This document shows positions 1 through 64,000 of a DNA stretch of 64,000 nucleotides, one piece after another. The stretch is taken from the NCBI GenBank assembly GCA_017408025.1, contig JAFQVJ010000068.1, positions 107,440 to 171,439 of the forward strand, written 5' to 3'. Both the position numbers and the translations under genes were made by a program. This DNA comes from Lachnospiraceae bacterium. GTDB taxonomy: Bacteria > Bacillota > Clostridia > Lachnospirales > Lachnospiraceae. A model generated the notes under the pieces. It had not been told where the DNA came from. It was given only the letters and a program-made list of their open reading frames with translations, and searched no databases. Numbering within the stretch: position 1 is the stretch's first letter; each line of letters opens with the position of its first letter.

Positions 1-145
1 CAACTTGTGTGTCTTGTTCATCTGCACTTGTCTCCACAGATGTTGTTTCATTCGTTTCTTTGCCTTCCTCACTACTGCAACCTATTAAGCTGAATACGCT
101 TATTAATATGAGTAAGCCTGCCTTGATTAGTTGTTTTATGAACAT
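1..145 (-). CDS. Lipoprotein, N-terminal part (runs off left edge)
   Basis: Reverse complement reads AAGGAGGAAAAAAGGA-ATG, then MFIKQLIKAGLLILISVFSLIGCSSEEGKE.... This is a signal peptide with an L-I-G-C lipobox. Not in the ORF track because it is cut by the window edge. Confidence 0.45.
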   Translation of the reverse strand, partial: MFIKQLIKAGLLILISVFSLIGCSSEEGKETNETTSVETSADEQDTQV

Positions 146-326
146 TCCTTTTTTCCTCCTTGTGTTCAGTATGCTTTTGCATATTTTTTTATAAGTAATT
201 TCCTTGTAGGAAAGAACTTTCTTCTCTTTAGCAACACCTCTTACCTAAGAGTATATCATTTTTCCCTAAGTTGTAGTTCTACACTCCCTCCTTATCCCAA
301 GTCAACCTTTCCATCGTCTTACATAC

Positions 327-361
327 AAAAAAGACCACAACAGACTGGGTCTGTTGCAGCC
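327..361 (-). terminator. Intrinsic terminator / expression platform of the c-di-GMP riboswitch
   Basis: Minus strand GGCUGCAACAGAC-CCA-GUCUGUUGUGGUC (13-bp stem including G-U pairs) followed by UUUUUU. It starts immediately after the aptamer 3' end. Confidence 0.6.
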
Positions 362-458
362 GAACCATCATAATACTATAACCTTTCCCCTGTTATAATC
401 CCTTAGACTTCGTGCTTTGCGTCTCTATGTTTCCATAGGTTTGCCCCGTGAAGTTCAT
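362..458 (-). promoter_or_regulatory. c-di-GMP-I (GEMM-I) riboswitch aptamer
   Basis: Minus strand: CACGGGGCAAACC-UAUG-GAAA-CAUA-GAGACGCAAAGCACGAAGUCUAAGGG-AUUAUAAC...GUUAUAGU...UUCG. It contains the GGCAAACC and ACGCAAAGC cores, a GAAA-tetraloop hairpin and a second hairpin with a UCUAAG receptor-like bulge. Preceded by an extended -10 (TGTTACAAT). Confidence 0.72.
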
Positions 459-568
459 TGTAACACACATTTCGACATAAATAAAGTAGAAAAATTGTTT
501 TTTGATAGAGCGAATTGTTTTAAATTCCTCTTGATTCTTCTACGTCAAATCAGTAATTTAATCTAGCA

Positions 569-1237
569 TCAACTAGTTATACTTTCCAGATATCTGTATA
601 GTGTATTAATATTTTCTATCCAAACACCCTCTTCAATATCTTCACGTGTCTCTCGGTCAACCATATCATATGTTATTCCCGTTTCAACAAAAACAGTTTC
701 CTTGTCCTTTTTATAAACGACAACTTTATCTTCATTAAAGCCTATATAGTAATTATATCTTTCCGATTCTCCATTTGGATATATAATAACTGCCCCCTGA
801 CGAACATTTTTTCTTATTACAACTCTGTCCTCTGCAAAAGATACCAGCATAATATTGATTAGCTCCTCCTCATCATTGACAAAAAAATCTCCATTGTCTT
901 CCAGATATTGTATAACCTTTTCACGATCAAATCCTATAAGCTCTATTGGTAAATTAAGCTCATTTGTCTCTATTTCAAATTCATTCTCCTCAAAGCAGGT
1001 CTCTAAAACCATCTTCGCATCTTCTTTAAGAACAATATTTGATGATGAAACATCCTTTGTGCTATCTTGTCCCAATGTAATCTCCTCTGAAATATACGGC
1101 ATATCACTTGACACCTCATCTTTCAGACGAACATTGCTATTATCATCACCCTTTCCGTATCTATATCCTATAACATATGCTACTGCAAACCCCAATACAA
1201 CACAAAAAATGCAGATATACTTCTCTGTTTTTTTCAT
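569..1237 (-). CDS. Hypothetical N-terminally membrane-anchored protein (C-terminal region reminiscent of BofC-type domains)
   Basis: 222-aa ORF with an N-terminal TM helix (ICIFCVVLGFAVAYVIGY) and an acidic extracytoplasmic region. No firm family assignment. Confidence 0.5.
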   Translation of the reverse strand: MKKTEKYICIFCVVLGFAVAYVIGYRYGKGDDNSNVRLKDEVSSDMPYISEEITLGQDSTKDVSSSNIVLKEDAKMVLETCFEENEFEIETNELNLPIELIGFDREKVIQYLEDNGDFFVNDEEELINIMLVSFAEDRVVIRKNVRQGAVIIYPNGESERYNYYIGFNEDKVVVYKKDKETVFVETGITYDMVDRETREDIEEGVWIENINTLYRYLESITS

Positions 1238-1336
1238 ACTATCACCTCTTATAGCTTTATAAACAAAGTATCTGCACTTTTTTTACGTTTATACACTCTA
1301 TTTAATTTTGTTCTTTAATTTTATTATCTTAGGTCA

Positions 1337-2962
1337 TTACAACAAATGCATTTTTTTCAATAACAACACTAAAGATGCCCCCTTCGGAAGCATTCTTATC
1401 TCATCTTCTCCAACTCCCTTTATGAGAAGCAAAACAACGGCGTATACTGGCACTGCCACGCATATAGCCAATATACATGATATAGCATTGCTGCCTGTAA
1501 GCTTAAACAGTAAGAAATTCACACCATACGCCAACAATCCCATAACTGCTGATGCTGCCAATGGCAGTAAAAATGTCTTAAGAAGCTCCTGCCTGTAACC
1601 TATATATTTGCGAAGTGCCACTGAATTAAGTATACATACAATAAGCCCAAATAACACATCCGCAAGCACTACTGTGTATAAATTAGGTTTAAATACAATA
1701 AGAGCTACTGCAAGCACTACATAATGTATAACCATGGATATTGCTGCATTTGCAACTGGTGTTTTCATCCTTCCAATTCCCTGTAGCACTGCGTTCGTGA
1801 TTGTCGACATAGAAAATACTATAACCGTAATTATAGCAAATCTCATTATACCAGTTGCCTCGTCAATTCTATCAAGGTTAAACAGCAAATCTATCACTGG
1901 TCTTGCAAGGACAGACAAGCCTACCCCTGCTGGAATAGCAACAATCATTGTCAATCTCATAGACGATTCTATCTTATTAAACATCGCTCGTTTATTTCTC
2001 TCTTCAACAGATCTGATAATGCTAGGTATAATTGCTGATGACAATGCTGATGCAATAGCTATAGGAGCTGTTGTCAACAGCTTAAATGTACCTGAATACA
2101 CACCATACATAGCTGAATACTGTGACTCTGTCATGTCAAACATACGCTCACATATATTTCCAAACACAGCTGCATCTAAAATGCTGCTTAGATTATAAAC
2201 AGTTGTACTTAACAGCACTGGAATAATCGTATATATAAGCTCTTTACCAAGACTGTCATAGCCTTCAGGCTCTACACCTTTATTTCTCCTTATCTGTCTC
2301 TTCAGCACTGGCAAATATACAATAAAAACAAATGACATAAATATCAATGCAACTGCCGCTCCTGCAAGTGTACCCAGTGTTGAACCAGCTGCTCCAAGAG
2401 CCGCTGATTCACCTGCCGCCTTTCCAGCATTAAACAGATACATAGCACCTACTATACTTACTACTGCATTAGCTACCTGCTCAAGTATCTGAGATATAGC
2501 AGTTGGTATCATAGTGCCCATGCCCTGGAAAAATCCTCTAAGCACACCTAACACCGACATAATAAAAAGTACTGGTGCCAACACCTTTATGGCATAGGCA
2601 GCCGATGGATATCTACAAAGATTTGCAAATCCTTCTGCTCCAAAGAACATAATACAAAATACCATTAAACCTATGACAGTACCTATAGCCAACGCTCCAC
2701 TAAATGCTCTATATGCATTTTTTATTTCTCCCTTTGCCACCTTTGCTGACACAATTTTAGATACAGCAATTGGCATACTCATAGAAGAAATAAGTAAAAA
2801 GAGGGAGTAAACATCATATGCCGCTCCATAATATGTTATACCTTCTTCACCTAAAATATTGTTTACAGGCACTCTGTATACAATACCTATCACTCTGACG
2901 AGTATTCCTGCTATAGCAAGGATACTTCCCTGTATAAGGAAATTTGTCTTATTCTTACTCAT
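1337..2962 (-). CDS. MOP-superfamily polysaccharide/lipid II flippase, SpoVB/MurJ-like
   Basis: 541-aa polytopic membrane protein. The N-terminus (FLIQGSILAIAGILVRVIGIVYRVPVNNILGEEG...YGAAYDVYS) is typical of SpoVB/MurJ-type proteins. Confidence 0.82.
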   Translation of the reverse strand: MSKNKTNFLIQGSILAIAGILVRVIGIVYRVPVNNILGEEGITYYGAAYDVYSLFLLISSMSMPIAVSKIVSAKVAKGEIKNAYRAFSGALAIGTVIGLMVFCIMFFGAEGFANLCRYPSAAYAIKVLAPVLFIMSVLGVLRGFFQGMGTMIPTAISQILEQVANAVVSIVGAMYLFNAGKAAGESAALGAAGSTLGTLAGAAVALIFMSFVFIVYLPVLKRQIRRNKGVEPEGYDSLGKELIYTIIPVLLSTTVYNLSSILDAAVFGNICERMFDMTESQYSAMYGVYSGTFKLLTTAPIAIASALSSAIIPSIIRSVEERNKRAMFNKIESSMRLTMIVAIPAGVGLSVLARPVIDLLFNLDRIDEATGIMRFAIITVIVFSMSTITNAVLQGIGRMKTPVANAAISMVIHYVVLAVALIVFKPNLYTVVLADVLFGLIVCILNSVALRKYIGYRQELLKTFLLPLAASAVMGLLAYGVNFLLFKLTGSNAISCILAICVAVPVYAVVLLLIKGVGEDEIRMLPKGASLVLLLKKMHLL

Positions 2963-2995
2963 AATTTAAGATATACCCTTTCTTTACGTTCACAA

Positions 2996-3517
2996 CTAGT
3001 CAGCTATATGACGTGTAATCCCAAGTCTATCAAGAATCTCACCCTGCATTCTCTCCATCTCCACACGTTCATCTTCTTCCATATGGTCATAACCAAACAA
3101 ATGAAGCATACTGTGTGCTATAAGAAAGCCCAATTCGCGTTTGCAGGAATGACAATACTCCTCGGCCTGAGCATATACCTTTTCTGAAGATACTACAATG
3201 TCACCAAGCATCAACTCACCTGTATCCGGCTCAAAATAATCATATGCGAAATCGTTTTCTGTATCCTCCAAAAAGCTAAAATCTCCAGGTGTCTCGTAAT
3301 CAATCAGTGGGAAAGACAATACATCTGTTGCCTTATCCATATCCCTCTGGTCTCTATTGATAGCTCTAATACGCTCATTGTCAGTTATAGTCACTTCTAC
3401 ATTCACTTCAAATGGACAATCAACGTAAGCAACCGCCTCTTCTATAACATCTCTTATAACCTTTTCATAGTCAAATTTAAATTCAGCACTATTTTCATTT
3501 TCAATAAATACCGTCAT
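2996..3517 (-). CDS. ybeY: Endoribonuclease YbeY (rRNA maturation factor)
   Basis: Zinc-binding motif HSMLHLFGYDH. Sits in the conserved phoH-pgpH-ybeY context. Confidence 0.92.
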   Translation of the reverse strand: MTVFIENENSAEFKFDYEKVIRDVIEEAVAYVDCPFEVNVEVTITDNERIRAINRDQRDMDKATDVLSFPLIDYETPGDFSFLEDTENDFAYDYFEPDTGELMLGDIVVSSEKVYAQAEEYCHSCKRELGFLIAHSMLHLFGYDHMEEDERVEMERMQGEILDRLGITRHIAD

Positions 3518-3519
3518 GT

Positions 3520-4707
3520 CTATTGTTGCTCCTTTATCTTTACCAATACCTCTTTAATCTTATCAAATTCCTCAATGGTAAGACCTGATTTATGTAATGC
3601 ACCAGAGCTAACTCGCTTATTCAATGCATTTTCAATGATAACCTTTTCACTCATGTCCTTTTTATCCATTGTACCTTTAAGGTATTCCACTGCTGATATA
3701 GCTGTATCGCACATCATTACAATGGCAGCCTCTCTGCTTCTTGGCAATCTGGACTTAACATTATGTTCTACCATAATTGCTTTTACACTCTTTGGTATAC
3801 CATATTTTTCTGCTAATGCAAGTCCTTCTTTTATATATTCATTGCCAGCAACTTTACCTAAATCATGATAGATTCCGCCTGCATATGCCAATTCTTCATC
3901 TGCGCCTATTCTTCTAGCTGCCAGTCTTGCAAGCTCCGCAACCTCAGTTGAATGATAATATAGGGATGTTGATTTATTCTTTATAAGTCGAATCGCAACA
4001 AAATTATCATCTGATATTTTCTTGAGATATATTGCAGGTGTCTTCATCTTAAGCACCCAATTTATAAGTATGCCCAGTACGTTAGCAACTACCATAGTCA
4101 ATATTCCTACAACCATCATAGATACTACAAATCCTACTGTTTCGTATTCCATGCCTATTCCATCACAATAATACTTAAATGCAAGTACACTTACAAGCTC
4201 TGTACTTACAAAAAACAATATTCCTGCCATATTTTTATATATTTCTTTGTGTTTCCAAATAGCAAAGCAGGCGGATGCACAAATAACAGGAATCACTATT
4301 CCAAAAATGTACATTGGATACTCATCAAAATTGACAAGCATAACACAGGAAACAGATATACTTGTTATAAAACCTGCTTTCAAATCATATACAGCCGCCA
4401 TAACCATCGGTATTAACATAAATGGCATATATTTAATTGGCAGCAGAACACATATTATGGTTCCAATCAGTACAAAATGGTACATAGACATCATTGCCAA
4501 CAGTTTCTTTTCAGTAACAACAAGATATATCAATGTTGCCATAAATGATATGGCTATAAATGTAGTTATGGCAACTCTCTCGTTATCCCAGATCTCCTCT
4601 TCATATATTTTTGAAATATAATAAGATAAAAAGATTGTCAGTGCTGTCATATATATAACAGCTCCCACCTTTAATCCAATATCCTTAAACGCCTTTTCTT
4701 CTTTCAT
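3520..4707 (-). CDS. 7TM-HD membrane phosphohydrolase (PgpH/YqfF-like, short form)
   Basis: About 7 TM helices followed by an HD domain (GGIYHDLGK). Occupies the yqfF position between phoH and ybeY. Only 395 aa, with no large N-terminal extracellular domain. Confidence 0.78.
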   Translation of the reverse strand: MKEEKAFKDIGLKVGAVIYMTALTIFLSYYISKIYEEEIWDNERVAITTFIAISFMATLIYLVVTEKKLLAMMSMYHFVLIGTIICVLLPIKYMPFMLIPMVMAAVYDLKAGFITSISVSCVMLVNFDEYPMYIFGIVIPVICASACFAIWKHKEIYKNMAGILFFVSTELVSVLAFKYYCDGIGMEYETVGFVVSMMVVGILTMVVANVLGILINWVLKMKTPAIYLKKISDDNFVAIRLIKNKSTSLYYHSTEVAELARLAARRIGADEELAYAGGIYHDLGKVAGNEYIKEGLALAEKYGIPKSVKAIMVEHNVKSRLPRSREAAIVMMCDTAISAVEYLKGTMDKKDMSEKVIIENALNKRVSSGALHKSGLTIEEFDKIKEVLVKIKEQQ

Positions 4708-5701
4708 TTTTTACATCCCTTCCATCTCTAGTATTTTTTAATGTATGCTTGTACTCATAATCCTCATAAGCTTTTACAATCTGTTGAACAAGTGGATGTC
4801 TTACCACATCTCTGTTTGTAAGTGTTGAAATGCCTATATCTTCAATATCTTCCAATATCTTTACGGCAGTTTCAAGACCTGACACCACACCCTTTGGCAA
4901 ATCCTTCTGTGTCAAATCACCAGTTATAACTATCTTTGAACCAAAACCTATTCTTGTAAGGAACATCTTCATCTGCGCTGGTGTAGTATTCTGAGCTTCA
5001 TCGAGAATGATAAATGCATTATCAAGTGTTCTTCCTCTCATATACGCCAATGGAGCCACCTCAATTAACCCCTTTTCAGAATTATGCAAAAAGCTATCAG
5101 CACCCATGATTTGATACAACGCATCATAAAGTGGTCTAAGATAAGGATCAACCTTACTCTGCAAATCACCAGGAAGAAAGCCAAGATTCTCACCTGCTTC
5201 TATAGCTGGTCTTGTCAATATAATTCTATTAACTTCATTATTTTTGAAAGCTTCTATGGCCATAGCCATAGCAAGATATGTTTTTCCAGTACCAGCAGGT
5301 CCTATTCCAAACACAATAGTATTTTTCTTTATGCTGTCAATGTATTCCTTCTGACCAAGAGTCTTTGGTTTTATAGGCTTACCACTTATGGTTCTGGTAA
5401 CAATCTCATTGTCAATGTCAATCATCACATTGGTTTTGTCTTCATATGTCAATGACAATGCATAATCTACATTCTGCTCTGTTATGACATTCCCTCTCTT
5501 TGAAAGCTCTAAGAGGTTTGTTAAAACCGATTCGCAGCGCTTTACATCTGTAGGACCTCCTACAATCTTCACTTTACCATCTCTATAAATTATCGATACA
5601 TGAAGGGTCTTTTCTATCTTTTTAGCAAACTGATCCATACTGCCAAATACATTGGCTCCATGTTCAGCCGGCATATCTGTAATATTTCCTATTTCACTCA
5701 T
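4685..5701 (-). CDS. phoH: PhoH-family ATPase (PhoH/YbeZ)
   Basis: Walker A GPAGTGKTYLAMA and a PhoH-like C-terminus. Start moved to the ATG at 5701, which is preceded by GGAGGTACAT. The track start is a TTG that lies inside that RBS. Confidence 0.9.
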   Translation of the reverse strand: MSEIGNITDMPAEHGANVFGSMDQFAKKIEKTLHVSIIYRDGKVKIVGGPTDVKRCESVLTNLLELSKRGNVITEQNVDYALSLTYEDKTNVMIDIDNEIVTRTISGKPIKPKTLGQKEYIDSIKKNTIVFGIGPAGTGKTYLAMAMAIEAFKNNEVNRIILTRPAIEAGENLGFLPGDLQSKVDPYLRPLYDALYQIMGADSFLHNSEKGLIEVAPLAYMRGRTLDNAFIILDEAQNTTPAQMKMFLTRIGFGSKIVITGDLTQKDLPKGVVSGLETAVKILEDIEDIGISTLTNRDVVRHPLVQQIVKAYEDYEYKHTLKNTRDGRDVKNERRKGV

Positions 5702-6905
5702 ATGTACCTCCAAAACTACCTATATATTCAAGAACAGTTATCTGTCCAGATATTTTACAATACTCACCACCGTTCTCTATTTTAACACTATTATCAAGTA
5801 TTTGAATAGTATTTTTCTCTAATTTTTTTAAAATATACTCAATTTTCTCATTTGCCAATTTTTCCAATTCCTCATCCGTATATTTTTCTTGCTTAACTTC
5901 ATACTCCTTATATACCGTTTCACCAATATATACCGGTAAATAAAAATCATCTCCCAGCTTTATTCTTTCTCCCGTTGTAATGGTGTCGTACAGCTTATAT
6001 TTCTTCACTTCCCAAGGCAACACAAGCTCACATTGCCTAGAATCATATCCTATATTTTTCACTATATATTCATTTCCCGTATAACATTTATGTTCATACT
6101 CTCTTGCTATCGTTTCATTTATGTCATATATAACCTTTCCTACAATGTCCCCATCTGCCTTTACAAAGTGCTCAGCTATAACCGACAAATCGTCTCCATA
6201 CAAGGTATATTTTCCATCTATAAGCTTATCTCCCACCTTTACTAATTCTCCCTCCTTAACCAAGGGTGTTCCACTCCTTGTCACTATGGACATAACCGTT
6301 GCATTTCTCGTCGATATAATATCTCCTGGTTGCTCTTCATCATCTTCCAGCTCATTATCAAGCTTATAATTACTATTTTCTCTGACATGTATGCGCAGCA
6401 TTGTACCTGACACTTCCACAGATGCCCATGTAATATCAAAAAACTCATTCCTTATGGCCTTTTCTATTTCCTCTGGTTCTATACTAGATTGCTTAATGCC
6501 TTCCTTTATGCCAAGTCTCTCTACAAATTTCGTCAACTCATCATCTGTATGGGCTCTATTTCCCTCAAAGCTGATATTCCATACATATAATGACATGACA
6601 TAAACAATAACCCATCCGGTTAGCAATCCCATGAATAACATTTTTCTTTTTCTATTACAAAACAAAAAGAAAGGTAATCCGTACCTTTCTCTTATGCGTA
6701 TCTTCATTTTTGTTTTCTTTGTAATGCTTTTAAGCCTATAAACATCTTTTACACTTACATAAAAACTAGAGCTATCATCCACCTTTCGAATATCCCATAT
6801 ATGTATTCCTCTGGCATTTGCAAGATTAAAAAAACGTTCTGGAGTGTTTCCCTTCAATTCAACACAGACATATCCCTTAAATTTATTGATAAGCAATTCT
6901 ATCAT
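5694..6905 (-). CDS. yqfD: Sporulation protein YqfD
   Basis: About 400-aa protein with one central TM helix, directly downstream of yqfC as in Bacillus and Clostridium. ATG at 6905 is preceded by GGGAG. Confidence 0.82.
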   Translation of the reverse strand: MIELLINKFKGYVCVELKGNTPERFFNLANARGIHIWDIRKVDDSSSFYVSVKDVYRLKSITKKTKMKIRIRERYGLPFFLFCNRKRKMLFMGLLTGWVIVYVMSLYVWNISFEGNRAHTDDELTKFVERLGIKEGIKQSSIEPEEIEKAIRNEFFDITWASVEVSGTMLRIHVRENSNYKLDNELEDDEEQPGDIISTRNATVMSIVTRSGTPLVKEGELVKVGDKLIDGKYTLYGDDLSVIAEHFVKADGDIVGKVIYDINETIAREYEHKCYTGNEYIVKNIGYDSRQCELVLPWEVKKYKLYDTITTGERIKLGDDFYLPVYIGETVYKEYEVKQEKYTDEELEKLANEKIEYILKKLEKNTIQILDNSVKIENGGEYCKISGQITVLEYIGSFGGTYE

Positions 6906-6923
6906 ATCTACTCCCAAAAGACT

Positions 6924-7178
6924 TTAATAAAATTTGACCTCCTGAAGATATCCCTTTATCTTCATATCATCTTTTGTAAAACACACAATTTTCAGATTTT
7001 TGCCACTTATGGATAGTCTGCTGTTTTTCCCTTGAAGTTTAATTATAGAATCACCATATTCTATAATGCTCCTATAATTTTCTATATAAGCTTCATATTG
7101 TCCTGTAAGTTTAACATTTAACGCTCCCAGACACAGGTCCTTCGGAAGTTCCAATGCATCGATGAATTTTCTCATCAA
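6924..7178 (-). CDS. yqfC: Sporulation protein YqfC (YabP family)
   Basis: 84-aa YabP/YqfC-like sequence (LPKDLCLGALNVKLTGQYEAYIENYRSIIEY) in the conserved yqfC-yqfD pair. Confidence 0.8.
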   Translation of the reverse strand: MMRKFIDALELPKDLCLGALNVKLTGQYEAYIENYRSIIEYGDSIIKLQGKNSRLSISGKNLKIVCFTKDDMKIKGYLQEVKFY

Positions 7179-7207
7179 TCCTTATCTCCCTATGGCATCT
7201 TTCATTA

Positions 7208-7215
7208 AATATATG
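7208..7215 (-). promoter_or_regulatory. Sigma-E-type -10 element (CATATATT) upstream of yqfC
   Basis: Minus-strand CATATATT lies 30 nt upstream of the yqfC ATG. It matches the sigma-E -10 consensus CATACAnT. The same octamer recurs upstream of spoIVA and spoIIM. The -35 is weak. Confidence 0.35.
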
Positions 7216-7250
7216 AATTTATCCATAAAATAATACCAAAATTAATGACG

Positions 7251-7279
7251 AAAAAAGGACTGACAAAACTGCCAGTCCC
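7251..7279 (-). terminator. Intrinsic terminator of rpsU
   Basis: Minus strand GGACUGGC-AGUUUU-GUCAGUCC followed by UUUUUU. Confidence 0.6.
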
Positions 7280-7317
7280 ATTCATCTTTTAGCCAATCTA
7301 CAATCAGTTAGAACAGA

Positions 7318-7494
7318 TTAGTTATACTTTCTCTTTCTAGCTGCCTCTGACTTCTTCTTACGCTTAACGCTTGGCTTTTCGTAATGCTCTCTCTTGCGAA
7401 TCTCCTGCTGAATTCCAGCCTTAGCGCAATTTCTTTTAAATCTACGTAAAGCACTATCTAAACTTTCGTTTTCTTTAACGATAACATTTGACAT
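7318..7494 (-). CDS. rpsU: 30S ribosomal protein S21
   Basis: [58 protein letters not shown]. Start is the internal ATG at 7494, preceded by GGAGGGGAGG. The track ORF is over-extended. Confidence 0.95.
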
Positions 7495-7566
7495 TGTCTC
7501 ACCTAACCTCCCCTCCAGTTGCGTATTGTGCATAATACAACTGTAAGGTTTTATTGCACAAATGAT

Positions 7567-7594
7567 ATTATAACACATAATTTTCATTCGTCAA
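7567..7594 (-). promoter_or_regulatory. Sigma-A-type promoter for rpsU
   Basis: Minus strand TTGACG-N16-TATAAT, with TG two nt upstream of the -10 (extended -10). Confidence 0.45.
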
Positions 7595-7606
7595 TAACTT
7601 TTTTCT

Positions 7607-10264
7607 TTATTTTCCAATTTGTTCTGAAAGAATTTCTTTTGCCTTAACAAGTGCCTCATCAATCTTCTCTGGAAGCTTTCCACCTGCCTGAGCCATATTC
7701 GGACGACCACCGCCGCCTCCACCAACGATTGTGGCAATGCCCTTAATGATATTTCCGGCATGAGCGCCATTGGCCATAGCACCATCTGTAGCCATAGCTA
7801 AAAGATTTACCTTACCATCCTGTGCTGATGCAATAACAATTACGCCATCACCAATCTGACCCTTAAGCTGATCACCAAGGTTTCTAAGACCATTCATGTC
7901 TACACCATCAACCTTAACAGCAAGAAGCTTTGTTCCGGCAACATCTTCTACCTGATTCATTACATCACCAAGAGCCTCATTTGCCATCTTGCTCTTAAGC
8001 TTTTCATTTTCTGAATGAAGTGTCTTAATTTCATCCTGCATTGACTCTATCTTCTTAACAAGACCTGCAATGTCTGTCTTAGCAGCCTTAGCGGCTTTCA
8101 TAAGTTCATCTTCCATATCAGCATAGTATTTAACTACGCCTGCTCCTGTAAGAGCCTCAATTCTTCTTACACCTGCCGCAATACCAGACTCTGAAACAAT
8201 CTTGAAGTTAGCAATATTTCCTGTATTCTTTACATGAGTACCACCACAGAGCTCAACAGAGAAATCTCCCATAGCAACTACACGAACCTTCTCACCATAC
8301 TTCTCACCGAAGAGTGCCATAGCTCCTGTCTTCTTAGTCTCATCAAGTGTCATTTCCTTTGTGACAACTTCTATTCCTGAAGCAATCTGATCATTGACAA
8401 TAGCTTCAACCTTTGCAATCTCCTCTGCTGTAAGGGCTGCAAAATGTGAGAAGTCAAAACGAAGTCTGTCTTTATTAACTAAAGAACCCGCCTGCTCTAC
8501 GTGTGAGCCCAGAACCATTCTAAGTGCCTTCTGTAAAAGATGGGTCGCACTGTGATTCTTACATGTATCTGCACGATTTGCGCTGTCCACCTTAAGAGTA
8601 ACAACGTCACCAACCTTTATCATTCCATTGACAATCTTACCTACATGACCAACCTTGCCACCGAGAAGCTTGATTGTATCAACTACCTCAAATGTGCTGT
8701 CGCCTACTGTAATAATACCCTTATCACCTTCCTGACCACCCATTGTAGCGTAGAATGTTGTCTCTTCCACAATGACTGTTCCCATGTCACCATCAGCAAG
8801 TGCCTCTACAACCTCTGTGTCAGTTGTAAGAGCAGTAACCTTTGATGTAGTCTCAAGGGAATCATAGCCTACAAACTTAGTAGTAAGTGAAGTATCCAAC
8901 TCTTCGTATACAGTGGCATCAGCGCCCATATAGTTAGTAGTCTTACGTCTGCTTCTGGCATTCTCTCTCTGCTCTGTCATACATGCATTAAATCCCGCTT
9001 CATCAAGAGTCATACCCTTTTCCTCAAGAATTTCTGCTGTAAGATCAAGAGGGAATCCATAAGTATCGTATAACTTAAATGAATCCTCGCCAGAAAGAAC
9101 TGTTTTTCCTTCTGCCTTCATCTTGTCCATCATCTCGCCAAGAATATTTAAGCCCTGATCAATGGTTTTATTAAATTTATTTTCTTCCTCTGTGAGAACC
9201 TTGAAGATAAACTCCTTCTTCTCATCAAGCTCTGGATATCCATCCTTACTCTCATTAATAACTATCTCTGAAAGTTTAGCAAGGAACTTGCCCTCTATAC
9301 CGAGAAGTCTGCCATGTCTTGCAGCTCTTCTGATAATTCTTCTAAGAACATATCCTCTTCCTTCATTCGATGGCATGACACCATCTGAGATAAGGAATGT
9401 AGATGAACGGATATGATCTGTGATAAGTCTGATAGAAATATCTTTCTTCTCATCTACCTGATATGTTGTACCTGCAAGCTTACAGATTTCATCTCTGATA
9501 GCCTTCATAGTATCAATATCAAATACAGAATCAACATCCTGAACTACTACTGCAAGTCTCTCAAGGCCCATTCCTGTATCAATATTCTTCTGTGCAAGCT
9601 CTGTATAATTGCCCTTACCATCGCCTTCGAACTGTGTAAATACGTTGTTCCATACTTCCATGAATCTGTCACACTCACAGCCCACTTTACAATCAGGCTT
9701 ACCACAACCATATTTGATACCTCTGTCGTAGTATATCTCTGTACATGGACCGCATGGACCTGCGCCGTGCTCCCAGAAGTTATCACACTTACCATTCTCA
9801 TCACGGTAGAATCTTGTAATCTTCTCAGCAGGAACACCAACTTCATCTGTCCAGATGTTAAATGCTTCCTCATCATCATAATAGATTGATGGGTAAAGCC
9901 TGTCCTCTTCAAGACCAATTGTCTTTGTAAGGAACTCCCATGACCATGCTATAGCTTCATGCTTGAAATAGTCTCCAAAAGAGAAATTGCCAAGCATCTC
10001 AAAAAATGTAAGGTGACGTGCTGTCTTACCTACATTTTCAATATCACCAGTTCTAACACACTTCTGGCATGTTGTAACTCTCTTTCTTGGTGGTATCTCC
10101 TGTCCAGTAAAATATGGCTTTAAAGGTGCCATACCTGCGTTGATAAGCAATAAACTCTTGTCGTTATGTGGTACAAGAGAAAAGCTGTTCATCTTCAAAT
10201 GATCCTTGCTCTCAAAAAATTCAAGGTACATCCTTCTAAGTTCGTTTACACCGTATTTATTCAT
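7607..10264 (-). CDS. alaS: Alanine--tRNA ligase
   Basis: Full-length AlaRS (MNKYGVNELRRMYLEFFESKDH...). ATG at 10264 is preceded by GGAGGAAGAC. Confidence 0.97.
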   Translation of the reverse strand: MNKYGVNELRRMYLEFFESKDHLKMNSFSLVPHNDKSLLLINAGMAPLKPYFTGQEIPPRKRVTTCQKCVRTGDIENVGKTARHLTFFEMLGNFSFGDYFKHEAIAWSWEFLTKTIGLEEDRLYPSIYYDDEEAFNIWTDEVGVPAEKITRFYRDENGKCDNFWEHGAGPCGPCTEIYYDRGIKYGCGKPDCKVGCECDRFMEVWNNVFTQFEGDGKGNYTELAQKNIDTGMGLERLAVVVQDVDSVFDIDTMKAIRDEICKLAGTTYQVDEKKDISIRLITDHIRSSTFLISDGVMPSNEGRGYVLRRIIRRAARHGRLLGIEGKFLAKLSEIVINESKDGYPELDEKKEFIFKVLTEEENKFNKTIDQGLNILGEMMDKMKAEGKTVLSGEDSFKLYDTYGFPLDLTAEILEEKGMTLDEAGFNACMTEQRENARSRRKTTNYMGADATVYEELDTSLTTKFVGYDSLETTSKVTALTTDTEVVEALADGDMGTVIVEETTFYATMGGQEGDKGIITVGDSTFEVVDTIKLLGGKVGHVGKIVNGMIKVGDVVTLKVDSANRADTCKNHSATHLLQKALRMVLGSHVEQAGSLVNKDRLRFDFSHFAALTAEEIAKVEAIVNDQIASGIEVVTKEMTLDETKKTGAMALFGEKYGEKVRVVAMGDFSVELCGGTHVKNTGNIANFKIVSESGIAAGVRRIEALTGAGVVKYYADMEDELMKAAKAAKTDIAGLVKKIESMQDEIKTLHSENEKLKSKMANEALGDVMNQVEDVAGTKLLAVKVDGVDMNGLRNLGDQLKGQIGDGVIVIASAQDGKVNLLAMATDGAMANGAHAGNIIKGIATIVGGGGGGRPNMAQAGGKLPEKIDEALVKAKEILSEQIGK

Positions 10265-10285
10265 GTCTTCCTCCAAATGCACAAC

Positions 10286-10459
10286 CTATTGAACTATGGT
10301 TGTCTCCTTTTCTGTCTCTTTAGACTTTTTCGCTTCTTTTCTATCACGCAATTTCTTGCCAACAAAAATTCCCGCGACCATAACCACAACCAATACAATA
10401 AACAGGCATGCATAATATAAAAGACCGCCTAAAAAACCTGAAAAACCCAAAAAGTTCAT
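10286..10459 (-). CDS. Small single-pass membrane protein
   Basis: 57-aa ORF with a hydrophobic core (GGLLYYACLFIVLVVVMVAGIFVG) and a basic/acidic tail. RBS AAAGGAG lies 9 nt upstream of the ATG at 10459. Confidence 0.4.
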   Translation of the reverse strand: MNFLGFSGFLGGLLYYACLFIVLVVVMVAGIFVGKKLRDRKEAKKSKETEKETTIVQ

Positions 10460-10546
10460 ATTTCTCACTCCTTTAATCTTAAACGTTCATTTTTCAAATA
10501 AACATTATATTTAAGTTTATCACAAAAACAGCCATTTTTCAACACT

Positions 10547-12259
10547 TTAATATTGTCCAGTCTTACTAAACTTATCTGCTCTAAATCTAGCAGCATTAAT
10601 AATATCCTCATCATAGCCCATAACTTTCAATAATTGTATGGCATTTCTGCTAGTGGCACGACCTTTATTCAGCTTATAATTAAATAGCACATCATCATCT
10701 ACAACGTCCTCTTCAAAGTGATAATTAGCGTACCAATCTTCAAGTAAATGGGTTAATTCGATATCGTGAGTTGCCGCAAAAGAAATTACATCACATTTTT
10801 CTCTATTCGCAAAGCTCTTCAATATTTCTGTAGACGCAGAAACTCGTTCAACCGTATTTGTTCCTCTAAGGACTTCATCAACAAAGCAAATGATTTTTTC
10901 TCCATCCTTTGATGCATCGATGATTCTCTTCAGTGCTTTTATCTCAACCATATAATAGCTTTCATTATTTTCAAGATCATCCTTAAGACTCATAGATGAG
11001 TATACCTTTCTTCGCTCCATGACAAAGGCCTGACCTGTACATGTGTATATAGTCTGCGCCAGTATGGCGTTTATACCCACAGTCTTTAAAAATGTGGACT
11101 TACCTGACGCATTGCTACCTGTAAGGAGAACACATCTATCTTCCTCTATGGAATTTGCAACAGGCTTTTCTATAAGTGGGTGATACATTTTTTCTCCCTT
11201 TATGCCTTTACCAGAATCAACAGAGGCAGTTACAAAATCCGGTTTGCTATATGCTCCATACTTATTTTTTAGATATGTTCTATACGATGCAGCTGCACAG
11301 GATGACTCCAACAGCCCCATTATCTCATATAATTTACATATTTCTTCATTGTTATCATGAACCTTTTTTAACATAGAATTAAATTTCATAATATCAACAT
11401 GAAAAAGCATTCTCAAATATTCCATAAGGATTTCCGCAAGAGACCCGCTCATGTTATTGCCGGATACAAGAAATACACCCTTTGTCATTCCTTTAATATT
11501 TTCGTAAATACGCTTTATTTCTTCAACATACTTGCCAGTACCATCACTCTCATACTTAGACAGCTTGTCTGCCGCTGATATCATGCGGATAATATAAGCA
11601 AAGCATACGAAATAATTTTCTATTTCTGATTTTGTCCTATAGTACTGCATAACATTTATAACCACCATAGCTATAGTTGCTACAACACCCACTATAGGTT
11701 CTATAAAAATAGTAACTATAGATGCTAAAAGTGCCAACGCCATGATAATATGCTTGGTATTCTTTCTACCTGACAAATCAGCTAATTTACGGATAAAATC
11801 ATAAATACATACTGATTTTGTTCGTCCTATGTCAACAAAATGTTCCTGAAGTTCCCACGCTTTTTCTGGATTTGCCTCCATAAACGATACAATTTTATCA
11901 AAAGACTTTAGCTCTTCATCAGAATAATCCATTCTTCTCAATCGTTCATACAGGCAGTCTTCTCCGATTGACGACCATGTGTGATTCATTAACTTGAATA
12001 TAGAATCCATTCCCATATCATTCCATGTTATATCATCAACGTACGATTTTATCTTTGATTCATTCTTCAAAGCGTCGTAATATTTTCGTATCTTCTGAAA
12101 CTCCACACCCTTATATTCTCTTTTTGGTAATACACCCCAATCATCCTTTAACATCTTTGTTATACGCATTTTCTTATTACGCTTGTATGTTCTTGATTGA
12201 AACGCAAAAAAAACTGCAACACACAAAAAAATAATAAGATAAACTATTAATTCGTCCAT
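10547..12259 (-). CDS. Membrane-associated MutS-related ATPase (MutS domain V only)
   Basis: N-terminal and central TM helices. C-terminal MutS-type ABC ATPase (LLTGSNASGKSTFLKTVG ... FVDEVLRGTNT ... ATHD). No mismatch-binding or Smr domain was seen. Confidence 0.78.
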   Translation of the reverse strand: MDELIVYLIIFLCVAVFFAFQSRTYKRNKKMRITKMLKDDWGVLPKREYKGVEFQKIRKYYDALKNESKIKSYVDDITWNDMGMDSIFKLMNHTWSSIGEDCLYERLRRMDYSDEELKSFDKIVSFMEANPEKAWELQEHFVDIGRTKSVCIYDFIRKLADLSGRKNTKHIIMALALLASIVTIFIEPIVGVVATIAMVVINVMQYYRTKSEIENYFVCFAYIIRMISAADKLSKYESDGTGKYVEEIKRIYENIKGMTKGVFLVSGNNMSGSLAEILMEYLRMLFHVDIMKFNSMLKKVHDNNEEICKLYEIMGLLESSCAAASYRTYLKNKYGAYSKPDFVTASVDSGKGIKGEKMYHPLIEKPVANSIEEDRCVLLTGSNASGKSTFLKTVGINAILAQTIYTCTGQAFVMERRKVYSSMSLKDDLENNESYYMVEIKALKRIIDASKDGEKIICFVDEVLRGTNTVERVSASTEILKSFANREKCDVISFAATHDIELTHLLEDWYANYHFEEDVVDDDVLFNYKLNKGRATSRNAIQLLKVMGYDEDIINAARFRADKFSKTGQY

Positions 12260-12327
12260 AAGCTCCCTCTCTGTCTATTATTTTTGCCAAATATAATGTA
12301 TCACAGATTGGAAGCAACTTCCATAAG

Positions 12328-12367
12328 AAAATATAACTATTTAGGATACCCTAAATAGTTATATTTT
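12328..12367 (-). terminator. Intrinsic (bidirectional-looking) terminator of spoIVA
   Basis: Perfect 18-bp stem AAAATATAACTATTTAGG / CCTAAATAGTTATATTTT with a 4-nt loop, flanked by A and T runs. Confidence 0.65.
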
Positions 12368-12412
12368 TTGACACAATTCTCTTGAAATCAACAGAAAAAT
12401 GAAGTTTATTTG

Positions 12413-13888
12413 TCAAATTATAATACAAATGACACCACCCTTGCTATCATTAGTAATTTTTTGCAAGGTTTCCTGCATCTTTGTTTGAGTTTCATCAGAC
12501 AATTTGTCAATTTTTGTCCTTATTCCATCTGTGACTATCTGTTCAATAGTCTTACCAAATATATTGGTATTCCATATACCTTCCATGCCGTCTTTTCCAT
12601 TACTCTTAATAAACTCCATCAAATCCTTCGCTTGCGGCTCATCACCTACAATAGGTGCCAGCTCGGTCTGTACATTTGCTTTAATAAGATGTATAGATGG
12701 GGCTTCAGCTTTGATCTTTACACCATATTTTGTTCCATTCTTTATAACCTCCGGCTCATCCATAACTATCTCATTCTTACTTGGCATCACTACACCATAG
12801 CCTTTAGCCTGAACCTGTTCTAGTGCAGCTGATATCTTATCAAACTCTTCTTTTTTCTCGGAAAGACCTTTAATTGTCATTATCAATTCATATTCATTGG
12901 ATATATTCTGTCCTGTGAACTGGCTTATAACTTCGTAATAATAGTTCTCGGCAATCTCAATCTGTATACGAATAACACCTGTAGATAAATCCTTTTCACT
13001 AATATTCACTCCACTTATATACTGGTTATCTCCAATAAGTTCACGCAATCCCTGCTCGTCGAAAGCCTTCATATATGTACCTTTATTCAGAACATCTCGC
13101 GCAAACTTTATAATAGATGATTTAATATCATGTTCAGAATTTAACAGTTCAACCCATCCAGGCATAAAAAACATAATTTCACTTACAGGAAATTCCATAA
13201 GAACAGCCGATAATATTCTATTTATATCATCCTTTTTTAACTGATTGCAGTTTACTGGCATAACAGTTACTCCATATTTAATCATTAGTAACTCGGACAG
13301 CTTTAACACTTGTTCATCATCTGGTCTTGTAGTGTTAAGCAAAACTATAAATGGTTTATTTAAACTCTTAAGTTCCTTTATAGTCCTCTCCTCCGCCTCC
13401 TCATACTGCTCTCTTGTAAGCTCACCAAAGCTTCCATCAGTCGTAACAACCACACCTATTGTAGAATGATCATTTATAACCTTTTTTGTTCCTATCTCTG
13501 CCGCTTTTGAAAACGGTATATCATACTCGAACCAAGGTGTCTTAACCATTCTCTCTTCATTGTTTTCGATATGACCTGTTGCACCATCAACCATATAACC
13601 AACACAATCAATCAATCTTATTTTTACTGCCGTGTTACTGTTTAATATAACATTTGCAGCTTCCTTAGGAATAAATTTAGGCTCTGTCGTCATAATAGTC
13701 TTTCCTGCCGCAGACTGTGGCAATTCATCTTTTGTTCTTTCACGATTATGTACATCTTCCATATTCGGAATCACCAGTAAATCCATGAATTTTTTTATAA
13801 ATGTTGACTTACCAGTTCTAACAGGTCCCACAACACCAATATATATTTCTCCACCTGTTCTATTCTCAATATCCTTATATAAATCCAT
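12413..13888 (-). CDS. spoIVA: Stage IV sporulation protein A (spore coat morphogenetic ATPase)
   Basis: MDLYKDIENRTGGEIYIGVVGPVRTGKSTFIKKFMDLLVIPNM... matches the SpoIVA N-terminus and Walker A. ATG at 13888 is preceded by AAAGGAG. Confidence 0.93.
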   Translation of the reverse strand: MDLYKDIENRTGGEIYIGVVGPVRTGKSTFIKKFMDLLVIPNMEDVHNRERTKDELPQSAAGKTIMTTEPKFIPKEAANVILNSNTAVKIRLIDCVGYMVDGATGHIENNEERMVKTPWFEYDIPFSKAAEIGTKKVINDHSTIGVVVTTDGSFGELTREQYEEAEERTIKELKSLNKPFIVLLNTTRPDDEQVLKLSELLMIKYGVTVMPVNCNQLKKDDINRILSAVLMEFPVSEIMFFMPGWVELLNSEHDIKSSIIKFARDVLNKGTYMKAFDEQGLRELIGDNQYISGVNISEKDLSTGVIRIQIEIAENYYYEVISQFTGQNISNEYELIMTIKGLSEKKEEFDKISAALEQVQAKGYGVVMPSKNEIVMDEPEVIKNGTKYGVKIKAEAPSIHLIKANVQTELAPIVGDEPQAKDLMEFIKSNGKDGMEGIWNTNIFGKTIEQIVTDGIRTKIDKLSDETQTKMQETLQKITNDSKGGVICIII

Positions 13889-13917
13889 AAAAAAACTCCT
13901 TTGCATACTTTTACAAA

Positions 13918-13946
13918 AATATATGCAAAGAAGTCTCCTCTTATTC
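13918..13946 (-). promoter_or_regulatory. Sigma-E-type promoter of spoIVA
   Basis: Minus strand GAATAAG-N14-CATATATT, compared with the sigma-E consensus (G/T)(A/C)ATA(A/T)(A/T)-N14-CATACA(A/C)T. spoIVA is sigma-E dependent in B. subtilis. Confidence 0.45.
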
Positions 13947-13972
13947 ATTGTCTTTTATATAGTTTTAATCTA

Positions 13973-15031
13973 TTATTTCAATATTGATAGCTGTCTTGAT
14001 ACCTGCATAAATATCTTTACCAAATCAGGATCATATGTTGTTCCTGCTTCATCTGCTATAATGGCAACAGCTTTTTCACGAGCATCATCTATGGATAATT
14101 CATTATTTCCAGCCATTATTGCACCACATTCACTCTCAAATCTCTTACATACTGATAAAATTCTTGCCGAAAGTGGTATATCATCACCTTTAATTCCCGC
14201 CGGTCTTCCAGTCCCGTCCCATCTCTCATTATGACACTTTGCCACGTCTATTGCCATCTGAAGCATCTCATTATGTTCTGACAAGAACGACAAGTCCTTT
14301 AAGAATTCTACGCCACACTGTTCATGTGGAACATGACCCACACCGTTTGCATTTTTAGCTGACAAGCGTCCAATATTATGAAGAAGCACTGCTTCTCCTA
14401 TAGACTCAATAAATGTGGTGTTTATCTGTTTTTCATACTTATCCGAAAATTCCAATGCCTGAGCTAAAAACCTACAATTATAGGCCATATTTTTAAAGGA
14501 TTCCTCTTTTTCAGGAAAATGAAAAAAGAACATTTTTTCAAGAGCTCTAATTGTATTCTTCTGTTCCTCTTTTATTCTCATCACGTGTTCTTTTACCATT
14601 TTGTTCAGCTTTTTATTATATTCTTCTGTACTCTTCCTCATCTCATACATCTGAACATGGTTATCTACTCGTAAAGAAACCTCTTCCAATGCAAAAGGCT
14701 TATTAATAAAATCCACAGCCCCCAGATTAAATCCCTTAACCTTATCCTCATTTGACATTCCTGCAGATATGAACACTATAGGAATATCCTTTGTATTTAC
14801 ATCATTTTTCAAGATTTCACACAGTTCAAATCCGTCCATCTCCGGCATATACACGTCTAGCAAAATCAATTCCGGCATCTTCATTTTCATCATATCCAAA
14901 GCATCTTTTGCCGAGGATGCCGTTATAGGTGTATAACCACACTTTTCTAGCATTTTCTTCAATATGAGAAGATTTTCAAATAAGTCGTCAACAACAAGGA
15001 CAACTTTTTCGTTATTTATCATTCCATCCAT
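13973..15031 (-). CDS. Response regulator: REC domain plus degenerate HD-GYP domain
   Basis: REC (VLVVDD...LLDVYMPEMDG...KP). C-terminal HD-GYP-like domain has HN for HD (LLHNIGR), HNE for HHE and GRP for GYP (CHNERWDGTGRPAG). ATG at 15031 lies 6 nt after AAGGAG. Confidence 0.85.
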   Translation of the reverse strand: MDGMINNEKVVLVVDDLFENLLILKKMLEKCGYTPITASSAKDALDMMKMKMPELILLDVYMPEMDGFELCEILKNDVNTKDIPIVFISAGMSNEDKVKGFNLGAVDFINKPFALEEVSLRVDNHVQMYEMRKSTEEYNKKLNKMVKEHVMRIKEEQKNTIRALEKMFFFHFPEKEESFKNMAYNCRFLAQALEFSDKYEKQINTTFIESIGEAVLLHNIGRLSAKNANGVGHVPHEQCGVEFLKDLSFLSEHNEMLQMAIDVAKCHNERWDGTGRPAGIKGDDIPLSARILSVCKRFESECGAIMAGNNELSIDDAREKAVAIIADEAGTTYDPDLVKIFMQVSRQLSILK

Positions 15032-15041
15032 ACGCATCTCC

Positions 15042-16541
15042 TTATCTAAATTCTTCTTCAGTTATGCTAGAAAGCATTTCTTTTACATTTCCTAAAATAG
15101 TAATCGCTTTTTCGTAATTAGCTTTCCTTATAGTAAGAATCAACTTAAATAAAAGCTTATCCAAATCTTCACTCTGACCTGCAACTAACTCTTTTATGTT
15201 AGATGCAAACATTTCAGCCTTTTCATAGTTATTTAACTCAATTGTAATGGCAAGCTTATCAACATTCTTGTGTATTTCAGCAAAATTTGCCACAGTACCG
15301 AATTTGCAAACATCTGATATATCTGACTGTTCAAACAACTGACCATTACTATGAGCGACCACATCTGTATATGTAAAGTTATTCTCGTCTATATTACCAG
15401 CTTTATCAGATTTCTTTAGAATAATGTTAAATGAGAACGTACTTCCTTCACCCTTTGTACTCTCCACATATATTTTTCCATTCATCATTTCTACAAGCTG
15501 TTTTGTAATAGCAAGACCAAGTCCTGTACCACCATACTTTCTGGTAACAGAGGCATCAACCTGTGAAAATTCCTTGAACAGCTTCGTCTTTTCTTCCTCA
15601 GATATACCTATACCTGAATCAATGACCATAAAAAACAGCTCAACATAATCATCAGTCTCGCTGGCCTTCATTATTTGAAGCATAACATTTCCCACAGCTG
15701 TAAATTTTACTGCATTAGACATAAGATTATTGAGAATTCTGCTAAGTGCAAGTTCATCACATAACACATACTCTGGAATATCCTTTGCAACATTAAGCAC
15801 AAGTTTCAAACCCTTTTCGTCGATGTTCTTAATATGTGTTGCAACAATATTGTCAATAAACTTACTAAACTTACACTCTTGCTCATCTAAAAGGTATTTA
15901 CCAGCCTCCAACTTTGAGAAATCAAGAATATTGTTGATAAGCTTCATCATATTATCAGCACAATGCTCTATAATCTCAATAGTTCTAATCTGTTCACTAT
16001 TTAACCCTGATTCTCTTAAATCCTTAACATGACCAATGATACCATTAAGTGGTGTCCTAAGCTCATGTGTCACATTTGCCACAAATTCAGTTCTTATTTG
16101 TTCTGTTTTCTTCTGCTCTTCCTTGGCGATATTCATCTGTTTTTCCGCGCTCTTTATCAAAGATGTCTCAATAGCACAAACAGCACCAGTATATCTGTTA
16201 TCGTCAGATATTTTTGAAGCAATTCTTGCCTGCACATCAAAACAAGTCATGTTCTTTCTGTACATGACACTCAATATACTTTCCCCGCCATTCACTTTCT
16301 CAAAAGAAATATGTCCATTATCATCAATAGAAAATACATCGGTGAGAATCTCACCGATATATTTTCCTACGATTTCATCCTGTGAATAGCCTAATTTTTT
16401 TATTCCAGTAACATTACACTCTTTGATAATACCTTTTTTATCAAAGAAAATAATAATCTCCTGTGTAATACTCTGTATAAGTTCACCATGAACTTTGTCA
16501 ATGATAATATCTAAATTAGTCAATTCCATTTCTTTTATCAC
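15042..16541 (-). CDS. Soluble PAS-domain sensor histidine kinase with C-terminal helical extension
   Basis: No TM segments. PAS-like N-terminus, H-box FVANVTHELRTPLNGIIGH, and an HATPase_c domain (GGTGLGLAITKQLVEMMNG). About 120 extra C-terminal residues. Start is uncertain (GTG at 16541 or ATG at 16529). Confidence 0.85.
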   Translation of the reverse strand: MIKEMELTNLDIIIDKVHGELIQSITQEIIIFFDKKGIIKECNVTGIKKLGYSQDEIVGKYIGEILTDVFSIDDNGHISFEKVNGGESILSVMYRKNMTCFDVQARIASKISDDNRYTGAVCAIETSLIKSAEKQMNIAKEEQKKTEQIRTEFVANVTHELRTPLNGIIGHVKDLRESGLNSEQIRTIEIIEHCADNMMKLINNILDFSKLEAGKYLLDEQECKFSKFIDNIVATHIKNIDEKGLKLVLNVAKDIPEYVLCDELALSRILNNLMSNAVKFTAVGNVMLQIMKASETDDYVELFFMVIDSGIGISEEEKTKLFKEFSQVDASVTRKYGGTGLGLAITKQLVEMMNGKIYVESTKGEGSTFSFNIILKKSDKAGNIDENNFTYTDVVAHSNGQLFEQSDISDVCKFGTVANFAEIHKNVDKLAITIELNNYEKAEMFASNIKELVAGQSEDLDKLLFKLILTIRKANYEKAITILGNVKEMLSSITEEEFR

Positions 16542-16544
16542 TTT

Positions 16545-17906
16545 CTAATATTTTCCAAATCCACTTTCAAGCGAAATAATATTTTCATTGCTTCTTGCCA
16601 TACGAGAATTCATCATACCCGTATGGTAATATGGCTGTTCCACATTTCTAAGCTTGAATTTAGCAATAAGTTCTCTAAGTCTCGTAGCCTGATTTGAAAG
16701 CTCTTCACTTGCTGCAGCACATTGCTCACTTGTAGCCGAATTGCTCTGTACAACCTGTGATACCTGACCAAGAGCCTGATCAATCTGTGTTACCGCTGTA
16801 GCCTGCTCATTTGAAGCCGATGCAATTTCGCTTATAATATTTACAATTTTATCAATATTTTCTACGATTTCAGCTAGTGCTGCACCTGTTTCTTCTGCAA
16901 TCCTTGAACCTCTCTCAATCTTACTGATAGAATTCTCAATAAGCTCTGATGTTTCACTGGCTGCTTGCGAGCTCTTAGCTGCAAGATTTCTAACTTCTTC
17001 AGCAACTACTGCAAAGCCTTTACCATGAGCACCTGCCCTCGCCGCCTCAACAGCAGCATTTAAAGCAAGAATATTTGTCTGGAATGCAATATCATCAATC
17101 ACTTTGATAATCTTCGAAATATTTTCAGATGATTCATTAATCTCATTCATAGCAACCATCATTTCCTGCATCTGCTCATTGCCCTTTACAGCACCAGCCT
17201 TTGTTTCAATAACAAGCTTGTTTGCATTATTTGCCTCTGCAGCATTAACCATTGTACGCTGTGCTATATCATCAATAGATGCTGTAATTTCTTCAAGAGC
17301 ACTAGCCTGCTCTGTAGACCCCTGAGCAAGAGACTGACTGGCAGATGCAACCTGTTCAGAACCTGTTGTAACCTGCATAGATGCTTCGCGTATATTCCCA
17401 AGTATATGGTTATTGTCATCAACGAGCTTCTTCAAGGATTTTCCAAGAATATCAATGTCTGTTCTTGGTTCTACATCCATAGACATATCACCTTCTGCTA
17501 TTCTATTAGTCAACTCTGCATCATGCTTAATATTAGCAACTGTCTCTTGTAATGCATTAATGATAGTACCAAATTCATCATCACAAAACTTCTTCAGTTC
17601 TACCTCAACACCGCCATCCCCTACTACCTTGATAGCTTTTACAATCTGCTTTAATGACACTCGTATAGAGCGCCATACATACACACCCAGGCTCACAATG
17701 GTCAATAGAGCCACCACTATCAACACAAAAGAAAATACAGTAAAGCTTCTTATATAACTTTCGGCTTTATCACCGCCAAACCACTCTACGGCATTAGCTA
17801 TACCCATAAAAAGTAGCACTGCAAACATAACTATGAAAAATACCGAAAAAATTATCAGCCAACATACTTTTGTTGATATTTTCCCATTCTTTATCTTAGT
17901 CAACAT
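16545..17906 (-). CDS. Methyl-accepting chemotaxis protein (paralog 1)
   Basis: Two TM helices separated by about 19 aa, a HAMP-like linker, and a conserved MCP signalling domain ([37 protein letters not shown]). Confidence 0.92.
16632..17525 (-). repeat. About 0.9 kb paralogous repeat (MCP signalling-domain coding segment), copy 1 of 3
   Basis: Near-identical at protein level and roughly 90% at DNA level (judged by eye) to 18610-19491 and 20016-20897. Confidence 0.8.
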
Positions 17907-17950
17907 AACATGTACCTCCGATTATTCCTTCTCACTATTTCAGCACATCT

Positions 17951-18478
17951 CTATGCTTCTGCGTTTTCCTCTGCCTGTGCTTCTTCAGCAGCCTCTTCCA
18001 TAAATTCCAAATCTTCATCCTTGATAAGCTTATCTGGATCCAGCAGAAGTTTAACAGCCTCACCTACTTTTCCTAAGCCCCATACATATTTATTCATAGC
18101 ATTTCCATGAACAAGCTTTGGTGGTGGCTCTATGTCTTCATCCTGAATAGTAACTACCTCCTCTATTTTTTCAACGATAAGACCAATTACTGTTGACTGA
18201 ACATCTATAATAATAATACATGTTCTATCGTTGTACTCTAAAGGTTCCTGCTTAAATCTAAGTCTCACATCTATAACAGGGATAATCTTTCCGCGAAGAT
18301 TGATCAGACCCTTTATGTATTCCTCTGACTCAGGGATTGCTGTAATATTCTGAATGCCTATAATCTCATTAACAAACTTTATAGATATTCCAAAATGCTC
18401 ACGACCCGACTTAAAGGTCATATACATACCCTTCTGGGTATCTTCTTCTTCTAACATTTCTTCTATAATATCACTCAC
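17951..18478 (-). CDS. cheW: Chemotaxis coupling protein CheW
   Basis: CheW-like domain (FGISIKFVNEIIGIQNITAIPESEEYIKGLINLRGKIIPVIDVRLRF) with an acidic C-terminal tail. GTG start lies 7 nt after GGAGG. Confidence 0.9.
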   Translation of the reverse strand: MSDIIEEMLEEEDTQKGMYMTFKSGREHFGISIKFVNEIIGIQNITAIPESEEYIKGLINLRGKIIPVIDVRLRFKQEPLEYNDRTCIIIIDVQSTVIGLIVEKIEEVVTIQDEDIEPPPKLVHGNAMNKYVWGLGKVGEAVKLLLDPDKLIKDEDLEFMEEAAEEAQAEENAEA

Positions 18479-18519
18479 CGTTATTCCTCCATTTCTATAT
18501 TATTCTCTAATAGCATGCG

Positions 18520-19887
18520 CTAGTATTTGCCAAAGCCACCTTCCAGTGAAATAATATTTTCGTTATTGTTCACGGACATCATATTTGTCTGATAATATGG
18601 TTGTTCAGTATTTCTCAGTTTGAATTTAACAATAAGTTCTCTAAGTCTCATAGCCTGATTTGAAAGCTCCTCACTTGCTGCAGCACATTGTTCGCTGGTT
18701 GCTGAATTACTCTGTACAACCTGTGATACCTGTCCAAGTGCCTGGTCAATCTGAGTTACTGCAGTTGCCTGTTCATTTGATGCTGTAGCAATTTCGCTTA
18801 TAATATTGACAACCTTATCGATGTTCTCAACAATCTCTGCTAATGCAGCGCCTGTTTCTTCTGCAATCTTAGAGCCTTTTTCAACCTTGCTGATAGAATT
18901 CTCTATAAGCTCCGCTGTCTCACTTGCAGCCTGTGCACTTTTTGCAGCCAGATTTCTAACCTCTTCTGCAACTACTGCAAAACCTTTTCCGTGGGCACCG
19001 GCTCTTGCCGCCTCTACAGCTGCATTTAACGCCAGGATATTTGTCTGGAATGCAATATCATCAATCACTTTAATAATCTTTGAAATATTCTCTGATGATT
19101 CGTTGATTTCATTCATCGCAACCATCATTTCTTTCATCTGCTCATTACCCTTTACAGCACCAGCCTTTGTCTCGTTAACCAGCTTGTTGGCATTATTTGC
19201 CTCTGCCGCATTAACCTTCGTACGATGTGCAATATCGTCAATTGATGCTGTAATTTCCTCAAGTGCACTTGCCTGCTCTGTAGAGCCCTGTGCAAGGGAC
19301 TGACTTGCTGAAGCAACCTGTTCAGAGCCTGTTGTGACCTGCATTGACGCTTCACGTATATTACCAAGCACATGATTATTGTCATCAACAAGCTTTTTTA
19401 ATGACCTTCCAAGAACATCTATATCTGTTCTTGGTTTAATTTCCATAGACATATCGCCTTCTGCAATTCTGTCTGCCAGTTCTGCATCATGCTTTACAGC
19501 AACTGCCATTTCATTAATAGCTGATATAATATCACCAAATTCATCATTAGTGTCCCTTTGTACTTCTACATCTACACCACCATCACGAACAATATTGATT
19601 GCTCCAATAATTTTCTTTAAATTAAAAGATATTGTCCGTGAAACATATACTCCTAAAGCTACAATCATAACCTCGAACACCACTGCAGTTATAATACTCT
19701 GTAAAACAATGGAATTTGCTTTTTCTGCCATCTGTGCTTCTGACAAACCTGCGTATCCGCCAATTTTTTGAGCTACTACATATAACTGCAACGAAAAAAG
19801 TATAATTACAGTAATTGATAATCCTACGAGAGCTCTAACCTTTGTCTTTACCTTCATATTTTTCATTATTTTTGTTGTGATTAACAT
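18520..19887 (-). CDS. Methyl-accepting chemotaxis protein (paralog 2)
   Basis: Same architecture as paralog 1. The N-terminal ~130 aa are divergent and the rest is near-identical. Confidence 0.92.
18610..19491 (-). repeat. About 0.9 kb paralogous repeat, copy 2 of 3
   Basis: See 16632-17525. Confidence 0.8.
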
Positions 19888-19931
19888 TCTTACGCCTCCA
19901 ATCCATTTCAGGTTTCCTCGTGCTACATAGC

Positions 19932-21263
19932 TTAGTACTTACCAAAGCCATTTCCTAGGGAAATGATTTTTTCATTATCATTTGTTACACTCTTCTGATA
20001 ATATGGCTGGCTATATTCCCTGAGCTTAAACTTAGATATAAGCTCTCTAAGACGTATAGCCTGATTTGAAAGCTCCTCACTTGCTGCAGCACACTGCTCA
20101 CTTGTAGCTGAATTGCTCTGCACAACCTGTGACACTTGTCCAAGTGCCTGATCAATCTGTGTAACTGCTGTAGCCTGCTCATTTGAAGCTGTTGCAATTT
20201 CACTTATAATATCTACTATCTTATCAATATTTTCTACGATTTCAGCAAGGGCAGCACCTGTCTCCTCTGCAATTTTTGAACCCTTTTCAACCTTACCGAT
20301 AGAATTCTCAATAAGCTCCGCTGTCTCACTTGCAGCCTGTGCGCTCTTTGCAGCAAGATTTCTAACTTCTTCAGCAACTACGGCAAAGCCTTTTCCATGT
20401 GTGCCTGCTCTTGCTGCCTCTACAGCTGCATTTAATGCAAGAATATTGGTCTGGAATGCAATATCATCGATCACTTTAATAATCTTCGAAATATTTTCTG
20501 ATGATTCATTGATTTCATTCATTGCAATCATCATTTCCTTCATTTGCGCGTTACCCTTTACTGCTCCAGCCTTTGTTTCAATAACAAGCTTGTTGGCATT
20601 ATTGGCCTCTGCAGCATTAACCTTCGTACGCTGTGCTATATCATCAATTGATGCTGTAATCTCTTCAAGTGCACTTGCCTGCTCTGTAGAACCCTGTGCA
20701 AGGGACTGACTTGCAGATGCAACCTGTTCAGAACCTGTTGTAACCTGCATAGAAGCCTCTCGGATATTTCCAAGTACATGATTGTGATCATCAAGAAGTT
20801 TTTTAAATGACTTTCCTAATTCATCAATATCTGTTCTAGGGGAAACATCCATAGACAAATCACCTTCTGCTATTTCATCTGCAATATTCGCATCATCTTT
20901 AATATTTTTTACAGTAGCATTTAATGCATCAATGATAATACCAAATTCATCCTCATTGTATTTCTCAAGCTCAATTTCGACACCACCATCACCAATAATC
21001 TTAATAGCTTTAACAATTTCATCTAAAGGCTTTTTGATACACTTTCTTATGTAATATCCACTAGCGATCATTATAACCATAAACACAAATGACACTGCTA
21101 TTATAAATATTTTCGCATTATTCGCATAACTGCCTACGTATAAACCCGGTCTCTCTAAAAAATCTTTACCCAAGCTTGTTAATAATGCAATAATTACTAT
21201 CGCTATACCTATTAAAGAATTAATTTTTGTTGTTATCTTTGAATTCTTATATCTTTTTATCAT
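19932..21263 (-). CDS. Methyl-accepting chemotaxis protein (paralog 3)
   Basis: Same architecture: two TM helices with a ~21-aa loop, HAMP, and a conserved signalling domain. Confidence 0.92.
20016..20897 (-). repeat. About 0.9 kb paralogous repeat, copy 3 of 3
   Basis: See 16632-17525. Confidence 0.8.
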
Positions 21264-21335
21264 ACTTTATTCCCTTCCGCTACCACACGTTTATACATCT
21301 CTATATAACCGTTTTAGTCTCTCTATGCCTACGCT

Positions 21336-23435
21336 TTATATTAATCCACCAACATCGAGTATCAGTGCAACACTTCCATCACCAAGCTGTGTACAGCCTG
21401 AAAGCCCCTGCACCTTCTTGAAATAGTCTGGAATAGGTTTTACAACAATTTCCTGTTCACCGATAAGCGATGAGATAAATACACATACCTTCTTACCTTC
21501 ATGCTCAAGAACTGCCATAACATCTCTTTCGGGATCCACTTGATAGCCTTCAATCTTGTACTTTTCTCCAAGGTTTACAAGTGGCATAATTTCGTCTCTT
21601 ATGCGAACTGCGGTATCCCCTGTTGGATTTTCTATAATTGTTCCCTCTGAAACTCTAACAAACTCTTTAACAGCATTAGTTTCCACCACAAATGTAGATG
21701 AACCAATTTTCAGAACTATGCCTGTTATGATTGCAAGAGTAAGTGGTATCTTCATTGTCATTGTTGAACCTTTGCCCTGAACACTGTCAATTTCAAGAGT
21801 TCCACCGACATTGCTAAGATTCTTTACTACAACATCCATACCAACTCCACGTCCAGAAAGCTCGGTAACCTTTTCCTTTGTAGAAAATCCTGGGAGAGTT
21901 ATGAATTGGAATATTTCCTTATCCGAATACTCAATATCCTTGTTAATAAGACCATTTTTCCTAGCCTTGGCCAGAATTTTCTCTTTGTTAAGTCCTTGAC
22001 CATCGTCCTCCACTACAATCAGTACTTTACCGCCCTCATTCTTGGCTGTTAATTTGATAACACCTTTAGGATCTTTGCCAACTGCCATACGATTCTCTTT
22101 CGTCTCAATACCGTGATCAACAGAATTTCGTATAATATGCATAAGCGGATCGGAGATATTTTCAATTATATTCTTATCTACCTCCGTATTTTCACCAGAT
22201 ATAACAAGCTCTATCTCTTTTCCAAGCTTTCTGGCAGAATCGAAGACTATTCTGTTCATCTTCTGGAATGTCGGATTAAGAGGCACCATTCTCATAGACA
22301 TTATAACCTCTTGCAAATCAGATGTTATCTTCATAAGCTGACCAGTTGCCTTCGTGAAATTCGTCAAATCGAGACCTGGAACCTTAAGGTCAGGATTCTG
22401 TGCCACGACAGCCTCCGCTATTACGATTTCACCGATTAAATCCATTAGCTGATCCATCTTCTCTACATTGATACTGATAAATGTCTGCTTTGGTTTAACC
22501 TCATTCTTTGCAAGTTTTTTTGCCTTACCAACTTCTTTTGATTTGATAACATAATCACCAGGTTTTGGTTCTTTCTTTTCCTTTTCCGCTTTTTCTTCAA
22601 TTTGTTCTACAGTTGATGTCAAATCTATGACCGCATCATTAGACTCAAACCCAAGCTGATACTCCTTGGCCGAACACTCGTAGATATCGATTTTTTCAAC
22701 CTCCGAGCCGTCTATCATCTCCAGTATTTCTTCTTTAGAACACTGTGCCTGTAAAAGCATCTTAAAACCATCCTTTAAGATCACATCAGCACTTGCTTCA
22801 TTCGTAAGAATATCCTCTGGTGTAAAAAGCAAATCTTCTGCAACCTCTTTCAATGCATATGTTGCAGAATATGCTCTTATATTGCTCATCATTGTGTCAC
22901 TGCGATAAGTCATATGAATCTTATAGAAATGACTGTTTTCCGTAGAAACAGGTGGAATATAAAACTGACTAGGTGCCACATAAACGTTTTCTGGTGGCAT
23001 CTCTTTCTTTTCATCCTTTTGAATCTCATGCTTTATGGTCTTGAGGAATTTCTCAAGGTTCTCCATAATTTCTGATTCATCACCATCTGGTTCTTCACCA
23101 TCTCTAATTTTATCTAACTCACCTGATATAAATCCCGAAACATCTAATACATAGCCAACAAGCTCCATATGTGGGATATTATCTGGCTTTGACTCTCGAA
23201 TATAATAAAATATATCCTCAAGTTTATGAGATACCTTTGTGATATTCTCAAACATCATAATACCTGATGAACCCTTAATCGTATGCATTACCCTAAAAAT
23301 TTCATTTATATCATCAGATTCAAAAGACTCTGCATCCTTTTTTTCGATAACTAATTCATCAAGTTTTTCAAGAAGCTGCCCACTCTCAAAGAGAAATATG
23401 TCAAGCATTCCCTCAGTATTAAACTCCTGAGACAT
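21336..23435 (-). CDS. cheA: Chemotaxis histidine kinase CheA
   Basis: Hpt P1 (FRVMHTIKGSSG), dimerisation domain, HATPase domain (GRGVGMDVV), and a C-terminal CheW-like P5 domain. Confidence 0.95.
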   Translation of the reverse strand: MSQEFNTEGMLDIFLFESGQLLEKLDELVIEKKDAESFESDDINEIFRVMHTIKGSSGIMMFENITKVSHKLEDIFYYIRESKPDNIPHMELVGYVLDVSGFISGELDKIRDGEEPDGDESEIMENLEKFLKTIKHEIQKDEKKEMPPENVYVAPSQFYIPPVSTENSHFYKIHMTYRSDTMMSNIRAYSATYALKEVAEDLLFTPEDILTNEASADVILKDGFKMLLQAQCSKEEILEMIDGSEVEKIDIYECSAKEYQLGFESNDAVIDLTSTVEQIEEKAEKEKKEPKPGDYVIKSKEVGKAKKLAKNEVKPKQTFISINVEKMDQLMDLIGEIVIAEAVVAQNPDLKVPGLDLTNFTKATGQLMKITSDLQEVIMSMRMVPLNPTFQKMNRIVFDSARKLGKEIELVISGENTEVDKNIIENISDPLMHIIRNSVDHGIETKENRMAVGKDPKGVIKLTAKNEGGKVLIVVEDDGQGLNKEKILAKARKNGLINKDIEYSDKEIFQFITLPGFSTKEKVTELSGRGVGMDVVVKNLSNVGGTLEIDSVQGKGSTMTMKIPLTLAIITGIVLKIGSSTFVVETNAVKEFVRVSEGTIIENPTGDTAVRIRDEIMPLVNLGEKYKIEGYQVDPERDVMAVLEHEGKKVCVFISSLIGEQEIVVKPIPDYFKKVQGLSGCTQLGDGSVALILDVGGLI

Positions 23436-23482
23436 CTTATATCCTCCTTCCTTTGTAACATTCCGTTTACCTGCGGAATAAT

Positions 23483-23890
23483 TTATTTTTTAGCTACAAA
23501 TCCAAGTCTTTCAAGAAGAATTGTAAACTTCTCAACATTTACAGGCTTACCTACATATGCATCGCATCCGATTTCCATGGCTTTTTTGACATTGATTTCC
23601 TGATTCAATGCAGTAGTCATAATAACTCTGGCCTTCTGCTCAGCCGGAAGATTTCTTTCTTTCTCAATCTTCCTTATAGTATCCAACACCTGATATCCAT
23701 CAAGCATCGGCATCATAACGTCAAGAATAACCAAGTCATAATTATCCTCATCCTCATCTTCCAATGCCATCAAATATGCATCTACCGCCTCAAGACCATT
23801 TACGGTGACATCACATTCACCATACTCTCCAAGTAGTTTACTCATAAACTTTCTACTTGCAAAATCATCTTCAGCCAATAAAATTTTCAT
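23483..23890 (-). CDS. cheY: CheY-like single-domain response regulator
   Basis: 135-aa REC-only protein (ILLAEDD...LDVMMPMLDG...GKP) directly downstream of cheB and upstream of cheA. Confidence 0.85.
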   Translation of the reverse strand: MKILLAEDDFASRKFMSKLLGEYGECDVTVNGLEAVDAYLMALEDEDEDNYDLVILDVMMPMLDGYQVLDTIRKIEKERNLPAEQKARVIMTTALNQEINVKKAMEIGCDAYVGKPVNVEKFTILLERLGFVAKK

Positions 23891-23912
23891 AATTATATAC
23901 TCCTTTCAATCT

Positions 23913-24950
23913 CTATGACCATTTACTCAATAGTCCATGTATTTTTTCCGGAATTGCTTTTAATCCGGTCTGATATAGTACACCTCCCAGTTCCTTTGCA
24001 ACCTTCGGCATACCGTATACTATACAACTTTCTTCATCTTGCCCTATAGTAAGTGCTCCTTGCTCCCGCATCTTATACAGGCCCTTGGCTCCATCAGCTC
24101 CCATACCGGTAAGTAACACCCCTATAGCATTCTTTCCACAGGCAGTAGCCACCGACTCAAAAAGTACATCTACCGATGGACAATGACCACTTACACGTGG
24201 TCCTTTGTAACATTCTATCTGATAATTGCTTCCGACTTTCACAACCTTCATCTGCTTATCACCAGGCGCCACATAAACATATCCTGATTTGATTACATCT
24301 CCTGTCTTTCCTTCGGAAACTTTAAACTTTGTCTGGTTATCGAGTCTATCTGCAAACATCTGTGTAAATCCTGGTGGCATATGCTGCGTTATAACAATTC
24401 CTGGTGCATCTCCGTCTAAACCATCCAACACTGAGCTTATAGCTTCAGTTCCTCCTGTAGACGCTCCAATTGCCAAGACAACATTTTTGTATCTGTCACC
24501 CTGAACAGGCAAATTCTGCATATTACCACTATATTTTGCTCTTTTAAAATTACTAAGCTTAACAGTAGACGCAATTTTTACCTTAGTAACAAGTTCATTA
24601 TGTATGAAATCTCCCAATTGTTCCTTTGACATTCCCGCTGGTTTATTTACAAAATCCACTGCACCTGCATTTAACGCATCAAACACCTTATCATTAAGCG
24701 AACTAACCATTACTACAGGTAACGGATGCTGTGGCATCAATTTCCGCAAAAACTCAATACCATCCATCTTCGGCATCTCCACATCAAGGGTCATCACATC
24801 TGGCTCATATTTTATTATCTTATCACGAGCTTCAAAGGGATCACCTGCTGTTGCAACAACCTCAATGGCAGAATCTGCATTAAGACCATTTACAAGAACA
24901 TTCCGGAACATATAGGAATCTTCTACTACCAATACCCTTATCTTTTTCAT
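23913..24950 (-). CDS. cheB: Protein-glutamate methylesterase CheB
   Basis: N-terminal REC plus a methylesterase domain (AIGASTGGTEA ... ITQHMPPGFT ... GMGADG). Confidence 0.93.
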   Translation of the reverse strand: MKKIRVLVVEDSYMFRNVLVNGLNADSAIEVVATAGDPFEARDKIIKYEPDVMTLDVEMPKMDGIEFLRKLMPQHPLPVVMVSSLNDKVFDALNAGAVDFVNKPAGMSKEQLGDFIHNELVTKVKIASTVKLSNFKRAKYSGNMQNLPVQGDRYKNVVLAIGASTGGTEAISSVLDGLDGDAPGIVITQHMPPGFTQMFADRLDNQTKFKVSEGKTGDVIKSGYVYVAPGDKQMKVVKVGSNYQIECYKGPRVSGHCPSVDVLFESVATACGKNAIGVLLTGMGADGAKGLYKMREQGALTIGQDEESCIVYGMPKVAKELGGVLYQTGLKAIPEKIHGLLSKWS

Positions 24951-24956
24951 ATCATC

Positions 24957-25760
24957 CTACTTTCGATAAACAGATGGTCTTACATACTTAAAGTTTGTCT
25001 TTGATTTATCAATAGACTCCGTCGTTCCGATAAACATATATCCACCTGGTACCAACATATCGTATATTCTGTTTACTAAATTATTTTTTGTCTCTTCGTC
25101 AAAATATATCATTACATTACGAATGAACACTACATGTAGTTTCTGTCTAAATGGCAACGGATCCATCAAATTAAATTTTCTAAATATAACCTGCTTTTTT
25201 AATTCATCAGTCACTACACACTCTTCAGTTCCCACGCTCCGAAAATATCTGCGTTTCCATACATCAGGCAATGGTTCAATCTGTTCCTTGAGATACTTTC
25301 CACTTTCAGCATGTTCCAAAACACGAGTTGAAATATCCGTCGCTAAAACTGTTGTATCCCACAACCTGTCCTCAAGGGCAAAAAAATCTTTATATATCAT
25401 TGCCAAAGTATATGCCTCTTCTCCTGTGGAAGCTGCTGCGCACCATGTTCTTAAATCTTTTGTGTTTGCCAAAGAATTTTTAACTTCCGGTAAGACAATA
25501 TCTTTAAGAAATCTAAAATGCTCAGATTCTCTCATGAAATATGTATGATTTGTAGTCAGATTATCTATAAGATCACGTACCTCTTTACTATCAGGTTTAT
25601 TTTCGACCTTGCTCATAAAATCTGAATAGCTTTCATATCCGTTCCTAGCCAGATAATTATCAAGTCTTCCTGTAACGAGCACCTTTTTTTGACTCAAATC
25701 TATTCCATAATTTGATTTGACGTAATTGACAATTCTGAAAAACTCAACATCTGTTATCAT
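24957..25760 (-). CDS. cheR: Chemotaxis protein methyltransferase CheR
   Basis: CheR SAM-dependent methyltransferase (WCAAASTGEEAYTLAM ... FIRNVMIYFD). Start is probably the internal ATG at 25760 (MITDVEFFRIV...). The track start at 25823 has no RBS. Confidence 0.9.
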   Translation of the reverse strand: MITDVEFFRIVNYVKSNYGIDLSQKKVLVTGRLDNYLARNGYESYSDFMSKVENKPDSKEVRDLIDNLTTNHTYFMRESEHFRFLKDIVLPEVKNSLANTKDLRTWCAAASTGEEAYTLAMIYKDFFALEDRLWDTTVLATDISTRVLEHAESGKYLKEQIEPLPDVWKRRYFRSVGTEECVVTDELKKQVIFRKFNLMDPLPFRQKLHVVFIRNVMIYFDEETKNNLVNRIYDMLVPGGYMFIGTTESIDKSKTNFKYVRPSVYRK

Positions 25761-25852
25761 ATCAACTACCTTTTTTTCACTATACTCTGCTATAATCACT
25801 GTATGACATTGGGAAGCTATCATACATGTATAGTAAAGCTCTCACAAGTTAT

Positions 25853-25881
25853 ATAATAACAAATTTTTCTACAATTTTCAA
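25853..25881 (-). promoter_or_regulatory. Sigma-A-type promoter of the che operon
   Basis: Minus strand TTGAAA-N17-TATTAT in the 194-nt gap upstream of cheR. Confidence 0.4.
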
Positions 25882-25963
25882 TGTTTTTTAAATTATTCTG
25901 AACTAAACAAAATATTAACATATCTTTAATAAATAACTTGGTTTTCTCAATAGTTTTATACGA

Positions 25964-26004
25964 CAAAAAGAGTGCTACACAATTATATAATTGTGCAACA
26001 CCCT
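25964..26004 (-). terminator. Intrinsic terminator of the transglutaminase-like gene
   Basis: Minus strand GGUGUUGCACAAUUAU/AUAAUUGUGUAGCACU stem followed by CUUUUUG. Confidence 0.6.
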
Positions 26005-26017
26005 TTTTCGTCTCTGT

Positions 26018-26911
26018 TTAATATGTCAAATTTATCATGTAAAATCGTCGTCCTTCTACCCCAAGGCAAGAGTAGTTTATATTTGTAATAGCTGTATCCT
26101 TTAAAGCTTCTCTCCACTGACTATCAGATATCATATCGTCCTCAGTCCATACAAAGGATATATACATTTTCATTTCGCCGCTACAATCATCTATGACTTG
26201 TGACAATTCACTTTCGCTATCTATAATTTTTCCTGACATTTTTACATAATCATATTCATCTGCATTCGCTTGTGGTGTAACATTTTTATTCCACGAATGA
26301 TCCTTGGATATAATTTCATCTGTGACATTAAAGTAAAGATAAACTATCTCATTTGTCTCTGGATAAGGGTCATCAAAGGTTACGTCAACATGATACCATG
26401 CATCCCCCAGTTTAACCATGTTCCATGCATGGGCAACCTGTTCGGTACCTACTGTACCTGTAACCGTTATACAGTCTATATCAGCTATGTCCATAAGCAT
26501 CTGAAATGTTTTCGCATATCCCTCACATACAGCAATTTTCTTTACTAAAGTTCCATATACTGAAAAATCATCATCAGACAAAGTATTATTTTCTATAGCT
26601 GCTTTATTGTACGTACTATTCTTAATTATATAATCATGGGCCGCTTTAACCTTTTCGAAATCATTTTTGCAATTAGCTATATATAGATTGTAAACTCTTG
26701 TAGCCTCATTAAATGCTTCAAGATCTTTATCTGTCAAGTCTCCTGAATCACCATCTACATACATTTGATGATAGTCATATTCGCCATCATCAATATTATT
26801 TGATGCATATCTTTCTGATGCAAATCCATCTTCGCATCCACATATAAACATAATTGCCGTTATAAGGCAGAATAATATTTTTATTTTACTCATAATCTTC
26901 CCTTGTTCCAT
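26018..26911 (-). CDS. Transglutaminase-like (cysteine protease fold) lipoprotein
   Basis: Lipobox FICGC. Cys-His-Asp core motifs are CEGYAKTFQML, HAWNMV and HVDVTFDD. Confidence 0.75.
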   Translation of the reverse strand: MEQGKIMSKIKILFCLITAIMFICGCEDGFASERYASNNIDDGEYDYHQMYVDGDSGDLTDKDLEAFNEATRVYNLYIANCKNDFEKVKAAHDYIIKNSTYNKAAIENNTLSDDDFSVYGTLVKKIAVCEGYAKTFQMLMDIADIDCITVTGTVGTEQVAHAWNMVKLGDAWYHVDVTFDDPYPETNEIVYLYFNVTDEIISKDHSWNKNVTPQANADEYDYVKMSGKIIDSESELSQVIDDCSGEMKMYISFVWTEDDMISDSQWREALKDTAITNINYSCLGVEGRRFYMINLTY

Positions 26912-26928
26912 TTTTATACACCAATCTA

Positions 26929-27843
26929 CTACTCGGAGTCCTTATGTTTTACTACATGCTCATGCGTAAACAGATGATCCTGACAATATTCATAATTCCC
27001 CTCACATCTTGAACAAAATCTGAATACTAATCCTTCTCCATCATTTTCAGTTCTGCCACATATAGCACATTTATGTCTTGTAATGCCCGATGCCTCTCTA
27101 ACCTGTTTTTTATAGTTTTTCTTTCTCTTTATCTCCTTTGGTGAGTATCTTTTATATTTTTTAGTTCCAAAGTAGAAAATAATAAAATTAAGCAATGATA
27201 AAACAATAGCCACGCATACTGCTATATAATCTTCTTGTTTAGCTGCACCAAGACTGAGTACATATATCTCTGCCCTATTATACTTAACAAGTACACTCAA
27301 ATTCTGTAAAAAACTATATCCAATAAGAGCAATATCTGCTATAGCAAGCCATTTTATCTTAATTGGTACAATCATCATAAGCATTACCTGTGTATCTGGG
27401 AACAATGTGGCAAATGCAAGGAATGATGTCATATTGATATAATATGTGTTCATAGATAAGCTGATGCCATCACCAGTTATCAATAAGCTTATAAAATATA
27501 TAAGCATAGCTCCCACTGTCATAAAGAGCCATCCAGATATCATATAAAGATTGTACTTGAATGTTCCCCAGTATCTCTCCAGAGTTGTTCCTATCCAATA
27601 GTAGAATGTGAACATCAATATTATAAATAAATCTAACTCCTGTGGAATTGTACATATCCATGTAAACAGTCTCCACACTTGTCCCCTGCATACAAGTTCC
27701 GGACTAAGTATGAGATAACTATAAATCCGTGGGGCAAATAAATCTAAAACATATCCTATAGCATATGCACCAAGCACATATACTATAAGATTATTAATTG
27801 CGTATTTTCCAAATTTTCTTTCTAACTTCCCTATAAAATTCAT
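26929..27843 (-). CDS. Polytopic membrane protein, rhomboid-like N-terminal region, C-terminal cytoplasmic zinc ribbon
   Basis: RGQVWRLFTW motif resembles the rhomboid TM2 region, but no GxSG/His dyad was seen. The C-terminus carries CAICGR...CSRCEG...CQDH Cys/His clusters. Confidence 0.5.
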   Translation of the reverse strand: MNFIGKLERKFGKYAINNLIVYVLGAYAIGYVLDLFAPRIYSYLILSPELVCRGQVWRLFTWICTIPQELDLFIILMFTFYYWIGTTLERYWGTFKYNLYMISGWLFMTVGAMLIYFISLLITGDGISLSMNTYYINMTSFLAFATLFPDTQVMLMMIVPIKIKWLAIADIALIGYSFLQNLSVLVKYNRAEIYVLSLGAAKQEDYIAVCVAIVLSLLNFIIFYFGTKKYKRYSPKEIKRKKNYKKQVREASGITRHKCAICGRTENDGEGLVFRFCSRCEGNYEYCQDHLFTHEHVVKHKDSE

Positions 27844-27861
27844 AATTTACTCCATCTTATT

Positions 27862-28992
27862 TTAATTATTATTTTCTATTATATCGTTTTCGCCTGTCCT
27901 CTTTTTGAAAACGATTGCCACAGCCATACATGCAGCTGCAATTACTATGTAAACAACACCTATAACTATGGTTCTGTTACTTACGGCACCTATATTTTTC
28001 TCGACAAATTCGACCAATGCTTTTTCAATAGAGTCCTGCGTTCCCCCTATAGAATCAACCAAAACGCCTTTAAGTATATTTATTATTATACCGAATATAG
28101 CAACTATTATACCAGATATAAGTGCTCCAATAGATACATTTCTAAAACCTCTATTCATGCGTTTTCTATACACAACTGTAATTTGTAGTATGGCAAATAC
28201 AATGGAAATAACTATTGTGATTATCATAATAACTGTAATAATGTCAAGCGCACCTTCGATTTTGTTTATAACACCAGAGATATCATACTCTTCATTTGCT
28301 TCTTTAATCTCCTTGTTTACAGCCTCGTTGACTTGAACTATACATTTATCTACTGTTTCTTCAATAGTAGGAATGACTGTTTCTTTTAGGGACTCCTTGG
28401 CCTCAGTCCTAATTTGTTCTATATCCACGTCTGCAATATTAACTGTTGTAGTTCCATATGTATCCTCAACATAATCTGATATAACGGTTGTAATATCAAC
28501 ATTATAATCAGCCTCAAGTTGCTGTAGGGACGAATTCTGTTTAAGAACATCTACGCTTACTACATCTGATGATTCCTTAATTTCATCAAGAATATCATCT
28601 ACCGCCTGTTCAGATACTTCTGTCACCACATCCATGCACTGATCCTTCACCCCTGAAATATCAATGTCCTCATTATTTTTTATGGCTTCTGTCATTGTTT
28701 TTGTTGCATCCTTAAGCACATCCTCTGAAAATACTTTAGAAACAGCATCCTCCGATAAGCCAAAATCCTCGTTACCATTCGTTATCTCGTTTGTCACTAC
28801 ATCCGTAATTGTTCCATAAACATTGGTATTTTCAAGTATTTCATTGATATCGCCACCTTTTAGTAAGGTTGTTTTCAACGATATCAGTACCCCTCCCAAA
28901 ATAAGCGACAACACTATTAAAAATGTTAAAAGAAATCCCAATATTGCTGTTTTTTTACCAGGTTTATTCATCTGTTGTTTCTCCATGTTCAT
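27862..28992 (-). CDS. Hypothetical membrane protein with long acidic extracytoplasmic region
   Basis: 376-aa ORF with an N-terminal TM helix, about 200 aa of D/E/T/V-rich segment, and 3-4 C-terminal TM helices. No family recognised. Confidence 0.5.
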   Translation of the reverse strand: MNMEKQQMNKPGKKTAILGFLLTFLIVLSLILGGVLISLKTTLLKGGDINEILENTNVYGTITDVVTNEITNGNEDFGLSEDAVSKVFSEDVLKDATKTMTEAIKNNEDIDISGVKDQCMDVVTEVSEQAVDDILDEIKESSDVVSVDVLKQNSSLQQLEADYNVDITTVISDYVEDTYGTTTVNIADVDIEQIRTEAKESLKETVIPTIEETVDKCIVQVNEAVNKEIKEANEEYDISGVINKIEGALDIITVIMIITIVISIVFAILQITVVYRKRMNRGFRNVSIGALISGIIVAIFGIIINILKGVLVDSIGGTQDSIEKALVEFVEKNIGAVSNRTIVIGVVYIVIAAACMAVAIVFKKRTGENDIIENNN

Positions 28993-29102
28993 GTCCTCCT
29001 AATGTTTTATACACAATACATTTATATAATAATATACCTTAATAGTGCCACTTTTACAAGCATACAGTGGTGAAAATTGCATGAACTTTTTTCTCGTTTC
29101 CC

Positions 29103-29131
29103 TTGTAAATTGAAAAATGATGTAATATAAT
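29103..29131 (+). promoter_or_regulatory. Sigma-A promoter of the DAHP synthase gene
   Basis: TTGTAA-N17-TATAAT, ending about 40 nt upstream of the start codon. Confidence 0.6.
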
Positions 29132-29172
29132 CTTCTTCGTTAAAAAGATAGAATATAGAAAGGATGAGTTTT

Positions 29173-30201
29173 ATGAGTTTTGAATTCGTCAGAAAGCTTC
29201 CAACTCCACAGGAAATCAAAGAACAATATCCAGTTCCTGAAAAGTTAGTCGCTTTAAAAGAAAATAGAGATAAGCAGATTGCCGATGTATTTACAGGAAA
29301 ATCAGATAAGTTTCTCCTTATCATAGGACCATGCTCTGCCGATAACGAGGATGCAGTTCTTGATTATGTTTCAAGATTAGCAAAGGTACAGGAAAAGGTT
29401 GCAGATAAACTTATTATCATACCTCGTATCTACACAAATAAGCCTCGTACTACAGGTCAGGGCTACAAAGGTATGCTTCACCAGCCAGATCCTGAGAAAA
29501 AACCTGATATGCTTAATGGTCTTTTAGCTATCAGACATATGCATATCCGTTCAATGGAGGAAACTGGACTTACAGCTGCAGACGAGATGCTCTACCCTGA
29601 GAACTATCGCTACTTCTCAGATATTCTTTCATATGTTGCCGTAGGTGCACGTTCAGTTGAGGATCAACAGCACCGTCTCACTGCTTCAGGCATGGATATT
29701 CCATGTGGTATGAAAAACCCTACAAGCGGAAATCTGTCTGTTATGCTTAACTCAGTTGTGGCAGCGCAGTCAAGTCACACATTCCTGTACAGAGGCTGGG
29801 AGGTAAATACAACTGGAAACCCGCTTACACACACTATTCTTCGTGGTTCGGTTAATAAACATGAACAAGCGATACCAAACTATCACTATGAAGATTTAAA
29901 GCTTCTCTATGAGCTTTATCAGCAAAAGAATCTATTGAACCCAGCAGTTATCGTAGATGCCAACCACTCTAACTCAAATAAGCAGTATATGGAACAGATA
30001 CGTATCACAAAGGATATTCTTCACAGTCGCAACAACTCTGACGAGCTCAAAGGCTTCGTAAAGGGTATCATGATAGAAAGCTATATTGAAGGTGGTGCCC
30101 AAAAGATTGGAGAGCACATTTACGGAAAATCCATCACTGACCCATGCCTTGGCTGGGCTGAATCAGAAAAGCTTATATATAATGTAGCAGATTTAGTTTA
30201 G
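29173..30201 (+). CDS. aroG: 3-deoxy-7-phosphoheptulonate (DAHP) synthase, class I
   Basis: LLIIGPCSADNEDAVLDY ... IIPRIYTNKPRT ... VDANHSNS are typical of AroF/G/H-type enzymes. The ATG at 29173 has better RBS spacing than the one at 29164. Confidence 0.9.
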   Translation: MSFEFVRKLPTPQEIKEQYPVPEKLVALKENRDKQIADVFTGKSDKFLLIIGPCSADNEDAVLDYVSRLAKVQEKVADKLIIIPRIYTNKPRTTGQGYKGMLHQPDPEKKPDMLNGLLAIRHMHIRSMEETGLTAADEMLYPENYRYFSDILSYVAVGARSVEDQQHRLTASGMDIPCGMKNPTSGNLSVMLNSVVAAQSSHTFLYRGWEVNTTGNPLTHTILRGSVNKHEQAIPNYHYEDLKLLYELYQQKNLLNPAVIVDANHSNSNKQYMEQIRITKDILHSRNNSDELKGFVKGIMIESYIEGGAQKIGEHIYGKSITDPCLGWAESEKLIYNVADLV

Positions 30202-30218
30202 AATATATATCTAAAAAA

Positions 30219-30256
30219 GGCAAGCACATATTTTAGCTAATGTGCTTGCCTTTTCT
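30219..30256 (+). terminator. Intrinsic terminator of DAHP synthase gene
   Basis: GGCAAGCACAT-(loop)-ATGTGCTTGCC followed by TTTTCTT. Confidence 0.75.
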
Positions 30257-30259
30257 TAT

Positions 30260-30384
30260 GGATCGCACTAAGGCGGATAGGAAGATGTCGCTAAAGCGAC
30301 CCGTCGTATGTGGAGAATCTTGCAAGCAAGATTCTTTTTTTGTTTAATAGGAAAGTTCTTCAAACTTCCCTATTAAACAAAAAA
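30260..30384 (+). repeat. Modular intergenic repeat, copy A (module M plus hairpin H)
   Basis: GGATCGCACTAAGGCGGATAGGAAGATGTCGCTAAAGCGAC...GGAGAATCTTGCAAGCAAGATTCTTTTTT, then the hairpin TTTGTTTAATAGGAAAGTT/AACTTCCCTATTAAACAAA. Its reverse complement recurs almost identically at 40983-41082. Confidence 0.75.
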
Positions 30385-30410
30385 CGCTCAGCTATGGATA
30401 TGAGAAAGTG

Positions 30411-31238
30411 TTATTTTTCAAATATCTCTTTTTTATTGATAATAAATACACCTACCACTAAGCTGACTATCAACGGTATCAGCATGTATACTATACCCTC
30501 TGTCGGTTTTATATCTCTTCCGCTGGACATGTAATCACGAACTAACATAGTATAACTAGCTAAAAAAACTTTGTTCAATATAAGTACTCCAGCCATATGA
30601 TATATCATAATTAGCAGGAAGCTTACTATCGGTCCCATAATCATAGACAGCATTACCTGTACACTGGATACCATAAGTGAATAAAGTAACGGCATAACAA
30701 ATACATAGAGTATCATATTCGTCTGAGATATTCCACCAATATAGGACTGGTCCATGTTCATAAACAAGTCTGAATGATATTTAAAGCTTATAGAACAGCC
30801 AGTAGCAACACAGTATATAAATATAATCATATACACTATTAGATAACACAATATAACTGTAACAAACATCCACAGGCACTTACTAAACCACCAGTTTTTC
30901 TTCTTTTCAACTCGTATAAATACCTGCTTACCATATCCATATATATCATCAAATGGATAATATCCAACCATAGTTGCAACAATAATCTGCATACCAATGA
31001 ATGTAATGGGAATATCTACCGTACCAATATCTAAATTTATCTCTTTTGCTCCCTTAAAAAAATATATCAAATGATCCATAAATGTTCTGGATTCATCATC
31101 TATATATATTTCTGAAAACGTACTGAAGAGCACACAGCATATGACAGCAAATATAGCAGCTATCACATACTTTTTGTAATTATATACAAATCCACATCTT
31201 AGGTCATATTTAATTATTCTATATAATCTATGCTTCAT
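30411..31238 (-). CDS. ABC-2-type transporter permease-like membrane protein (second permease)
   Basis: About 6 TM helices. Starts at the internal ATG 31238 (MKHRLYRIIKYDL...), 17 nt after the ATPase stop. The layout is typical of LanE/LanG-like permeases. Confidence 0.62.
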   Translation of the reverse strand: MKHRLYRIIKYDLRCGFVYNYKKYVIAAIFAVICCVLFSTFSEIYIDDESRTFMDHLIYFFKGAKEINLDIGTVDIPITFIGMQIIVATMVGYYPFDDIYGYGKQVFIRVEKKKNWWFSKCLWMFVTVILCYLIVYMIIFIYCVATGCSISFKYHSDLFMNMDQSYIGGISQTNMILYVFVMPLLYSLMVSSVQVMLSMIMGPIVSFLLIMIYHMAGVLILNKVFLASYTMLVRDYMSSGRDIKPTEGIVYMLIPLIVSLVVGVFIINKKEIFEK

Positions 31239-31254
31239 ATATAACACCTTTCCC

Positions 31255-31929
31255 TTACGCCTGTTGACTCTGCTCTTCTTTACGTTCATCCACCTTATAC
31301 TGTTTCTTTATTATACCTCCATCTATCTCAATTATCTCATCTGAAAGATAGAACAGCTCTTCTTTATCATGACATGCCAAAATGACAACCTTATCTTCTT
31401 TCTTTAGTTCATCAAGAATCTCTCTTATAATTTTTACACCCTCTTCATCTACAGCATTGACAGGCTCGTCCAGTATAATAATATCTGGTTTCTCCATTAT
31501 AGCACAGGCAATACCAAGCTTCTGTTTCATGCCAAGAGAATACTTTTTGTACTTTTTCTTATCTTCCGGATCAAGGCCTACACGCTCTATAACTGCCTTA
31601 ATCTCCTCATCACTGATAATATTCTTGATAGATGCTATCATTTTCAGATTGTCAAAGCCCGAGTATGATGGTAAAAACGCAGGATTTTCTATAAGCAAAC
31701 CAATACTTTCCGGAAACGACATATCCTTGCCTAAAATTTTACCACCTATAACCACTTCTCCCTCTGTAGCTGTTATCAAGCCTGATATAATGCGCATGAG
31801 CATAGTCTTTCCACTGCCATTTTTTCCCTTCAAACCATATATTTTCCCTGTATTCATGCCTACATTGATACCCGAAAGAACAGTATTACTTCCTATTTTT
31901 TTAGTTACATTTTTAACTTCTATGTACAT
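31255..31929 (-). CDS. ABC transporter ATP-binding protein
   Basis: Walker A GKNGSGKT, signature YSLGMKQK, Walker B IIILDEP. Start ATG at 31929 (MYIEVKNVTKK) follows GAGGAAAAAATA. Confidence 0.9.
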   Translation of the reverse strand: MYIEVKNVTKKIGSNTVLSGINVGMNTGKIYGLKGKNGSGKTMLMRIISGLITATEGEVVIGGKILGKDMSFPESIGLLIENPAFLPSYSGFDNLKMIASIKNIISDEEIKAVIERVGLDPEDKKKYKKYSLGMKQKLGIACAIMEKPDIIILDEPVNAVDEEGVKIIREILDELKKEDKVVILACHDKEELFYLSDEIIEIDGGIIKKQYKVDERKEEQSQQA

Positions 31930-31942
31930 TATTTTTTCCTCG

Positions 31943-32917
31943 CTATTTTTTGCCAAGCTTTTCCAGCTCTGTAAACGGCAGCAGATAAACTTCCGCAGCA
32001 TTAAAATTCTCTATATTTGTGTTGTAGCCTTCATCCATAACAAGATACATATCCTCCATTTCATCCTCAACAAAAATATATATTATCTCACCTATATATT
32101 CTTCCTTTGGTTCTAAAACAATACAGCTTGGATTCACGCCACCTGAATCACGCAAAAACTTATCTGCCATATTGGTGTAAATTGGTTCACCGCCGGTTGT
32201 ATAATCAGACTTATATACCATTGTTTTTCTGTATAACTTTCCATCATCAAGATATGTAAAATCCTCCATATAATGCATATTATAAAGCCATATCTCATTT
32301 TCTGTTGGCAAGAGGTTAGTGTATTTTACTGTTAATTTCACAGCTTTAAGTTTTTGATTTTCTATAATTGTCTCCTCACCATAATCAAGATCACCATATC
32401 TAACCTTTTTTTTCTGCGTAAATGTATTAAATGTACCATCCGTATTTATCAAACCTTTTTGTAATTCTTTACATAAATCATTGGTAAAGCCATGTTCAAA
32501 TGCTCCACTTATTCCATCCATCGTAACATTTAACCCACTAAAATATTTTGTCAAATCATCTATCTCCTCATATCCTAAAAACTCCACCTCAGCATATGAC
32601 ATGATATGTCTGAATTTATATTTATCAGTTATAAATTCCTTATTGATTTCCCTGCTGTCATATCTATCTTTATATTCACCTTTATGATATTCTGCATTAG
32701 CCTCAGCCTCCCTAATGGTTTCACTCATCTCATTCCATTCACTTTGTAATTCCTGCATTTCAGCTTGTTCCGCTTCATTCAATTTTGCCAATTCTTCCGA
32801 AGACAAAGTACTACTCTCTTCACTATCATTCTTTATAATCACCATAGCAACAATCATCACACATACTAACATTACCAATATAATTGTAAAAATTAAATTT
32901 TTCTTTTTATTATACAT
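31943..32917 (-). CDS. Hypothetical N-terminally anchored extracytoplasmic protein
   Basis: 324 aa: TM helix (LIFTIILVMLVCVMIVAMVII), an acidic coiled segment (EELAKLNEAEQAEMQELQSEW), then a ~230-aa globular region. No family recognised. Confidence 0.55.
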   Translation of the reverse strand: MYNKKKNLIFTIILVMLVCVMIVAMVIIKNDSEESSTLSSEELAKLNEAEQAEMQELQSEWNEMSETIREAEANAEYHKGEYKDRYDSREINKEFITDKYKFRHIMSYAEVEFLGYEEIDDLTKYFSGLNVTMDGISGAFEHGFTNDLCKELQKGLINTDGTFNTFTQKKKVRYGDLDYGEETIIENQKLKAVKLTVKYTNLLPTENEIWLYNMHYMEDFTYLDDGKLYRKTMVYKSDYTTGGEPIYTNMADKFLRDSGGVNPSCIVLEPKEEYIGEIIYIFVEDEMEDMYLVMDEGYNTNIENFNAAEVYLLPFTELEKLGKK

Positions 32918-32937
32918 TTTTACCCTCCTACAGCCTG

Positions 32938-33516
32938 CTACAACTCAAAGCAATACACCAATCCATTTTCACTATCATCAATATTTATCTGAATATCATC
33001 TACATCAAGTTCATTAAATGTTTTTTCGGAATAATAACATCCCCAAATACCAAACACAACAAGATATTCTCTTGGTTCACCAATATTTAAGTCATCAATT
33101 ATTATACTTCCATTATTCATATAATACATATAGTCTATCATTACTGGGCTGACATCATATTCATTATATGCGTACATCCTCGATGTATCAATTTGATAAT
33201 TTTCCTCCAATGCTGTAATTTCAAACTTAACTAGAACATATTTCTGCTGACCTAATTCTTCTTCATCTAGATCTAATTGTGTTCTATGTTCTTCAAGACC
33301 ATATACCTTAAGAATTTCATCAAAGTCATATATCTCTGCACTATTAAGTCTGTATCTTACGCCTTGATAATCTAACGCATCCCCATATCCATAATGTACA
33401 TCTTCTGGAATTCTATACTTTGCATATGTGTCATAAATCTTAACTCCCCATATAACAAGCAATATCACCAAAAGTAAAACTCCTATGATTTTCTTGATTT
33501 TTATATTTTTTCTCAT
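32938..33516 (-). CDS. Hypothetical N-terminally anchored extracytoplasmic protein
   Basis: 192 aa: TM helix (IIGVLLLVILLVIWGV) plus a beta-rich-looking domain. The start codon overlaps the upstream stop (TGATG). Confidence 0.55.
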   Translation of the reverse strand: MRKNIKIKKIIGVLLLVILLVIWGVKIYDTYAKYRIPEDVHYGYGDALDYQGVRYRLNSAEIYDFDEILKVYGLEEHRTQLDLDEEELGQQKYVLVKFEITALEENYQIDTSRMYAYNEYDVSPVMIDYMYYMNNGSIIIDDLNIGEPREYLVVFGIWGCYYSEKTFNELDVDDIQINIDDSENGLVYCFEL

Positions 33517-34340
33517 CAGTACACCTCCTTCTTGGAGCTAACAAACCCAAAATATGTACATACGAATAATATAATAATTTCAACAAAAAGAATACTATAG
33601 TTATATTGACTATTTGTTTGCGCATGAAGTGTAGCTGAAAAATCTATTTCACCTACACCTGTTACTCTGCTAAGAAATATCAGCATAAACGATAATACAA
33701 AAGGTGTGATAAACACACTAAAATAATTGTATATATGTTTAGAGACAAGTAACGCTAAAGTAGCAAGCAAGCCTGCAACCACAAATACCAGTAGTATTCT
33801 AAACAAAGTATATATCATAGGGTGTTCATAAAACAAATCTATGCAGAATGTTTCTTCCCCTATAATAGCCATATAATACCTATATGGCTTATGTAAAGGT
33901 AATATAGTTGCCAATGCAAAGAATTGTGCTAGCATAGGTACAACCACTACCATACCACCTGTTATAAAGGTTGCTATATATTTTGCTCTCATATATGTCT
34001 TCATAGACATTCGCGATACCATCTGCTTTACATAACCAATCTTCATCTCTGAATAAAATGAAGTTCCGTATGGAAGTGTAGCCAATATAGGCATAATAAA
34101 GAATATAATAACAATATGTTGATTAGGACTAAATAATATCCATTGGTCATATGGAGTTGCTTCACATACACCTTCAACACCTATATATCCAAACTCTTTG
34201 CCGATATCATCAATAAAAACACAACTATCATACACCTCCATAAAATGCATAATGCAAAATACAGCTACACATAGAAAGGATAAAAGAGTCCACTTGTTAA
34301 AAATTCCTCTTTTCAATTCATTTTTTAGCACTCTGTACAT
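33516..34340 (-). CDS. ABC-2-type transporter permease-like membrane protein (first permease)
   Basis: 274 aa with about 6 TM helices. The N-terminus MYRVLKNELKRGIFNKW is typical of ABC-2/LanE-like permeases. RBS GTGAGGT is present. Confidence 0.6.
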   Translation of the reverse strand: MYRVLKNELKRGIFNKWTLLSFLCVAVFCIMHFMEVYDSCVFIDDIGKEFGYIGVEGVCEATPYDQWILFSPNQHIVIIFFIMPILATLPYGTSFYSEMKIGYVKQMVSRMSMKTYMRAKYIATFITGGMVVVVPMLAQFFALATILPLHKPYRYYMAIIGEETFCIDLFYEHPMIYTLFRILLVFVVAGLLATLALLVSKHIYNYFSVFITPFVLSFMLIFLSRVTGVGEIDFSATLHAQTNSQYNYSILFVEIIILFVCTYFGFVSSKKEVY

Positions 34341-34402
34341 TTATATAACCTCACAAAAATAATACTTTAAAATCTACAACCAACAGACATCTCTATATAT
34401 AC

Positions 34403-34494
34403 ACTATAGTTTCTCATTTGACCATTGCGAAGTTGTATTTTTTCACCTTTTAAAAAAATACAACTTCGCAATGGCGTATTAGCTTTTTTATATT
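34403..34494. promoter_or_regulatory. Divergent promoter pair sharing a perfect 22-bp inverted repeat (candidate operator)
   Basis: Arms are 34422-34443 (CCATTGCGAAGTTGTATTTTTT) and 34453-34474, with a 9-nt spacer. Each arm contains an outward-facing TTCGCA. On the minus strand this gives TTCGCA-N17-TATAGT; on the plus strand TTCGCA-N18-TATATT. Confidence 0.55.
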
Positions 34495-34532
34495 ATATTA
34501 CATTTAAAATTAAACAAAAGGAGATTTCACAA

Positions 34533-34673
34533 ATGAAAACACTTAAAAAATTTATAACACTTATCTCATGCGTATGTATTATTACAACCTCTATTAAGAT
34601 ACCTTTTTATTCAGAGTCGCCTAATTATTCAGTATACTCTGATGATCATAAAGAGTCCAACATAAAAAACTAA
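34533..34673 (+). CDS. Small exported pro-peptide candidate (46 aa)
   Basis: AAAGGAG RBS lies 7 nt upstream of the ATG. Sequence is MKTLKKFITLISCVCIITTSIKIPFYS-ESPNYSVYSDDHKESNIKN: a basic N-terminus, a hydrophobic core, then a hydrophilic tail. Its stop is 2 nt from the stop of the convergent regulator. Confidence 0.5.
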   Translation: MKTLKKFITLISCVCIITTSIKIPFYSESPNYSVYSDDHKESNIKN

Positions 34674-34675
34674 GT

Positions 34676-36472
34676 TTAAAAAGGCAAAATAATATTATGT
34701 TTTGTACACAAATTTCTAATTCTGCTAATTGAAGCTTTATTCTTATATAACTCGGCTATAACATAGGCATATTTAAGGTTTTCTTCACATTTCATTTTTT
34801 CTTCCATGCTGATGTTTTCTTTTTTTTCTAAAATATTCCACGCAATATCATATGATAAACTTCTAATATGCAACAACATATCTATTTTTACCGATGCACA
34901 AATACATATATGCAGTAAACTGTTAGCGTCGTTAACATTTCCCATCTCACCTAATATATCTCCATGCATATTATTAATATTCAAATACATAAATCCATTT
35001 TTGTGTATCATCTTTTCGTTGTATATATCTGCAAGTGCACTTAAATATTTTCTACATTCGTCGTAACTACTGTCGTATTTTTTACATATAATAATCTTAC
35101 GCAATAAGTTCCATTCGTTATAAAAAAGAATTACGCCTTCCTTTTTCAGTTTATTTATGTCTACAATGCTCTCATTCAATATTTCCTTTAACTTATTTAA
35201 ATATATTATAACATTATCTTGAACATTGTCATATTCAAACATAGTTGCACATATAAATTGTCTACTATTTACACTTTCTAGCTTATATTCAGCTTGAATT
35301 TCTTCTAAAATACTTGTAATTTTATAATGTTCCTCCCTATTGCATGAATCTCGTATCTCATTTATCTTTTCAAACGCCTTATAATCATATGTGTCAATTC
35401 TTGCCACATACTTATCTCCAGACAGTTTCACTCTCTGCAACAGCTTTTCCTTTTTTTCCTTTTGAAGACTTCTTCTATTATTCTCCATCTGTGAAACAGT
35501 GCTAATATCACATATACCAAAAGCTAATTCTGCTTGAGTTATCCCTAACATTTTTCTGCGCTGACTTATTATTTCATTGACATTATAAGCATCTATCTCC
35601 TCATACCTAGGAAAAAACTCTTCTACACTTCGAACTCCATACTGCATTTTAAACTCATTAAGCACAGCTATATACTTTTTTTCCACTGACATATCTTCGC
35701 CTTTACGCTCAAGACAAGTGATTATTCCCTCCTTAAGCTCTGTTAAAAACATAATAAAATCACCATTTAAAGTATATTCATATGTCTTTTCAGCTATTTC
35801 CAATGCCGCATCATACATTTCATGTCTCAGATAATATTTCATACTCCAATATCCCACATGTCGATAAAGCAATTCCCTTTCAGACCGGTCATACCTGGTA
35901 TCTTCCAATACATCCAATATATCCTTATATAATTTTATTGCTTGCTCTTCTTCTCCAGACAACTCCATATATCTTACGTATTGCTGTATGAGCAACATTT
36001 CCATACGACTTAAGTAATATTCATTAAGCTTATCTATATCAAATTTAGAACGAGTAATCTTTAAACCGGTCATTATCATATCCATACAAGAACTTATATT
36101 TTCACCTGTTCTATGCATAATTTCACATTCCACCAGACACAAATACTGTTCTTCTAACCTGCTGTGTCCGTTTTTTCTATACTCATCTATCTTACTTTTG
36201 GCCTCGTTATAATTCCCCTCATCTATAGTATCATATATCTCCCATCTCTTTTCCAACCTTTCATACTCATCAACATCTAACAGCATCTCAAAGCGCCCAC
36301 TATACTTTCCCAATCTTTGATATAGACTTTCAAATAGCAGCTTGTCCGCATCTCTTTTGTTGTTCTCAATATGAGTCAAATATCCTACAGAGCATAAGCC
36401 CTCTGACAAGGTTTTCCTACTTATTCCAAGACTTTCTCTTATATTCCATAGTAGTTTTCCTGTGTATAACAT
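34676..36472 (-). CDS. Tandem (duplicated) XRE-HTH / TPR-like transcriptional regulator, RRNPP-like
   Basis: Two HTH segments: LWNIRESLGISRKTLSEGLCSVGYLTHIENNKR near the N-terminus and QRRKMLGITQAELAFGICDISTVSQMENNRR around residue 310. Each is followed by about 230 aa of helical repeats. ATG at 36472 is preceded by AAAGGTGA. Confidence 0.78.
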   Translation of the reverse strand: MLYTGKLLWNIRESLGISRKTLSEGLCSVGYLTHIENNKRDADKLLFESLYQRLGKYSGRFEMLLDVDEYERLEKRWEIYDTIDEGNYNEAKSKIDEYRKNGHSRLEEQYLCLVECEIMHRTGENISSCMDMIMTGLKITRSKFDIDKLNEYYLSRMEMLLIQQYVRYMELSGEEEQAIKLYKDILDVLEDTRYDRSERELLYRHVGYWSMKYYLRHEMYDAALEIAEKTYEYTLNGDFIMFLTELKEGIITCLERKGEDMSVEKKYIAVLNEFKMQYGVRSVEEFFPRYEEIDAYNVNEIISQRRKMLGITQAELAFGICDISTVSQMENNRRSLQKEKKEKLLQRVKLSGDKYVARIDTYDYKAFEKINEIRDSCNREEHYKITSILEEIQAEYKLESVNSRQFICATMFEYDNVQDNVIIYLNKLKEILNESIVDINKLKKEGVILFYNEWNLLRKIIICKKYDSSYDECRKYLSALADIYNEKMIHKNGFMYLNINNMHGDILGEMGNVNDANSLLHICICASVKIDMLLHIRSLSYDIAWNILEKKENISMEEKMKCEENLKYAYVIAELYKNKASISRIRNLCTKHNIILPF

Positions 36473-36519
36473 ATAATCACCTTTTCTTCCAATTTTACAC
36501 ATTTTCAGTATTTTGTATA

Positions 36520-37263
36520 CTATCTATGTATAGCATAAGTTGTCACGCCATCCACCGTTGCCATATTAGCATAATCTTTAAATATCTTCCAAAAGCCCTG
36601 ACGGCTCATTTTTCTGCCAAAACGATTTAAAAATAATTCACCTGTATCCTCGCCCTTTATATAGCTGCCCCTTGCCCTTCCTATATATTTATCTAATGCG
36701 CATAATGTATCCTTGCTAAAGCGTATGGTTTTATCTTTTTTTCTGCCATGACATGTCACATATGCATATTGGAGGTTTACATCCTCGGTCTTTAATTCTA
36801 TGATTTCACTTACTTTTATACCTGTATCTATCATCAGCTTGAGCATAGCCCTGTCTCTAAGTTCTTTATTTCCATCTCCTGATATCTGATTCAGGATTTT
36901 ATTCATATTCTCATCAGATATTGCCTCTGTCTTCTTTCTGTCATTTTGAGGTATCTGGAGATTTTCTGTAGGTTCCCTCTTCACTGCACCGTTGTTAATC
37001 ATACATCTAAAAAACGTTTTAATAGCTGACGCATTTCTCGCAATAGTAGCTGCAGATTTTCCCAATCGTTCCATATATAAAATATATGAATTAATATTTG
37101 TTCCATTTATCTTACTGACATCTTCTATTCCCTGTTCCATAAAATACTTTGCCATAGCATTCAAATCACGCTTATATGACTGCAAAGTATTATCCGAAGC
37201 ATTTTTCACCTTTTTCATATACTCCATAAAAAAATCTATATTGACTACAATATTATTATCCAT
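36520..37263 (-). CDS. XerD-like tyrosine-recombinase homolog, short and active-site degenerate
   Basis: N-terminal SAM-like domain (TLQSYKRDLNAMAKYF), then RDRAMLKLMIDTGIKVSEI with Lys in place of the first catalytic Arg. The protein ends at ...TTYAIHR, before the His/Tyr box. Confidence 0.72.
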   Translation of the reverse strand: MDNNIVVNIDFFMEYMKKVKNASDNTLQSYKRDLNAMAKYFMEQGIEDVSKINGTNINSYILYMERLGKSAATIARNASAIKTFFRCMINNGAVKREPTENLQIPQNDRKKTEAISDENMNKILNQISGDGNKELRDRAMLKLMIDTGIKVSEIIELKTEDVNLQYAYVTCHGRKKDKTIRFSKDTLCALDKYIGRARGSYIKGEDTGELFLNRFGRKMSRQGFWKIFKDYANMATVDGVTTYAIHR

Positions 37264-37355
37264 CGTTTCTTTCCATCCCTATCTTAGCCTTTGTTTAAGT
37301 TTACATAATTTATAAATTTTAGTATAGCACTCCTATATATTTATTGTAAATCATT

Positions 37356-37973
37356 TTATGAAAATACCATTCTTATTATAGAATAATTTAAATAAGCTTC
37401 TAAAAACGAAGTGCCAATTATCAAACCCGCAAGTATTACTATCGCTCTTAATTTGAAGCTTCCTTTTGTCTTTTCTTTAATTTTTTCGGCAATCTGTATA
37501 CTGACATACATTTCCAAAACAAAAAGTGGTACATATAAAAGATAATGAGGAAATATTGAAATTGTATATAAGCATATTCCACCTGCCCCATATGTAAGAG
37601 TTGCTGAGGATATGAGCATAGCCATAACAATTCCTTTATACATACAATAAAGATAATCAAATATTTTCCAAAGTGGTGTCATATTTAAAAACACTATAAA
37701 CAGACACTCATATCCATATTTTTTTATACAATATATAAAGAAGGATGACTTATTCACATTATCCCCATACATATTTACGCCATTTACAAAATATTCACTG
37801 TATACTCCCAGCTCGCCTGCATATCTCCCAAAAAAGAAATTCAACAGAATAGTTCCCAAAACTATTCCACCAATAAAACACAAAAACAGACGATGACTCA
37901 TATTTAGATTCATCGCCTGCATATCAATTTGTGGTATTCCTTTTCTTATTTTTCTGATAAATGTACCCATCAA
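37356..37973 (-). CDS. spoIIM: Stage II sporulation protein M
   Basis: About 200-aa, 5-TM protein adjacent to a xerD homolog, as in the B. subtilis spoIIM-fur-ripX region. The hydrophobic profile is SpoIIM-like. Confidence 0.75.
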   Translation of the reverse strand: MMGTFIRKIRKGIPQIDMQAMNLNMSHRLFLCFIGGIVLGTILLNFFFGRYAGELGVYSEYFVNGVNMYGDNVNKSSFFIYCIKKYGYECLFIVFLNMTPLWKIFDYLYCMYKGIVMAMLISSATLTYGAGGICLYTISIFPHYLLYVPLFVLEMYVSIQIAEKIKEKTKGSFKLRAIVILAGLIIGTSFLEAYLNYSIIRMVFS

Positions 37974-38042
37974 ATCATTCCCCTTCTCATATATTTGTAT
38001 TTTATCTTATACGACACCAATACGTTACTTGGATGTCCTTAC

Positions 38043-38070
38043 AATATATGCAAAAGGCAAAAATATATGA
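38043..38070 (-). promoter_or_regulatory. Sigma-E-type promoter of spoIIM
   Basis: Minus strand TCATATA-N13-CATATATT. spoIIM is sigma-E dependent in B. subtilis. Confidence 0.5.
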
Positions 38071-38081
38071 TTTGAAAAAAT

Positions 38082-38618
38082 TCATCTTCCAAACTTATTG
38101 TAGTATGCCATTATAGATGCAACCGTCTTTGCATCAAGTATCTCTGTATTATATACCTTTTCTACCAATTCTTCTATGGCGTATTCCTCCACATCCACAT
38201 ACTCCCCTTCATCAAGATTCTGCTTTGATTTTTGTAGATTCCTCGCCACATAGATTTCTATCTTTTCATTACAAAATGCTATGGTAGTATTGATAGTAAT
38301 AAGATGTTCCAGCTCATCAGACTTATATCCAGTTTCCTCTTCCAATTCTCTTGCTGCACAGACAATACCAGGCTCATCTACACCATTTAAGCCTCCAGCT
38401 GGTATCTCAAGGGTAAATCTATCAAGAGCGTTTCTGTACTGTCTGACCATAACTATCTTTCCCTCATCAGTTACAGGCATAACAGCAGCTGCACCTTTAT
38501 GACCAATAAAGTCATAATCCTGAATATGGCCATCTTGGTCCTGTACCTTATCTCTGTACAAGTCGATAATGGCACCTTTATATACAAGTTCTCTGCTAAG
38601 TCTTTTTAAAGGTTTCAT
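38082..38618 (-). CDS. NUDIX hydrolase (ADP-ribose pyrophosphatase-like)
   Basis: Nudix box GGLNGVDEPGIVCAARELEEETGY. Confidence 0.85.
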   Translation of the reverse strand: MKPLKRLSRELVYKGAIIDLYRDKVQDQDGHIQDYDFIGHKGAAAVMPVTDEGKIVMVRQYRNALDRFTLEIPAGGLNGVDEPGIVCAARELEEETGYKSDELEHLITINTTIAFCNEKIEIYVARNLQKSKQNLDEGEYVDVEEYAIEELVEKVYNTEILDAKTVASIMAYYNKFGR

Positions 38619-38661
38619 AAAGCCTCCATTTCATCATCTATAATATCACACGCTTAAACTC

Positions 38662-39465
38662 TTACTTTCTACCGAAGCCTTCTGCCACATCATAACAAGC
38701 ATCAACTGCCTTGATAATACTGTTTCTAAATCCATGCTCTTCAAGTGCTGCAACGCCTGCTATAGTTGTTCCTCCCGGTGAACACACCTGATCTTTAAGC
38801 TTTCCTGGATGATCCTTAGTTTCAAGTACCATCTTTGCAGCTCCCACAACTGTCTGTGCTGCCATCTCATATGCTGCATCTCTTGGCATACCATGCTTTA
38901 CGGCACCATCTGCCAATGCTTCTATGAACATATATACATAAGCCGGCGAGCTTCCACTTACACACGTAACTGCACTCATAAGTCTCTCATCTACAAGCTT
39001 GTATTTACCAAATGAAGAAAACAGCTTTCCTATAACATCCTTCTCCTCAAAGCTAAGTGCTGTCTGATCATAGCAAATACCTGTCATACCTTCTCCTAAA
39101 AGTGCTGGTGTATTTGGCATAGCTCTCACAATTCTGGCATCAAATCCCAGTGCATCCTTAAGAGAATTCACACTGATACCTGGTGCTATAGAAATGATAA
39201 CATTATCCTTCTTTACTATATTTTCGATATTTTTGATAACCTGTGCGTAAAACTGTGGCTTAATGGCAAGCACGATAAACTTAGCCGTATTTGCAAGCTC
39301 TGCATTTGTCTCAACGTATTTTACGCCAGTTGTCTCCGATACTGACTTCATTCTATCGCTATTTACATCTGTAAACACTAAATCATCCTTATTAAAGACA
39401 CCAAGTGCCCCCTTTAACATGGCATATCCCATGTTTCCCATTCCTATAAATCCTATCTTTGCCAT
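38662..39465 (-). CDS. proC: Pyrroline-5-carboxylate reductase
   Basis: IGFIGMGNMGYAM Rossmann N-terminus and the C-terminal SPGGTTIAGV motif. Confidence 0.92.
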   Translation of the reverse strand: MAKIGFIGMGNMGYAMLKGALGVFNKDDLVFTDVNSDRMKSVSETTGVKYVETNAELANTAKFIVLAIKPQFYAQVIKNIENIVKKDNVIISIAPGISVNSLKDALGFDARIVRAMPNTPALLGEGMTGICYDQTALSFEEKDVIGKLFSSFGKYKLVDERLMSAVTCVSGSSPAYVYMFIEALADGAVKHGMPRDAAYEMAAQTVVGAAKMVLETKDHPGKLKDQVCSPGGTTIAGVAALEEHGFRNSIIKAVDACYDVAEGFGRK

Positions 39466-39520
39466 CTCTTAAATTCTCCTCTCGTGTTTTATGACGAATG
39501 CTCATCTTATTTTTTGTTAG

Positions 39521-39620
39521 CCGTGCACGTTCAGCTTTAGCTGACATTTTCTTCTCGTGCGAGGTCTCATCATTATTTTATCATATAGGGAAGTTAAAAG
39601 AACTTTCCTATATGATAAAA
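39521..39620 (-). repeat. Modular intergenic repeat, copy B (degenerate module M plus hairpin H)
   Basis: Hairpin TTTTATCATATAGGGAAGTT/AACTTTCCTATATGATAAAA (39576-39620), plus a degenerate ...TCGCAC..GAAAATGTCAGCTAAAGCTGA... segment. Confidence 0.55.
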
Positions 39621-39646
39621 TAGAGTTCCGCAAGCGGAACTCTATC
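39617..39646 (-). terminator. Intrinsic terminator of the aminotransferase gene
   Basis: Minus strand AGAGUUCCGC-UU-GCGGAACUCU followed by AUUUUAU. Confidence 0.6.
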
Positions 39647-39657
39647 AATATTTACAT

Positions 39658-40857
39658 TTACTGTAATTCTCCAAGGAACTGTTCAATTCTTGTGACTCCC
39701 TTGTCAATCTGCTCTATAGAGATTGCATACGAAAGACGGATGTGATCCTCAAAACCAAAATCAGCACATGGAACAACTGCGACATTGTAATCCTCGATAA
39801 GAATTCTTGCAAACTCAGCTGCTGTCTCAAGCTTTTTGCCCTTGTATGACTTATTAAGTGCCTCGCTTACATCTACAAATACATAAAATGCACCTTCTGG
39901 CTCAAGTGTTGATACATATGGCATCTTTGTAAATCTTTCATACATATACTGTCTTCTCTTATCAAACTCACCGAGCATCATCTTAACTGTAGACTGATCT
40001 CCATTTAAAGCCTCAACAGCGGCTTTCCGAGCTATAGAGTTAGGGTTTGATGTCTGGTGGCTCTGAACGCTACCCATAAGCTTTGCAATTTCCTCTGAAG
40101 AACCTGTGTAACCAATTCTCCAACCAGTCATTGCATAGCTTTTGGCAAGACCACTGACTGTGATTGTTCTCTTATAGATTTCTTCATTAAATGAAGCTAT
40201 ACTTACATGCTTCTTTCCATTATATACAAGGTACTCATACATTTCATCAGCAACAACATAAATATCATGCTTAACTGCATAGTCGGCGATTGCTCTAAGC
40301 TCTTCCTCTGTATAAATCATACCTGTTGGGTTGCTAGGTGTATTTAATACAAGAGCCTTTGTCTTATCTGTTGTAACAGATTCAAGCATTTCTACATTAA
40401 CCTTATAACCTGTAGACTTATCACCTCTTACAAATACAGGCACACCATCTGCAAGCTTAACGATTTCTGGATAGCTTAACCAATATGGAGCTGGAATGAT
40501 AACCTCATCGCCTGGATTTAAAATTACAGAAAATACATTTGTTAATGAATGCTTTCCACCATTGCTGATAACAATCTGTGAAGGCTTATAGTCAAGACCA
40601 TTGAACTCCTTAAACTTCTTAGAGATAGCTTCCTTAAGCTCTACAATGCCAGCAGCTGGAGTGTACTTTGTAAAACCACTATTGATAGCTTCAATAGCTG
40701 CATTACAAATATTTTCTGGTGTATTGAAGTCAGGCTCACCCGCTCCAAATCCAACTACATCGATTCCCTGTGCCTTAAGTTCTTTAGCCCTTGCTGTAAT
40801 AGCCAATGTTGATGAAGGCTTTACTGCCATAGCTTTCTTAGATAATGTTAATGCCAT
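39658..40857 (-). CDS. Aspartate/aromatic aminotransferase (PLP-dependent, class I)
   Basis: MALTLSKKAMAVKPSSTLAITARAKELKAQGIDVVGFGAGEPDF and the SGLAKSYAMTGWRIGY Lys motif. ATG at 40857 lies 8 nt after AAGGTGG. Confidence 0.9.
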   Translation of the reverse strand: MALTLSKKAMAVKPSSTLAITARAKELKAQGIDVVGFGAGEPDFNTPENICNAAIEAINSGFTKYTPAAGIVELKEAISKKFKEFNGLDYKPSQIVISNGGKHSLTNVFSVILNPGDEVIIPAPYWLSYPEIVKLADGVPVFVRGDKSTGYKVNVEMLESVTTDKTKALVLNTPSNPTGMIYTEEELRAIADYAVKHDIYVVADEMYEYLVYNGKKHVSIASFNEEIYKRTITVSGLAKSYAMTGWRIGYTGSSEEIAKLMGSVQSHQTSNPNSIARKAAVEALNGDQSTVKMMLGEFDKRRQYMYERFTKMPYVSTLEPEGAFYVFVDVSEALNKSYKGKKLETAAEFARILIEDYNVAVVPCADFGFEDHIRLSYAISIEQIDKGVTRIEQFLGELQ

Positions 40858-40982
40858 AATTCGTACCACCTTAATTTCTAAATTTAATTGAAATACCGAC
40901 ACATCTGTCGTTTATGTACCCAAATCGGATATATTATATTACAACAACGTGATAAAGTCTATAAATTTTTTATTTTTTTATG

Positions 40983-41140
40983 AAGAACTTTCCTATTAAA
41001 TAAAAAAGAATCTTGCTTGCAAGATTCTCCGCCTACGGCGGGGCGCTTTAGCGACATCTTCCTATCCGCCGTAGTGCGATCCTTTGCGGAGCATTTTTGT
41101 TGTATAGGAAAGTTTCGAGAACTTTCCTATACAACAAAAA
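40983..41140 (-). repeat. Modular intergenic repeat, copy C (half H, module M, full hairpin H)
   Basis: 41008-41082 is the reverse complement of 30260-30335 with only a handful of mismatches. The perfect 21-bp hairpin TTTTTGTTGTATAGGAAAGTT-TCGAG-AACTTTCCTATACAACAAAAA lies at 41094-41140. Confidence 0.75.
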
Positions 41141-41162
41141 AGTAGTCAGGCAATGCCTGACC
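41136..41162 (-). terminator. Intrinsic terminator of rny
   Basis: Minus strand GUCAGGCAUUGCCUGAC hairpin followed by UACUUUUUUG. Confidence 0.65.
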
Positions 41163-41195
41163 ACTTAAAGCTAACTGGAATATATCCGTATTAAA

Positions 41196-42737
41196 TTACT
41201 TTGCGTAATCTATAACTCTGCTTTCACGAATTACATTTACTTTAATCTGACCTGGATATTCAAGCTCATCTTCAATCTGCTTTGAAATATCCCTGGCAAG
41301 TAATACCATATCTGCATCATTTAACTGCTCAGGTATTACCATAATACGAACCTCTCTACCTGCCTGAATTGCAAAAGATTTATCAACACCCTTGTAAGAG
41401 TTGGTAATATCTTCTAACTGTTTTAATCTGTTGGTATATGTTTCTAAAGTTTCTCTTCTGGCACCTGGTCTTGCTGCTGAAATCGCATCGGCTGCCTGAA
41501 CTATGCAAGCAATCAATGATTCAGGTTCAACATCACCGTGATGTGCCTCTACTGCATTGATAATAAGTGCTGATTCCTTGTACTTTCTACAAAGATCTAC
41601 ACCAATCTGAATATGTGAGCCTTCAACCTCATGGTCAACTGACTTGCCGATATCATGCAGTAAACCTGCACGCTTCGCCTGTCTTATGTCAACACCGATT
41701 TCTCCTGCCAGCAATCCTGACAAATGAGCCACCTCGATAGAATGCTTTAATGCATTCTGACCATAGCTTGATCTGAACTTCATCTTACCAAGTAATCTTA
41801 CAAGTTCAGGATGGATTCCGTGAACACCAACCTCAAGTGTTGCCGATTCACCTTCCTCACGCATCATAGTCTCAACTTCTTTTTGAGCTTTTTCAACCAT
41901 CTCTTCGATTCTAGCTGGATGAATTCTTCCATCTACAATCAATTTCTCAAGTGCGATTCTCGCAACTTCTCTTCTGATTGGATCAAAGCTTGATAAGATA
42001 ACTGCTTCAGGTGTATCATCAATAATCAAATCAACGCCTGTCATTGTCTCGAGAGTTCTAATATTTCTACCCTCACGACCAATGATTCTACCCTTCATCT
42101 CATCATTTGGAAGCTGTACAACTGAAATAGTTGCTTCAGACACATGGTCAGCTGCACATTTCTGTATAGCATTTACAATGTATTCCTTTGCTTTCTTTCC
42201 AGCTTCTTCCTTAGCCTTTGTCTCAAGCTCTTTAATTAATTTTGCAGTATCATGTTTAACTTCATCTTCAACAGTTTGTAATAGAATTTCTTTTGCCTGT
42301 TCGGAGGTAAGTCCTGAGATTCTTTCCAGTTCCTGCGTTCTTTGCTCATTAAGCTTCTCAACTTCTGCCTTAGTTTTAGCAAGTTGTTCTTCCTTCTTAA
42401 CAAGTGCGCCTTCCTTCTTCTCAAGCATGTCCGCTTTCTTATCAACAGCTTCTTCCTTTGATAATACTCTCTTCTCATACTTCTGTAATTCTGCTCTACG
42501 CTCTTTTGTCTCTTTTTCAAGTTCATTCTTAGTCTTTAATGACTCTTCCTTAACCTCTAAGAGAGCTTCTTTCTTTGTAGCTTCCGCAGACTTAACAGCT
42601 TCATCTATGATTTCTCTTGCCTGAGATTCAGCGCTACCTATCTTGGACTCAACAACTTTTTTGCGATATGTAATAGCCGCAACCCATGTTATAACTACAG
42701 CTACAACAATCAACACTATCCACAAAATTGTGTCCAC
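41196..42737 (-). CDS. rny: Ribonuclease Y
   Basis: N-terminal TM helix, coiled coil, KH domain ([12 protein letters not shown]) and HD domain (LLHDIGK). Confidence 0.96.
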
Positions 42738-42886
42738 AGGAGCACCTCCTTATTCTATTCTCATTGTACAAAGTACAACATATAAATTTTATACTTTTTC
42801 TCAAACAATGTCAAGTCTTGTATAGCATTTTTCGAGAATATAAATACAATATTTAGTATTTTTTTGACAAATCGCCTAAAAAAAGC

Positions 42887-43519
42887 TCAAGTAGTTGTTT
42901 CCTCCATCACTTTTCTTAAAATGCTTTTGACCTGCTCATATTTAAAACCTTTTCTCAAAAGAGCCATCAGAATCTTATTGTACTGTTTTTCATCAACAAC
43001 ATCCTTTACTTTTTTCCTACAATACTCTTCTATTAATCCTTCCTCTATATCATCATCTTCTTGTATATTTTCCAGAAATACATCATCTATAATTACTTTT
43101 TCAATTCCCTTTAGACTTAAATCATTTTTCATACGCTGTATACTTTTTCGTTTTTTATTATAAGAAAGATAATTCTCAGCATATCTATAGTCGTCAAGAT
43201 ATCCATATTTTTCTAAAAATTCTATGATTTTATCTATAATATTTATCGGATAATAACCTTCTCTTAGCTTGGTGCGCACCTGGAATACAGTTTTATCAGA
43301 TGACTTCAAATAATATAAGGCTCGTTCTTTCCCTCTCTTATACAATATATCTTGTATCTCTGTAAAATGAACAAATGACAGCGTGTTCCCATCTTGTATA
43401 GAATACCTTCTTATTTCTGAAGGGTACAGAGACAGAATAACCGTCTCCGTACCCTCCAGAGTAACTTTGTATTTCTTTTTACCAAGAGGCAACACAGATA
43501 TAACTCTGTATTCCTCCAT
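42887..43519 (-). CDS. recX: Regulatory protein RecX
   Basis: RecX-like helical repeats (ERALYYLKSSDKTVFQVRTKL...YGYLDDYRYAENYL). Start overlaps the recA stop. Confidence 0.85.
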   Translation of the reverse strand: MEEYRVISVLPLGKKKYKVTLEGTETVILSLYPSEIRRYSIQDGNTLSFVHFTEIQDILYKRGKERALYYLKSSDKTVFQVRTKLREGYYPINIIDKIIEFLEKYGYLDDYRYAENYLSYNKKRKSIQRMKNDLSLKGIEKVIIDDVFLENIQEDDDIEEGLIEEYCRKKVKDVVDEKQYNKILMALLRKGFKYEQVKSILRKVMEETTT

Positions 43520-44556
43520 TATTCTTCCACATCCTCACTCTCTGATTCATCTGAAACAGAACCATCAAGTCTGTAATGCTCACGCACAGCTTTCTCTACT
43601 GCCTCCATAACATCAGGATTCTGCTTAAGGAAGTTCTTAGCATTCTCTCGCCCCTGACCTATCTTCTCTCCATTGTAGGCATACCACGCACCACTCTTAT
43701 TGATGACATCAATATTAGCAGCTAAATCAAGCAGATCCCCAGCCTTAGATATTCCCTCACCAAACATAATATCAAACTCTGCTTCCTTAAATGGAGGTGC
43801 AATCTTATTCTTAACAACCTTAATTCTTGTACGGCTACCAATAACCTCTCCACCATTCTTAAGTGTGTCAATCTTACGAACATCCATACGAACAGAAGAA
43901 TAGAATTTCAATGCTCTACCACCTGTTGTCGTCTCCGGATTTCCAAACATAATACCAATCTTCTCACGAAGCTGATTGATAAAGATAACTATACAATTTG
44001 ATTTACTGATAACTGCTGTAAGCTTACGAAGTGCCTGCGACATAAGTCTTGCCTGAAGACCCATATGCGAATCACCCATCTCACCATCAATTTCTGCTTT
44101 TGGAACAATAGCCGCAACAGAGTCAACAATAATAATATCAATAGCACCACTTCGAACCATAGTCTCCGTAATCTCAAGTGCCTGTTCACCAAAATCTGGT
44201 TGTGATATGTAAAGATTATCAATATCTACGCCAATATTTTTTGCATATACAGGATCAAGTGCGTGCTCTGCATCAATAAACCCTGCAATACCGCCTCTTT
44301 TCTGTACTTCAGCTACCATATGCAATGCAACAGTTGTCTTACCACTTGACTCAGGTCCATATATCTCTACAATACGTCCCTTTGGTACGCCACCAAGACC
44401 AAGTGCTATATCAAGGCTAATCGAACCTGTAGGTACAGTTTCAATATTCATATTCTTACTTGAATCCCCCAGTTTCATAACAGAACCTTTACCATGCTGC
44501 TTCTCAATCTGTGAAAGTGCAGCATCAAGCGCTTTTAATTTATCGTTTTTATCCAT
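43519..44556 (-). CDS. recA: Recombinase RecA
   Basis: [16 protein letters not shown] Walker A. Canonical RecA sequence throughout. Confidence 0.98.
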
Positions 44557-44617
44557 ATTTTCCTCCTTCAGCCCTATTTTGTAAGAGCTTCTAATCAGTT
44601 ATTTCCAAAAATATATT

Positions 44618-44631
44618 CAAACATTTGTTCG
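44618..44631 (-). promoter_or_regulatory. LexA (Cheo/DinR) box 1
   Basis: Minus strand CGAACAAATGTTTG versus Gram-positive consensus CGAACNNNNGTTCG. Lies just downstream of the -10 of the recA promoter. Confidence 0.65.
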
Positions 44632-44640
44632 GTTGACTAT

Positions 44641-44669
44641 AATATACACTACAGTATAAAAAAAGTCAA
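44641..44669 (-). promoter_or_regulatory. Sigma-A promoter of recA
   Basis: Minus strand TTGACT-N17-TATATT. Confidence 0.55.
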
Positions 44670-44688
44670 CGTTTTTTCAAAATATTTT

Positions 44689-44702
44689 CGAACATATTTT
44701 CG
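44689..44702 (-). promoter_or_regulatory. LexA (Cheo/DinR) box 2
   Basis: CGAACATATTTTCG (plus strand), one arm mismatch from consensus. Lies upstream of the -35. Confidence 0.55.
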
Positions 44703-44792
44703 TTTTTATTTTGTTGTAATTCATTTTACATAAATATAAGGGTAAAAAACGGGACTGAACTTACAAAGTTCAAAAAATAAAATCAAAATAAA

Positions 44793-44820
44793 GAAAAAGA
44801 AGTGGATTTAATCCACCTCT
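44793..44820 (-). terminator. Intrinsic terminator of cinA-like gene
   Basis: Minus strand AGAGGUGGAUU-AA-AUCCACUUCU followed by UUUUC. Confidence 0.6.
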
Positions 44821-44851
44821 AATTTACCATTCATATTCACTATTGTCAATA

Positions 44852-45337
44852 TTATTGATTTTCAAGCATCTCTACTGCCATTGAAATAGCTTCGTCTACT
44901 GCTTGTCTTCTTATCTCATATCTGTCTCCATCGAATCTGAATTCTCTGGCTGTAACCTCATCCTTATACGCACAGCCAATATACACAAGACCTACAGGCT
45001 TTTCTGGTGTTCCACCACCCGGACCTGCTATTCCCGATGTCACTAATGCGACATCACTTCCTGTTTGCTTGCAACATCCATCAGCCATTTCCAAAACAGT
45101 TTCTCTGCTTACTGCACCATAGTTATCCAGTGTTTCTTCTTTTACCTTAAGATATTTCATCTTTGCATCATTAGAGTATGTTATAAAGCCTTCGCTATAT
45201 ACATCTGAAGCACCTGAAATATCTATTATCTTTGATGCTAGCATACCTCCTGTACAAGATTCCGCAGTAGATATGGTAAGTCCCATCTCTGCCAAAGTCT
45301 GTACAAGCTTTTCTTCCATTTCTATCATATAATTCAC
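44852..45337 (-). CDS. pncC: CinA C-terminal domain protein / nicotinamide-nucleotide amidohydrolase PncC
   Basis: TAESCTGGMLASKI ... GIAGPGGG motifs of the CinA/PncC family, in the classic cinA-recA neighbourhood. Confidence 0.85.
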   Translation of the reverse strand: MNYMIEMEEKLVQTLAEMGLTISTAESCTGGMLASKIIDISGASDVYSEGFITYSNDAKMKYLKVKEETLDNYGAVSRETVLEMADGCCKQTGSDVALVTSGIAGPGGGTPEKPVGLVYIGCAYKDEVTAREFRFDGDRYEIRRQAVDEAISMAVEMLENQ

Positions 45338-45356
45338 CTTTTGATGTCAGTATATA

Positions 45357-45923
45357 TTACTTGTTGTTTTCCTTCAATACACCCTTGTTCTTATATATAT
45401 AATCAACCATTGATACTATTGTAAGTATAAGTGATATTACCACAAGTATATTACCTAATATATCATATAATGGTATATCTATGATGTACTCTTCAACAAA
45501 CCAGTTAAGGTCAAGAATAAGCCATATAATCATAATCATCTGGAATACGGTTTTTACCTTGCCCCACATACTTGCTGCAATTACAATTCCGTTATCAGCT
45601 GCAATAGTTCTAAAACCACTGATTATAAGCTCTCTACTGATTATAACAACAACAACCCATGCTGGAATTCTTCCCACCAAGCATATAAGTGCTGCAGATA
45701 CAAGAAGCTTGTCCGCAAGTGGGTCCATAAACTTTCCAAAATTTGTTACAAGATTGTGCTTTCTAGCAATATGACCGTCAAGAGCATCTGTAATGCTGGC
45801 AAAAACAAAAAGCAATACTGCTATAAAACTTCCCCACCTGCCAAGACATTCAATTTCCATAAAGAATACAAAAAATGGTATTGTACATACTCTTAAAACC
45901 GTTAATTTGTTAGGTAAATTCAT
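45357..45923 (-). CDS. pgsA: CDP-diacylglycerol--glycerol-3-phosphate 3-phosphatidyltransferase
   Basis: CDP-alcohol phosphatidyltransferase motif DALDGHIARK...G...DPLADK. Confidence 0.92.
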   Translation of the reverse strand: MNLPNKLTVLRVCTIPFFVFFMEIECLGRWGSFIAVLLFVFASITDALDGHIARKHNLVTNFGKFMDPLADKLLVSAALICLVGRIPAWVVVVIISRELIISGFRTIAADNGIVIAASMWGKVKTVFQMIMIIWLILDLNWFVEEYIIDIPLYDILGNILVVISLILTIVSMVDYIYKNKGVLKENNK

Positions 45924-47242
45924 AATATTTCTCCAATCAAATCATATTCGTTTGCGCCTGTGACCTTTACCTTTACAAGATCGCCGCTCATTAATTCTTC
46001 ACCCGTATTTACAAAAATACTGCCATCTATACCTGGAGCATCCATATAGGTTCTTCCCACATACGCTGGTTCTCCTGCAATTTTACCTTCTATCATTGCA
46101 ACAAGTTCCCTACCTATCATACTTTCAGATTTATCAAAGGCTATCTCCTGCTGAAGTTCCATTATCTCGTCTCTCCAGTCTTCTTTAATCTCCTCATCAA
46201 TCTGATTCTCCATAACAGCTGCTGGCGTTCCCTCCTCTGGAGAATATGTAAATACTCCAAGTCTGTCAAATTCCATCTCATCAACAAATTCCATCATCTC
46301 CTGATGATGTTCCTCGGTCTCTCCTGGAAATCCTGCTATGAGAGTTGTTCGAAGAATAATGTCCGGTATGCGTTTTCTCAATTTATTAACTATGTCAATG
46401 AGCTCAGCTTTTGTAGTTCTTCTGCCCATTCTCCTCAGAATGTGGTCAGAACAATGTTGTATAGGCATATCAAGATAATTACATATCTTCTTTTCCATGG
46501 CTATAGTCTCTATAAGCTCATCATAAATTTCTTCTGGATAACAATACATTATCCTAATCATCTTTATACCACTTATCTTGCAGAGCTCTTGCAATAATAC
46601 ATGAAGTGACTTCTTGCCATACAAATCCACTCCATATATGGTTGTTTCCTGTGCTACCAGGATAAGCTCCTTCACGCCAACAGATGCCAGATATTCAGCC
46701 TGTTTTACCAGCTGTTCCATTGGTACACTTCTATACTTTCCTCTGATTTTAGGAATAATACAGTAGGTACAATGCTTATCACAGCCCTCAGCTATTTTCA
46801 GATGAGCATAATAACCACCTGTAGTAACCATTCGGTTAGTTCCTATATTAGGCAAACGATTTAAATCAAGAAATTCCTCAGATATTTTCCCCTCTATAGC
46901 TTCCTTTACCACATCAGCTATCTTATCGTAGGATGATGTACCTATAATAGCGTCAACTTCTGGAATTTCTTTAATAATTTCATCCTTGTATCTCTGCGCA
47001 AGACATCCTGTCACAATAAGTGCTTTGAGATTGCCCGTCTTTTTATATTCAGCCATCTCAAGGATTGTATTTATACTTTCTTCCTTTGCATCATTAATAA
47101 AACAACAAGAATTGATAACTATTACATCAGCCTCATTTTCATCGTTTGTAAATGTATAACCTTCTGCGCCGAGAATCCCCAGCATCTCCTCTGTATCTAC
47201 AAGATTTTTATCGCAACCAAGCGATATAAACATAATCTTCAA
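45920..47242 (-). CDS. rimO: Ribosomal protein S12 methylthiotransferase RimO
   Basis: UPF0004 N-terminal domain (LGCDKN), radical-SAM CxxxCxxC (CDKHCTYC), and a C-terminal TRAM domain. Confidence 0.88.
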   Translation of the reverse strand: MKIMFISLGCDKNLVDTEEMLGILGAEGYTFTNDENEADVIVINSCCFINDAKEESINTILEMAEYKKTGNLKALIVTGCLAQRYKDEIIKEIPEVDAIIGTSSYDKIADVVKEAIEGKISEEFLDLNRLPNIGTNRMVTTGGYYAHLKIAEGCDKHCTYCIIPKIRGKYRSVPMEQLVKQAEYLASVGVKELILVAQETTIYGVDLYGKKSLHVLLQELCKISGIKMIRIMYCYPEEIYDELIETIAMEKKICNYLDMPIQHCSDHILRRMGRRTTKAELIDIVNKLRKRIPDIILRTTLIAGFPGETEEHHQEMMEFVDEMEFDRLGVFTYSPEEGTPAAVMENQIDEEIKEDWRDEIMELQQEIAFDKSESMIGRELVAMIEGKIAGEPAYVGRTYMDAPGIDGSIFVNTGEELMSGDLVKVKVTGANEYDLIGEIL

Positions 47243-47302
47243 ATGTCATTTCCTCCAAACTAACCCCTTGGAGTCTGGTCAGCTTAGCTGTATCCTCCAA
47301 GT

Positions 47303-47539
47303 TTACTCCTCATCACTAACTATCTTAACCTTGCCACTGTGAAGTTCTTCAACAGCAACTGATAATGGTTTGTTATTTTTAACATGCTTTACAAGTGGTT
47401 CCTCACCTGCAATTATCTGTCTTGCTCTCTTTGCTGTAGCATACACGATTGAGTATCTGCTCTGAACAACTGGCTGCTCGCCTGGTTCAACCTCGCTATT
47501 AACTACTGCCATTAAATCTGAATATGATGGATGTAACAT
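47303..47539 (-). CDS. rpoZ: DNA-directed RNA polymerase subunit omega
   Basis: RYSIVYATAKRARQI motif. Sits in the gmk-rpoZ context. Confidence 0.9.
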   Translation of the reverse strand: MLHPSYSDLMAVVNSEVEPGEQPVVQSRYSIVYATAKRARQIIAGEEPLVKHVKNNKPLSVAVEELHSGKVKIVSDEE

Positions 47540-47541
47540 AA

Positions 47542-48174
47542 TTATTCTCCTTCCGAGAAGATCTTCACGTCTTCTCTAATAAAATTTATTCTATCTATAT
47601 TTCTACTAACCTTCCAATGCTCTGACTGGATAAGCTCATGCAATTCTCTCACACATGTATCCAAATCATCATTGATAAGTAAGTAGTCATATTTCTCCAT
47701 GTATCCAGCCTCTTCGCTGGCTCTTCTCAGACGAGCATTTATAGTTGCTTCGTCCTCTGTTCCTCTGCCTACAAGGCGGTTTTTTAATTCTTCCGCAGTT
47801 GGCGGTGTAATAAAGATAAGTACCGTATCCGGCATCTTCTCTTTAACCTTCATTGCACCCTGCAGCTCTATCTCAAGGATAACGTCCTTGCCTTCATCAA
47901 GCTTGGACTCAACATAAGCCTTAGGAGTTCCGTAGTAGTTTCCTACATAATTAGCATATTCTATCAGCTGATCTTGCGCAATCATTTTTTCAAATTCTTC
48001 CACAGATTTGAAAAAATATTCTCTTCCATTTTCTTCTCCTGTTCTAGGAGCTCTGGTTGTTGCTGATATACTTAAAGCATAATTGTCATACTTGCCCATA
48101 AGGGCCTTCATAACTGTACCTTTTCCTGCACCAGAAAATCCTGATACAATGACTAATACTCCTCTTTCCTTCAT
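47542..48174 (-). CDS. gmk: Guanylate kinase
   Basis: VSGFSGAGKGT P-loop and SATTRAPRTGEENGREYFF motif. Confidence 0.95.
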   Translation of the reverse strand: MKERGVLVIVSGFSGAGKGTVMKALMGKYDNYALSISATTRAPRTGEENGREYFFKSVEEFEKMIAQDQLIEYANYVGNYYGTPKAYVESKLDEGKDVILEIELQGAMKVKEKMPDTVLIFITPPTAEELKNRLVGRGTEDEATINARLRRASEEAGYMEKYDYLLINDDLDTCVRELHELIQSEHWKVSRNIDRINFIREDVKIFSEGE

Positions 48175-48220
48175 GTTTTTCTCCTTATATACAATCTGTC
48201 GCTAGTAACAAATAAAAAAT

Positions 48221-48342
48221 ACCGTCGCTGCCAAGCTCAAAATCTTCGATTTTTCGCTTGAGGACATTCGTCCTATAATTTCAATTTTAAAATTATGTTT
48301 CAGGATGCAAGCATCCTTCTCCATATTTTTAAAATTGAAATT
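48221..48342 (-). repeat. Modular intergenic repeat, copy D (nested hairpins)
   Basis: 16-bp outer stem AATTTCAATTTTAAAA/TTTTAAAATTGAAATT (48277-48292 / 48327-48342) encloses GGATGCAAGCATCC. AGGACATTCGTCCT and GCTTGAGG-type submotifs resemble module M. Confidence 0.5.
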
Positions 48343-48350
48343 GCAGCTCC

Positions 48351-48378
48351 TCAACGTTATTCAACGTTATTCAACGTT
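48351..48378. repeat. 10-nt tandem repeat (TCAACGTTAT x about 2.8) spanning the yicC stop codon
   Basis: TCAACGTTAT TCAACGTTAT TCAACGTT. The last copy encodes the C-terminal NVE of YicC. The stop codon lies in the middle copy. Confidence 0.85.
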
Positions 48379-49245
48379 TTGGATTTGCTCTCTGATTTTT
48401 TCTATCTCTGTCTTAAGATCAATTCCTCTGTTTGTCACTTCCAGATCATTTGCCTTTGACAATATGGTATTTGCCTCTCTATTCATTTCCTGAGCAAGGA
48501 AATCAAGCTTTCTACCTACATCTTCACCTGTCATAAGGTCAGATTTCATCTTTTCCACATGACTTCTAAGACGAACTAATTCTTCATCTATACACATCTT
48601 GTCTGCAAAAAGAACTACCTCTGTAGCTATACGAGACTCATCAATCTGTGTATTTCCCAGAAGCTCCTCAACCTGTTTTCTGATATTCACTCTGTATTCT
48701 TCAAACACCTCTGGTGAACGGACAGCTATGGATTCCACAATGTTCATCATTCCATCAAGCTTAGCTAAAAGATCATTCTTTAAATGCGCTCCCTCTGACA
48801 AACGAGATTCAACAAATTTCTCACAGGCTCCATCAACTGCCTTTTGAACCATTTTCCACAATTCGTCTTCATCGGTTTGATTTTCTTCCATAACGAGCAC
48901 TTCGGGACATCTCATAAGCTTTGACGTACTTATGTCGTTTTCTATGCCAAACTGCTCACTTATAGACTTATAATATGACACATACTCAGTTGCTAACTCA
49001 CTGTTATATTTTAAACTTGTCATATCCTCTGATGTATCTTCATATGAAATATATACATCAACCTTACCTCTTGATGCGTATTTCTTTATTTCTGCACGTA
49101 TGACAGCATCGAAAGAATTTAATTGCTTCGGCATTCTGACACTTACATCAAGATATCTGTGATTGACAGATTTCATTTCTACTGTTATTTTTTTGTTCTG
49201 CTCTGATACTTCAAATCGTCCAAAGCCCGTCATACTTTTAATCAT
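48367..49245 (-). CDS. yicC: YicC-family stress-induced protein
   Basis: MIKSMTGFGR N-terminus and C-terminal DUF1732-like EMNREANTILSKAN motif. Confidence 0.88.
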   Translation of the reverse strand: MIKSMTGFGRFEVSEQNKKITVEMKSVNHRYLDVSVRMPKQLNSFDAVIRAEIKKYASRGKVDVYISYEDTSEDMTSLKYNSELATEYVSYYKSISEQFGIENDISTSKLMRCPEVLVMEENQTDEDELWKMVQKAVDGACEKFVESRLSEGAHLKNDLLAKLDGMMNIVESIAVRSPEVFEEYRVNIRKQVEELLGNTQIDESRIATEVVLFADKMCIDEELVRLRSHVEKMKSDLMTGEDVGRKLDFLAQEMNREANTILSKANDLEVTNRGIDLKTEIEKIREQIQNVE

Positions 49246-49360
49246 ATCGTTCCTCTCTGTCTCAAGAACTTAACTAAATGAAGTTTCATATAAAATTCCA
49301 CTATAGCTAAACAATTATAGACCAAATCATGGCAAAAATCAACCATTGATTTACGACATT

Positions 49361-51226
49361 CTATTCACTAGAGGCTCCTCCGACCATAGTCCAGTAGTAA
49401 TCGTATAACTCATCTCCCTCTTTGCCAAGATAATTGTACACATGACATCTTGAGAGAACTGCGTCATCTGGAAAGGCTATCTGGCTGTTTCTTATAGCCT
49501 CATCTTCAATAAGCTCCCTTGAAGCCTCATTTGGTGTTGAGTATGTAATATACTCAAAATTCATAAGTGCAATTTCCGGGTCACACATGAAATTAATCCA
49601 AGCCTCAGCCGCTTCCTTATTCTGACAATCCTTCGGAATAACCCATCCATCAATCCACACATTTGAGCCTTCATCCGGGACAACATATTCAAGATTTGGA
49701 TTTTCTTCCTGCATATATATTGCCTCGCCTGAATATATAACAGCAAGAGCCGCGGCATTCTTTATCATCTTATCTCTTACCTGATCAATGACATACGCCT
49801 GTACAATAGGCTTCTGACTGATAAGCAAATCTGTGGCCTCCTTAAGTTCATCTTCGTCAAGGGTATTTATAGAATATCCCAGATATGAAAGAGCCACACA
49901 GTACGCATCTCTTACAGATGCCTGCATAAGAATTTGTCCCTCATATTTTTCATCAAATAATATAGACCAGCTGTTTACCTCATCATCAACCATAGTCTTA
50001 TTATACATAATTCCAACTGTTCCCCATGTATAAGGTACACAGTATTTATTTCCAGGGTCAAAGCCCTCAGCGCTAGTCATATACTGTTCTCCAATGTACT
50101 GAAGATTCGGCACATTGCTATAATCAATTTCAGCCAGCAGCTCATTCTGAATCATCTTTTCTACCATGTAATCTGAAGGACAGATTACATCATAGCTTCT
50201 GGCTCCCTTGGCGATAATTGCGTACATTTCCTCATTTGTCTCAAATTCCTCGTAATGTACCTTATAGCCTGTTTCCTCCTCAAAAAGCTCTATAACCTCC
50301 GGGTCAATATATTCACCCCAGTTATATACATATAAATCACCTATATAATTCTTGTCGTCCTTAAGTGCAAAATATCCCACAACACCAAATATAAGGACTA
50401 CAGCTGTTACCATTGCCACTCTCATTTTGCTCTTAAATACAAAAGTTGTAACAGACTTCTTAGCCTTTGTACTAGGGCCATAATTCACAAGGAACAATAA
50501 CACAAACACCGTCACAAATAGAATGGTTGACAACGCATACATTTCTGGCTGTATACCCTTTCTCACAGATGTATAAATCTTAGTTGAAAGAGTATCTATT
50601 CCTGAACCTCTTGTAAAATGTGTAATAATAAAATCATCTAAAGACATGGTAAAGGACATCAAAAATCCTGAAAGCACCCCTGGCATAATCTCTGGAATCG
50701 TAACCTTATAAAATGCCTGAAATGGGGTTGCACCAAGGTCCAGCGCTGCTTCGTACATATTGTTATCCATCTGTGATACCTTTGGCATAACATTGAGTAC
50801 AACATAAGGAATACAGAACGTCACATGAGCTATAAGCACAGTTGAAAAGCTGAGCGAAATGCCCAGTCCTACAAACAAAAGCATAAATGCCAATGCAGTA
50901 ACGATTTCTGCATTGAGCATAGGTATATTTGTAATACTCATAATGATAGTTCTTGTACTTTTTTTCATCTTAGAAATTGTAAGACAGGCAAGTGTACCAA
51001 GAACCGTTGCTATAATCGAAGCTAATAAAGCCAATATAAGTGTGGTTTTCAAAGCATTCATAATAGAAGCATTATCAAACAGCTCCCTATACCAGTTAAG
51101 GGTAAAGCCATCCCAGTTTCCCAGAATCTTTGAATCATTGAAGGATGCCACTATAAGTACAAATATAGGAAGATACAGGAAAAGAATAATAAGCGCCAAA
51201 TATATTTTCTTTGATATATTCTTCAT
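49361..51226 (-). CDS. potCD: Spermidine/putrescine ABC transporter: fused PotC permease plus PotD substrate-binding domain
   Basis: Residues 1-260 are a PotC-like 6-TM permease. One extra TM helix follows, then about 340 aa of PotD-like SBP (YVYNWGEYIDPEVIELFEEETGYKV...). Confidence 0.85.
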   Translation of the reverse strand: MKNISKKIYLALIILFLYLPIFVLIVASFNDSKILGNWDGFTLNWYRELFDNASIMNALKTTLILALLASIIATVLGTLACLTISKMKKSTRTIIMSITNIPMLNAEIVTALAFMLLFVGLGISLSFSTVLIAHVTFCIPYVVLNVMPKVSQMDNNMYEAALDLGATPFQAFYKVTIPEIMPGVLSGFLMSFTMSLDDFIITHFTRGSGIDTLSTKIYTSVRKGIQPEMYALSTILFVTVFVLLFLVNYGPSTKAKKSVTTFVFKSKMRVAMVTAVVLIFGVVGYFALKDDKNYIGDLYVYNWGEYIDPEVIELFEEETGYKVHYEEFETNEEMYAIIAKGARSYDVICPSDYMVEKMIQNELLAEIDYSNVPNLQYIGEQYMTSAEGFDPGNKYCVPYTWGTVGIMYNKTMVDDEVNSWSILFDEKYEGQILMQASVRDAYCVALSYLGYSINTLDEDELKEATDLLISQKPIVQAYVIDQVRDKMIKNAAALAVIYSGEAIYMQEENPNLEYVVPDEGSNVWIDGWVIPKDCQNKEAAEAWINFMCDPEIALMNFEYITYSTPNEASRELIEDEAIRNSQIAFPDDAVLSRCHVYNYLGKEGDELYDYYWTMVGGASSE

Positions 51227-52062
51227 TATTTCTTTACCTCCTTCTTCACAGTATTGACATCTGTGTCATCACCATTGGAAAACAGCATATTGATAATAAT
51301 AAATATCATAAGTACAAGCGAAAGTCCTGCACCAAGATTCAAATTATCTGCCTTTACCTTATTCTCAACAAGATTACCAATGAGAAGCAGCTTTCCACCT
51401 CCTAATATATCAGATATTACGAATGTAGTAAGTGCTGGAACAAATACCATGATAATACCGCTGGCTATACCTGGCTTACTAAGTGGTAAAATAATTTTAA
51501 ATAATGTCTGCCAGAAATTTGCACCAAGATCTCTTGCCGCATTGATAACATTGTCATCAATCTTTACAAGAACATTATAAATAGGCAGTACCATAAATGG
51601 AAGGAAATCATATACCATACCAATAACGATAGCCGCCGGCGTATTGATAATATTAAAATCTGTTATGCCAAACATTGCAAGAAAATGGTCAAGAACACCA
51701 TTAATGTCCAAAATCGCCTGCCATGCGTATGTACGAAGCAGGAAATTCATCCACATAGGAAGAATAAACACAAAGACTATAAATCCCTGCTTTGACATAT
51801 TCATATTTCTAAGAATATACGCAAGAGGATATGCCAATAAAAGACAAATAACCGTACTGATTACTGCAAGCAAAAGCGAAAGACCTAGTGCATTATAATA
51901 CTCTGGTCTGACAATTGTAGTAATATTTTCCCATGTAAAGTTACCCTCTCTGTCTGTAAAGCCATAGTAGCCTATGAACAGAAGTGGAATTATTATAAAC
52001 GCTGCAATCCACACAATGTATGGACTTGCAAGCAAAGCATTTTTTCTGCGTGCTTTATTCAT
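51226..52062 (-). CDS. potB: Spermidine/putrescine ABC transporter permease PotB
   Basis: PotB-like permease with an EAA-type loop ([20 protein letters not shown]). Confidence 0.9.
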
Positions 52063-53128
52063 CTACTCCTACTGCCTCCTCGTCCTCTGACTCAGGTTTA
52101 TTCATAATCTGAATATTAAATGGATCAACTTTTATACCTACTTCTGTTCCTACTGGAGACATTTTTGTGCTTTGAACAAGCCACTCATAGCCATTAGCCA
52201 TAACCTCCATCTCGTAGTGCACACCCTTAAATATGAGATGAGTCACAACACCCTTGATAGTTCCCTTGTCCGGTGTGACAAGTTCAACATCCTCTGGTCG
52301 TATAACAACGTCTACAGGCTTGTTATTACCGAATCCCTTATCAACACACTTAAATTTAGTTCCAAGAAATTCAACCAATTCATCCTCTATCATAGTTCCA
52401 GGTATAATATTTGAATCGCCTATAAAGTCAGCGACAAAAGCATTTTCAGGCTCATTATAAATATTTTCAGGAGTACCAACCTGCTGGATGTATCCCTGAT
52501 TCATAACCACTATAGTATCTGACATAGTCAGAGCCTCCTCCTGGTCATGTGTTACAAATACAAATGTAATACCGAGCTCATTCTTAAGTCTGATAAGTTC
52601 GTACTGCATATCCTGTCTAAGCTTTAAGTCAAGTGCCCCAAGTGGTTCATCAAGAAGAAGAACCTTTGGTTCATTAACTATGGCTCTGGCTATAGCTATA
52701 CGCTGCTGCTGACCACCACTTAACGAGTCTGCCATTCTGTTTTCAAAGCCATCAAGATTAACAAGCTTCAAGGCATACTTAATCTTGTCATCTATATACG
52801 CCTTTGACTTACCCTTGATTTTAAGTCCAAAAGCAATATTTTCTGCTATAGTCATATGTGTAAACAACGCATATTTCTGAAATACAGTATTTAAGTGCCT
52901 TTTATTAGGAGGGAGATTTGTAATGTCCTGTCCATCGAAGACTACTCTTCCTGTGTCAGGAGATTCAAAACCGCCTATAATTCTAAGAGTAGTTGTCTTA
53001 CCGCATCCACTGGGACCTAACAACGTAAGAAATTCATTTTCCCTAATGTATAAATTTAAGTCGTCTAAAACCATATGCTTACCATATGACTTTGAAATAC
53101 CCTGCAAATCAATAAGCTTGTTTCCCAT
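52055..53128 (-). CDS. potA: Spermidine/putrescine import ATP-binding protein PotA
   Basis: [17 protein letters not shown] and LLLDEPL motifs, plus a C-terminal TOBE-like domain. Confidence 0.93.
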
Positions 53129-53424
53129 CTCATTGTTCCTTTCTCAGATAAACTAAATGCACATTACATTCAAGCAATCCTATATAAAAAGTGCATACAT
53201 AGCAGATATTAACACATTACATCTGAAAGATAAAGTAAAATTATTGATTTTTCGACATAATTTTTTACAGTAATCCTATTGATAAATAAATATATTTTTA
53301 ATTTCATGTTTCTTGACTCTAAAAACATGCTATGTTAAGCTTTCTTAGATAGATTTTGTTAAGCAAATTTATATAAAAATAATACTGCTTTTTATAAAAT
53401 TAACATAGAAAGGTCGTAAACATT

Positions 53425-55173
53425 ATGGCATTAGACGGAATTACCATCCATGCTCTCGTGGATGAATTAAATACAAAACTTGTTGGTGGAAGACTTTTAA
53501 AGATAGCACAGCCAGAAAACGATGAGCTCCAATTAACTGTCCGTGTAGAAAAGGAACAGTATAAAGTTCTTGTTTCCGCAGCTGCTTCACTCCCACTTAT
53601 GTATATAACAGAAGGCTCAAAAACTTCACCACTTACGGCACCTAACTTCTGCATGTTGTTAAGGAAGCATTTAAACAACGCAAAAATCATCGACATATAT
53701 CAGCCAGGCCTTGAGAGAATTATCAATATCAAGGTTGAACATTACAATGATATGGGTGACTTATGCACAAAACATATAATCATTGAATTGATGGGTAAAC
53801 ACAGTAACATCATTTTCACAGATACAGAGGGTAAAATCGTAGATTCTATCAAGCATATCTCAGCAAATGTCAGCTCTGTACGTGAGGTTTTACCTGGAAG
53901 AATGTACTTCATTCCAGATACAACTGGAAAAATCGACCCATTAACTGTGTCACAAACTGACTTTATTAGTAAAATATCTGAGCAGATGATGCCAATATCC
54001 AAAGCAATCTATTGCTGTTTTACTGGTATCTCCCCTGTTATAGCATCTGAAATATGTAACAGATGCTCCGTAGATGGCGACAAGCCTGCTAATGCTCTTG
54101 ACTCACAGGAATTAAACAATGTTTGGACAGCCTTTGATGATTTGATGGAATGCGTAAGATTAAACAAATTCCAGCCAAATATTATCTCTGAGAATGTAGA
54201 TGACTCTCCAAGGGAATTTGCTCCATTCTCACTTTCAATCTATGGCGACAATAACCATACTACTGCTTATCATGACTCCATGAGCTATGTGTTAGAACAG
54301 TTTTATGCAAAGAAATCTGTTGTTACCAGAATACGACAAAAATCATCAGACCTTAGACGTATTGTTCAGACAGCACTTGAAAAAAATTACAAGAAATATG
54401 ACTTACAGATTAAACAGTTAAAGGACACTGAAAAAAAAGATAAGTACAGAATATACGGTGAGCTTATTACAGCCTTTGGCTACTGTGTTGAGCAGGGTGC
54501 AACTGAATTGAAAGCCGAAAATTATTATGACAATAACAAAGAGATAACCATACCTTTAGATAAAGATTTGACGGCCATGGAAAACGCAAAACGTTACTAT
54601 GACAAGTATAATAAGCTCAAGAGAACCGCTGAAGCTCTGGAAGGTATCGTTAAAGAGGTTGCCGATGAAATAGCTCATCTTGAATCAGTCACGAATGCCT
54701 TAGATATCGCCTTATCAGAGGATGACCTTAAAGAAATCAAGGAAGAACTTATACTATCAGGATACATCCGCAGAAAGTCTTCTGACAAAAAAGCTAAATA
54801 TAAGAGCGAACCTCTTCACTACGTTTCTTCTGACGGTTATCATATGTATGTTGGAAAAAACAATATTCAAAATGAAGAACTGACTTTTAAGGTTGCAAAT
54901 GGTGGAGACTGGTGGTTCCATTCTAAGACATTTCCAGGCTCACACGTTATCGTTAAATCAAACGGTGATGAACTACCAGATTCAACCTTTGAGGAGGCAG
55001 CACGCCTTGCAGCCTACTACTCTAAGGGCCGAGAGCAGGACAAGGTTGAGATTGACTATATCCAGCGAAAGCACGTTAAAAAGGTTGCCGGAAGCAAGCC
55101 AGGTTTTGTTATATATCATACAAATTATTCAATGGCAATACAGCCTGATATTAATGGAATAAAAGAGCTTTAG
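53425..55173 (+). CDS. rqcH: Ribosome quality control protein RqcH (NFACT / FbpA family)
   Basis: MALDGITIHALVDELNTKLVGGRLLKIAQP N-terminus, a coiled-coil middle, and a C-terminal NFACT-R region (WWFHSKTFPGSHVIV). Confidence 0.9.
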   Translation: MALDGITIHALVDELNTKLVGGRLLKIAQPENDELQLTVRVEKEQYKVLVSAAASLPLMYITEGSKTSPLTAPNFCMLLRKHLNNAKIIDIYQPGLERIINIKVEHYNDMGDLCTKHIIIELMGKHSNIIFTDTEGKIVDSIKHISANVSSVREVLPGRMYFIPDTTGKIDPLTVSQTDFISKISEQMMPISKAIYCCFTGISPVIASEICNRCSVDGDKPANALDSQELNNVWTAFDDLMECVRLNKFQPNIISENVDDSPREFAPFSLSIYGDNNHTTAYHDSMSYVLEQFYAKKSVVTRIRQKSSDLRRIVQTALEKNYKKYDLQIKQLKDTEKKDKYRIYGELITAFGYCVEQGATELKAENYYDNNKEITIPLDKDLTAMENAKRYYDKYNKLKRTAEALEGIVKEVADEIAHLESVTNALDIALSEDDLKEIKEELILSGYIRRKSSDKKAKYKSEPLHYVSSDGYHMYVGKNNIQNEELTFKVANGGDWWFHSKTFPGSHVIVKSNGDELPDSTFEEAARLAAYYSKGREQDKVEIDYIQRKHVKKVAGSKPGFVIYHTNYSMAIQPDINGIKEL

Positions 55174-55202
55174 AATTTTTTCTTCTATAAGCCTATCCAT
55201 AT

Positions 55203-55832
55203 TTATTTTTGTGATGATTTAAGTACTACCTGCAATGCCTTTGTTATAGTGCTTCCCACTATAAAGCAAACTGCCGCCTCAACAACACCATTTAAGCCAA
55301 CCAATGCTACTACGAAGGCAAGTGGATTTGCAACTCCCATCTGCTCAGCCATATTCTGCACAAACGGTGTGTCATAATATATAAGCATTAAACAGCTTGT
55401 AAAAAATATTGTATTGAATATCGGACAAGAAAGATTAGCAAGCACTACAGAAAATTTCTGCATTGGTTTTATCTTCTTAAGACCTACATATACAAGGCCT
55501 GTAAGCCATCCACAAAGTATTCTTGGTATTATACAGTTGATAACCCTAAATATTGGATTGATATCTGTCATCATAGCTCCAAGTGGACTTGAAAAGCTTA
55601 AAATTAAGCTTGTTAAACCAAAAGCAAAGCCAAGTACTGCTCCTGCTGATGGTCCCAGTACAACTGCGCCAACCGCAACGGGAACTACTATAAGTGTAAT
55701 ATCAATTGTCGGTGTCTTTATGTAACCAAGTGGTGTAAATGCCATTAAAAATATAATAGCAATGAGTAGCGCCAACTGCACCATCTTTGTTGTCTTTGCA
55801 CTACGTTTTTTAACGTTGTTTTCTGATACCAT
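55203..55832 (-). CDS. ECF transporter S component (substrate unknown)
   Basis: About 6-TM small protein with FTPLGYIKT...ITLIVVPVAVGAVVLGP, typical of ECF S components. Confidence 0.68.
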   Translation of the reverse strand: MVSENNVKKRSAKTTKMVQLALLIAIIFLMAFTPLGYIKTPTIDITLIVVPVAVGAVVLGPSAGAVLGFAFGLTSLILSFSSPLGAMMTDINPIFRVINCIIPRILCGWLTGLVYVGLKKIKPMQKFSVVLANLSCPIFNTIFFTSCLMLIYYDTPFVQNMAEQMGVANPLAFVVALVGLNGVVEAAVCFIVGSTITKALQVVLKSSQK

Positions 55833-55949
55833 CTTCCGTCACTCCTTTTATCTAATTAACTTCACAATTTACTTTAGTGAATTACTTCACAATAGCCACT
55901 TTATTCTAATATGTTTTTCAAATTTTTACAATATGTTTTTAATTATATT

Positions 55950-55975
55950 TCGAGAACTTTCCTATACAACAAAAA
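55950..55975 (-). repeat. Modular intergenic repeat, copy E (orphan half of hairpin H)
   Basis: TCGAGAACTTTCCTATACAACAAAAA is identical to 41115-41140, but the partner arm is absent. Confidence 0.65.
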
Positions 55976-56029
55976 CAGGCTGCTACACTTTATTCTTATA
56001 ACTCCGATTATAAGAATAGTGTAACAGCC
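55971..56029 (-). terminator. Intrinsic terminator of the 122-aa membrane protein gene
   Basis: Long imperfect hairpin GGCUGUUACACUAUUCUUAUAA-UCGGAG-UUAUAAGAAUAAAGUGUAGCAGCC followed by UGUUUUUG (minus strand). Confidence 0.6.
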
Positions 56030-56046
56030 ACTTTAAAAAAATCAAT

Positions 56047-56415
56047 TTATTTGTAGTCATTTAACTTTGATGCAACGTAGCTATCACGATAACTAATAAA
56101 GTATCTTCTCTTTATCCAGCAATATCCCAGTATCAAACCAAAAATTCCAACGGTACAACCCATTACAAGAAATATAACCGATACAGTTTTACTAACAATT
56201 GCCGCCAATCCGGCTATCCAATAAAACATCGAATATATACACCACATAACACCATTTGCAACGTTATACTTCCTTACATTTGTAACCTCCGTCTTCTTAA
56301 CCTCAGCTCCTGACCAGAAGTTTACTGGTGTTCTACGTTTAAAACATGCATAACCTAACAACACAAACACTGAAGCACATAGCCAGCTTATAAGAACAAA
56401 TACGATAGATTCCAT
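56047..56415 (-). CDS. Hypothetical small membrane protein (4 TM)
   Basis: 122-aa hydrophobic ORF. No family recognised. Confidence 0.5.
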   Translation of the reverse strand: MESIVFVLISWLCASVFVLLGYACFKRRTPVNFWSGAEVKKTEVTNVRKYNVANGVMWCIYSMFYWIAGLAAIVSKTVSVIFLVMGCTVGIFGLILGYCWIKRRYFISYRDSYVASKLNDYK

Positions 56416-56441
56416 ATAAAGACCCCGCTACTCTCTTATTT

Positions 56442-57884
56442 TTAATACAAAAGATTGCGATACAACTGTTCATACTTTCCAGCTGATGTTTTCCATGAGA
56501 AGTCTGCCATCATGCCACGATCAACCATCTTATTCCATTCTCTTTTCTTGTTATAGAAGGTATTCATAGCATATCTAATTACACCAAGCATCTCGTGAGC
56601 ATTGTAATTTGTAAACGAAAATCCTGTTCCTTTACTCTCATATTCATTATATGGTTCAACTGTATCCCTAAGACCACCTGTCTCACGTACAATTGGAACT
56701 GTTCCATAGCGAAGACTCATGAGCTGTGAAAGTCCACATGGTTCAAAGAGTGATGGCATAAGGAATGCATCACACGCTGCATAAATCTTATGAGACATTT
56801 CTTCCGAGTAATAAATCTGTGCTGAAACTTTACCATGATATTTCCAATCAAAGTGACGGAACATATTCTCATATCTCTCTTCACCTGTACCAAGGACCAC
56901 TATCTGTACATCTTCCTGGCAGAGCTCATCCATAATATACGCAATAAGATCAAAACCCTTCTGATCAGTCAGACGTGAAACTATACCTATCATAAACTTA
57001 CCATCATCAACATTCATACCAAGATCCTGCTGTAGCTGTCTCTTATTTGCCTTCTTTTCTTTTCTAAAGGTGTCAACATTATAATTTCTATAAATATAAG
57101 GATCTGTCTCAGGATTGTAAGTATCATAATCAATACCGTTGACAATTCCTGCAAGACAATTACTCCTTGCTCTCATAAGCCCATCAAGGTTTTCACCAAA
57201 AAATGGTGTCTTAATCTCTTCTGCGTACGTCTCACTAACCGTTGTTACATAGTCAGCATATACGATACCACCCTTTAAGAGATTGGCATCTTCATAGCAT
57301 CTAAGCTTGTCCGATGTAAAGTAATAATCAGATAATCCTGCGATATCACGAACTGTCTTAACATCCCATATTCCCTGGAATTTAAGGTTATGTATTGTCA
57401 TAATAGACTTGATGCCGCGATAGAAATCTCCCTGTGCAAAGCAATCCTTAAGATAAACTGGCACAAGACCTGTCTGCCAATCATGGCAATGAATAATATC
57501 TGGTCTAAATCCTATAACAGGAAGCACTGACAATGCGGCTCTTGAGAAAAATGCAAATTTTTCAATATCATAACAAATATCACCATATGGTCTGTCACCG
57601 CCGAAATAATATTCATTGTCAATCATATATATAGTAACACCATCATAAACTGTTTTAAACACACCAACATACTGACTTCTCCAGTTAAGCTGCATATAAA
57701 AATGTGTCACATATTCCAATTGTTGTACATACTCATATTTCATGCACATGTACTTAGGAATAATAACTCTGCAATCAAACTCGTCTTTGTTAAAGTATTT
57801 TGGTAATGATCCAACTACATCTGCCAAACCACCAGTCTTTATAAATGGCACACATTCAGATGCAACAAACAGTATATTTCTCAT
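56442..57884 (-). CDS. glgA: Glycogen synthase (ADP-glucose type)
   Basis: MRNILFVASECVPFIKTGGLADVVGSLP N-terminus and a GT5/GT1 C-terminus (PSLFEPCGLSQL). Confidence 0.95.
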   Translation of the reverse strand: MRNILFVASECVPFIKTGGLADVVGSLPKYFNKDEFDCRVIIPKYMCMKYEYVQQLEYVTHFYMQLNWRSQYVGVFKTVYDGVTIYMIDNEYYFGGDRPYGDICYDIEKFAFFSRAALSVLPVIGFRPDIIHCHDWQTGLVPVYLKDCFAQGDFYRGIKSIMTIHNLKFQGIWDVKTVRDIAGLSDYYFTSDKLRCYEDANLLKGGIVYADYVTTVSETYAEEIKTPFFGENLDGLMRARSNCLAGIVNGIDYDTYNPETDPYIYRNYNVDTFRKEKKANKRQLQQDLGMNVDDGKFMIGIVSRLTDQKGFDLIAYIMDELCQEDVQIVVLGTGEERYENMFRHFDWKYHGKVSAQIYYSEEMSHKIYAACDAFLMPSLFEPCGLSQLMSLRYGTVPIVRETGGLRDTVEPYNEYESKGTGFSFTNYNAHEMLGVIRYAMNTFYNKKREWNKMVDRGMMADFSWKTSAGKYEQLYRNLLY

Positions 57885-57989
57885 ATAGATTCCTCCTATT
57901 ATCTGTTCACTTAATCAATTATAGCTATTATATCAAATTATCTGAATATTTTAAAGAAGATTTTTGATATTTATAACTTTAATTTAATA

Positions 57990-58781
57990 TTATTTTTGAA
58001 GGCGTATTTTATCGGAAATAAGTGCAATGAACTCTGAATTTGTAGGTTTCCCTTTGCCAGTATTAATAGTATATCCAAACATTTCCTCTATTGTTTCAAG
58101 CTTTCCTCTATTCCAAGCGACTTCAATAGCATGTCTTATAGCTCTCTCAACTCTTGAAGATGTAGTCTTATGCTTTTTTGCTATTTCAGGGTACAAAATC
58201 TTTGTAATAGCACCAAGCATTTCCTGATCCTTAACAGTCATTATGATTGCATCTCTAAGATACTGATACCCCTTAATATGAGCAGGCACACCAACTTCAT
58301 GAATAAACTCTGTTACAATCACTTCCAAATCCTTCTCAGTCTGTTCAGGTGATGCTAAAGTTTTGGCTACAATTCTTCCAGCAACACTCTTATGCTGACC
58401 ATTTACTTTTAACTGCTTCATCCTATATAAGAGCGTATCATGATCAAACGGCTTCATAATGTAATAATTAGCTCCAAGGCTGAAAGCATCCTCCGTGATA
58501 GCTTCCTGACCCACTGCACTCATTACAACAAATGCAGGATGCTTGTCTAGTGTAGCATCCCTATTGATCTTGTCCATCACTGTCAAACCATCAAGCTTAG
58601 GCATGATAATATCAAGCAATACTACATCAGGCTTTTCTTTCTTAATCATATCGTATGCTTCCTGACCGTTCTTTGCTTTTCCTACAACGGAAATGTCCTC
58701 ATCTGTACTCAATATGTCTGACAAAAGTGTCACTATTCTCTCATTATCGTCGGCTACCACTACATTTAATTTTCCTTCCAT
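57990..58781 (-). CDS. spo0A: Sporulation master regulator Spo0A
   Basis: REC domain plus the Spo0A-specific C-terminal DNA-binding domain ([19 protein letters not shown] ... [17 protein letters not shown]). Confidence 0.95.
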
Positions 58782-58844
58782 GATGTTTTCCTCCTCGAAT
58801 CACTTAAAAAAGATATTTTTACTGTTTCTTCTTACCATTATTGC

Positions 58845-58863
58845 TGTCGATACTCCTGTCGAA
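58845..58863 (+). promoter_or_regulatory. Two 0A-box-like heptamers upstream of spo0A
   Basis: TGTCGAT (58845-58851) and TGTCGAA (58857-58863), compared with the 0A-box consensus TGNCGAA. They lie 64-82 nt upstream of the spo0A start. Confidence 0.4.
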
Positions 58864-58940
58864 CTTGTTATATCTTGAAGAAACTTCACGAAAAACATAA
58901 TAATCTGCAAATGATAGCTACGTGTAATGCATTTGTAAAT

Positions 58941-58986
58941 AAAAAGTAAAGTCGTAACTGTTCTTTGCTATAACAGTTACGACTTT
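58941..58986 (-). terminator. Intrinsic terminator of trpS
   Basis: Perfect 15-bp stem AAAGTCGTAACTGTT/AACAGTTACGACTTT, followed on the minus strand by ACUUUUUAUUU. Confidence 0.7.
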
Positions 58987-58994
58987 ATAATCTA

Positions 58995-60089
58995 CTAATT
59001 CTGTCCGTATTTTTCTGCTTGTTCCTTAATAAGCTCAGCATCTTCAAAGTAGTTTATCTTCATGGCAGCCTTTACCTCAGCAAGAGTCTGGGCAGCCTTT
59101 TCTCTAGCAACCTCACTACCCTTCTTAAGTATATTGTAAATTTCAGGTATATCCTTTTCATACTCTTTACGTCTTGCCCTGATTGGATTAAGCTCCTCCT
59201 GAAGAACATTATTAAGGAATTTCTTAACCTTCACATCACCAAGACCGCCTCTCGAATAATGGTCCTTAAGTTCTTGAAGATTTGCATACTCTGGCAAATA
59301 CTCCTCAAAATGACCTGGCTTACAAAATGCATCAAGATAAGTAAATACAGTATTACCTTCAACCTGACCTGGATCTTCAATTCGAATATGATTAGGATCT
59401 GTGTACATACTCATGATTTTTGTCTTTACATCCTTTTCTGTATCTGAAAGATAGATACAGTTTCCTAATGATTTGCTCATCTTTGCCTTGCCATCTGTGC
59501 CTGGAAGTCTTAAACACGCTTTATTATCAGGAAGTAGGATTTCCGGCTCAATGAGAACATCATCATATACAGAATTAAATTTTCTAACTATTTCCTTAGT
59601 CTGCTCAAGCATCGGAAGCTGGTCTTCACCTACTGGAACTGTAGTTGCCTTAAATGCTGTAATATCAGCTGCCTGACTTATAGGATATGTAAAAAATCCT
59701 ACTGGGATGCTTGTCTCAAAATTACGCATCTGAATCTCAGACTTAACAGTAGGATTTCTCTGAAGTCTGGATACTGTAACAAGATTCATATAATAAAATG
59801 AAAGCTCACATAACTCAGCAACATGAGACTGAATAAAAATGTTTGACTTAGTAGGGTCAATACCACATGAAAGATAGTCAAGGGCTACCTCTATTATATT
59901 CTGTCTAATCTTCTCTGGATTATCCGCATTATCTGTAAGTGCCTGTGCATCAGCAATCATGATAAATATTTTATCAAATTTACCAGAATTCTGAAGCTCC
60001 ACTCTTCTTCTTAAAGAACCTACATAATGTCCAACATGAAGTTTTCCTGTTGGTCTATCTCCTGTTAAAATTATCTTTTCGTTTGCCAT
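58995..60089 (-). CDS. trpS: Tryptophan--tRNA ligase
   Basis: [11 protein letters not shown] (HIGH-type) and KMSKS motifs. ATG at 60089 is preceded by GAGGAAG. Confidence 0.95.
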
Positions 60090-60273
60090 AATAAACTTCC
60101 TCTTTTTTCTTAAAATCACTATATAAGATAATAATAAAAAAGCTGATTTTAGTCAAGTATTTCCACCACCATCAAAACTCCCATATTCTTCATCCATCCG
60201 CTTTTTCTTATATTGTCAATAATAAAAGCAGATAATACAACCACTTAGAAAGCCTTGTAATATCTGCTTTTTC

Positions 60274-61344
60274 TTAATTATGCTCCAACATATTTTCAAT
60301 ATATATCCCATATCCTTTGGTTGAATCGTTTACAAATACGTGTGTTACTGCGCCGATGATTTTGTCACCCTGAATTATTGGGCTGCCGCTCATTCCCTGA
60401 ACTATTCCACCTGTTAATTCTAACAATTCTTCATCTGTCACTTTTAAAACTATACCTTTATTACCTTCAGACTGGTTTTTAAGTTCTGTAATTTCTATCT
60501 CATAATCCTTAACTTCTCCTGTAACTGCTGTTCTCACATAAGCCTTCCCCAGCTGTACATCTTTTTTTGAGCAGATTTCCATCGGTTCCAAATCATACTC
60601 ATCTATAATATCCATAGCCTCTTTATACTCAGCCAAATTCCCATATATACCTATATCTGTATTTGATTCTATAGCGGCCATAATATTGCTTTCATCATAA
60701 TTTATAGAGCCACACAAGCTCCCAGGCGAACCTGATCTACCCTTTGTTATTCCCCATATGTCAGCCTCATAGATTCTTCCATTTTCAGCACTTAATAACT
60801 TCTTAGTATCACTGTCAGATATACCGTGACCAAGTGCTCCAAAATCCCCATCATATGTTATATATGTCATGGTACCTATTCCCTGACTGTCATCTTTTAC
60901 CCATATACCAAGCTTGTACTGTTCTGTACCTACACAAACTGGTGTGATTTTCACATCCATAAGCTCCCCGTCTCTTCGAATAGTTAATGTTAATGCCTTA
61001 TTACCATACTTATTTATCAAAAAACCCAGCTGAGACTTAGCACTTACGTTTATATCATTTACAGCCACTATATAATCGCCCTCTTTAACTATTCCATGAG
61101 CCGGCTCATAATTAAGACCATCACTACCAGTTATAACATCTGTTCCAACTACTAAAACACCCTCAGTTTCCAGATATATTCCCACAGAAAAACCACATGG
61201 AAAAATCTCTGTTCCATCGTAATTTGTCTGTACTGTATTTTTATGCTCATTATTTCTATAAAGAGAGCAAAATAAAACCATGGACAGTGCTATGACCGCC
61301 ATGGTTAATATTCTCTTATACCAGAAAAATCTCTTGTTCACCAC
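60274..61344 (-). CDS. spoIVB: Stage IV sporulation protein B (S55 serine peptidase with PDZ domain)
   Basis: N-terminal TM helix, PDZ-like region (GIVKEGDYIVAVNDINV), and the S55 catalytic region (GIVQGMSGSPII). Sits in the conserved spo0A-spoIVB-recN order. GTG start follows GAGAGG. Confidence 0.9.
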   Translation of the reverse strand: MVNKRFFWYKRILTMAVIALSMVLFCSLYRNNEHKNTVQTNYDGTEIFPCGFSVGIYLETEGVLVVGTDVITGSDGLNYEPAHGIVKEGDYIVAVNDINVSAKSQLGFLINKYGNKALTLTIRRDGELMDVKITPVCVGTEQYKLGIWVKDDSQGIGTMTYITYDGDFGALGHGISDSDTKKLLSAENGRIYEADIWGITKGRSGSPGSLCGSINYDESNIMAAIESNTDIGIYGNLAEYKEAMDIIDEYDLEPMEICSKKDVQLGKAYVRTAVTGEVKDYEIEITELKNQSEGNKGIVLKVTDEELLELTGGIVQGMSGSPIIQGDKIIGAVTHVFVNDSTKGYGIYIENMLEHN

Positions 61345-61376
61345 AGCTACCTCTCTTTCTTTTACTTTATGATAGC

Positions 61377-61407
61377 TAGTATGTTCAATTCTGATTTTGC
61401 TAGTATG
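61377..61407 (-). promoter_or_regulatory. Possible forespore-type (sigma-F/G) -10 element CATACTA, present as a 9-nt direct repeat
   Basis: Minus strand CATACTAGC occurs twice, 24 nt apart. The proximal copy lies 33 nt upstream of the spoIVB start. Sigma-G -10 consensus is CATnHTA. No convincing -35 was found. Confidence 0.3.
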
Positions 61408-61418
61408 GTATTATTAGG

Positions 61419-63089
61419 TTACGCTTTTCCTGCAAGCTTTTTTAGCTCTCGTGCGTTGTCCAATGCTGCCTCTGTAATAGTAGTGCTGCCAAGCATTCGT
61501 GCTAATTCTTCTATAGATTCATCATCACTTAATCTTCTTATATCAGTTGTTGTATGACCATTTTTAACATTTTTTTCTATAAGATAATGTCTGTCTGCAT
61601 GAGAAGCAATCTGTGGCAGATGGGTGATGCATATAACCTGATGTTCACCACTTATAACACTCATCTTATCTGCAACCATTCCTGCTGTCTTTCCACTTAT
61701 TCCTGTATCTATCTCGTCGAAAATAAGTGTATCAACTGCATCCTTTTCAGCCAGAACAGCTTTAAGACCAAGCATAATCCTTGAAAGTTCTCCACCAGAC
61801 GCAATCTTTGCAAGAGGCTTAATATCTTCTCCAGGATTTGTCGAAATCATAAATTCTAAACTGTCCGTACCCTTGGCTGTGTATTTTTCAACATTCTCAA
61901 AAGCCACCTTAAATTTTACTTCAAGGAAATTCAAATCCATAAGTGCCTTTACTATACTCTTTTCAAGACCTAATGCAGCTTTCTTTCTTAAGGCTGACAA
62001 TTCCTTTGAAGCACTCTCAAGCTCTTTTTCTATAGCTTTTAGTGTATTTTCCAGTTCTTTCTTAGATTCATCATAATTGTTAAGGCTTTCAATTTTGTCA
62101 TCAAGTTCACTTTTTTTCTTAAGTATATCTCCAATAGTTTTTCCATGCTTAAGCTTTAATTTGTTAATAGTGTCCAATCTGTCTGACACATATGCAACTC
62201 GTTCTTCATCAAAATCAAGCTCCTCCATGTAGTCTGACATTTCCTTTGACAGTTCATTACAAAGAGAATCTATAGTATTTAAGGTCTCATAAAAATTCTC
62301 AAGCTTTTTATCAAGATGACTAACAGATGACAATTCTCTAAGACCGTAACTAACTACAGAGGATACTCCTCCATCATCTCCTGCAAGTCCCTCATAGACA
62401 TTGCCAATACTTTCTACAATCTTCCTACCATGAGTCATCTTCTTAAATTCTTCTTCCAATTCATCATCTTCACCAATCTTCAAGCCAGCACTGGCTATCT
62501 CATTCGCTTCAAATTCATAAAAAGACAGGTCACGAATTCTCTGTTCCTCGTCTTTTGAGAATTCTTCAAGTTTGGCATGAGCATTCTTATATTCTTTGTA
62601 AAGTGATGACACCTTATTCATAAGTTCAAGAACTTTTTCACCAGAAAATGCATCCAGTATATCCATGTGTTTTTCTGTATGTACAAGCGTCTCATAATCA
62701 TGCTGACCGTGAACATCTATGACAAGGGATGCTATTTCTTTAAGTGCAGACGCTGTTTTCGTCTCACCGTTTACCTTTATAATACTCTTGCCATTCATAA
62801 TTCTTCTGGATATGATAATTTGTCCATCATCAGTATCTATATCCATCTCTTTTAATTTGCTGATAGTTTCTGCTGAATCAACAGAAAACACCAATTCTAC
62901 CAATGCATAGTCCGCACCCTGGCGAATCAAATCTTTCCCAGCTTTTGCTCCCAATGCGACACCGATTGAACCGATGATTATTGACTTTCCTGCACCTGTT
63001 TCACCTGTGAGAATATTTAATCCTTCTCCAAAACAGATATCCACATCCTCTATAAGTGCCAGATCTTTTACATGTACGTTTAGCAGCAT
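61419..63089 (-). CDS. recN: DNA repair protein RecN
   Basis: SMC-like ATPase: GETGAGKSI Walker A, long coiled coil, and a C-terminal signature/Walker B (SGGELSRIMLGLK ... LIFDEIDTG). Confidence 0.95.
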   Translation of the reverse strand: MLLNVHVKDLALIEDVDICFGEGLNILTGETGAGKSIIIGSIGVALGAKAGKDLIRQGADYALVELVFSVDSAETISKLKEMDIDTDDGQIIISRRIMNGKSIIKVNGETKTASALKEIASLVIDVHGQHDYETLVHTEKHMDILDAFSGEKVLELMNKVSSLYKEYKNAHAKLEEFSKDEEQRIRDLSFYEFEANEIASAGLKIGEDDELEEEFKKMTHGRKIVESIGNVYEGLAGDDGGVSSVVSYGLRELSSVSHLDKKLENFYETLNTIDSLCNELSKEMSDYMEELDFDEERVAYVSDRLDTINKLKLKHGKTIGDILKKKSELDDKIESLNNYDESKKELENTLKAIEKELESASKELSALRKKAALGLEKSIVKALMDLNFLEVKFKVAFENVEKYTAKGTDSLEFMISTNPGEDIKPLAKIASGGELSRIMLGLKAVLAEKDAVDTLIFDEIDTGISGKTAGMVADKMSVISGEHQVICITHLPQIASHADRHYLIEKNVKNGHTTTDIRRLSDDESIEELARMLGSTTITEAALDNARELKKLAGKA

Positions 63090-63170
63090 ATTAACCTCCT
63101 CGATTGCGTTACTTTTCTGCTACTCTCCATTTTTATTGTAAGCTACAATTCTGAATAACCTCTTAATATT

Positions 63171-63623
63171 CTAGTTTGATACAATTCTTACGAGTTTATC
63201 CATAACCACATCCACATCATCATTTGTACGTATAGCACACATAATTGTATCATCACCTGCTATACAACCCACTATCTCATTCATCTTTAAAGCATCAAGT
63301 GCCGCTGCAACTGCCATGGCCATACCTGATACCGTCTTGATAACCAAAATATTTTGTGCCTTGTCCATAGACACATAACCAGCTTTTAGTATTTCCAGCA
63401 ATTTATCATTTATATTTTTTTCATTATTCTCAACAGCTACATACTTCTGCGGTCCACCATCTACTGACATCTTAGTAAGTCCAAGCTCCCTTATATCACG
63501 GGAAACTGTAGCCTGAGTTACTATGTAATTGCTATCTATAAGCAACGAAGCAAGTTCCTCCTGAGTTGTCACTACGTTGTTGCTGATTATCTCCAATATT
63601 TTTTTATGTCTGGCTATCTTCAT
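63171..63623 (-). CDS. argR: Arginine repressor
   Basis: Winged-helix N-terminus (TQEELASLL...VTQATVSRDIRELGL) and a C-terminal oligomerisation domain (GDDTIMC). Confidence 0.92.
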   Translation of the reverse strand: MKIARHKKILEIISNNVVTTQEELASLLIDSNYIVTQATVSRDIRELGLTKMSVDGGPQKYVAVENNEKNINDKLLEILKAGYVSMDKAQNILVIKTVSGMAMAVAAALDALKMNEIVGCIAGDDTIMCAIRTNDDVDVVMDKLVRIVSN

Positions 63624-64000
63624 TGTTATTCAACTTCCTCCTGAGAACCTCTAAGAAGCTTCGACTGTCAAGCTTTATGACCTTCGTACAATTCTTAGAT
63701 TTTCTTATTCTGATAATATCTCCACTATACAATGGAGTTCCTATATTGCCATCAAAATATACATAGCCAGACTCACCTGTCTCAGCTGGTTTTGACTGAC
63801 ATATCTCTATTTCTATAACATCATCCTTTTCCAATACAATACTTCTTGTATTCAATGTATGAGGACATACAGGCGTCATCACTATAAGCTGGGCTGACGG
63901 TTTTACAAGAGGACCACCTGCCGACATACTATAAGCTGTTGAGCCTGTGGGTGTGGCAGCTATAATTCCATCTGCCTTGTAACTGTTAAGTCTTATACCG
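63604..64000 (-). CDS. nadK: NAD kinase, C-terminal part (continues beyond right edge)
   Basis: The reading frame is open to the window edge. ...GSTAYSMSAGGPLVKP... motif. Sits in the nadK-argR-recN order. Confidence 0.85.
   Translation of the reverse strand, partial: GIRLNSYKADGIIAATPTGSTAYSMSAGGPLVKPSAQLIVMTPVCPHTLNTRSIVLEKDDVIEIEICQSKPAETGESGYVYFDGNIGTPLYSGDIIRIRKSKNCTKVIKLDSRSFLEVLRRKLNNNEDSQT

Follow-up and report, generated by a model that had tools for sequence, protein, structure and literature searches.

In the 64,000-nt stretch of Lachnospiraceae DNA analyzed here (the window), ten genes, all co-directional on the minus strand, follow the order cheR-cheB-cheY-cheA-mcp-mcp-cheW-mcp-PAS kinase-REC/HD-GYP-like regulator, with domain content assigned by Pfam (Table 1). 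Gaps between successive open reading frames along the operon are 6, 22, 47, 72, 44, 41, 44, 3 and 4 nt, with a further 24 nt to the spoIVA reading frame, confirming the tightly spaced unit (3–72 nt) reported in the first-pass annotation. Alternative true starts are likely to alter this layout little. For cheR, the ATG at 25760, the coordinate given by that annotation, is favoured by a ribosome-binding site and by the lengths of its orthologs (267–282 aa). An alternative ATG is possible at 16529 for the kinase and probable at 15031 for the regulator, so that the mcp3/kinase and kinase/regulator gaps are 3–15 and 4–10 nt, respectively, depending on start codon choice, and spoIVA most likely starts at 13888, 84 nt from the regulator. 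Upstream of a candidate promoter, just past a transglutaminase-like gene, lies a hairpin with a T-run that, judged from its sequence, is likely a terminator insulating the che operon from the upstream gene. It was not called by a consensus terminator scan, and the same kind of scan found no minus-strand terminator-like sites between genes of the cluster. As previously noted, flagellar, cheC, cheD and switch genes are absent from the window: when the complete fla/che operon was run against it by tblastn, only che paralogs and REC domains matched.

Table 1. Features of the che cluster and of its upstream flank.
Feature	Position	Strand	Description and basis
Hairpin and T-run	25965..26004 (about)	-	AGGGTGTTGCACAATT-ATAT-AATTGTGTAGCACTCT then TTTTG; read straight from sequence
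Promoter-like site	25853..25881	-	TTGAAA-17-TATTAT with TG extension (extended -10); sigma-70-like; 10/12 matches, consensus match only; upstream of cheR
cheR, methyltransferase	24957..25823	-	Pfam CheR_N and CheR, E 2e-55; probable start 25760, giving 267 aa
cheB, methylesterase with REC	23913..24950	-	Pfam Response_reg and CheB_methylest, E 4e-61
cheY, stand-alone receiver	23483..23890	-	Pfam Response_reg
cheA, P1-P5 all present	21336..23435	-	Pfam Hpt, P2, H-kinase_dim, HATPase_c, CheW
mcp1	19932..21263	-	2 TM, short loop, HAMP, 36H signalling domain, C-terminal tail; TM prediction and Tsr alignment
mcp2, mcp1 paralog	18520..19887	-	Pfam
cheW, coupling protein, E. coli-like	17951..18478	-	Pfam CheW, E 4e-36
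mcp3, paralog of mcp1 and mcp2	16545..17906	-	Pfam, receptor comparisons
PAS-HisKA-HATPase kinase	15042..16541	-	Pfam; soluble; C-terminal His-less Hpt-like four-helix bundle, residues about 416-499
REC and degenerate HD-GYP-like regulator	13973..15037	-	Pfam Response_reg, partial HD_5/HD; probable start 15031

Phospho-acceptor and catalytic motifs are intact in CheA, CheB, CheY, the PAS kinase and the REC domain of the regulator. The three cluster receptors are 36H, of the E. coli Tsr class. The F7-like label follows from this class and from how closely the proteins resemble those of E. coli, rather than from class-specific HMMs, 36H receptors being known to pair with F7 systems and 44H receptors with F1 systems (PMC6943060, PMC9321776). 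They align without gaps to E. coli Tsr from the HAMP region through the end of the coiled coil, and their arm from hairpin tip to coiled-coil end comprises ~18 heptads (~128 aa) followed by a 30-aa tail; in most other MCPs of the genome the arm is ~155 aa (22 heptads, i.e. 44H). CheA scored 350 bits to its E. coli counterpart versus 291 bits to that of Thermotoga maritima, and CheW 107 versus 37 bits. In the class check proposed in the first-pass annotation, the window cluster proved distinct in class; it is also self-contained. The receptors have no ligand-binding domain and almost no periplasmic domain, and the DNA of mcp1 and mcp2 is 76–92% identical over the signalling domain and 32–60% at the 5' end. 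A tail motif, NExIISLxxxFGKY, is shared by the cluster MCPs of different genera and is missing from all 15 remaining MCPs of the genome, a confinement that makes the che pathway look insulated.

A separate flagellar che cluster, sought genome-wide, was present on contig C30, hence the window cluster is not the sole che system. Contig C30 carries an F1-type fla/che operon (flhA-flhF-flhG-ycgR-cheB-cheA-cheW-cheC-cheD-sigD), as well as the canonical cheY adjoining fliM/fliY, and the location of that operon on another contig indicates that the window cluster is an accessory system. Most of the 15 receptors encoded besides the cluster's three are 44H. Two CheA and two CheR proteins are encoded in each of five carrier relatives; in the assembly studied, which is 91% complete, the cluster CheR is the sole CheR found, and the four closest relatives of this genome have two each. 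Identity to the flagellar counterparts is 37% for CheA, 33% for CheB and, over 91 aa, 31% for CheY compared with the CheY beside fliM/fliY, versus 56–78% among orthologs of the cluster CheY. The best PDB matches of the latter are receivers of SLN1-type hybrid kinases, not CheY, and by sequence it is divergent from the motor CheY. It does retain residues equivalent to E. coli T87, Y106 and K109, and may therefore bind FliM, which counts against the explanation that we favour below.

The kinase has no predicted TM segment, and its H-box, N, G1 and G2 motifs are intact. Its tail was modeled by AF2 (pLDDT 80) as a four-helix bundle whose best fold matches are Hpt proteins (E about 0.06), matches that are weak and as expected for any four-helix bundle, so that the Hpt-like label is a tentative one. 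The Pfam Hpt profile did not match the tail, and a His at the Hpt position is absent in 13 orthologs. Closest to the kinase among its paralogs in the genome are an HK-REC-Hpt-REC-HD-GYP fusion of 1208 aa and a hybrid HK followed by REC-HD-GYP-GGDEF; such fusions support the pairing of kinase and regulator.

The regulator matches Pfam HD_5 at profile positions 90–170 only, i.e. its C-terminal half, with 53 bits versus 105–135 bits for other HD-GYP proteins of the genome. Its alignment to PA4781 (4r8z) and PmGH (4mcw) has HN for HD, HN for HH and GRP for GYP. The residues replaced are the first His, the Asp of HD (HN), the second His of HHE (HNE), a late Asp and the Tyr of GYP (GRP), and 11 lid residues are deleted. 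The regulators of the four closest relatives share that deletion and lack the first His, the second His of HHE and the Tyr of GYP; they keep the Asp of HD. Within the clade the HD-like domain is 50–52% identical versus 77–84% for REC, and this fast-evolving domain could be on its way to loss.

In over 20 Lachnospiraceae species, belonging to many genera, the kinase/regulator pair is syntenic with orthologs of the che core. It lies downstream of the core in the window clade (L035, L036, L037 and L053) and upstream of cheR, the commonest order, in 16 or more further genomes spread over many genera, Acetitomaculum ruminis DSM 5522 among them; a CheA tree places the window clade among clades with the upstream order. 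Rarer variants are HK-RR-short CheA (Hpt and HATPase, no P5)-CheY and, in Roseburia sp. 1XD42-69, hybrid kinases-REC-Hpt-REC-che core-two REC-HD-GYP. In a 100-genus sample, nine of the ten genomes with a regulator ortholog also had a CheW ortholog. The linkage is frequent, not universal: in one genome (G029) the pair and che core are on different contigs, and three to four CheW-positive genomes have no clear regulator ortholog. Retention of synteny in different gene orders supports a functional link, and upholds the initial proposal that the kinase and regulator belong with the che core.

The observed gene content, receptor class, second system, synteny and degenerate motifs are, in our judgment somewhat more probably than otherwise, those of an accessory, self-contained 36H/F7-like chemosensory pathway in a flagellated Lachnospiraceae of the gut, apart from the F1 system, that forms one genetic unit with a two-component pair and whose che branch modulates the kinase-to-regulator step. 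In the pathway that we infer, the three membrane receptors, CheW and CheA would form their own array, adapted by the cluster CheR and CheB, which would be recruited via the conserved C-terminal tail. CheA would phosphorylate the cluster CheY and CheB, and the soluble PAS kinase the adjacent regulator. The Che branch may tune that last step, potentially by phosphotransfer to the same receiver or by docking on the His-less Hpt-like tail of the kinase.

A possible, if less probable, reading is that the operon holds two separately wired modules. The che core would then be a second taxis pathway that reaches the flagellar motor through a CheY of its own, and the kinase and regulator an ordinary two-component system that is merely co-expressed. 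In the 100-genus sample, FlhA was found in all 14 carriers versus 38 of 86 non-carriers. With flagella present in every carrier searched, the pathway may still serve motility, and a second taxis pathway directed at the motor would fit just as well. The cluster also has a full list of taxis parts, including a P2-bearing CheA, CheY, CheR and CheB, F7/36H systems can drive flagella (Arcobacter-type F7 and E. coli; PMC9321776, PMC7184735), and kinase paralogs occur fused to a REC-HD-GYP of their own, with no Che parts. However, the adjacency survives at least three rearrangements and occurs in reduced forms without receptors, the cluster CheY differs widely from the motor CheY encoded beside fliM/fliY, the receptors lack a ligand-binding domain, and the genome is already equipped with a full F1 system and about 15 receptors. 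The first-pass proposal of an "alternative function" Che pathway is sustained as regards a second, self-contained system of distinct class, whereas a non-swimming output is not supported, given the flagellated carriers.

We consider it unlikely that, in this organism, the regulator is an active REC-HD-GYP phosphodiesterase switched on by CheA or the kinase. The regulator does share the REC-HD-GYP architecture of P. aeruginosa PA4781, canonical motifs are kept in several orthologs (G054, G012, G046, L048, L087 and L039-L042), and the c-di-GMP network of the genome is rich. This network, which also speaks for the pathway favoured above, comprises ~10 GGDEF and 11 HD_5 proteins, the PilZ protein of the flagellar operon and the c-di-GMP-I riboswitch. 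However, with most metal ligands and GYP lost, 11 lid residues deleted and a partial HD_5 match, c-di-GMP hydrolysis by the window regulator is improbable, and the c-di-GMP-type output initially suggested is not borne out for this genome. More remote still is that the cluster is sporulation-linked, regulating spoIVA and development, or is a decaying, non-functional remnant. spoIVA does adjoin it with no terminator between, and the HD domain is degenerate and fast-evolving, but this adjacency is confined to the window's small clade, with unrelated neighbours in other genera. Moreover, none of the ten reading frames is disrupted and catalytic motifs are conserved, identity across the clade is 89–91% for CheA and CheW versus 75–78% for spoIVA, and the MCPs were duplicated and then retained. 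Both spoIVA and the riboswitch (352–455, 13.5 kb from the cluster), which the first-pass annotation mentioned, are incidental.

A literature search found no paper describing a second che operon joined to a kinase/HD-GYP-like pair. The closest known systems to the accessory pathway proposed here are the ancestral (stage 1–2) F7 systems of gamma-proteobacteria, P. aeruginosa Che2 and V. cholerae cluster III (Ortega et al. 2020, PMC7184735). Like the window cluster, they are accessory, have 36H receptors without a periplasmic sensor, have their own CheY, CheA, CheW, CheR and CheB, and always coexist with a separate flagellar system; a C-terminal tether on their receptor serves the CheR and CheB of the same system, and their output is thought not to be the motor (PMC7184735). 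Here, in contrast, the host is a monoderm, the partner flagellar system is F1 rather than F6, the receptors are 2-TM HAMP proteins rather than PAS-HAMP Aer2, and the window has a HisKA kinase and a REC-HD-GYP-type regulator instead of CheD, STAS and phosphatase genes, its F7 membership being by likeness, not class HMMs. In PA2571-PA2572-PA2573 of P. aeruginosa, a sensor kinase, a REC protein with a degenerate HD-GYP (YN-GYP) and an MCP are likewise side by side, the REC domain and the MCP interact in a two-hybrid assay and the degenerate domain is still regulatory (McLaughlin et al. 2012, PMC3411652). That MCP, however, is an orphan without CheA, CheW, CheR, CheB or CheY, and GYP is kept there, whereas the window has a full Che core and GRP in place of GYP.

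Other systems share single aspects of this design. Xanthomonas-type RpfC/RpfG relays pair a HisKA kinase with REC-HD-GYP, exactly as do the closest paralogs of the window kinase; unlike RpfC/RpfG, the window kinase is soluble, PAS-sensing and without a receiver, with no phospho-accepting His in its Hpt-like tail; its partner has a degenerate HD-GYP, and the two genes sit within a Che operon. The Che3 clusters of M. xanthus (with CrdS/CrdA; PMC3147164) and R. centenum (with CheS3/CheY3; PMC3868531) also encode or adjoin a second, non-CheA histidine kinase; this kinase and CheA converge on one regulator or act on each other to control a non-taxis output (PMC3147164, PMC3868531). The output, however, is the sigma-54 activator CrdA in the one and, via CheY3, cyst development in the other, both hosts are proteobacteria with other Che classes, and CheS3, unlike the window kinase, receives phosphate on its own REC domain. 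The Wsp system of Pseudomonas (ACF class) similarly joins a chemosensory array to a receiver fused to a c-di-GMP turnover domain (the CheY-GGDEF output WspR), and its receptor needs no specific periplasmic ligand domain (PMC8846402). Wsp, however, makes c-di-GMP, with 40H receptors and a CheA-REC hybrid that phosphorylates the output, whereas the window has 36H receptors, an extra kinase and a degrading-type domain predicted to be inactive in its clade. According to a review, the Che systems known to modulate c-di-GMP are confined to the ACF and Tfp classes.

Many relatives have a canonical HD-GYP phosphodiesterase as regulator, so the ancestral output of the pathway was probably c-di-GMP breakdown, potentially feeding, for example, the YcgR-type PilZ brake whose gene lies in the flagellar operon. 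In the window clade, where the catalytic residues are gone, the regulator is most likely a phosphorylation-controlled adaptor or nucleotide sensor, not an enzyme.

A chemosensory pathway is recognized by MCP receptors, CheW and a five-domain CheA, together with CheR, CheB and a stand-alone receiver. The first-pass annotation had claimed ten co-directional genes of such a pathway and its extension, and these we confirmed on the minus strand with the domain content it had described; Pfam gave the order CheR, CheB (REC plus methylesterase), a 135-aa stand-alone receiver (the cluster CheY), CheA (Hpt, P2, dimerisation, HATPase and CheW-like domains), MCP, MCP, CheW, MCP, a PAS-HisKA-HATPase kinase and a REC regulator with a partial HD_5/HD match. 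The domains of all the pathway components scored well above their gathering scores, and intact motifs are present in CheA (the H-box FRVMHTIKGSSG), CheB (the triad motifs) and the receiver (Asp, Thr and Lys). The ORFs are separated by gaps of 6, 22, 47, 72, 44, 41, 44, 3 and 4 nt, and ortholog lengths and ribosome-binding sites suggest later starts for cheR, the kinase and the regulator, with which the mcp3/kinase and kinase/regulator junctions are both at most 15 nt. A hairpin with a T-run lies immediately 3' of the gene preceding cheR, a promoter-like consensus match (TTGAAA-17-TATTAT) lies between that hairpin and cheR, and a consensus scan found no minus-strand terminator-like sites between the cluster genes.

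Coordinates of the chemosensory cluster, of other features in the window and of related loci
Feature	Sequence	Positions	Strand	Suggested later start
Ten-gene cluster	window	13973-25760	-	
cheR	window		-	25760
Three mcp genes	window	16545-21263	-	
PAS kinase	window	15042-16541	-	16529
REC/HD-GYP-like regulator	window	13973-15037	-	15031
c-di-GMP-I riboswitch aptamer	window	352-455	-	
Receiver most similar to flagellar CheY	window	58410-58781	-	
ORF containing that receiver	window	57990-58781		
1208-aa kinase paralog	same genome, contig C7	19897-23520		
1017-aa hybrid kinase and REC-HD-GYP-GGDEF	same genome, contig C11	3594-8647		
Reduced locus, genome G054	L033	9776-14364		
Reduced locus, genome G012	L034	993-5041		
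Roseburia sp. 1XD42-69 locus	L103	3-16785		
Genome G095 locus	L110	1638-8781		
Orphan CheA (L049-L086 and others), e.g. Lachnospiraceae bacterium A4	L086	10001-12163		

The assembly that holds the window comprises 2.35 Mb in 71 contigs and is 91% complete; among public genomes it is closest to Lachnospiraceae MAGs obtained from the rectum and colon of goats and from other faecal samples, with CheA proteins 86–90% identical to that of the cluster. The window itself has no flagellar genes, as had been noted, and the proposed search of the whole genome for another, flagellar che cluster located one on contig C30, where a second CheA is encoded inside a classical Firmicute fla/che operon (flhA-flhF-flhG-ycgR-like PilZ-cheB-cheA-cheW-cheC-cheD-x-sigD), with fliM-fliY-cheY farther upstream. 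The window cluster is therefore not the sole che cluster of a flagellated organism. Its Che proteins are only 33–37% identical to those of the C30 (F1) system and, judged from sequence, the genome has two separate Che systems that differ in class. In this 91%-complete assembly a single CheR gene, that of the cluster, was found. Two are present in each of the four closest relatives and in each of five other carriers of cluster orthologs, so a second CheR is probably missing through an assembly gap; alternatively, one CheR may be common to both systems.

The best solved relatives of the cluster CheY are hybrid-kinase receivers, and with the CheY encoded beside fliM/fliY it shares 31% identity across 91 residues; by these comparisons it is not a typical motor CheY. 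The proposal that it supplies the D1 receiver absent from an RpfC-like relay was rejected, as it has no specific similarity to the receivers of the hybrid-kinase paralogs of this genome. Elsewhere in the window, the best match to the flagellar CheY (34% over 119 aa) is a receiver that forms part of a 263-aa ORF.

Receptors of the 36H class have a signalling domain of 36 heptads that aligns without indels to E. coli Tsr. The cluster receptor aligned gap-free to Tsr (3zx6, 6s1k and 1qu7) from residue ~146 to 418, and since this indel-free stretch begins at the HAMP region and finishes where the coiled coil does, we assigned the three cluster receptors to 36H. Their C-terminal arm, measured between the hairpin tip and the terminal KFKL, is ~128 aa long and is followed by a ~30-aa tail. 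Most of the genome's 15 other MCPs, whose heptad class was judged from direct arm-length counts, have a tail-less arm of 150–157 aa (~155), as expected for 44H; aligned to T. maritima TM1143, these other MCPs were offset by 7 residues. The cluster CheA scored 350 bits to E. coli CheA versus 291 to T. maritima CheA, and the cluster CheW 107 versus 37 bits, while CheR was equally similar to the F1, F6 and F7 PDB representatives and did not discriminate between the classes. Membership of class F7, as used in MiST and by Wuichet and Zhulin, is defined by matches of CheA, CheB, CheR and CheW to F7-specific HMMs or by a position within the F7 clade when CheABR trees are built. The ACF class is defined by membership of its own clade, typically with 40H receptors and often with a CheA-REC hybrid; judged on its receptors and the domains of its CheA, the cluster is not ACF, as its receptors are 36H and its CheA is without a receiver domain. 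Previous studies paired 36H with F7 and 44H with F1 (PMC6943060, PMC9321776, PMC7184735), and 36H receptors have been placed in classes F1, F3 and Tfp as well (PMC11253619), which is why we term the cluster F7-like rather than F7, on the basis of its 36H receptors and of a CheA and CheW nearer to those of E. coli than of T. maritima. An alternative function may be possible even outside the ACF class.

Each cluster receptor has two TM segments with a very short loop between them and a second HAMP-like segment after the first HAMP, and no ligand-binding domain was found in any of the three. Their genes are paralogous, with DNA identities of 76–93% over the signalling domain and of only 32–60% over the first ~270 nt, a pattern consistent with duplication and homogenisation, or with strong constraint, combined with diverged TM/loop inputs; relatives with the alternative gene order carry a single MCP. 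Pentapeptide tethers have the C-terminal form xZxxZ, with aromatic residues at positions 2 and 5 and a flexible linker before. Every cluster MCP ends in GFGKY after the ~30-aa tail, which fits this aromatic-x-x-aromatic rule and makes the tail a candidate CheR/CheB tether, a feature that is rare in Clostridiales (2.9% of receptors; PMC7390727). A longer motif, NExIISLxxxFGKY, is kept in cluster-linked MCPs across genera and is absent from the other 15 MCPs of the genome, and the adaptation set of the cluster looks insulated.

An orthodox kinase/regulator pair has an H-box His and N, G1 and G2 boxes in the kinase and an acceptor Asp in an adjacent receiver. The last two cluster genes encode such a pair by their motifs: the kinase has HisKA (E 4e-20, with VTHELRTPLNG) and HATPase_c (E 1e-25) domains, and the regulator a REC domain (E 1e-24) with DD...D...S...K. 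The kinase is soluble, and its intact HisKA/HATPase core is 87–88% identical within the clade formed with the closest relatives; its PAS domain is fast-evolving (43–47%). The closest kinase paralogs in the genome are fused or adjacent to REC-HD-GYP in the fashion of RpfC/RpfG, one being a 1208-aa protein (TM sensor-HisKA-HATPase-REC-Hpt-helical domain-REC-HD-GYP) and the other a 1017-aa hybrid kinase followed by REC-HD-GYP-GGDEF, and this arrangement supports the predicted phosphotransfer from kinase to regulator. In both paralogs the helical segment after the Hpt resembles the tail of the window kinase, whose C-terminal ~85 residues were confidently modelled by AlphaFold2 as a four-helix bundle (pLDDT 87–95 over the helices). 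Its top fold matches were plant and bacterial Hpt proteins, all weak (E 0.06, TM 0.58–0.67). In an Hpt domain, four helices form a bundle, and a His within an AHxLKG-like motif is exposed to solvent and accepts the phosphate. That His is absent from all 13 kinase orthologs (FASNIKEL and similar), and Pfam gave no Hpt match and only noise on the tail, which, as modelled, is not an Hpt domain and is Hpt-like in shape alone.

HD-GYP phosphodiesterases have the metal ligands H...HD...H...HH...D and the GYP motif. Alignment to solved HD-GYP enzymes and to orthologs revealed that the window regulator is not of this kind: SF replaces the first His, HD has become HN (LHNIG), HHE has become HNE (CHNE), FES stands at the late YDA, so that the late Asp is gone, GRP stands at GYP, and the lid has an 11-residue deletion. 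HD_5 matches only at profile positions 90–170 (53 bits), and only a fold-level relationship is retained. The four closest relatives also have the lid deletion; like the window protein, they lack the first His, the Tyr of GYP and the second His of HHE, and they keep the Asp of HD (LHDIG/LHDVG). The other orthologs run from canonical motifs, as in A. ruminis, to partial changes (CD for HD, GSP for GYP). Members of the clade share 77–84% identity in the REC domain and 50–52% in the HD-like domain, which has conserved patches. The HD-like domain has been retained, though probably not as an enzyme. By analogy, a degenerate domain of this type can still be regulatory, the precedent being PA2572 of P. 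aeruginosa: this REC-YN-GYP protein, whose gene is flanked by those of a kinase and an MCP, binds that MCP through its REC domain (PMC3411652).

Comparative analysis of gene order and motifs established that the che core is linked to this pair in a conserved manner and that the output domain is degenerate. Among 100 sampled genera of Lachnospiraceae, clear orthologs of the regulator were found in 10 genomes, of the cluster CheW in 13, and of both in nine. The loci of these orthologs were retrieved, as were, separately, 71 loci around CheA relatives from named genomes. The window order, cheR...mcp-kinase-regulator-spoIVA, is common to the four closest relatives. At least 16 further genomes have the pair upstream (kinase-regulator-cheR-cheB-cheY-cheA-cheW-mcp), and these span many genera, including Acetitomaculum ruminis DSM 5522 and MAGs labelled Roseburia, Agathobacter, Lachnobacterium and Eubacterium. 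As the window clade joins one of two upstream-order clades in the CheA tree (SH-aLRT 81%), the downstream position of the pair is probably derived. Two genomes, G054 and G012, have the variant kinase-REC-HD-GYP (canonical motifs)-short CheA, the last with Hpt and HATPase domains and no P5/CheW-like domain; in G054, but not in G012, a CheY ortholog comes next. No receptor, CheW, CheR or CheB genes adjoin these reduced loci, and G012 has CheW and a 36H MCP on another contig. In Roseburia sp. 1XD42-69 a full phosphorelay flanks the che core: upstream lie two hybrid kinases, a REC-Hpt protein that has the canonical His and is extended at its C-terminus by a helical part, and one REC, and downstream lie two REC-HD-GYP genes. 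Another genome, G095, has the order cheA-cheW-mcp-cheR-cheB-749-aa kinase-cheY-like, with no REC-HD-GYP gene in the fetched stretch. Exceptions to the linkage are one genome with pair and core on separate contigs and a large sister clade of ~45 Lachnospiraceae species with an orphan CheA of the cluster type and no pair. The orphan CheA is 54–57% identical to the window CheA and 30% to the F1 CheA, has no CheW, MCP, CheR or CheB genes beside it, and is followed within a few kb by an OmpR-type two-component system and CheV; these genomes also have another, F1-like CheA.

The retention of adjacency through several rearrangements is good evidence, short of proof, of a functional link between the che core and the pair. 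We propose that the cluster receptors would assemble their own array, that the cluster CheY and CheB would be phosphorylated by CheA and the REC-HD regulator by the PAS kinase, and that the two branches would converge on the regulator or the kinase tail. The output is likely tied to a motile lifestyle, given that the genome has a rich c-di-GMP network with a PilZ brake within the flagellar operon and that all carriers in the 100-genus sample are flagellated (14/14 versus 38/86 other genomes; Fisher one-sided p = 4e-5, with related genomes being non-independent); ancestrally, it probably acted via c-di-GMP breakdown. The main rival explanation also concerns motility: the che core would control the motor as an additional taxis pathway, with the pair merely a co-expressed passenger. 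We consider this less likely, as the atypical cluster CheY bears on the first part and the retained adjacency on the second. Links to spoIVA and to a c-di-GMP riboswitch, both of which the first-pass annotation had mentioned, were rejected because the spoIVA adjacency is clade-specific and the riboswitch distant; its aptamer (51 bits, E 4.5e-7) and the cluster are 13.5 kb apart, and the gene it regulates extends past the window start.

A more specific form of the functional link, which we regard as quite improbable, is that the Che array gates the two-component system without a covalent link, through docking on the kinase tail and a non-catalytic regulator. The His-less Hpt-like bundle would be the docking site for a phosphorylated receiver, candidates for which are the cluster CheY~P from CheA and the regulator's own REC. 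Receptor signalling would thereby turn the kinase-to-regulator step on or off, and the non-catalytic HD-GYP domain would relay by binding a partner, such as an MCP (as in PA2572), a GGDEF enzyme or a flagellar brake. If true, this would represent a new mode of coupling between a chemosensory array and a two-component system, and a function for the accessory 36H systems of many gut Lachnospiraceae.

A full-text literature search found no paper describing this Lachnospiraceae cluster. The nearest systems include the ancestral gamma-proteobacterial F7 clusters (PMC7184735), which like the window cluster have no assigned output, PA2571-2573 (PMC3411652), RpfC/RpfG-type relays and Wsp, and Che pathways that gate a second kinase, namely Che3-CrdSA of M. 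xanthus (PMC3147164) and CheS3 of R. centenum (PMC3868531). According to a review whose examples are Gram-negative, every Che system with a known effect on c-di-GMP belongs to the ACF or Tfp class (PMC8846402); in contrast, the window system is not ACF by receptor class and its host is not Gram-negative. The parts are all of known families, and the value of the finding is in their wiring, not in a new kind of protein. Accessory 36H chemosensory systems are common, and most of them, even in Pseudomonas and Vibrio, have no assigned output. Here, Gram-positive commensals of the gut and rumen, relatives of Roseburia, Agathobacter and Acetitomaculum, carry one that is tied genetically to a kinase and a regulator of the HD-GYP type. 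The catalytic state of the regulator varies by lineage from canonical to fully degenerate, and with this natural series and carriers in culture, such as Roseburia sp. 1XD42-69 and A. ruminis DSM 5522, it becomes possible to test what an accessory array controls and how a phosphodiesterase output becomes a pseudo-enzyme.

Follow-up and report, generated by a model that had tools for sequence, protein, structure and literature searches.

Does a response regulator that keeps the fold of an HD-GYP phosphodiesterase still act on cyclic dinucleotides, and if not, for what is the fold retained? The question is raised by a gene in a Lachnospiraceae bacterium, situated in a 64,000-nucleotide stretch of DNA (hereafter the window) and placed directly behind a chemosensory gene cluster. 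An earlier note on this DNA had described an HD-GYP domain with most of its signature residues replaced, and had left two roles side by side: a phosphorylation-controlled nucleotide receptor and a protein-interaction adaptor. The analysis presented here favours the second. The protein is best explained as an RpfG-type (REC-HD-GYP) regulator whose output domain is now a pseudo-enzyme acting by protein contacts at the Che system, a reading to which a probability of roughly 60% is assigned.

Architecture and active site

The regulator gene and its domains are laid out as follows.

13973..15031, minus strand: gene of the REC/degenerate HD-GYP response regulator, 352 amino acids from M3, with its stop codon at 13973-13975
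14669..15001, minus strand: receiver (REC) domain, residues 13-123 (Pfam)
14519..14689, minus strand: continuous helix of ~57 residues, 117-173 (AlphaFold2 model m828fa5bea5d5, DSSP)
13988..14530, minus strand: HD-GYP-fold domain with a degenerate active site, residues 170-350 (Foldseek, PDB profile search)

The open reading frame as listed (P0001) spans 13973..15037 on the minus strand and encodes 354 amino acids. M3, at 15031, is almost certainly where translation starts: an AAGGAG box is found ~7 nt before it, and MD..NNEK opens the orthologues; the limits 13973-15031 of the earlier note are therefore exact. Three Pfam models match above their cut-offs: Response_reg (1.3e-24), HD_5 (4.8e-14; 52.9 bits, cut-off 27.2) and HD (5.7e-06; 27.0 bits, cut-off 22), with HD_5 covering the C-terminal half only. 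NCBIfam gave as its top match the REC-HD-GYP model NF053512, with a score well short of the cut-off. The phosphorylation pocket of the receiver is complete, comprising the phospho-acceptor D61, the acidic pair D17/D18, S91 and K113, and D18, D61 and K113 are invariant in an alignment of 85 sequences. The long helix links alpha5 of the receiver to the output domain as a putative signalling or dimerisation stalk, and a Foldseek match to WspR (3bre) embraces the receiver plus this stalk.

Structure prediction, one of the checks put forward in the earlier note, returned an HD-GYP fold with a pLDDT of 91.6. The best Foldseek match is the HD-GYP domain of PA4781 (4r8z; E 5.5e-11, TM 0.74 on target), PmGH (4mcw) being found as well, and both entries were recovered by a PDB profile search (8e-52 and 4e-44, respectively). 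The protein has the architecture of the RpfG family, a complete receiver pocket followed by an HD-GYP-fold domain, and its output domain belongs with HD-GYP domains at the level of fold, by the HD_5 and HD matches and the predicted structure.

The active site tells a different story from the fold. Its motifs were read in a register derived from HMMER alignments to PA4781 (4r8z), V-cGAP3 (5z7c), PmGH (4mcw) and 82 canonical REC-HD-GYP homologues. The seven core metal ligands are taken as PmGH H189, H221, D222, H250, H276, H277 and D305. The positions concerned are these.

14498..14500, minus strand: S180 at the first-His ligand position (PmGH H189), which is T, R, S or K in the family
14375..14380, minus strand: H220-N221 in place of HD (PmGH H221-D222; HMMER alignments)
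14225..14233, minus strand: H269-N270-E271 in place of HHE (PmGH H276-H277-E278; HMMER alignments)
14201..14209, minus strand: G277-R278-P279 in place of GYP (PmGH Y285; alignments)
14144..14146, minus strand: K298 at the last Asp ligand (PmGH D305; alignment)
14090..14125, minus strand: loop L10/11, residues 305-316, hypervariable in the family

Four of the seven ligands are replaced (S180, N221, N270, K298) and three are kept: H220, H238 and H269, equivalent to H221, H250 and H276 of PmGH. Both motif readings of the earlier note are borne out: LLHNIGR (H220-N221, nt 14380-14375) aligns with LLHDIGK, and CHNERWDGTGRP, with H269-N270-E271 at nt 14233-14225 and G277-R278-P279 at nt 14209-14201, aligns with HHERWDGxG(Y/F)P. 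The description of the upstream histidine region stands in part: the first His is indeed lost, but the string quoted opens with the 'RV' position (N183-M184), and the ligand position itself is S180 in 'ESFKNM', three residues earlier. Beyond the metal centre, the GYP tyrosine, which hydrogen-bonds a phosphate of the substrate, has become Arg, the guanine-binding RxY[K/R] site of canonical proteins is represented in loop L10/11 by IMAG and an adjoining 5-residue insertion, and the loop after HDIGK lacks the 'IPDxIL' pattern conserved in canonical relatives. Misregistered motifs, which the earlier note had named as one way in which its reading could fail, are ruled out by the same register in three independent alignments, and the replacements hold once the ligand positions are mapped on PmGH.

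These losses are characters of a family rather than of one sequence. The regulator belongs to a compact group comprising 39 sequence clusters. One Lachnospiraceae genus harbours the group, in 7 of its 16 species, and in the tree a long stem of 1.03 changes per site leads to it. At the first-His position the family has His in 0/39 clusters, against 77/82 canonical relatives; N270, and with it HNE, is present in 38/39 clusters, where 81/82 canonical relatives have His; GxP is fixed, with position 278 varying freely (K, V, L, R, F, E, M, C) and Tyr present in 0/39. The D305 position is occupied by N (26), K (5), S (3), T (2) or R (1), as opposed to D (56) or S (21) in canonical relatives. The change of HD to HN is limited to 5/39 clusters (P0001-P0005), one well-supported subclade to which the window's own protein belongs; most family members keep four of the seven ligands. 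A sequencing error at N221 is ruled out by its occurrence in five distinct clusters forming one clade, and chance or sequencing error behind the motif losses by the counts for HNE and Tyr285.

In PmGH, each of the substitutions H189A, D222A and H277A abolishes activity (PMC4159591). Since the regulator has none of these three residues and lacks D305 as well, hydrolysis of c-di-GMP or cGAMP by the regulator is, we infer, unlikely, as the earlier note had held. The protein departs from a competent phosphodiesterase in its metal ligands, in the GYP tyrosine, and in the RxY[K/R] site and nucleotide-clamping loops. A single-metal or anion site may survive in the output domain, because H220, H238, H269, N270 and E271 are strictly conserved in the family and D221 is present in most members.

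Chemosensory context

Upstream of the regulator gene lie a kinase gene and a chemosensory core.

15042..16541, minus strand: cytoplasmic histidine kinase (PAS-HisKA-HATPase), called the cognate of the regulator, whose gene it precedes by 4-10 nt
16545..25823, minus strand: second chemosensory core, comprising cheR, cheB, a single-domain REC gene, cheA, mcp, mcp, cheW and mcp

The core is tightly packed and co-directional with the regulator gene, which is always the last in the series cheR-cheB-REC-cheA-mcp-cheW-mcp-PAS kinase-RR. The order is the same across six contigs with five orthologues, and 3-10 nt separate the regulator gene from the genes upstream. A second CheA, of flagellar type, is encoded on another contig of the same genome. 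Within the genus, 7/7 genomes with the regulator gene carry the cluster's CheA (87-100% identity), and the five genomes without a second CheA all lack the regulator gene: the regulator is inherited with a complete non-flagellar Che cluster. The chemoreceptors of the window lack an outside ligand-binding domain.

Gene spacing and synteny suggest that the regulator is co-transcribed with the Che genes. A promoter and terminator scan, whose matches were near shuffled expectation, gave a single good promoter-like site, ahead of cheR, and no terminator on the minus strand inside the cluster. As for the phosphodonor, adjacency points to the neighbouring kinase, CheA or both. CheA may not be the donor, because the gene directly upstream encodes a dedicated HisKA kinase that accompanies unlinked relatives too: every relative of the regulator has an orthologous kinase in front of it, in a Che cluster or not.

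The wider c-di-GMP network of the organism amounts to ~10 GGDEF, 6 EAL, 11 HD-GYP-like and 5 PilZ matches, and the window contains a c-di-GMP-I riboswitch.

Role of the output domain

Purifying selection acts on the output domain: pN is 0.095 against a pS of ~0.62, these two values being used as such since synonymous sites are saturated even against the closest available orthologue (88% amino-acid identity), and the reading frame is intact in 39/39 clusters. Constraint is unevenly spread. The receiver is the best-conserved part of the protein (0.35 bits), and the values for receiver, alpha6, alpha8 and GYP loop run from 0.35 to 0.9 bits. No segments of the family vary more than the claw loops L7/8 and L10/11, at 2.48 and 2.43 bits, the latter compared with 1.07 bits in canonical relatives. 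Many family-specific invariants are scattered over the output domain, including FFLHFPE, LSFLSEHN and R320, and three cysteines (C188, C297, C304) are invariant. Hypervariability of the loops that grip c-di-GMP, under otherwise purifying selection, speaks for a role in protein interaction and against a nucleotide receptor.

The pseudo-enzyme reading brings these observations together: the protein would neither degrade c-di-GMP nor bind it in the canonical way. The PAS kinase would phosphorylate D61, the signal would pass down the long helical stalk, probably inside a dimer, and contact of the dead HD-GYP domain, or of the receiver itself, with a protein partner would change. The most likely partner would be a component of the co-expressed chemoreceptor-CheA array. 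PA2572 of Pseudomonas aeruginosa, a REC-YN-GYP protein with no detectable c-di-GMP hydrolysis, binds the cytoplasmic part of the chemoreceptor PA2573 through its receiver domain (PMC3411652). Alternatively, the partner might be an active c-di-GMP enzyme. HnoD (SO_2541) of Shewanella oneidensis, an RpfG-family protein with HD changed to SE and HHE to QLE, does not hydrolyse c-di-GMP and inhibits the active phosphodiesterase regulator HnoB, which is served by the same kinase (bioRxiv 10.1101/2021.11.05.467447). Degenerate HD and HHE motifs in a conserved, selected domain place the window protein among the inactive members of the RpfG family. Of the two roles that the earlier note had allowed, the adaptor is favoured because the receiver is intact, the output domain is selected, and PA2572 and HnoD provide fitting precedents.

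The steep gradient between the two halves, with identities of 86-98% in the receiver and 48-81% in the output domain, could also be expected of a decoy or phosphate sink, in which the receiver either docks on the array or takes up phosphoryl groups, as a drain or buffer, from the PAS kinase or CheA, and the HD-GYP remnant is a dimerisation scaffold only. The contact between PA2572 and PA2573 through the receiver alone would fit, as would the presence in the operon of a single-domain CheY-like receiver and CheB, so that several receivers compete for phosphate. This explanation is nevertheless unlikely: the family-specific invariants listed above, the low pN/pS and the conserved scaffold of the GxP loop represent more constraint than a passive scaffold needs.

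Practically the same low credence is given to a phosphorylation-controlled receptor, in which the dead site would bind c-di-GMP, pGpG, cGAMP or another nucleotide and report its level. Degenerate EAL and GGDEF domains act so in other systems, c-di-GMP domains that have lost activity are described as frequent binders of c-di-GMP (bioRxiv 10.1101/2021.11.05.467447), the organism has the rich c-di-GMP network and the riboswitch mentioned above, and a conserved polar core persists (H220, R224, H238, H269, N270, E271, R292). What counts against this half of the earlier proposal is that every c-di-GMP contact of PmGH has gone, namely Y285, R314 and K317 of the RxY[K/R] site and the post-HDIGK loop, the replacements are not conserved, and both claws are hypervariable (2.4-2.5 bits), one with an insertion.

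Catalysis could linger at a single-metal site formed by D221/N221, H238, H269 and N270, hydrolysing slowly or turning over another substrate. Conservation falls on the ligands that correspond to the tightly bound 'G-site' metal in PmGH, N270 is fixed and not free to vary, and HD-GYP enzymes accept several metals and differ in nuclearity. Such residual activity is improbable, as a single Ala at any of three of the replaced positions abolishes activity in PmGH, the bridging Asp is lost too in the window protein, and the substrate-binding loops are not conserved. An incipient pseudogene, its output domain without remaining function, could claim the long stem branch and the faster divergence of that domain (at receiver identities of 0.8-0.9, output identity is 0.55 in the family and 0.72 in canonical relatives), but is dismissed as extremely unlikely by the intact frame in every cluster, a pN well below pS, the confidently modelled fold and retention of the domain across species with saturated synonymous sites.

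At least 10 further genera of Lachnospiraceae have related kinase-regulator pairs, which there precede the same Che core. The HD-GYP site is non-canonical in 10/10 of the Che-linked pairs examined in those genera and canonical in 8/8 pairs without Che linkage, in genomes that are related and hence not independent trials. The equivalent locus in other genera encodes canonical and degenerate REC-HD-GYP proteins around one kinase. A broader and distinctly tentative reading, rather doubtful as a whole, is that coupling of a PAS-kinase/REC-HD-GYP pair to the array has repeatedly made the phosphodiesterase a non-catalytic module in Lachnospiraceae. At least two such conversions seem to have occurred. 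A widespread 'CD-GYP' clade with Cys-rich replacements would represent one; the other would be the HNE/GxP family, which seems to derive from the canonical unlinked paralogue and to have displaced the older pair, a scenario for which a post hoc AU test gave only p = 0.03. Were this reading true, the pseudo-enzymes would constitute a dedicated, undescribed link from two-component systems to chemoreceptor arrays, docking on the array or poisoning active HD-GYP dimers.

Significance and known systems

Databases name such proteins 'response regulator' or 'HD domain phosphohydrolase', so that a census of c-di-GMP degradation in gut Lachnospiraceae would miscount them as enzymes. The family offers a clean natural case of an HD-GYP enzyme turning pseudo-enzyme, in which metal sites and nucleotide claws appear released from selection while fold, GxP scaffold and new surfaces are fixed. 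Catalytic loss would be tied to recruitment by a non-flagellar chemosensory operon, in parallel with the little-understood PA2571-PA2573 module of Pseudomonas. As a small and presumably soluble, easily expressed protein, the regulator is suited to the study of what inactive HD-GYP domains bind. Literature searches returned nothing on the family, nor on HD-GYP regulators in Che clusters of Clostridia; most likely it is a known kind of protein, a protein-binding pseudo-enzyme, in a new bacterial lineage.

Among known systems, PA2572 resembles the window regulator in joining a receiver to a degenerate HD-GYP domain and in having kinase (PA2571) and chemoreceptor (PA2573) genes adjoining. Compared by description only, PA2572 has YN and keeps GYP, whereas the window family has HN or HD, HNE and GxP. 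The former is proteobacterial and its partner an orphan chemoreceptor; the latter comes from a Lachnospiraceae bacterium and terminates a complete cheR-cheB-REC-cheA-cheW-mcp operon. HnoD shares degenerate RpfG-family motifs, again by description only. Its network takes its input from an H-NOX nitric-oxide sensor and it works beside an active phosphodiesterase, whereas the window has a PAS kinase beside a Che array and no adjacent canonical REC-HD-GYP gene in the cluster.

The Wsp-type (ACF class) systems provide a further parallel, as there, too, a non-flagellar Che cluster encodes a regulator from a c-di-GMP domain family, and WspR likewise consists of a receiver and a long stalk. In contrast, WspR has cyclase activity and receives its phosphate from a CheA-REC hybrid, while the present regulator has an output domain predicted to be inactive, with a separate classical kinase standing in between. 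The best matches in sequence and structure are PA4781, TM0186 and PmGH. The window regulator has the fold and domain order of the active REC-HD-GYP phosphodiesterases PA4781 and TM0186, and retains the HxE-WDG-G-P loop scaffold and the equivalents of H250 and H276 of PmGH. It differs from all three in lacking four of the seven ligands, the GYP tyrosine, RxY[K/R] and the conserved post-HDIGK loop.

Genomic setting and domain architecture

The regulator gene closes a run of ten co-directional genes in the order cheR, cheB, single-domain REC, cheA, mcp, mcp, cheW, mcp, PAS-HisKA-HATPase kinase and regulator. The last two genes are flanked by gaps of 3–10 nt, and spoIVA comes next. The features discussed here are:

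352-455, minus strand: c-di-GMP-I riboswitch (Rfam RF01051; 51.2 bits, gathering score 35)
12413-13948, minus strand: spoIVA ORF as listed
13973-15037, minus strand: regulator ORF, 354 aa (product P0001)
15042-16541, minus strand: PAS kinase
16545-21263, minus strand: three MCPs

An AAGGAG box is located ∼7 nt ahead of the third codon of the regulator ORF (ATG at 15031) and orthologues begin MD..NNEK, which makes the true product 352 aa long; the coordinates 13973-15031 proposed in the earlier note are exact. Residues are numbered according to P0001; the likely mature numbering is lower by 2. Residues 13-123 form an intact receiver domain (Pfam, 1.3e-24). HD_5 (4.8e-14) is matched above cut-off by the C-terminal half of the model only; HD (5.7e-06) also exceeds its cut-off. 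The best NCBIfam match is a REC-HD-GYP phosphodiesterase model, far under that model's cut-off. AlphaFold2, run on an 85-sequence alignment (mean pLDDT 91.6), places the REC domain, an unbroken helix (117-173) and the HD-GYP helices in succession. The top Foldseek matches are the HD-GYP domain of PA4781 (E 5.5e-11, TM 0.74 on target) and then PmGH; by fold and architecture P0001 belongs to the RpfG family.

The adjacent kinase displays all catalytic boxes. Its C-terminal helical tail of ∼110 residues (∼390–499) is shared, at 43% identity up to residue 479, by orthologous kinases outside Che clusters and is therefore no adaptation to the Che array. The three MCPs have two membrane helices joined by a linker of only ∼20 residues, and thus lack an outside ligand-binding domain. 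The listed start of the spoIVA ORF (MNKRRLLCIYF...) lies ∼20 codons ahead of the true one; sequence conservation sets in near MDLYKDIENRTGG, and the corrected start leaves roughly 85 nt after the regulator gene, room enough for a separate spoIVA promoter. On one orthologous contig (L014:14709-19541) a 1610-aa giant flagellin with flagellin N- and C-terminal domains is encoded a few kb downstream of spoIVA, adjoining flgM, flgN and flgK.

A second, flagellar-type CheA is encoded on another contig of the host genome, which also harbours about 10 GGDEF, 6 EAL, 11 HD-GYP-like and 5 PilZ matches. The riboswitch in the window shows that the organism makes use of c-di-GMP signalling. Two paralogous HD-GYP-like proteins of ∼380 aa (loci L010, G000:C37:4011-4493, and L011, G000:C57:14289-14753, G000 being the window's own genome) lack the entire HHE...GYP loop but retain RxYK, HD and the ADxYD helix, a pattern of degeneration opposite to that of P0001.

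The active site and the nucleotide-clamping loops

The motif replacements claimed in the earlier note hold, as phmmer and profile alignments agree on the register with HD-GYP structures. In phmmer searches against PDB chains, LLHNIG pairs with LLHDIGK, and HNERWDGTGRP with the HHERWDG(R/T)G(F/Y)P of PA4781 (4r8z), V-cGAP3 (5z7c) and PmGH (4mcw). With a profile built from 85 homologues the alignment extends over the whole domain (4r8z, 8e-52; 4mcw, 4e-44), and S180 falls at the first His ligand position.

Residues of PmGH (all but Y285 core metal ligands) and their P0001 counterparts (alignment including 82 canonical REC-HD-GYP proteins)
H189: S180
H221: H220
D222: N221 (HD to HN)
H250: H238
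H276: H269
H277: N270 (HHE to HNE)
Y285: R278 (GYP to GRP)
D305: K298

Further changes are D183 to F174, R192 to N183 and D308 to E301. RxY[K/R], which in PmGH includes the guanine-binding R314 and K317, is missing, and a 5-residue insertion lies beside its place. By every sequence test, P0001 falls short of a competent HD-GYP phosphodiesterase. Since alanine at H189, H221, D222, H250, H276 or H277 abolishes PmGH activity (PMC4159591), and the ligands replaced here include such positions, hydrolysis of c-di-GMP or cGAMP by P0001 is very unlikely, as the earlier note had supposed.

That note also envisaged a nucleotide receptor. This role is disfavoured, chiefly because of the two 'claws', the loops that hold c-di-GMP in PmGH: no other segments vary as much within the family to which P0001 belongs, and they vary more there than in a far more diverged canonical set.

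Entropy per segment (13 family representatives)
REC: 0.35 bits
alpha6: 0.58 bits
alpha8: 0.77 bits
GxP loop: 0.85 bits
L7/8 claw (226-237): 2.48 bits
L10/11 claw (305-316): 2.43 bits

Between the window gene and its 88%-identical orthologue, pN is 0.014 for the REC domain and 0.095 for the output domain, with pS about 0.6 (synonymous sites saturated) in both: the output domain is under purifying selection, yet evolves several times faster than the receiver. It also changes faster than in canonical relatives, output-domain identity at REC identity 0.8–0.9 being 0.55 in the family versus 0.72. Residues invariant specifically in the family (FFLHFPE at 170-176; N183, N187 and E239; FL..LSFLSEHN at 245-256; C297, C304 and R320) point to a different, retained function. 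As H220, H238, H269, N270 and E271 are strictly conserved, a remnant single-metal or anion site may persist.

Family, distribution and origin

A search of 5.8 billion proteins yielded 38 clusters at 62–99% identity to P0001, the next matches reaching at most 43%. Tyr285 and the first His ligand are absent from all 39 family clusters, HNE occurs in 38 and HD is intact in 34; the D305 position is occupied by N, K, S, T or R. HN is limited to P0001-P0005, a monophyletic group that also carries K298 and R/K278. The stem branch of the family is long (1.03 changes per site). In a search of 1.84 billion representatives (50% identity), hits below 1e-30 were confined to a single full-length sequence and one fragment, and this HNE/GxP family is therefore an isolated island in sequence space. 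About one fifth of the other top representatives carry non-canonical residues at two or more of the key positions, YN types among them; judged from such sequences, degenerate HD-GYP domains in general are not rare.

Cluster order is identical in six contigs carrying five orthologues (62–88% identity), and mcp copy number ranges from 1 to 3 across orthologous clusters. Among 16 species genomes of the genus, which are related so that these and the linkage counts below are not independent trials, seven contain the degenerate regulator, all with the cluster's CheA at 87–100% identity; four harbour a diverged cluster (CheA 59–63% identity), and five have only flagellar CheA and no regulator orthologue. 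The regulator and the second Che system are thus co-inherited. Outside the genus, 150 Lachnospiraceae genera, sampled at one genome each, yielded no orthologue exceeding 48% identity.

The closest canonical relatives (40–48% identity, all ligands intact) follow an orthologous kinase too, yet outside any Che cluster. In 10 other genomes, nine of other genera and one of the window's genus, a related kinase–regulator pair lies directly upstream of cheR-cheB-REC-cheA-cheW-mcp. All ten of these Che-linked regulators are non-canonical: eight show HD to CD, mostly with K225 to N, D305 to S/T/E/G and D308 to C, one has HHA and one C/CYA/EGG. Four of these clusters additionally encode a fully canonical REC-HD-GYP protein just upstream of the kinase. 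The CD-GYP clade (L030:10647-11705 in genome G162; also loci L037, L038 and L041-L045; eight Lachnospiraceae genomes among those examined) keeps HHE and GYP and has cysteines at usual metal-site positions, which might denote a different metal or redox centre and not a dead site. In genome G040 the match to the Che-linked regulator (G040:C7:28196-29245; L037:9503-10561) contains one in-frame TGA, which may reflect either a sequencing error or a broken copy.

In the kinase tree the window family groups with the canonical clade that is not Che-linked (support 88/86), and in the REC-plus-linker tree it stays outside the CD-type clade; its placement with Che-linked clades is disfavoured by an AU test (p = 0.03, post hoc). 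The favoured, though not proven, scenario is that in the window's lineage a canonical kinase–regulator pair joined the Che core at its 3' end, took the place of an older upstream pair and afterwards lost catalysis independently. Paralogous displacement is thus the probable origin of the family.

Proposed mode of action and known precedents

D61 would be phosphorylated by the PAS kinase, the long helical stalk would pass on the resulting change, and the regulator would act through partner binding, a role that takes up the adaptor option of the earlier note. What the analysis shows is an intact receiver next to a kinase, a dead active site, unconstrained claws, new conserved surfaces on a constrained fold, and co-inheritance with the second Che system. 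Two known proteins hint at what the partner might be. PA2572, a REC-YN-GYP protein without phosphodiesterase activity encoded between a kinase and an MCP, binds the cytoplasmic part of the MCP through its receiver domain (PMC3411652). HnoD, a degenerate HD-GYP regulator, inhibits the active phosphodiesterase regulator HnoB (bioRxiv 10.1101/2021.11.05.467447); where other genera pair a canonical with a degenerate regulator around one kinase, the arrangement resembles that of HnoB and HnoD. RpfG-family proteins without catalytic activity form a recognised class, and a recent census expects their list to lengthen (bioRxiv 10.1101/2021.11.05.467447); the window family is marked by a substitution pattern of its own, the lost nucleotide grip and the restriction to one genus.

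Follow-up and report, generated by a model that had tools for sequence, protein, structure and literature searches.

Organization of the locus

The 64,000-nucleotide stretch of Lachnospiraceae bacterium DNA analysed here (GCA_017408025.1 JAFQVJ010000068.1:107440-171439; hereafter the window) contains a block of seven open reading frames between a DAHP synthase gene (29164–30201) on one side and a XerD-like ORF (36520–37263) and spoIIM on the other. A large regulator gene on the minus strand (34676–36502) is met tail to tail by a small gene on the plus strand (34533–34673), and the stop codon of the latter (34671–34673) is 2 nt from that of the regulator (34676–34678). Five further genes, all on the minus strand, form an operon which encodes a 274-residue membrane protein (33516–34340), a 192-residue protein (32938–33516), a 324-residue protein (31943–32917), an ABC ATPase (31255–31929) and a 275-residue membrane protein (30411–31238). 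The operon is followed, next to aroG, by a terminator region (30312–30384) consisting of a G+C-rich hairpin and then a 49-bp palindromic element.

Between the operon and the small gene lies a perfect inverted repeat with arms of 22 nt (34422–34443 and 34453–34474; 100% complementary) separated by a 9-nt gap. It is the longest of only three perfect close inverted repeats with arms of 16 nt or more found in the window. Each arm contains a TTCGCA −35-like hexamer, followed at 17–18 nt by TATAGT or TATATT.

The observation made in the sequence-only reading is real, as all seven ORFs and the inverted repeat are present as it described them. Two details require correction. That reading described the operon as divergent; it is divergent from the peptide gene, but co-directional with and downstream of the regulator. 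The block was also thought, by eye, to be more AT-rich than its neighbours, which is only modestly true: the G+C fraction is 0.28–0.35 in the block against 0.32–0.40 in the neighbours, with the minimum (0.28) at 34000–35500.

The two-module regulator

The regulator is 608 residues long from the first ATG, but the true start is probably Met11 at position 36472, giving 598 residues, since homologues begin MLYSGK and NCBI calls a 598-residue protein. Pfam finds HTH_3 (E = 1.7e-10) in two stretches, at residues ~15–65 and 312–350, together with only a weak TPR_14 match (E = 0.036), although TPR and RNPP_C hits occur in relatives. The AF2 model is of high confidence (pLDDT 91.2, pTM 0.91) and shows all-helical repeats following each HTH. 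In a Foldseek comparison with the PDB the top match was PlcR in complex with PapR7 and DNA (3u3w_A; TM 0.65 on the target), followed by ComR. Alignment of the N-terminal and C-terminal modules with hhalign (probability 98.5%, E = 4e-15, 246 columns) indicates that the protein is an internal tandem duplication of a whole HTH + TPR module.

The N-terminal module (35639–36463, minus strand) comprises HTH1 (residues 14–63) and helical repeats (residues 77–288), and family conservation over this region is 0.43–0.76 per 20-residue block. The second DNA-binding domain, HTH2 (35432–35581, minus strand; residues 308–357), is 32% identical to HTH1 plus its linker (E = 2e-9). The C-terminal TPR-like module (34700–35380, minus strand; residues 375–601), which we infer to be the peptide-binding and specificity domain, is the least conserved part of the family (0.18–0.38), but a few residues within it are invariant: Asn462, Glu463, Tyr551, Trp555 and Asn556. 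A profile of this module hits Rgg (E = 6e-5) and, over nearly its full length, PlcR (E = 8e-4).

We found 34 homologue clusters of 567–630 residues. At 50% identity, 477 clusters score E ≤ 1e-30, and nearly all of the best 150 are about 600 residues long and align over their full length. The family is rare and unannotated rather than a universal core.

The peptide gene and the proposed specificity segment

The small gene encodes a 46-residue product (MKTLKKFITLISCVCIITTSIKIPFYSESPNYSVYSDDHKESNIKN), and GGAG lies 9 nt before its ATG. The product has a basic N-terminus, a hydrophobic stretch, an SVYSDD motif and a variable tail, HKESNIKN. Secretion is inferred from this composition; no prediction of a signal-peptidase site was obtained, and the peptide could stay membrane-anchored. 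Gene callers call the ORF on 16 contigs. It is conserved tail to tail in ten further loci whose regulators share 36–80% identity with that of the window, retaining a signal-like N-terminus and a [ST][VIT]Y[SD][DN][DEN] motif followed by a variable tail. Among the loci with homologous regulators (given here as L numbers), convergent ORFs of 45–51 residues occur in L062, L019, L025, L063, L021, L060, L057, L058 and L059, while L023 (22 residues) and L061 (non-ATG start, ATA) carry variant forms. There are exceptions: the small ORFs of L021 and L060 lack the YSDD-type motif, in L024 and L043 the small ORF is frameshifted, and the human-gut L030 group lacks it. The length, ribosome-binding site, position and motif of the ORF are kept across regulators only 36–80% identical.

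Comparison of the window with L062, a conspecific version of the locus, shows DNA identity of 96–100% (mostly 98–100%) over ~6.7 kb. The exception is a contiguous segment of ~800 bp (34580–35380), which is 55–64% identical, with 78–88% in the two 100-nt edge bins. This segment covers exactly the 3′ part of the peptide gene, encoding the tail, and the 3′ third of the receptor gene, encoding the C-terminal TPR module. Residues 1–360 of the two receptors are 95–100% identical per 40-residue block (about 99% overall), whereas residues ~400–600 are only 45–53% identical. The N-terminal part is likewise nearly invariant among L019, L025 and L063 (residues 1–360 again 95–100% identical per 40-residue block), and the same sharply bounded dip in DNA identity appears when L019 is compared with L063 and L025. 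In total the pattern appears in eight allele pairs from three lineages, including at least four alleles in one species, and the C-terminal part is less conserved than the N-terminal part in 350 of 351 pairs. This is the signature of a cognate, pherotype-diversifying receptor–ligand pair.

The proposed regulator box

Each arm of the inverted repeat contains an oriented 14-bp box with consensus CCATnGCrAAnnTG. The peptide-proximal box (CCATTGCGAAGTTG on the minus strand, 34461–34474) overlaps the −35 position of the peptide-gene promoter, the −10 hexamer of which, TATATT, is at 34489–34494. The operon-proximal box (CCATTGCGAAGTTG on the plus strand, 34422–34435) overlaps the −35 position of the operon promoter, with its −10 hexamer, TATAGT, at 34403–34408 on the minus strand. 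In most loci where a box is recognisable it lies at a fixed distance from the small-ORF ATG, ending 58–63 nt upstream of it, and is followed 14–20 nt later by a TATAAT-like hexamer; L057 has no recognisable box. Binding to the box was not assayed, and so the conserved position alone leaves autoregulation of the peptide gene an unsettled matter. A second, inverted box is present only in loci with a divergent target operon (the window, L062, L019/L025/L063, L021, L024/L060/L043 and L061), and the pair is found in every such locus, whereas L058, L059 and L023, in which only the peptide gene follows, have a single box. The spacing between the paired boxes varies (overall span 41–42 bp against 53 bp), and a third copy lies 66 nt upstream of a DUF2712 gene in L061.

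The ABC-2 operon

The first membrane protein of the operon (permease A, 33516–34340) has no Pfam or NCBIfam hit, but its AF2 model (pLDDT 85) has the predicted six-helix fold of ABC-2 (type V) exporter permeases of the NosY/PmtD/Wzm/ABCG type. Foldseek matches NosY (TM 0.51–0.63) and PmtCD (TM 0.48–0.57), both with probability 0.99–1.00, followed by ABCG proteins, although the E values are modest (6e-3 and above). There are 24 homologue clusters, one of which carries Pfam DUF2705. The last membrane protein (permease B, 30411–31238) is DUF2705-like: a precomputed PF10920 hit is listed for it, our own scan gave only E = 0.075 but over the full length of the model, and it is 53% identical to the orthologue in L064, which carries PF10920. 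The ATPase (224 residues from the ATG preceded by a ribosome-binding site, as gene callers also call it) matches Pfam ABC_tran (E = 1e-28).

The 192- and 324-residue proteins are N-terminally anchored and extracytoplasmic, and each represents an orphan family with no family or PDB hit in the libraries searched. Orthologues of the former sit in the same operon position in L061 (33% identical) and L064 (28%), and orthologues of the latter occur in L061 (two copies) and L064 at 29–35% identity.

The sequence-only reading compared the operon with LanFEG peptide-immunity exporters. This holds only for the layout, one ATPase gene with two different ABC-2 permease genes, and for the ABC-2 fold. The best NCBIfam hit of the ATPase is the lantibiotic-protection ATPase TIGR03740, but the score of 167.7 bits is below the cutoff of 309.75 bits, and PmtC is next. 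Neither permease has a Pfam or NCBIfam hit to a lantibiotic permease model, including LanE and LanG, and none of the seven ORFs of the block hits a lanthipeptide family.

The operon lies behind a similar repeat in a second lineage, L061, the regulator of which is 43% identical to that of the window. This and the shared bidirectional box pair support a link between regulator and operon, but the linkage is not obligatory, since the operon also occurs without an intact regulator in L064. The targets differ by locus: L021 and L060 carry a precursor, a radical SAM/SPASM enzyme and ABC exporters, and L019 carries a single ABC exporter.

Comparison with known systems

Of the systems compared, PlcR/PapR of the Bacillus cereus group is the best structural match. 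It shares an N-terminal XRE-type HTH, a TPR peptide-binding domain and an adjacent propeptide gene, and PlcR–PapR pherotypes exist. The PlcR/PapR system has a Sec-type propeptide of ~46–48 residues which yields its signal from the C-terminal end, a box near −35 and autoinduction; the present locus has a conserved box over the −35 position, whereas Sec export, a C-terminal signal and autoinduction are inferred here. The present receptor, however, is two such modules fused (598–608 residues against 285 for PlcR), only the second of which varies with the peptide. The box is an oriented nonpalindromic 14-mer rather than the palindromic PlcR box, the genes are convergent and meet at their 3′ ends, and the host is an anaerobic gut Lachnospiraceae. 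RRNPP receptors have one module and about 250–500 residues (285–473 in validated members; PMC10075063), and the present protein falls outside the length filter of RRNPP_detector.

In the Rgg/SHP systems that control RaS-RiPP clusters (streptide, tryglysin; PMC8092268, PMC9389541), a cytoplasmic HTH-TPR receptor and a short peptide control an adjacent precursor, radical SAM and ABC exporter cluster, which is exactly the layout of L021 and L060. SHPs are short, lack a Sec signal and are exported by PptAB, the receptor has a single module, and the target in the window is an ABC-2 operon without a radical SAM enzyme. In TprA/PhrA of Streptococcus pneumoniae (PMC6753895, PMC5436883) a PlcR-type regulator and a Sec-exported Phr-like peptide control a neighbouring lantibiotic locus and divergent alleles exist, but TprA is a single-module repressor relieved by the peptide, the gene layout differs and no sequence relationship beyond the superfamily was detected. 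As regards the operon, the layout of one ATPase plus two different ~270-residue six-helix permeases is shared with LanFEG, PmtCD and NosDFY transporters, and the extracytoplasmic partner proteins recall LanI/LanH or NosD.

The sequence-only reading knew of no described system combining these parts. Peptide–receptor pairs controlling peptide-antibiotic and ABC gene clusters are nevertheless a known theme, as shown by TprA/PhrA with a lantibiotic locus, Rgg/SHP with RaS-RiPPs and 196 candidate quorum-sensing-regulated BGCs (PMC10075063). The novelty therefore lies in the two-module receptor and the specificity segment and not in the combination.

Interpretation

The interpretation offered from sequence alone, a peptide-sensing cassette of RRNPP type linked to a transporter operon, is supported. 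It had been put at risk in advance on four points. The regulator might have failed to resemble TPR/RRNPP sensors, but it is predicted to fold like them; the small ORF might have lacked conservation beside homologous regulators, but it is conserved there in many loci and co-diversifies with the receptor; and the block might have been a universal core of annotated genes, which it is not. On the remaining point, dependence of operon expression on the regulator, no data were obtained. In our view the most likely explanation, which we hold with reasonable though not complete confidence, is a PlcR/Rgg/ComR-like peptide quorum-sensing module with an unusual receptor.

What the analysis itself demonstrates is the tandem duplication of the HTH + TPR module in one ~600-residue chain, the tail-to-tail gene with a signal-peptide-like N-terminus, the joint variation of the peptide tail and the C-terminal TPR module between otherwise identical strains, and the oriented boxes over the −35 positions of the peptide-gene and operon promoters. 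The mechanism is our inference from comparative and predicted evidence, there being no expression, secretion, import or binding data. In this view the propeptide would be exported by Sec and cleaved, possibly after the SVYSDD motif, and a C-terminal fragment would be re-imported and bind the concave face of the C-terminal TPR module. Support for re-import (Opp) and direct binding is only indirect, from the co-diversification described above. The conserved N-terminal module would provide the second, non-identical HTH and may also provide contacts for oligomerization or for RNA polymerase. One receptor chain would therefore act as a covalent pseudo-dimer on one asymmetric box, although the HTH–HTH geometry of the model was not inspected.

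Three other readings were considered, and we regard each as unlikely. The small ORF could encode a secreted or membrane-active bacteriocin-like peptide that is cargo of the ABC-2 operon, as its exporter or immunity system, rather than a signal, with the regulator responding to some other cue. The lantibiotic-protection and PSM-export families as the nearest curated families of the ATPase, the resemblance of permease A to PmtD and the position of sister regulators beside RiPP clusters and ABC exporters are consistent with this. However, the peptide tail co-diversifies with the TPR module of the cytoplasmic receptor and not with the transporter, which stays 96–100% identical, regulator–peptide pairs exist with no transporter nearby (L058, L059 and L023), and the RiPP loci have separate precursor genes in addition to the convergent ORF. 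About as improbable is a peptide-independent XRE-type repressor or activator, with the small ORF encoding a small membrane protein or anti-regulator, or being nonfunctional, and the variable segment reflecting a recombination hotspot or relaxed constraint. The weak Pfam TPR hits and the degraded or absent small ORFs noted above could be taken in its favour, but the ORF is kept beside regulators only 36–80% identical, the variable segment stays open in both genes and retains invariant residues such as Asn462, Glu463, Trp555 and Asn556, and the fold matches peptide-bound PlcR and ComR.

The least likely alternative is that the 22-bp repeat acts as an RNA hairpin, a terminator or attenuator of read-through from the regulator gene, rather than as a protein-binding operator. 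It is a perfect stem with a 9-nt loop, it lies downstream of the regulator on the same strand, and L058 has a true terminator hairpin at the equivalent place. No U-tract follows the stem on the regulator's strand, however, and sequence rather than just pairing is conserved, while loop and stem lengths differ and single unpaired boxes occur at the same distance from the peptide gene.

Peptide binding is inferred to change promoter occupancy or activity. The direction of control was not determined, but activation is more likely because the box replaces a good −35 element, as at PlcR, ComR and Rgg sites. The operon is inferred to encode a heterodimeric ABC-2 exporter (permease A, permease B and the ATPase) with two membrane-anchored extracytoplasmic partners. 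Its substrate and function were not identified, and the window has no DUF2712 or RiPP gene, but its most likely role is export of, or protection against, a secreted peptide or protein, as sister operons carry a secreted DUF2712 protein gene with its own box and sister regulators are inferred to control RiPP clusters and ABC exporters. In this gut bacterium, the receptor and its peptide vary together between strains as a swappable 'dialect' segment and appear to switch on the neighbouring ABC transporter operon; activation would give autoinduction of the peptide gene and density-dependent expression of the operon.

Organization of the locus

The observation made in the sequence-only reading holds, in that the block 30411-36502 contains the seven ORFs that it listed. 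The minus strand carries a 608-aa regulator (34676-36502; probably 598 aa from M11 at 36472) and, downstream of it, five tightly packed genes encoding a 274-aa membrane protein (permease A), a 192-aa and a 324-aa protein each with one N-terminal hydrophobic helix, a 224-aa ABC ATPase and a 275-aa membrane protein (permease B). On the plus strand a 46-aa ORF (34533-34673) with a GGAG ribosome-binding site converges on the regulator, the two stop codons lying 2 nt apart. Between the small ORF and the operon lies a perfect 22-bp inverted repeat (34422-34443 / 34453-34474), which is the longest of only three perfect close inverted repeats (arms of 16 nt or more) in the window. Each arm holds a TTCGCA hexamer followed at 17-18 nt by TATAGT or TATATT. 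Identical loci occur on metagenome contigs, and one copy is in an NCBI genome named 'MAG: Lachnospiraceae bacterium'; samples that carry the locus include SAMN15829903, SAMN15829933 and SRR25030029.

The block had been described as looking more AT-rich than its neighbours, but it is only slightly so, and because the GC difference is small we reject the view that it is a foreign AT-rich island. A scan for viral contigs and a tblastn search of plasmids found nothing. A tblastn search of a phage collection found only one hit (MT837868.1, 2385-4142), in which an unannotated 6-kb 'Bacteriophage sp.' contig from human faeces encodes a full-length but only 21%-identical relative of the two-module regulator. 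There is therefore no evidence of a mobile-element origin. We do note that the XerD-like ORF beside the block (36520-37263, minus strand) is only 247 aa, matches positions 3-230 of the 290-position XerD model and ends at the HxxR box, so that it lacks the catalytic-tyrosine region. It stops 17-47 nt before the start of the regulator and has the same length in all conspecific contigs and in L062, a second, conspecific version of the locus; it may be an inactive recombinase, or it may have been truncated when the cassette arrived. A PADLOC search for defence systems gave only generic HTH and ATPase hits.

Three copies of a ~49-bp palindromic element (TTTTTGTT.ATAGGAAAGTT-N5-AACTTYCCTAT.AACAAAAA) were found at 30336-30384, 39574-39622 and 41094-41140, where none is expected by chance. 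One of them sits at the edge of the block, between the aroG terminator and the permease B stop. The only Rfam matches were spurious miRNA hits to this palindrome, which may be a REP-like or a shared bidirectional-terminator element.

The regulator is predicted to be a duplicated PlcR/Rgg-like module

Pfam finds two HTH_3 domains in the regulator, at aa ~15-65 and 312-350. The two halves align by BLAST over the HTH and linker (32% identity, E 2e-9), and as profiles they align over 246 columns (hhalign probability 98.5%, E 4e-15), which indicates that a whole HTH + repeat module was duplicated. Failure of the regulator to fold like, or to match, TPR/RRNPP-type sensors had been named in advance as grounds for abandoning the peptide-sensing interpretation, but the predicted structure behaves as that interpretation requires. 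The AlphaFold model, built from 27 homologues, is confident (pLDDT 91.2, pTM 0.91) and shows an HTH followed by 11-13 helices, twice. A Foldseek comparison with the PDB places PlcR bound to PapR7 and DNA first (TM 0.65 on the target), with ComR structures also among the matches with E<=0.0015. A single-sequence search of the PDB found only generic HTH proteins and profiles of each half were needed; that of the C-terminal half hits Rgg structures (E 6e-5) and PlcR over nearly its whole length (E 8e-4).

The close family is small, consisting of 34 clusters, all of 567-630 aa, and a genome scan returned only three loci. In contrast, a profile search of 1.8 billion representatives finds 477 clusters at E<=1e-30, and nearly all of the best 150 of these are about 600-650 aa and align from end to end. 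The genomic context of this wider family was not examined. Sampled members again show two HTHs, TPRs in both halves and sometimes Pfam RNPP_C, and none carries a name.

Conservation of the convergent small ORF

Whether the 46-aa ORF is kept next to homologous regulators had likewise been put forward beforehand as a test. A convergent ORF at the 3' end of the regulator recurs in every reasonably complete homologous locus that we could read, although the regulators are only 36-80% identical to that of the window. The ORF is 45-51 aa in nine of these loci, usually overlaps the regulator's stop or lies within a few nucleotides of it, and has an RBS. The products share a basic N-terminus (MK..KK), a ~16-residue hydrophobic stretch and, in most loci, a [ST][VIT]Y[SD][DN][DEN] motif followed by 8-10 variable residues. 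The C-terminal sequence is SVYSDD-HKESNIKN in the window and SIYSND-SEYPNKKV in L062; among the loci with more distant regulators it is SVYSDE-TTYPVPKN in L019, STYDDN-PMFPTIKQ in L057, QVYDDR-DNNKPLVNQ in L058 and TVYDNN-IKQPDVKG in L061. The signal-peptide cleavage site and the mature peptide have not been identified, but candidate C-terminal fragments of the window peptide include HKESNIKN, DDHKESNIKN and SVYSDDHKESNIKN, with SNDSEYPNKKV as the L062-type tail.

There are exceptions to this pattern. The sister loci L021 and L060 have divergent tails, L023 has a 22-aa version without the hydrophobic part, and L061 has ATA at the conserved start position. In L024 and L043 (~8846-8932), which are the human-gut UMGS1691 genome and one metagenome contig, the small ORF is frameshifted in an A8 run, whereas it is intact (A7) in L060 (8125-8280); this could be an assembly error, decay or phase variation.

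Joint variation of receptor and peptide

The strongest evidence comes from comparison of the window with L062. The two share the whole spoIIM-to-ATPase region at 96-100% DNA identity (mostly 98-100%), with the exception of one sharply bounded segment, window ~34580-35380, at 55-64%. This segment is exactly the 3' part of the peptide gene plus the 3' third of the regulator gene. At the protein level, receptor residues 1-360 are 95-100% identical per 40-aa block, whereas residues ~400-600 are 45-53% identical. The first 17 residues of the peptide are identical and the rest differ, while the promoter and box region is nearly identical. The same pattern appears in a second lineage (L019/L025/L063), with tails ETTYPVPKN, ENSYPITKD and DKEHIITKD, and altogether in eight allele pairs from three lineages. 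At least four alleles share a 99%-identical N-part, and family-wide the C-part is less conserved than the N-part in 350 of 351 pairs.

Pherotype systems such as PlcR-PapR, Rap-Phr, ComQXP and agr show this pattern. It argues that the secreted part of the peptide and the C-terminal TPR module contact each other, although there are no expression or binding data. The convergent layout makes the two specificity determinants one contiguous DNA segment.

The inverted repeat as two oriented boxes

The motif CCATnGCrAAnnTG occurs as an inverted pair just beyond the small ORF in the window-type loci, L019/L020/L025/L063, L021/L022 and L024/L042/L043/L060. A variant (ACATGACATAGTTG) forms a ~35-bp perfect repeat in L061, where a third box lies 66 nt upstream of a further gene, that for a DUF2712 protein. 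In most loci (window, L062, L019/L025/L063, L021, L058 and L059) the box nearest the peptide gene ends 58-63 nt before its ATG and is followed 14-20 nt later by a TATAAT-like hexamer, so that it covers the -35 position. Loci where only housekeeping genes follow (L058, L059, in which it is degenerate, and L023) have a single box, in the peptide-gene orientation. In L019 two terminator-like hairpins with T-runs (~11090-11215) lie between the distal box and the ABC exporter gene; they may mark a leader or attenuator, or a short transcript.

Two other readings of the repeat were considered. It is unlikely to be a terminator, as no U-tract follows it on the strand of the regulator and sequence rather than pairing is what is conserved. 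A classical palindromic operator for a symmetric dimer is rejected, since single boxes occur and the spacing between boxes varies by 11 bp. The overall span of the pair is 41-42 bp in other loci but 53 bp in the window, so that the spacing is not constrained. The box is not itself palindromic. In our view one two-HTH chain reads one asymmetric box, with one box per promoter; this is an inference that was not put to a test, and the sign of regulation was not established.

Proposed target genes

In the window and L062 the proposed target is the ABC-2 operon. In L061, where the regulator is 43% identical, the same operon follows (permease A 58% identical, the 192-aa protein 33%), preceded by two paralogues of the 324-aa protein and by a secreted 150-aa DUF2712 protein (L061 5396-5848). 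The L061 DUF2712 gene has its own regulator box 66 nt upstream, and a truncated paralogue lies at L061 ~4030-4215. The operon is also present in L064, again with DUF2712 (L064 7546-8001), but of the regulator only a 53-aa HTH remnant with the family's GLCS motif is left; a ToxN/AbiQ-like ORF (judged by eye) lies upstream of this regulator-less copy, and both ORF and remnant are in L064 6565-7441. The link between regulator and operon is therefore recurrent but not obligatory. The window has no DUF2712 homologue.

Other regulators of the family precede either a precursor + radical SAM/SPASM + ABC exporter cluster (L021, L024/L060) or a single ABC exporter (L019). The candidate radical-SAM RiPP clusters are at L021 11101-13073, where the precursor is MNIKELAEIELTQLNESEVIDANAMENVVGFCGLAGKSCGTSSGESSERD with a 583-aa rSAM-SPASM enzyme, and L060 8473-10310, where it is MYERPEFVFFDEEEIAKIRNCFCAFMAHCGPPFSQCRNR with a 450-aa rSAM enzyme and a 100-aa protein; each has ABC exporters. 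The human-gut group L027-L040, with mostly 571-aa regulators, is a degraded L021-type locus.

The ABC-2 operon

The best curated match of the ATPase is the lantibiotic-protection ATPase family, followed by PmtC, both below cutoff. Neither permease hits a curated permease family. The model of permease A (pLDDT 85) matches NosY and PmtD and then ABCG transmembrane domains, while permease B is DUF2705-like. The two anchored proteins are orphans without Pfam, NCBIfam or PDB relatives, and a homologue search with the 324-aa protein, for which no structure was modelled, gave two hits. No paper mentioning DUF2705 or DUF2712 was found. The description 'LanFEG-like' in the sequence-only reading is thus true of layout and fold class only. 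We infer, with low confidence and without having identified a substrate, that the operon has an exporter or protection role for a secreted peptide or protein.

Comparison with known systems and implications

The interpretation of the regulator and small ORF as an RRNPP-type pair is supported. The system is inferred to work like PlcR/PapR, and like Rgg/SHP or TprA/PhrA in controlling neighbouring peptide-related clusters. The duplicated receptor, its conserved convergent ORF, their joint variation and the oriented boxes are what the comparisons show directly, whereas the reading of one box by one chain and the role of the operon are what we infer from them. The system has the fold, the HTH and the adjacent propeptide gene of RRNPP systems, but it falls outside the single-module, 250-500-aa criterion used to define and detect them (PMC10075063). 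No paper was found that describes two-module receptors, or RRNPP systems in Lachnospiraceae with these features, and it is the two-module receptor and the contiguous specificity segment that set the system apart from the established ones.

Peptide quorum sensing of the RRNPP type is well studied in Bacilli and streptococci but is barely known in the dominant gut Clostridia. Current detection tools would miss the present family, since the default filter of RRNPP_detector keeps only 250-500-aa receptors. The family offers a natural experiment in receptor asymmetry, in which one chain carries two modules and only one of them carries specificity, and a clear pherotype signature in uncultured gut bacteria, with the inferred receptor pocket and the peptide swapped as one segment. 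The box sequences and candidate peptide tails defined here can be used in experiments and, as relatives sit next to radical-SAM peptide clusters and ABC operons, the predicted peptides could be used to induce these silent gene clusters.

A broader reading is compatible with these data, but we hold it only tentatively, as somewhat less likely than not. In this view a large, unnamed family of ~600-aa 'covalent pseudo-dimer' RRNPP receptors, comprising hundreds of clusters at 50% identity, exists in gut Clostridia, in which one module is a conserved scaffold with its own HTH and only the second module is the ligand-specificity pocket. Because the two HTHs differ, one chain would read one asymmetric, oriented box, which would allow independent control of each of two divergent promoters. 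The tail-to-tail gene layout would pack the receptor pocket and the mature peptide into a single ~800-bp segment that one recombination event could exchange, generating private pherotypes that would gate RiPP production and ABC exporters in the gut community.

Follow-up and report, generated by a model that had tools for sequence, protein, structure and literature searches.

A short open reading frame of 46 codons lies tail to tail with the gene of a large HTH regulator in the 64-kb stretch of Lachnospiraceae DNA analysed here (the window), which raises the question of whether its product is a signal sensed by that regulator, something else which the regulator controls, or no protein at all. 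The window is chromosomal; it contains recA, recX, the gene for RNase Y, a che cluster, proC, spoIIM and a NUDIX gene. The reading we favour, with a probability of roughly 75%, is that the ORF encodes the pre-pro-peptide of a quorum-sensing cassette of the RRNPP type (PlcR/Rgg-like), the cytoplasmic receptor of which is the convergently encoded regulator. A pro-peptide of the Phr/PapR/NprX type had been suggested in the original prediction; the conservation of the ORF, the co-variation of its tail with the C-terminal domain of the regulator and the PlcR/Rgg-type fold of the latter all support this assignment.

The small gene and its relatives

The features first needed are the following.

34533..34673, plus strand: putative pre-pro-peptide gene, 46 aa, with ATG at 34533 and TAA stop at 34671-34673
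34517..34523, plus strand: ribosome-binding site AAAGGAG, with a spacer of 9 nt to ATG 34533
34676..36502, minus strand: regulator with two tandem PlcR/Rgg-like HTH+TPR modules (longest ORF, 608 aa)

The product of the small gene, MKTLKKFITLISCVCIITTSIKIPFYSESPNYSVYSDDHKESNIKN, consists of a signal-like region from residue 1 to about 20, a hydrophilic acidic tail and a hypervariable C-terminus. Coordinates and translation are exactly as first described, as is the succession of basic start, hydrophobic core and hydrophilic tail. The mechanically longest reading, of 82 aa, does indeed begin within the palindrome upstream, at TTG 34425 in the left of its two perfect 22-nt arms. The tail-to-tail arrangement likewise stands: the TAA ends at 34673 and the minus-strand regulator ORF at 34676, with 2 nt between the two stop codons. 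The ribosome-binding site is present where it had been reported, but its distance to the ATG is 9 nt, which is within the usual range, and not 7 nt. No terminator-like structure was found between the convergent peptide and regulator genes.

Inside the peptide gene, positions 34602-34632 (plus strand) hold a direct pseudo-repeat, CCTTTTTATTCAG / CCTAATTATTCAG, which encodes PFYSE and PNYSV; the tail contains xYS three times, and an S-x-Y periodicity of a similar kind is seen in the peptides of relatives. These repeats could be duplicated signal units or processing sites.

Loci were fetched for regulator homologs of 36-80% identity and for two far more distant members (P0059 and P0149); scans with the regulator profile gave three loci in genome contigs and four in metagenome contigs, and the gene context stems mainly from contigs encoding the homologs. 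At no fewer than ten distinct loci, two of them with distant members, an ORF of 45-52 aa and like layout converges on the 3′ end of the regulator gene. Most of the homologous ORFs are preceded by a GGAG-type ribosome-binding site; convergent ORF and such a site occur together in the window (WIN), L003/L005/L014/L016, L004, L006/7, L008/9, L010, L011/12, L013, L015, L021 and L022. The association with regulator homologs, on which the original prediction hinged, is borne out over a wide range, both the ORF and its frame being kept beside regulators from 80% down to about 26-28% identity in the N-terminal module. In intact loci the stop codons range from an overlap of 29 nt to a separation of 3 nt, with L013 at 179 nt apart. 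With a profile built from nine of the peptides, 16 peptide clusters, all of them unnamed, were retrieved from the protein database, and no family in Pfam or NCBIfam matches the peptide.

All fetched loci have the convergent small ORF with two exceptions, a remnant in L001 and a frameshifted copy of the L008 type in L002/L019. In L001 (3114-3200, minus strand) the peptide gene is cut down to an ORF of 22 codons, MLCFHEITLLFSDDKDDPEHRS, with a GAGGTG ribosome-binding site of its own and half a palindromic box only upstream, and the regulator is intact; this may be a leaderless variant or the decaying locus of an “orphan receptor”. In two records that may not be independent, L002 (6846-6932) and L019 (952-1108), the gene is shifted relative to that of L008 (5767-5922) by one extra A (A8 vs A7) in a poly(A) run across which the genes of L008/L009 are in frame; phase variation, decay or a homopolymer sequencing error could each account for it.

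The operons beyond the small ORF differ wholly between loci.

Window and L004: ABC-2-type operon
L003, L005 and L014: ABC exporter and radical-SAM gene
L006 and L008: Cys-rich precursor, radical-SAM/SPASM enzyme and ABC exporter
L010: dpaA-like genes
L011: phoH-like genes

Because the other flanking genes change completely from locus to locus, the regulator is the constant partner of the small ORF.

The regulator and the variable cassette it shares with the peptide gene

Translation of the regulator likely starts at ATG 36472 (MLYTGK), which is preceded by an AAAGGTG ribosome-binding site, agrees with the start of all homologs and results in a protein of 598 aa. Two HTH_3 domains were found with Pfam, at about residues 15-65 and 312-350; there are also weak TPR matches, and the two halves of the protein are 32% identical (E 2e-9) across the HTH and the first helices following it. 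The AlphaFold2 model is all-helical, with two HTH-plus-repeat modules (pLDDT 89.9, pTM 0.90). In a Foldseek comparison of the whole model the top PDB match was the PlcR-PapR7-DNA complex (3u3w_A; E 1.2e-5, TM 0.62 on the target), with ComR and Rgg2 next, among generic TPR proteins; when module 1 was modelled alone (pLDDT 86.9), PlcR accounted for the top five matches, the full ~280 residues being aligned. Module 2 is matched, by means of the family profile, to Rgg2 (4yv6, 5w4m) and Lmo0325 (4ryk). The sequence identity of the regulator to PlcR is 14-17%. By its modelled structure, the regulator is a PlcR/Rgg-type receptor, in line with the RRNPP pairing of the original prediction, and a fusion of two modules, which had gone unmentioned.

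With a threshold of E<=1e-3, an exhaustive profile search returned 3497 representatives of 50% identity clusters; E<=1e-30 leaves no fewer than 503 clusters. The 150 best are, with few exceptions, 590-650 aa long and match end to end. The closest named relatives are from Lachnospiraceae MAGs of gut or faecal origin, and Pfam and NCBIfam hold no family name for the two-module regulators. In the operational definition of RRNPP_detector, a receptor has a single module and 250-500 aa (PMC10075063); the regulator, with two modules and 598-608 aa, lies outside it, and the two-module family would be missed by this tool because its filter takes only 250-500 aa (PMC10075063). A search of the literature, the coverage of which was limited and which does not prove novelty, found no two-module RRNPP receptor of ~600 aa.

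A gene for a XerD-like tyrosine recombinase (window 36520-37263, minus strand, 247 aa) ends 17 nt before the regulator ORF. Its product aligns to positions 4-124 of the 172 of the Phage_integrase profile and, since the match stops at position 124, is devoid of the C-terminal catalytic region; a 247-aa gene is also present in L004 at the position of the XerD-like recombinase. Possibly the 3′ end of the recombinase gene was the insertion site of the block of regulator, peptide and ABC genes.

The part of the regulator nearest to the small gene, together with most of the small gene, forms one further feature.

about 34585..35340, unstranded: contiguous hypervariable specificity cassette, comprising regulator residues ~388-608 and peptide codons 18-46

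In the window the cassette covers the whole repeat domain of module 2. Comparison of the window with the near-isogenic L004 shows 98.6-99.4% identity in the flanks (3.6 and 3.4 kb) and 50-70% in the cassette. A second, independent locus behaves alike: L005 and L014 show 100% identity as far as regulator residue ~410, drop to 39-69% from there to peptide codon 37, and are back at 97-100% beyond. Both sets of near-identical strains thus have flanks of 97-100% DNA identity around one block of 39-70%, which consists of the C-terminal repeat domain of the regulator and the C-terminal 9-29 codons of the peptide. The corresponding protein identities, as fractions, are given below for Module 1, HTH2, the C-domain, and the first 18 and last 10 residues of the peptide.

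Pair: Module 1; HTH2; C-domain; peptide first 18; peptide last 10
WIN vs L004:.99;.94;.47;.94;.30
L003 vs L005: 1.0;.94;.58; 1.0;.50
L005 vs L014: 1.0; 1.0;.43; 1.0;.30
L014 vs L016 (same tail):.99;.98;.98; 1.0; 1.0

Peptides of the MKNIKK subfamily diverge exactly from the end of SVYSD onwards, and nine allele-specific residues remain (ENSYPITKD, ETTYPVPKN, DKDDILIKN, EKGEAITKQ or DKEHIITKD). On the side of the regulator, residues 391-510 are the least conserved portion family-wide. That the C-terminal residues of the peptide should co-vary with the regulator was an expectation of the original prediction, and in two independent loci the tails do differ together with the C-domain. A Spearman correlation of peptide-tail with regulator-segment identities over all pairs of loci gave no information, since distant pairs are saturated; the near-isogenic pairs alone are of use here.

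The variable segments being contiguous, such co-variation could also come about without functional coupling, as one recombination or hypervariable block. Functional coupling is argued for by the boundaries, which coincide with domain borders in two independent loci, and by the reading frames, both of which are intact. Judged from these alignments, the C-terminal codons of the peptide and the sensing domain of the regulator are a pherotype-like, apparently swappable specificity block.

The palindromic box, the divergent operons and other readings of the small ORF

On the other side of the peptide gene lie a palindrome and a divergent operon.

34422..34474, unstranded: perfect palindrome of 53 bp, candidate operator, with arms of 22 nt each (34422-34443 and 34453-34474) and a 9-nt spacer
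34465..34494, plus strand: sigma-70-like promoter of the peptide gene, a consensus match only, with -35 TTCGCA (right palindrome arm), 18 nt and -10 TATATT
34403..34431, minus strand: sigma-70-like promoter of the divergent ABC operon, a consensus match only, with -35 TTCGCA (left palindrome arm), 17 nt and -10 TATAGT
30411..34340, minus strand: divergent five-gene operon, probable target, encoding a 274-aa permease, membrane-anchored proteins of 192 aa and 324 aa, an ABC ATPase and a 292-aa permease

The outer half-sites of the palindrome in the window are CCATTGCGAA; the pattern CCATNGCRAA-N18-36-TTYGCNATGG has one match in the 64-kb window and 0 in 100 shuffles. L002-L009 each have one box of the CCATNGCRAA type, and L014 and L016 contain such a box too; it always lies 5′ of the peptide gene, 57-62 nt from the ATG (73 nt in L008/L002). 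L010 has a different palindrome, of 41 bp. In the window (81 nt for the ABC operon), L006 and L008, 75-81 nt separate the far edge of the box from the start codon that opens the divergent operon, the operons themselves being unrelated. Most boxes are 41-42 bp long, those of the window and L004 are 53 bp, a difference of about one helical turn; with 41-53 bp they are far larger than the known PlcR or Rgg boxes. The outer half-sites are conserved across loci and the inner stem varies, and TTCGCA in each arm of the palindrome occupies the -35 position of mirror-image promoters. We infer from this pattern that the box is the operator bound by the regulator; the divergent ABC operon is the probable target.

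Matches to the PlcR box (TATGNAN4TNCATA) were at chance level, with none in the intergenic region 34341-34532; a known RNA family at 34200-34800 was discarded, as Rfam returned sub-threshold hairpin matches to miRNA models only. An intrinsic terminator was rejected as an identity for the palindrome, which is situated between two divergent starts, has no U-tract on the needed strand and is conserved in its outer half-sites. A terminator-like hairpin with a T-run, AAGCCTGGCAGAAT-A-ATTCTGTCAGGCTTTTTT, is found in L005 (6179-6213, plus strand), between the box and the ABC-exporter gene; it suggests that the box drives a short transcript, ~130-170 nt in length, in which no ORF is obvious.

Paralogous regulator loci adjoin radical-SAM/SPASM RiPP clusters with ABC exporters. 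In L006 (6101-6253, plus strand) and L008 (6115-6234, plus strand) Cys-rich precursor peptides, of which MYERPEFVFFDEEEIAKIRNCFCAFMAHCGPPFSQCRNR is an example, are encoded 75-78 nt from the box, and genes for radical-SAM/SPASM enzymes and ABC exporters follow; these are candidate quorum-controlled RiPP clusters in Lachnospiraceae.

The ABC ATPase of the divergent operon in the window (31255-32001) has as its best match the lantibiotic-protection ABC ATPase TIGR03740 (E 3e-49, under the curated cut-off), and it also matches PmtC. Pfam and NCBIfam provide no family for the multi-pass permeases of 274 aa and 292 aa or for the 192-aa and 324-aa proteins (31943-33516, minus strand). The likeness of the ATPase to those of lantibiotic protection and PSM export, and the RiPP clusters in related loci, would suit a small ORF that encodes not the ligand of the regulator but a secreted or membrane-inserted effector under its control, either bacteriocin- or PSM-like or a subunit or substrate of the ABC transporter; the shared box could merely co-regulate peptide and transporter. 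However, the small ORF stays with the regulator while the operon changes from ABC-2 to RiPP cluster, dpaA-like or phoH-like, and the RiPP loci have separate precursor genes of their own. Further, the tail of the peptide co-varies with the C-domain of the regulator and not with the ABC genes, which are 99-100% identical between the window and L004 alleles; because of this identity the partner of the peptide is taken to be the regulator. We consider an effector unlikely.

The family peptides start with M-K/N...K-K, and as far as composition goes, all 15 compared have 2-3 K/R in the first 7 residues followed by 9-23 uncharged hydrophobic residues, and 14 of the 15 have small residues at -3/-1 around position 17-27. 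The mean Kyte-Doolittle hydropathy of the hydrophobic run is 1.7-3.1. As cleavage sites these -3/-1 positions are weak, and the window peptide has no AXA motif. The tails, of 17-37 residues, are mostly net-negative and hydrophilic; that of the L008 type is hydrophobic, not acidic. In most members the hydrophobic stretch, with its 15-23 residues, has the length needed to cross a membrane, and there is a lipobox-like L-I-S-C in the window peptide and V-V-A-C in the L003 type, as might be expected if the product were retained as a single-pass micro-protein or small lipoprotein and modulated the regulator or another partner without release and re-import. Yet the K-rich N-terminus predicts an N-in/C-out orientation, by which the co-varying tail would be outside the cell and the HTH regulator inside it; L008, L013 and L021 have no such Cys, in L006, L010 and L011 it is preceded by non-lipobox residues, and, being at position 13, it has only 12 residues before it. 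Membrane retention is thereby a quite improbable fate for the peptide. A bacterial lipoprotein in the strict sense was rejected: the lipobox [LVI][ASTVI][GAS]C after a signal of ~15-25 aa is not kept family-wide, and motif-like sequences are confined to the WIN/L004 and MKNIKK types.

Hardly credible, finally, is an untranslated ORF, with the 3′ UTR of the regulator or an antisense RNA as the conserved entity and the palindrome as a terminator: transcripts must overlap where no terminator separates the genes, and the palindrome folds strongly as RNA (z about -8), but between DNAs with 40-60% identity or less a frame of 45-52 codons persists, with its ribosome-binding site and a conserved Met-Lys start, the differences in the signal region of L015 are mostly synonymous, and the palindrome, which belongs to no Rfam family, lacks a U-tract on the needed strand and is conserved in its outer half-sites but not in its inner stem.

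A proposed signalling circuit and its place among known systems

For the small ORF as pre-pro-peptide and the regulator as receptor, the following course of events is conceivable. Transcription would proceed from the promoter with its -35 element in the right arm of the palindrome, and translation from ATG 34533. The Lys-rich hydrophobic N-terminus would direct the product to or through the membrane and be removed near residues 18-21; the acidic tail would then be cut back to a short peptide of the C-terminus, probably from among the last 9-10 residues (DHKESNIKN), a region suggested by the position of the allele-specific residues. In keeping with the RRNPP paradigm, an oligopeptide permease would re-import the peptide; in those parts of the window that were looked at, genes for an Opp transporter were not found. 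Inside the cell the peptide would bind the repeat domain of the second module, to which the co-variation points, and the regulator, positioned at the palindromic box, would control both the peptide gene (autoinduction) and the divergent ABC operon, as the conservation and geometry of the box suggest. On a more speculative note, the tail-to-tail overlap may serve to hold both specificity determinants in one exchangeable block of ~0.75 kb, with interference by convergent transcription or antisense RNA as a possible side effect, in favour of which speaks only the missing terminator between the two genes.

Among known systems, PlcR/PapR of the Bacillus cereus group is the closest in fold, size of the propeptide and pherotype behaviour. 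Among its pherotypes, the C-terminal region of the receptor and the C-terminus of the peptide co-vary. Shared with PlcR/PapR are a propeptide of ~48 aa, here with a putative N-terminal export signal and a putative active peptide at the C-terminus, HTH+TPR receptor modules, and a palindrome 5′ of the peptide gene, here a candidate operator. Here, however, two modules reside in one chain of ~600 aa; the peptide gene is convergent with and abuts the regulator gene, whereas papR lies co-directionally downstream of plcR; and the box is 41-53 bp long with CCATNGCRAA half-sites, the PlcR box being absent from the intergenic region.

In gene layout the closest are the group III Rgg/SHP systems, such as rgg1299 of Streptococcus thermophilus, where the peptide gene is convergent with the receptor gene and overlaps its 3′ end (PMC13361665). 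Here the stops are 2 nt apart, and those of relatives overlap by 4-29 nt or are 1-3 nt apart. A convergent layout is thus not as unusual for RRNPP pairs as the original prediction had it, there being precedent in group III Rgg/SHP (PMC13361665). Also reminiscent of Rgg/SHP are the profile similarity of module 2 to Rgg2 and Lmo0325 and the location of paralogous loci beside radical-SAM RiPP operons. Unlike the SHPs, which are short and hydrophobic, lack a Sec-type leader and are exported by PptAB, the peptides described here have 45-52 aa, a Sec-like N-terminus and a mostly acidic hydrophilic tail; further differences are the doubled receptor and the host, which belongs to the Lachnospiraceae and not to the streptococci.

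As to neighbourhood, the nearest counterpart is TprA/PhrA, known from Streptococcus pneumoniae and S. mitis: a PlcR-like regulator, encoded on the opposite strand from a propeptide bearing a signal peptide, controls an adjacent lantibiotic locus, and ABC transporters are nearby (PMC5436883). The RiPP-adjacent paralogous loci parallel both this control of lantibiotic loci by TprA/PhrA (PMC5436883) and the control of RaS-RiPPs by Rgg/SHP (PMC13361665). Unlike the regulator of the window, TprA is a single-module protein, and for that system there is no evidence of 3′-abutting convergence or a contiguous specificity cassette. In another RRNPP system, PrgX/PrgQ of plasmid pCF10 (Enterococcus faecalis), the peptide and receptor genes are transcribed against each other with an overlap, which contributes to regulation; there the overlap is at the 5′ ends, whereas in the window locus it would be at the 3′ ends.

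Three things set the loci apart from the known systems: a receptor with two modules, convergence with a gene for an acidic, Sec-like peptide, and the length of the box. A wider interpretation, which we hold tentatively and at somewhat short of even odds for its four features taken jointly, is that these loci stand for a class of Gram-positive peptide signalling systems which has escaped recognition and which abounds in the Lachnospiraceae of the gut and in other Clostridia. The receptor would be a covalent pseudo-dimer of two PlcR-like modules; the fast-evolving module 2 alone would read the peptide, the conserved module 1 serving DNA binding and dimer geometry; the overlap would be kept since the cassette of ~0.75 kb recombines, giving rise to new pherotypes; and RiPP and ABC-transporter operons would be gated via a long palindromic operator of two to four turns.

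Little of the peptide quorum sensing in gut Clostridia has been charted, and present genome-mining rules leave out receptors of more than 500 aa; the loci described here indicate a large family of doubled receptors with a conserved partner peptide, often beside operons of the RiPP/bacteriocin type and for transporters. If this is confirmed, the RRNPP group would gain a new receptor architecture, an intramolecular dimer, and one swappable specificity cassette would provide a simple genetic rationale for the convergent layout. Natural allele pairs (the window vs L004; L003, L005 and L014) would then be at hand for studying how signal specificity evolves.
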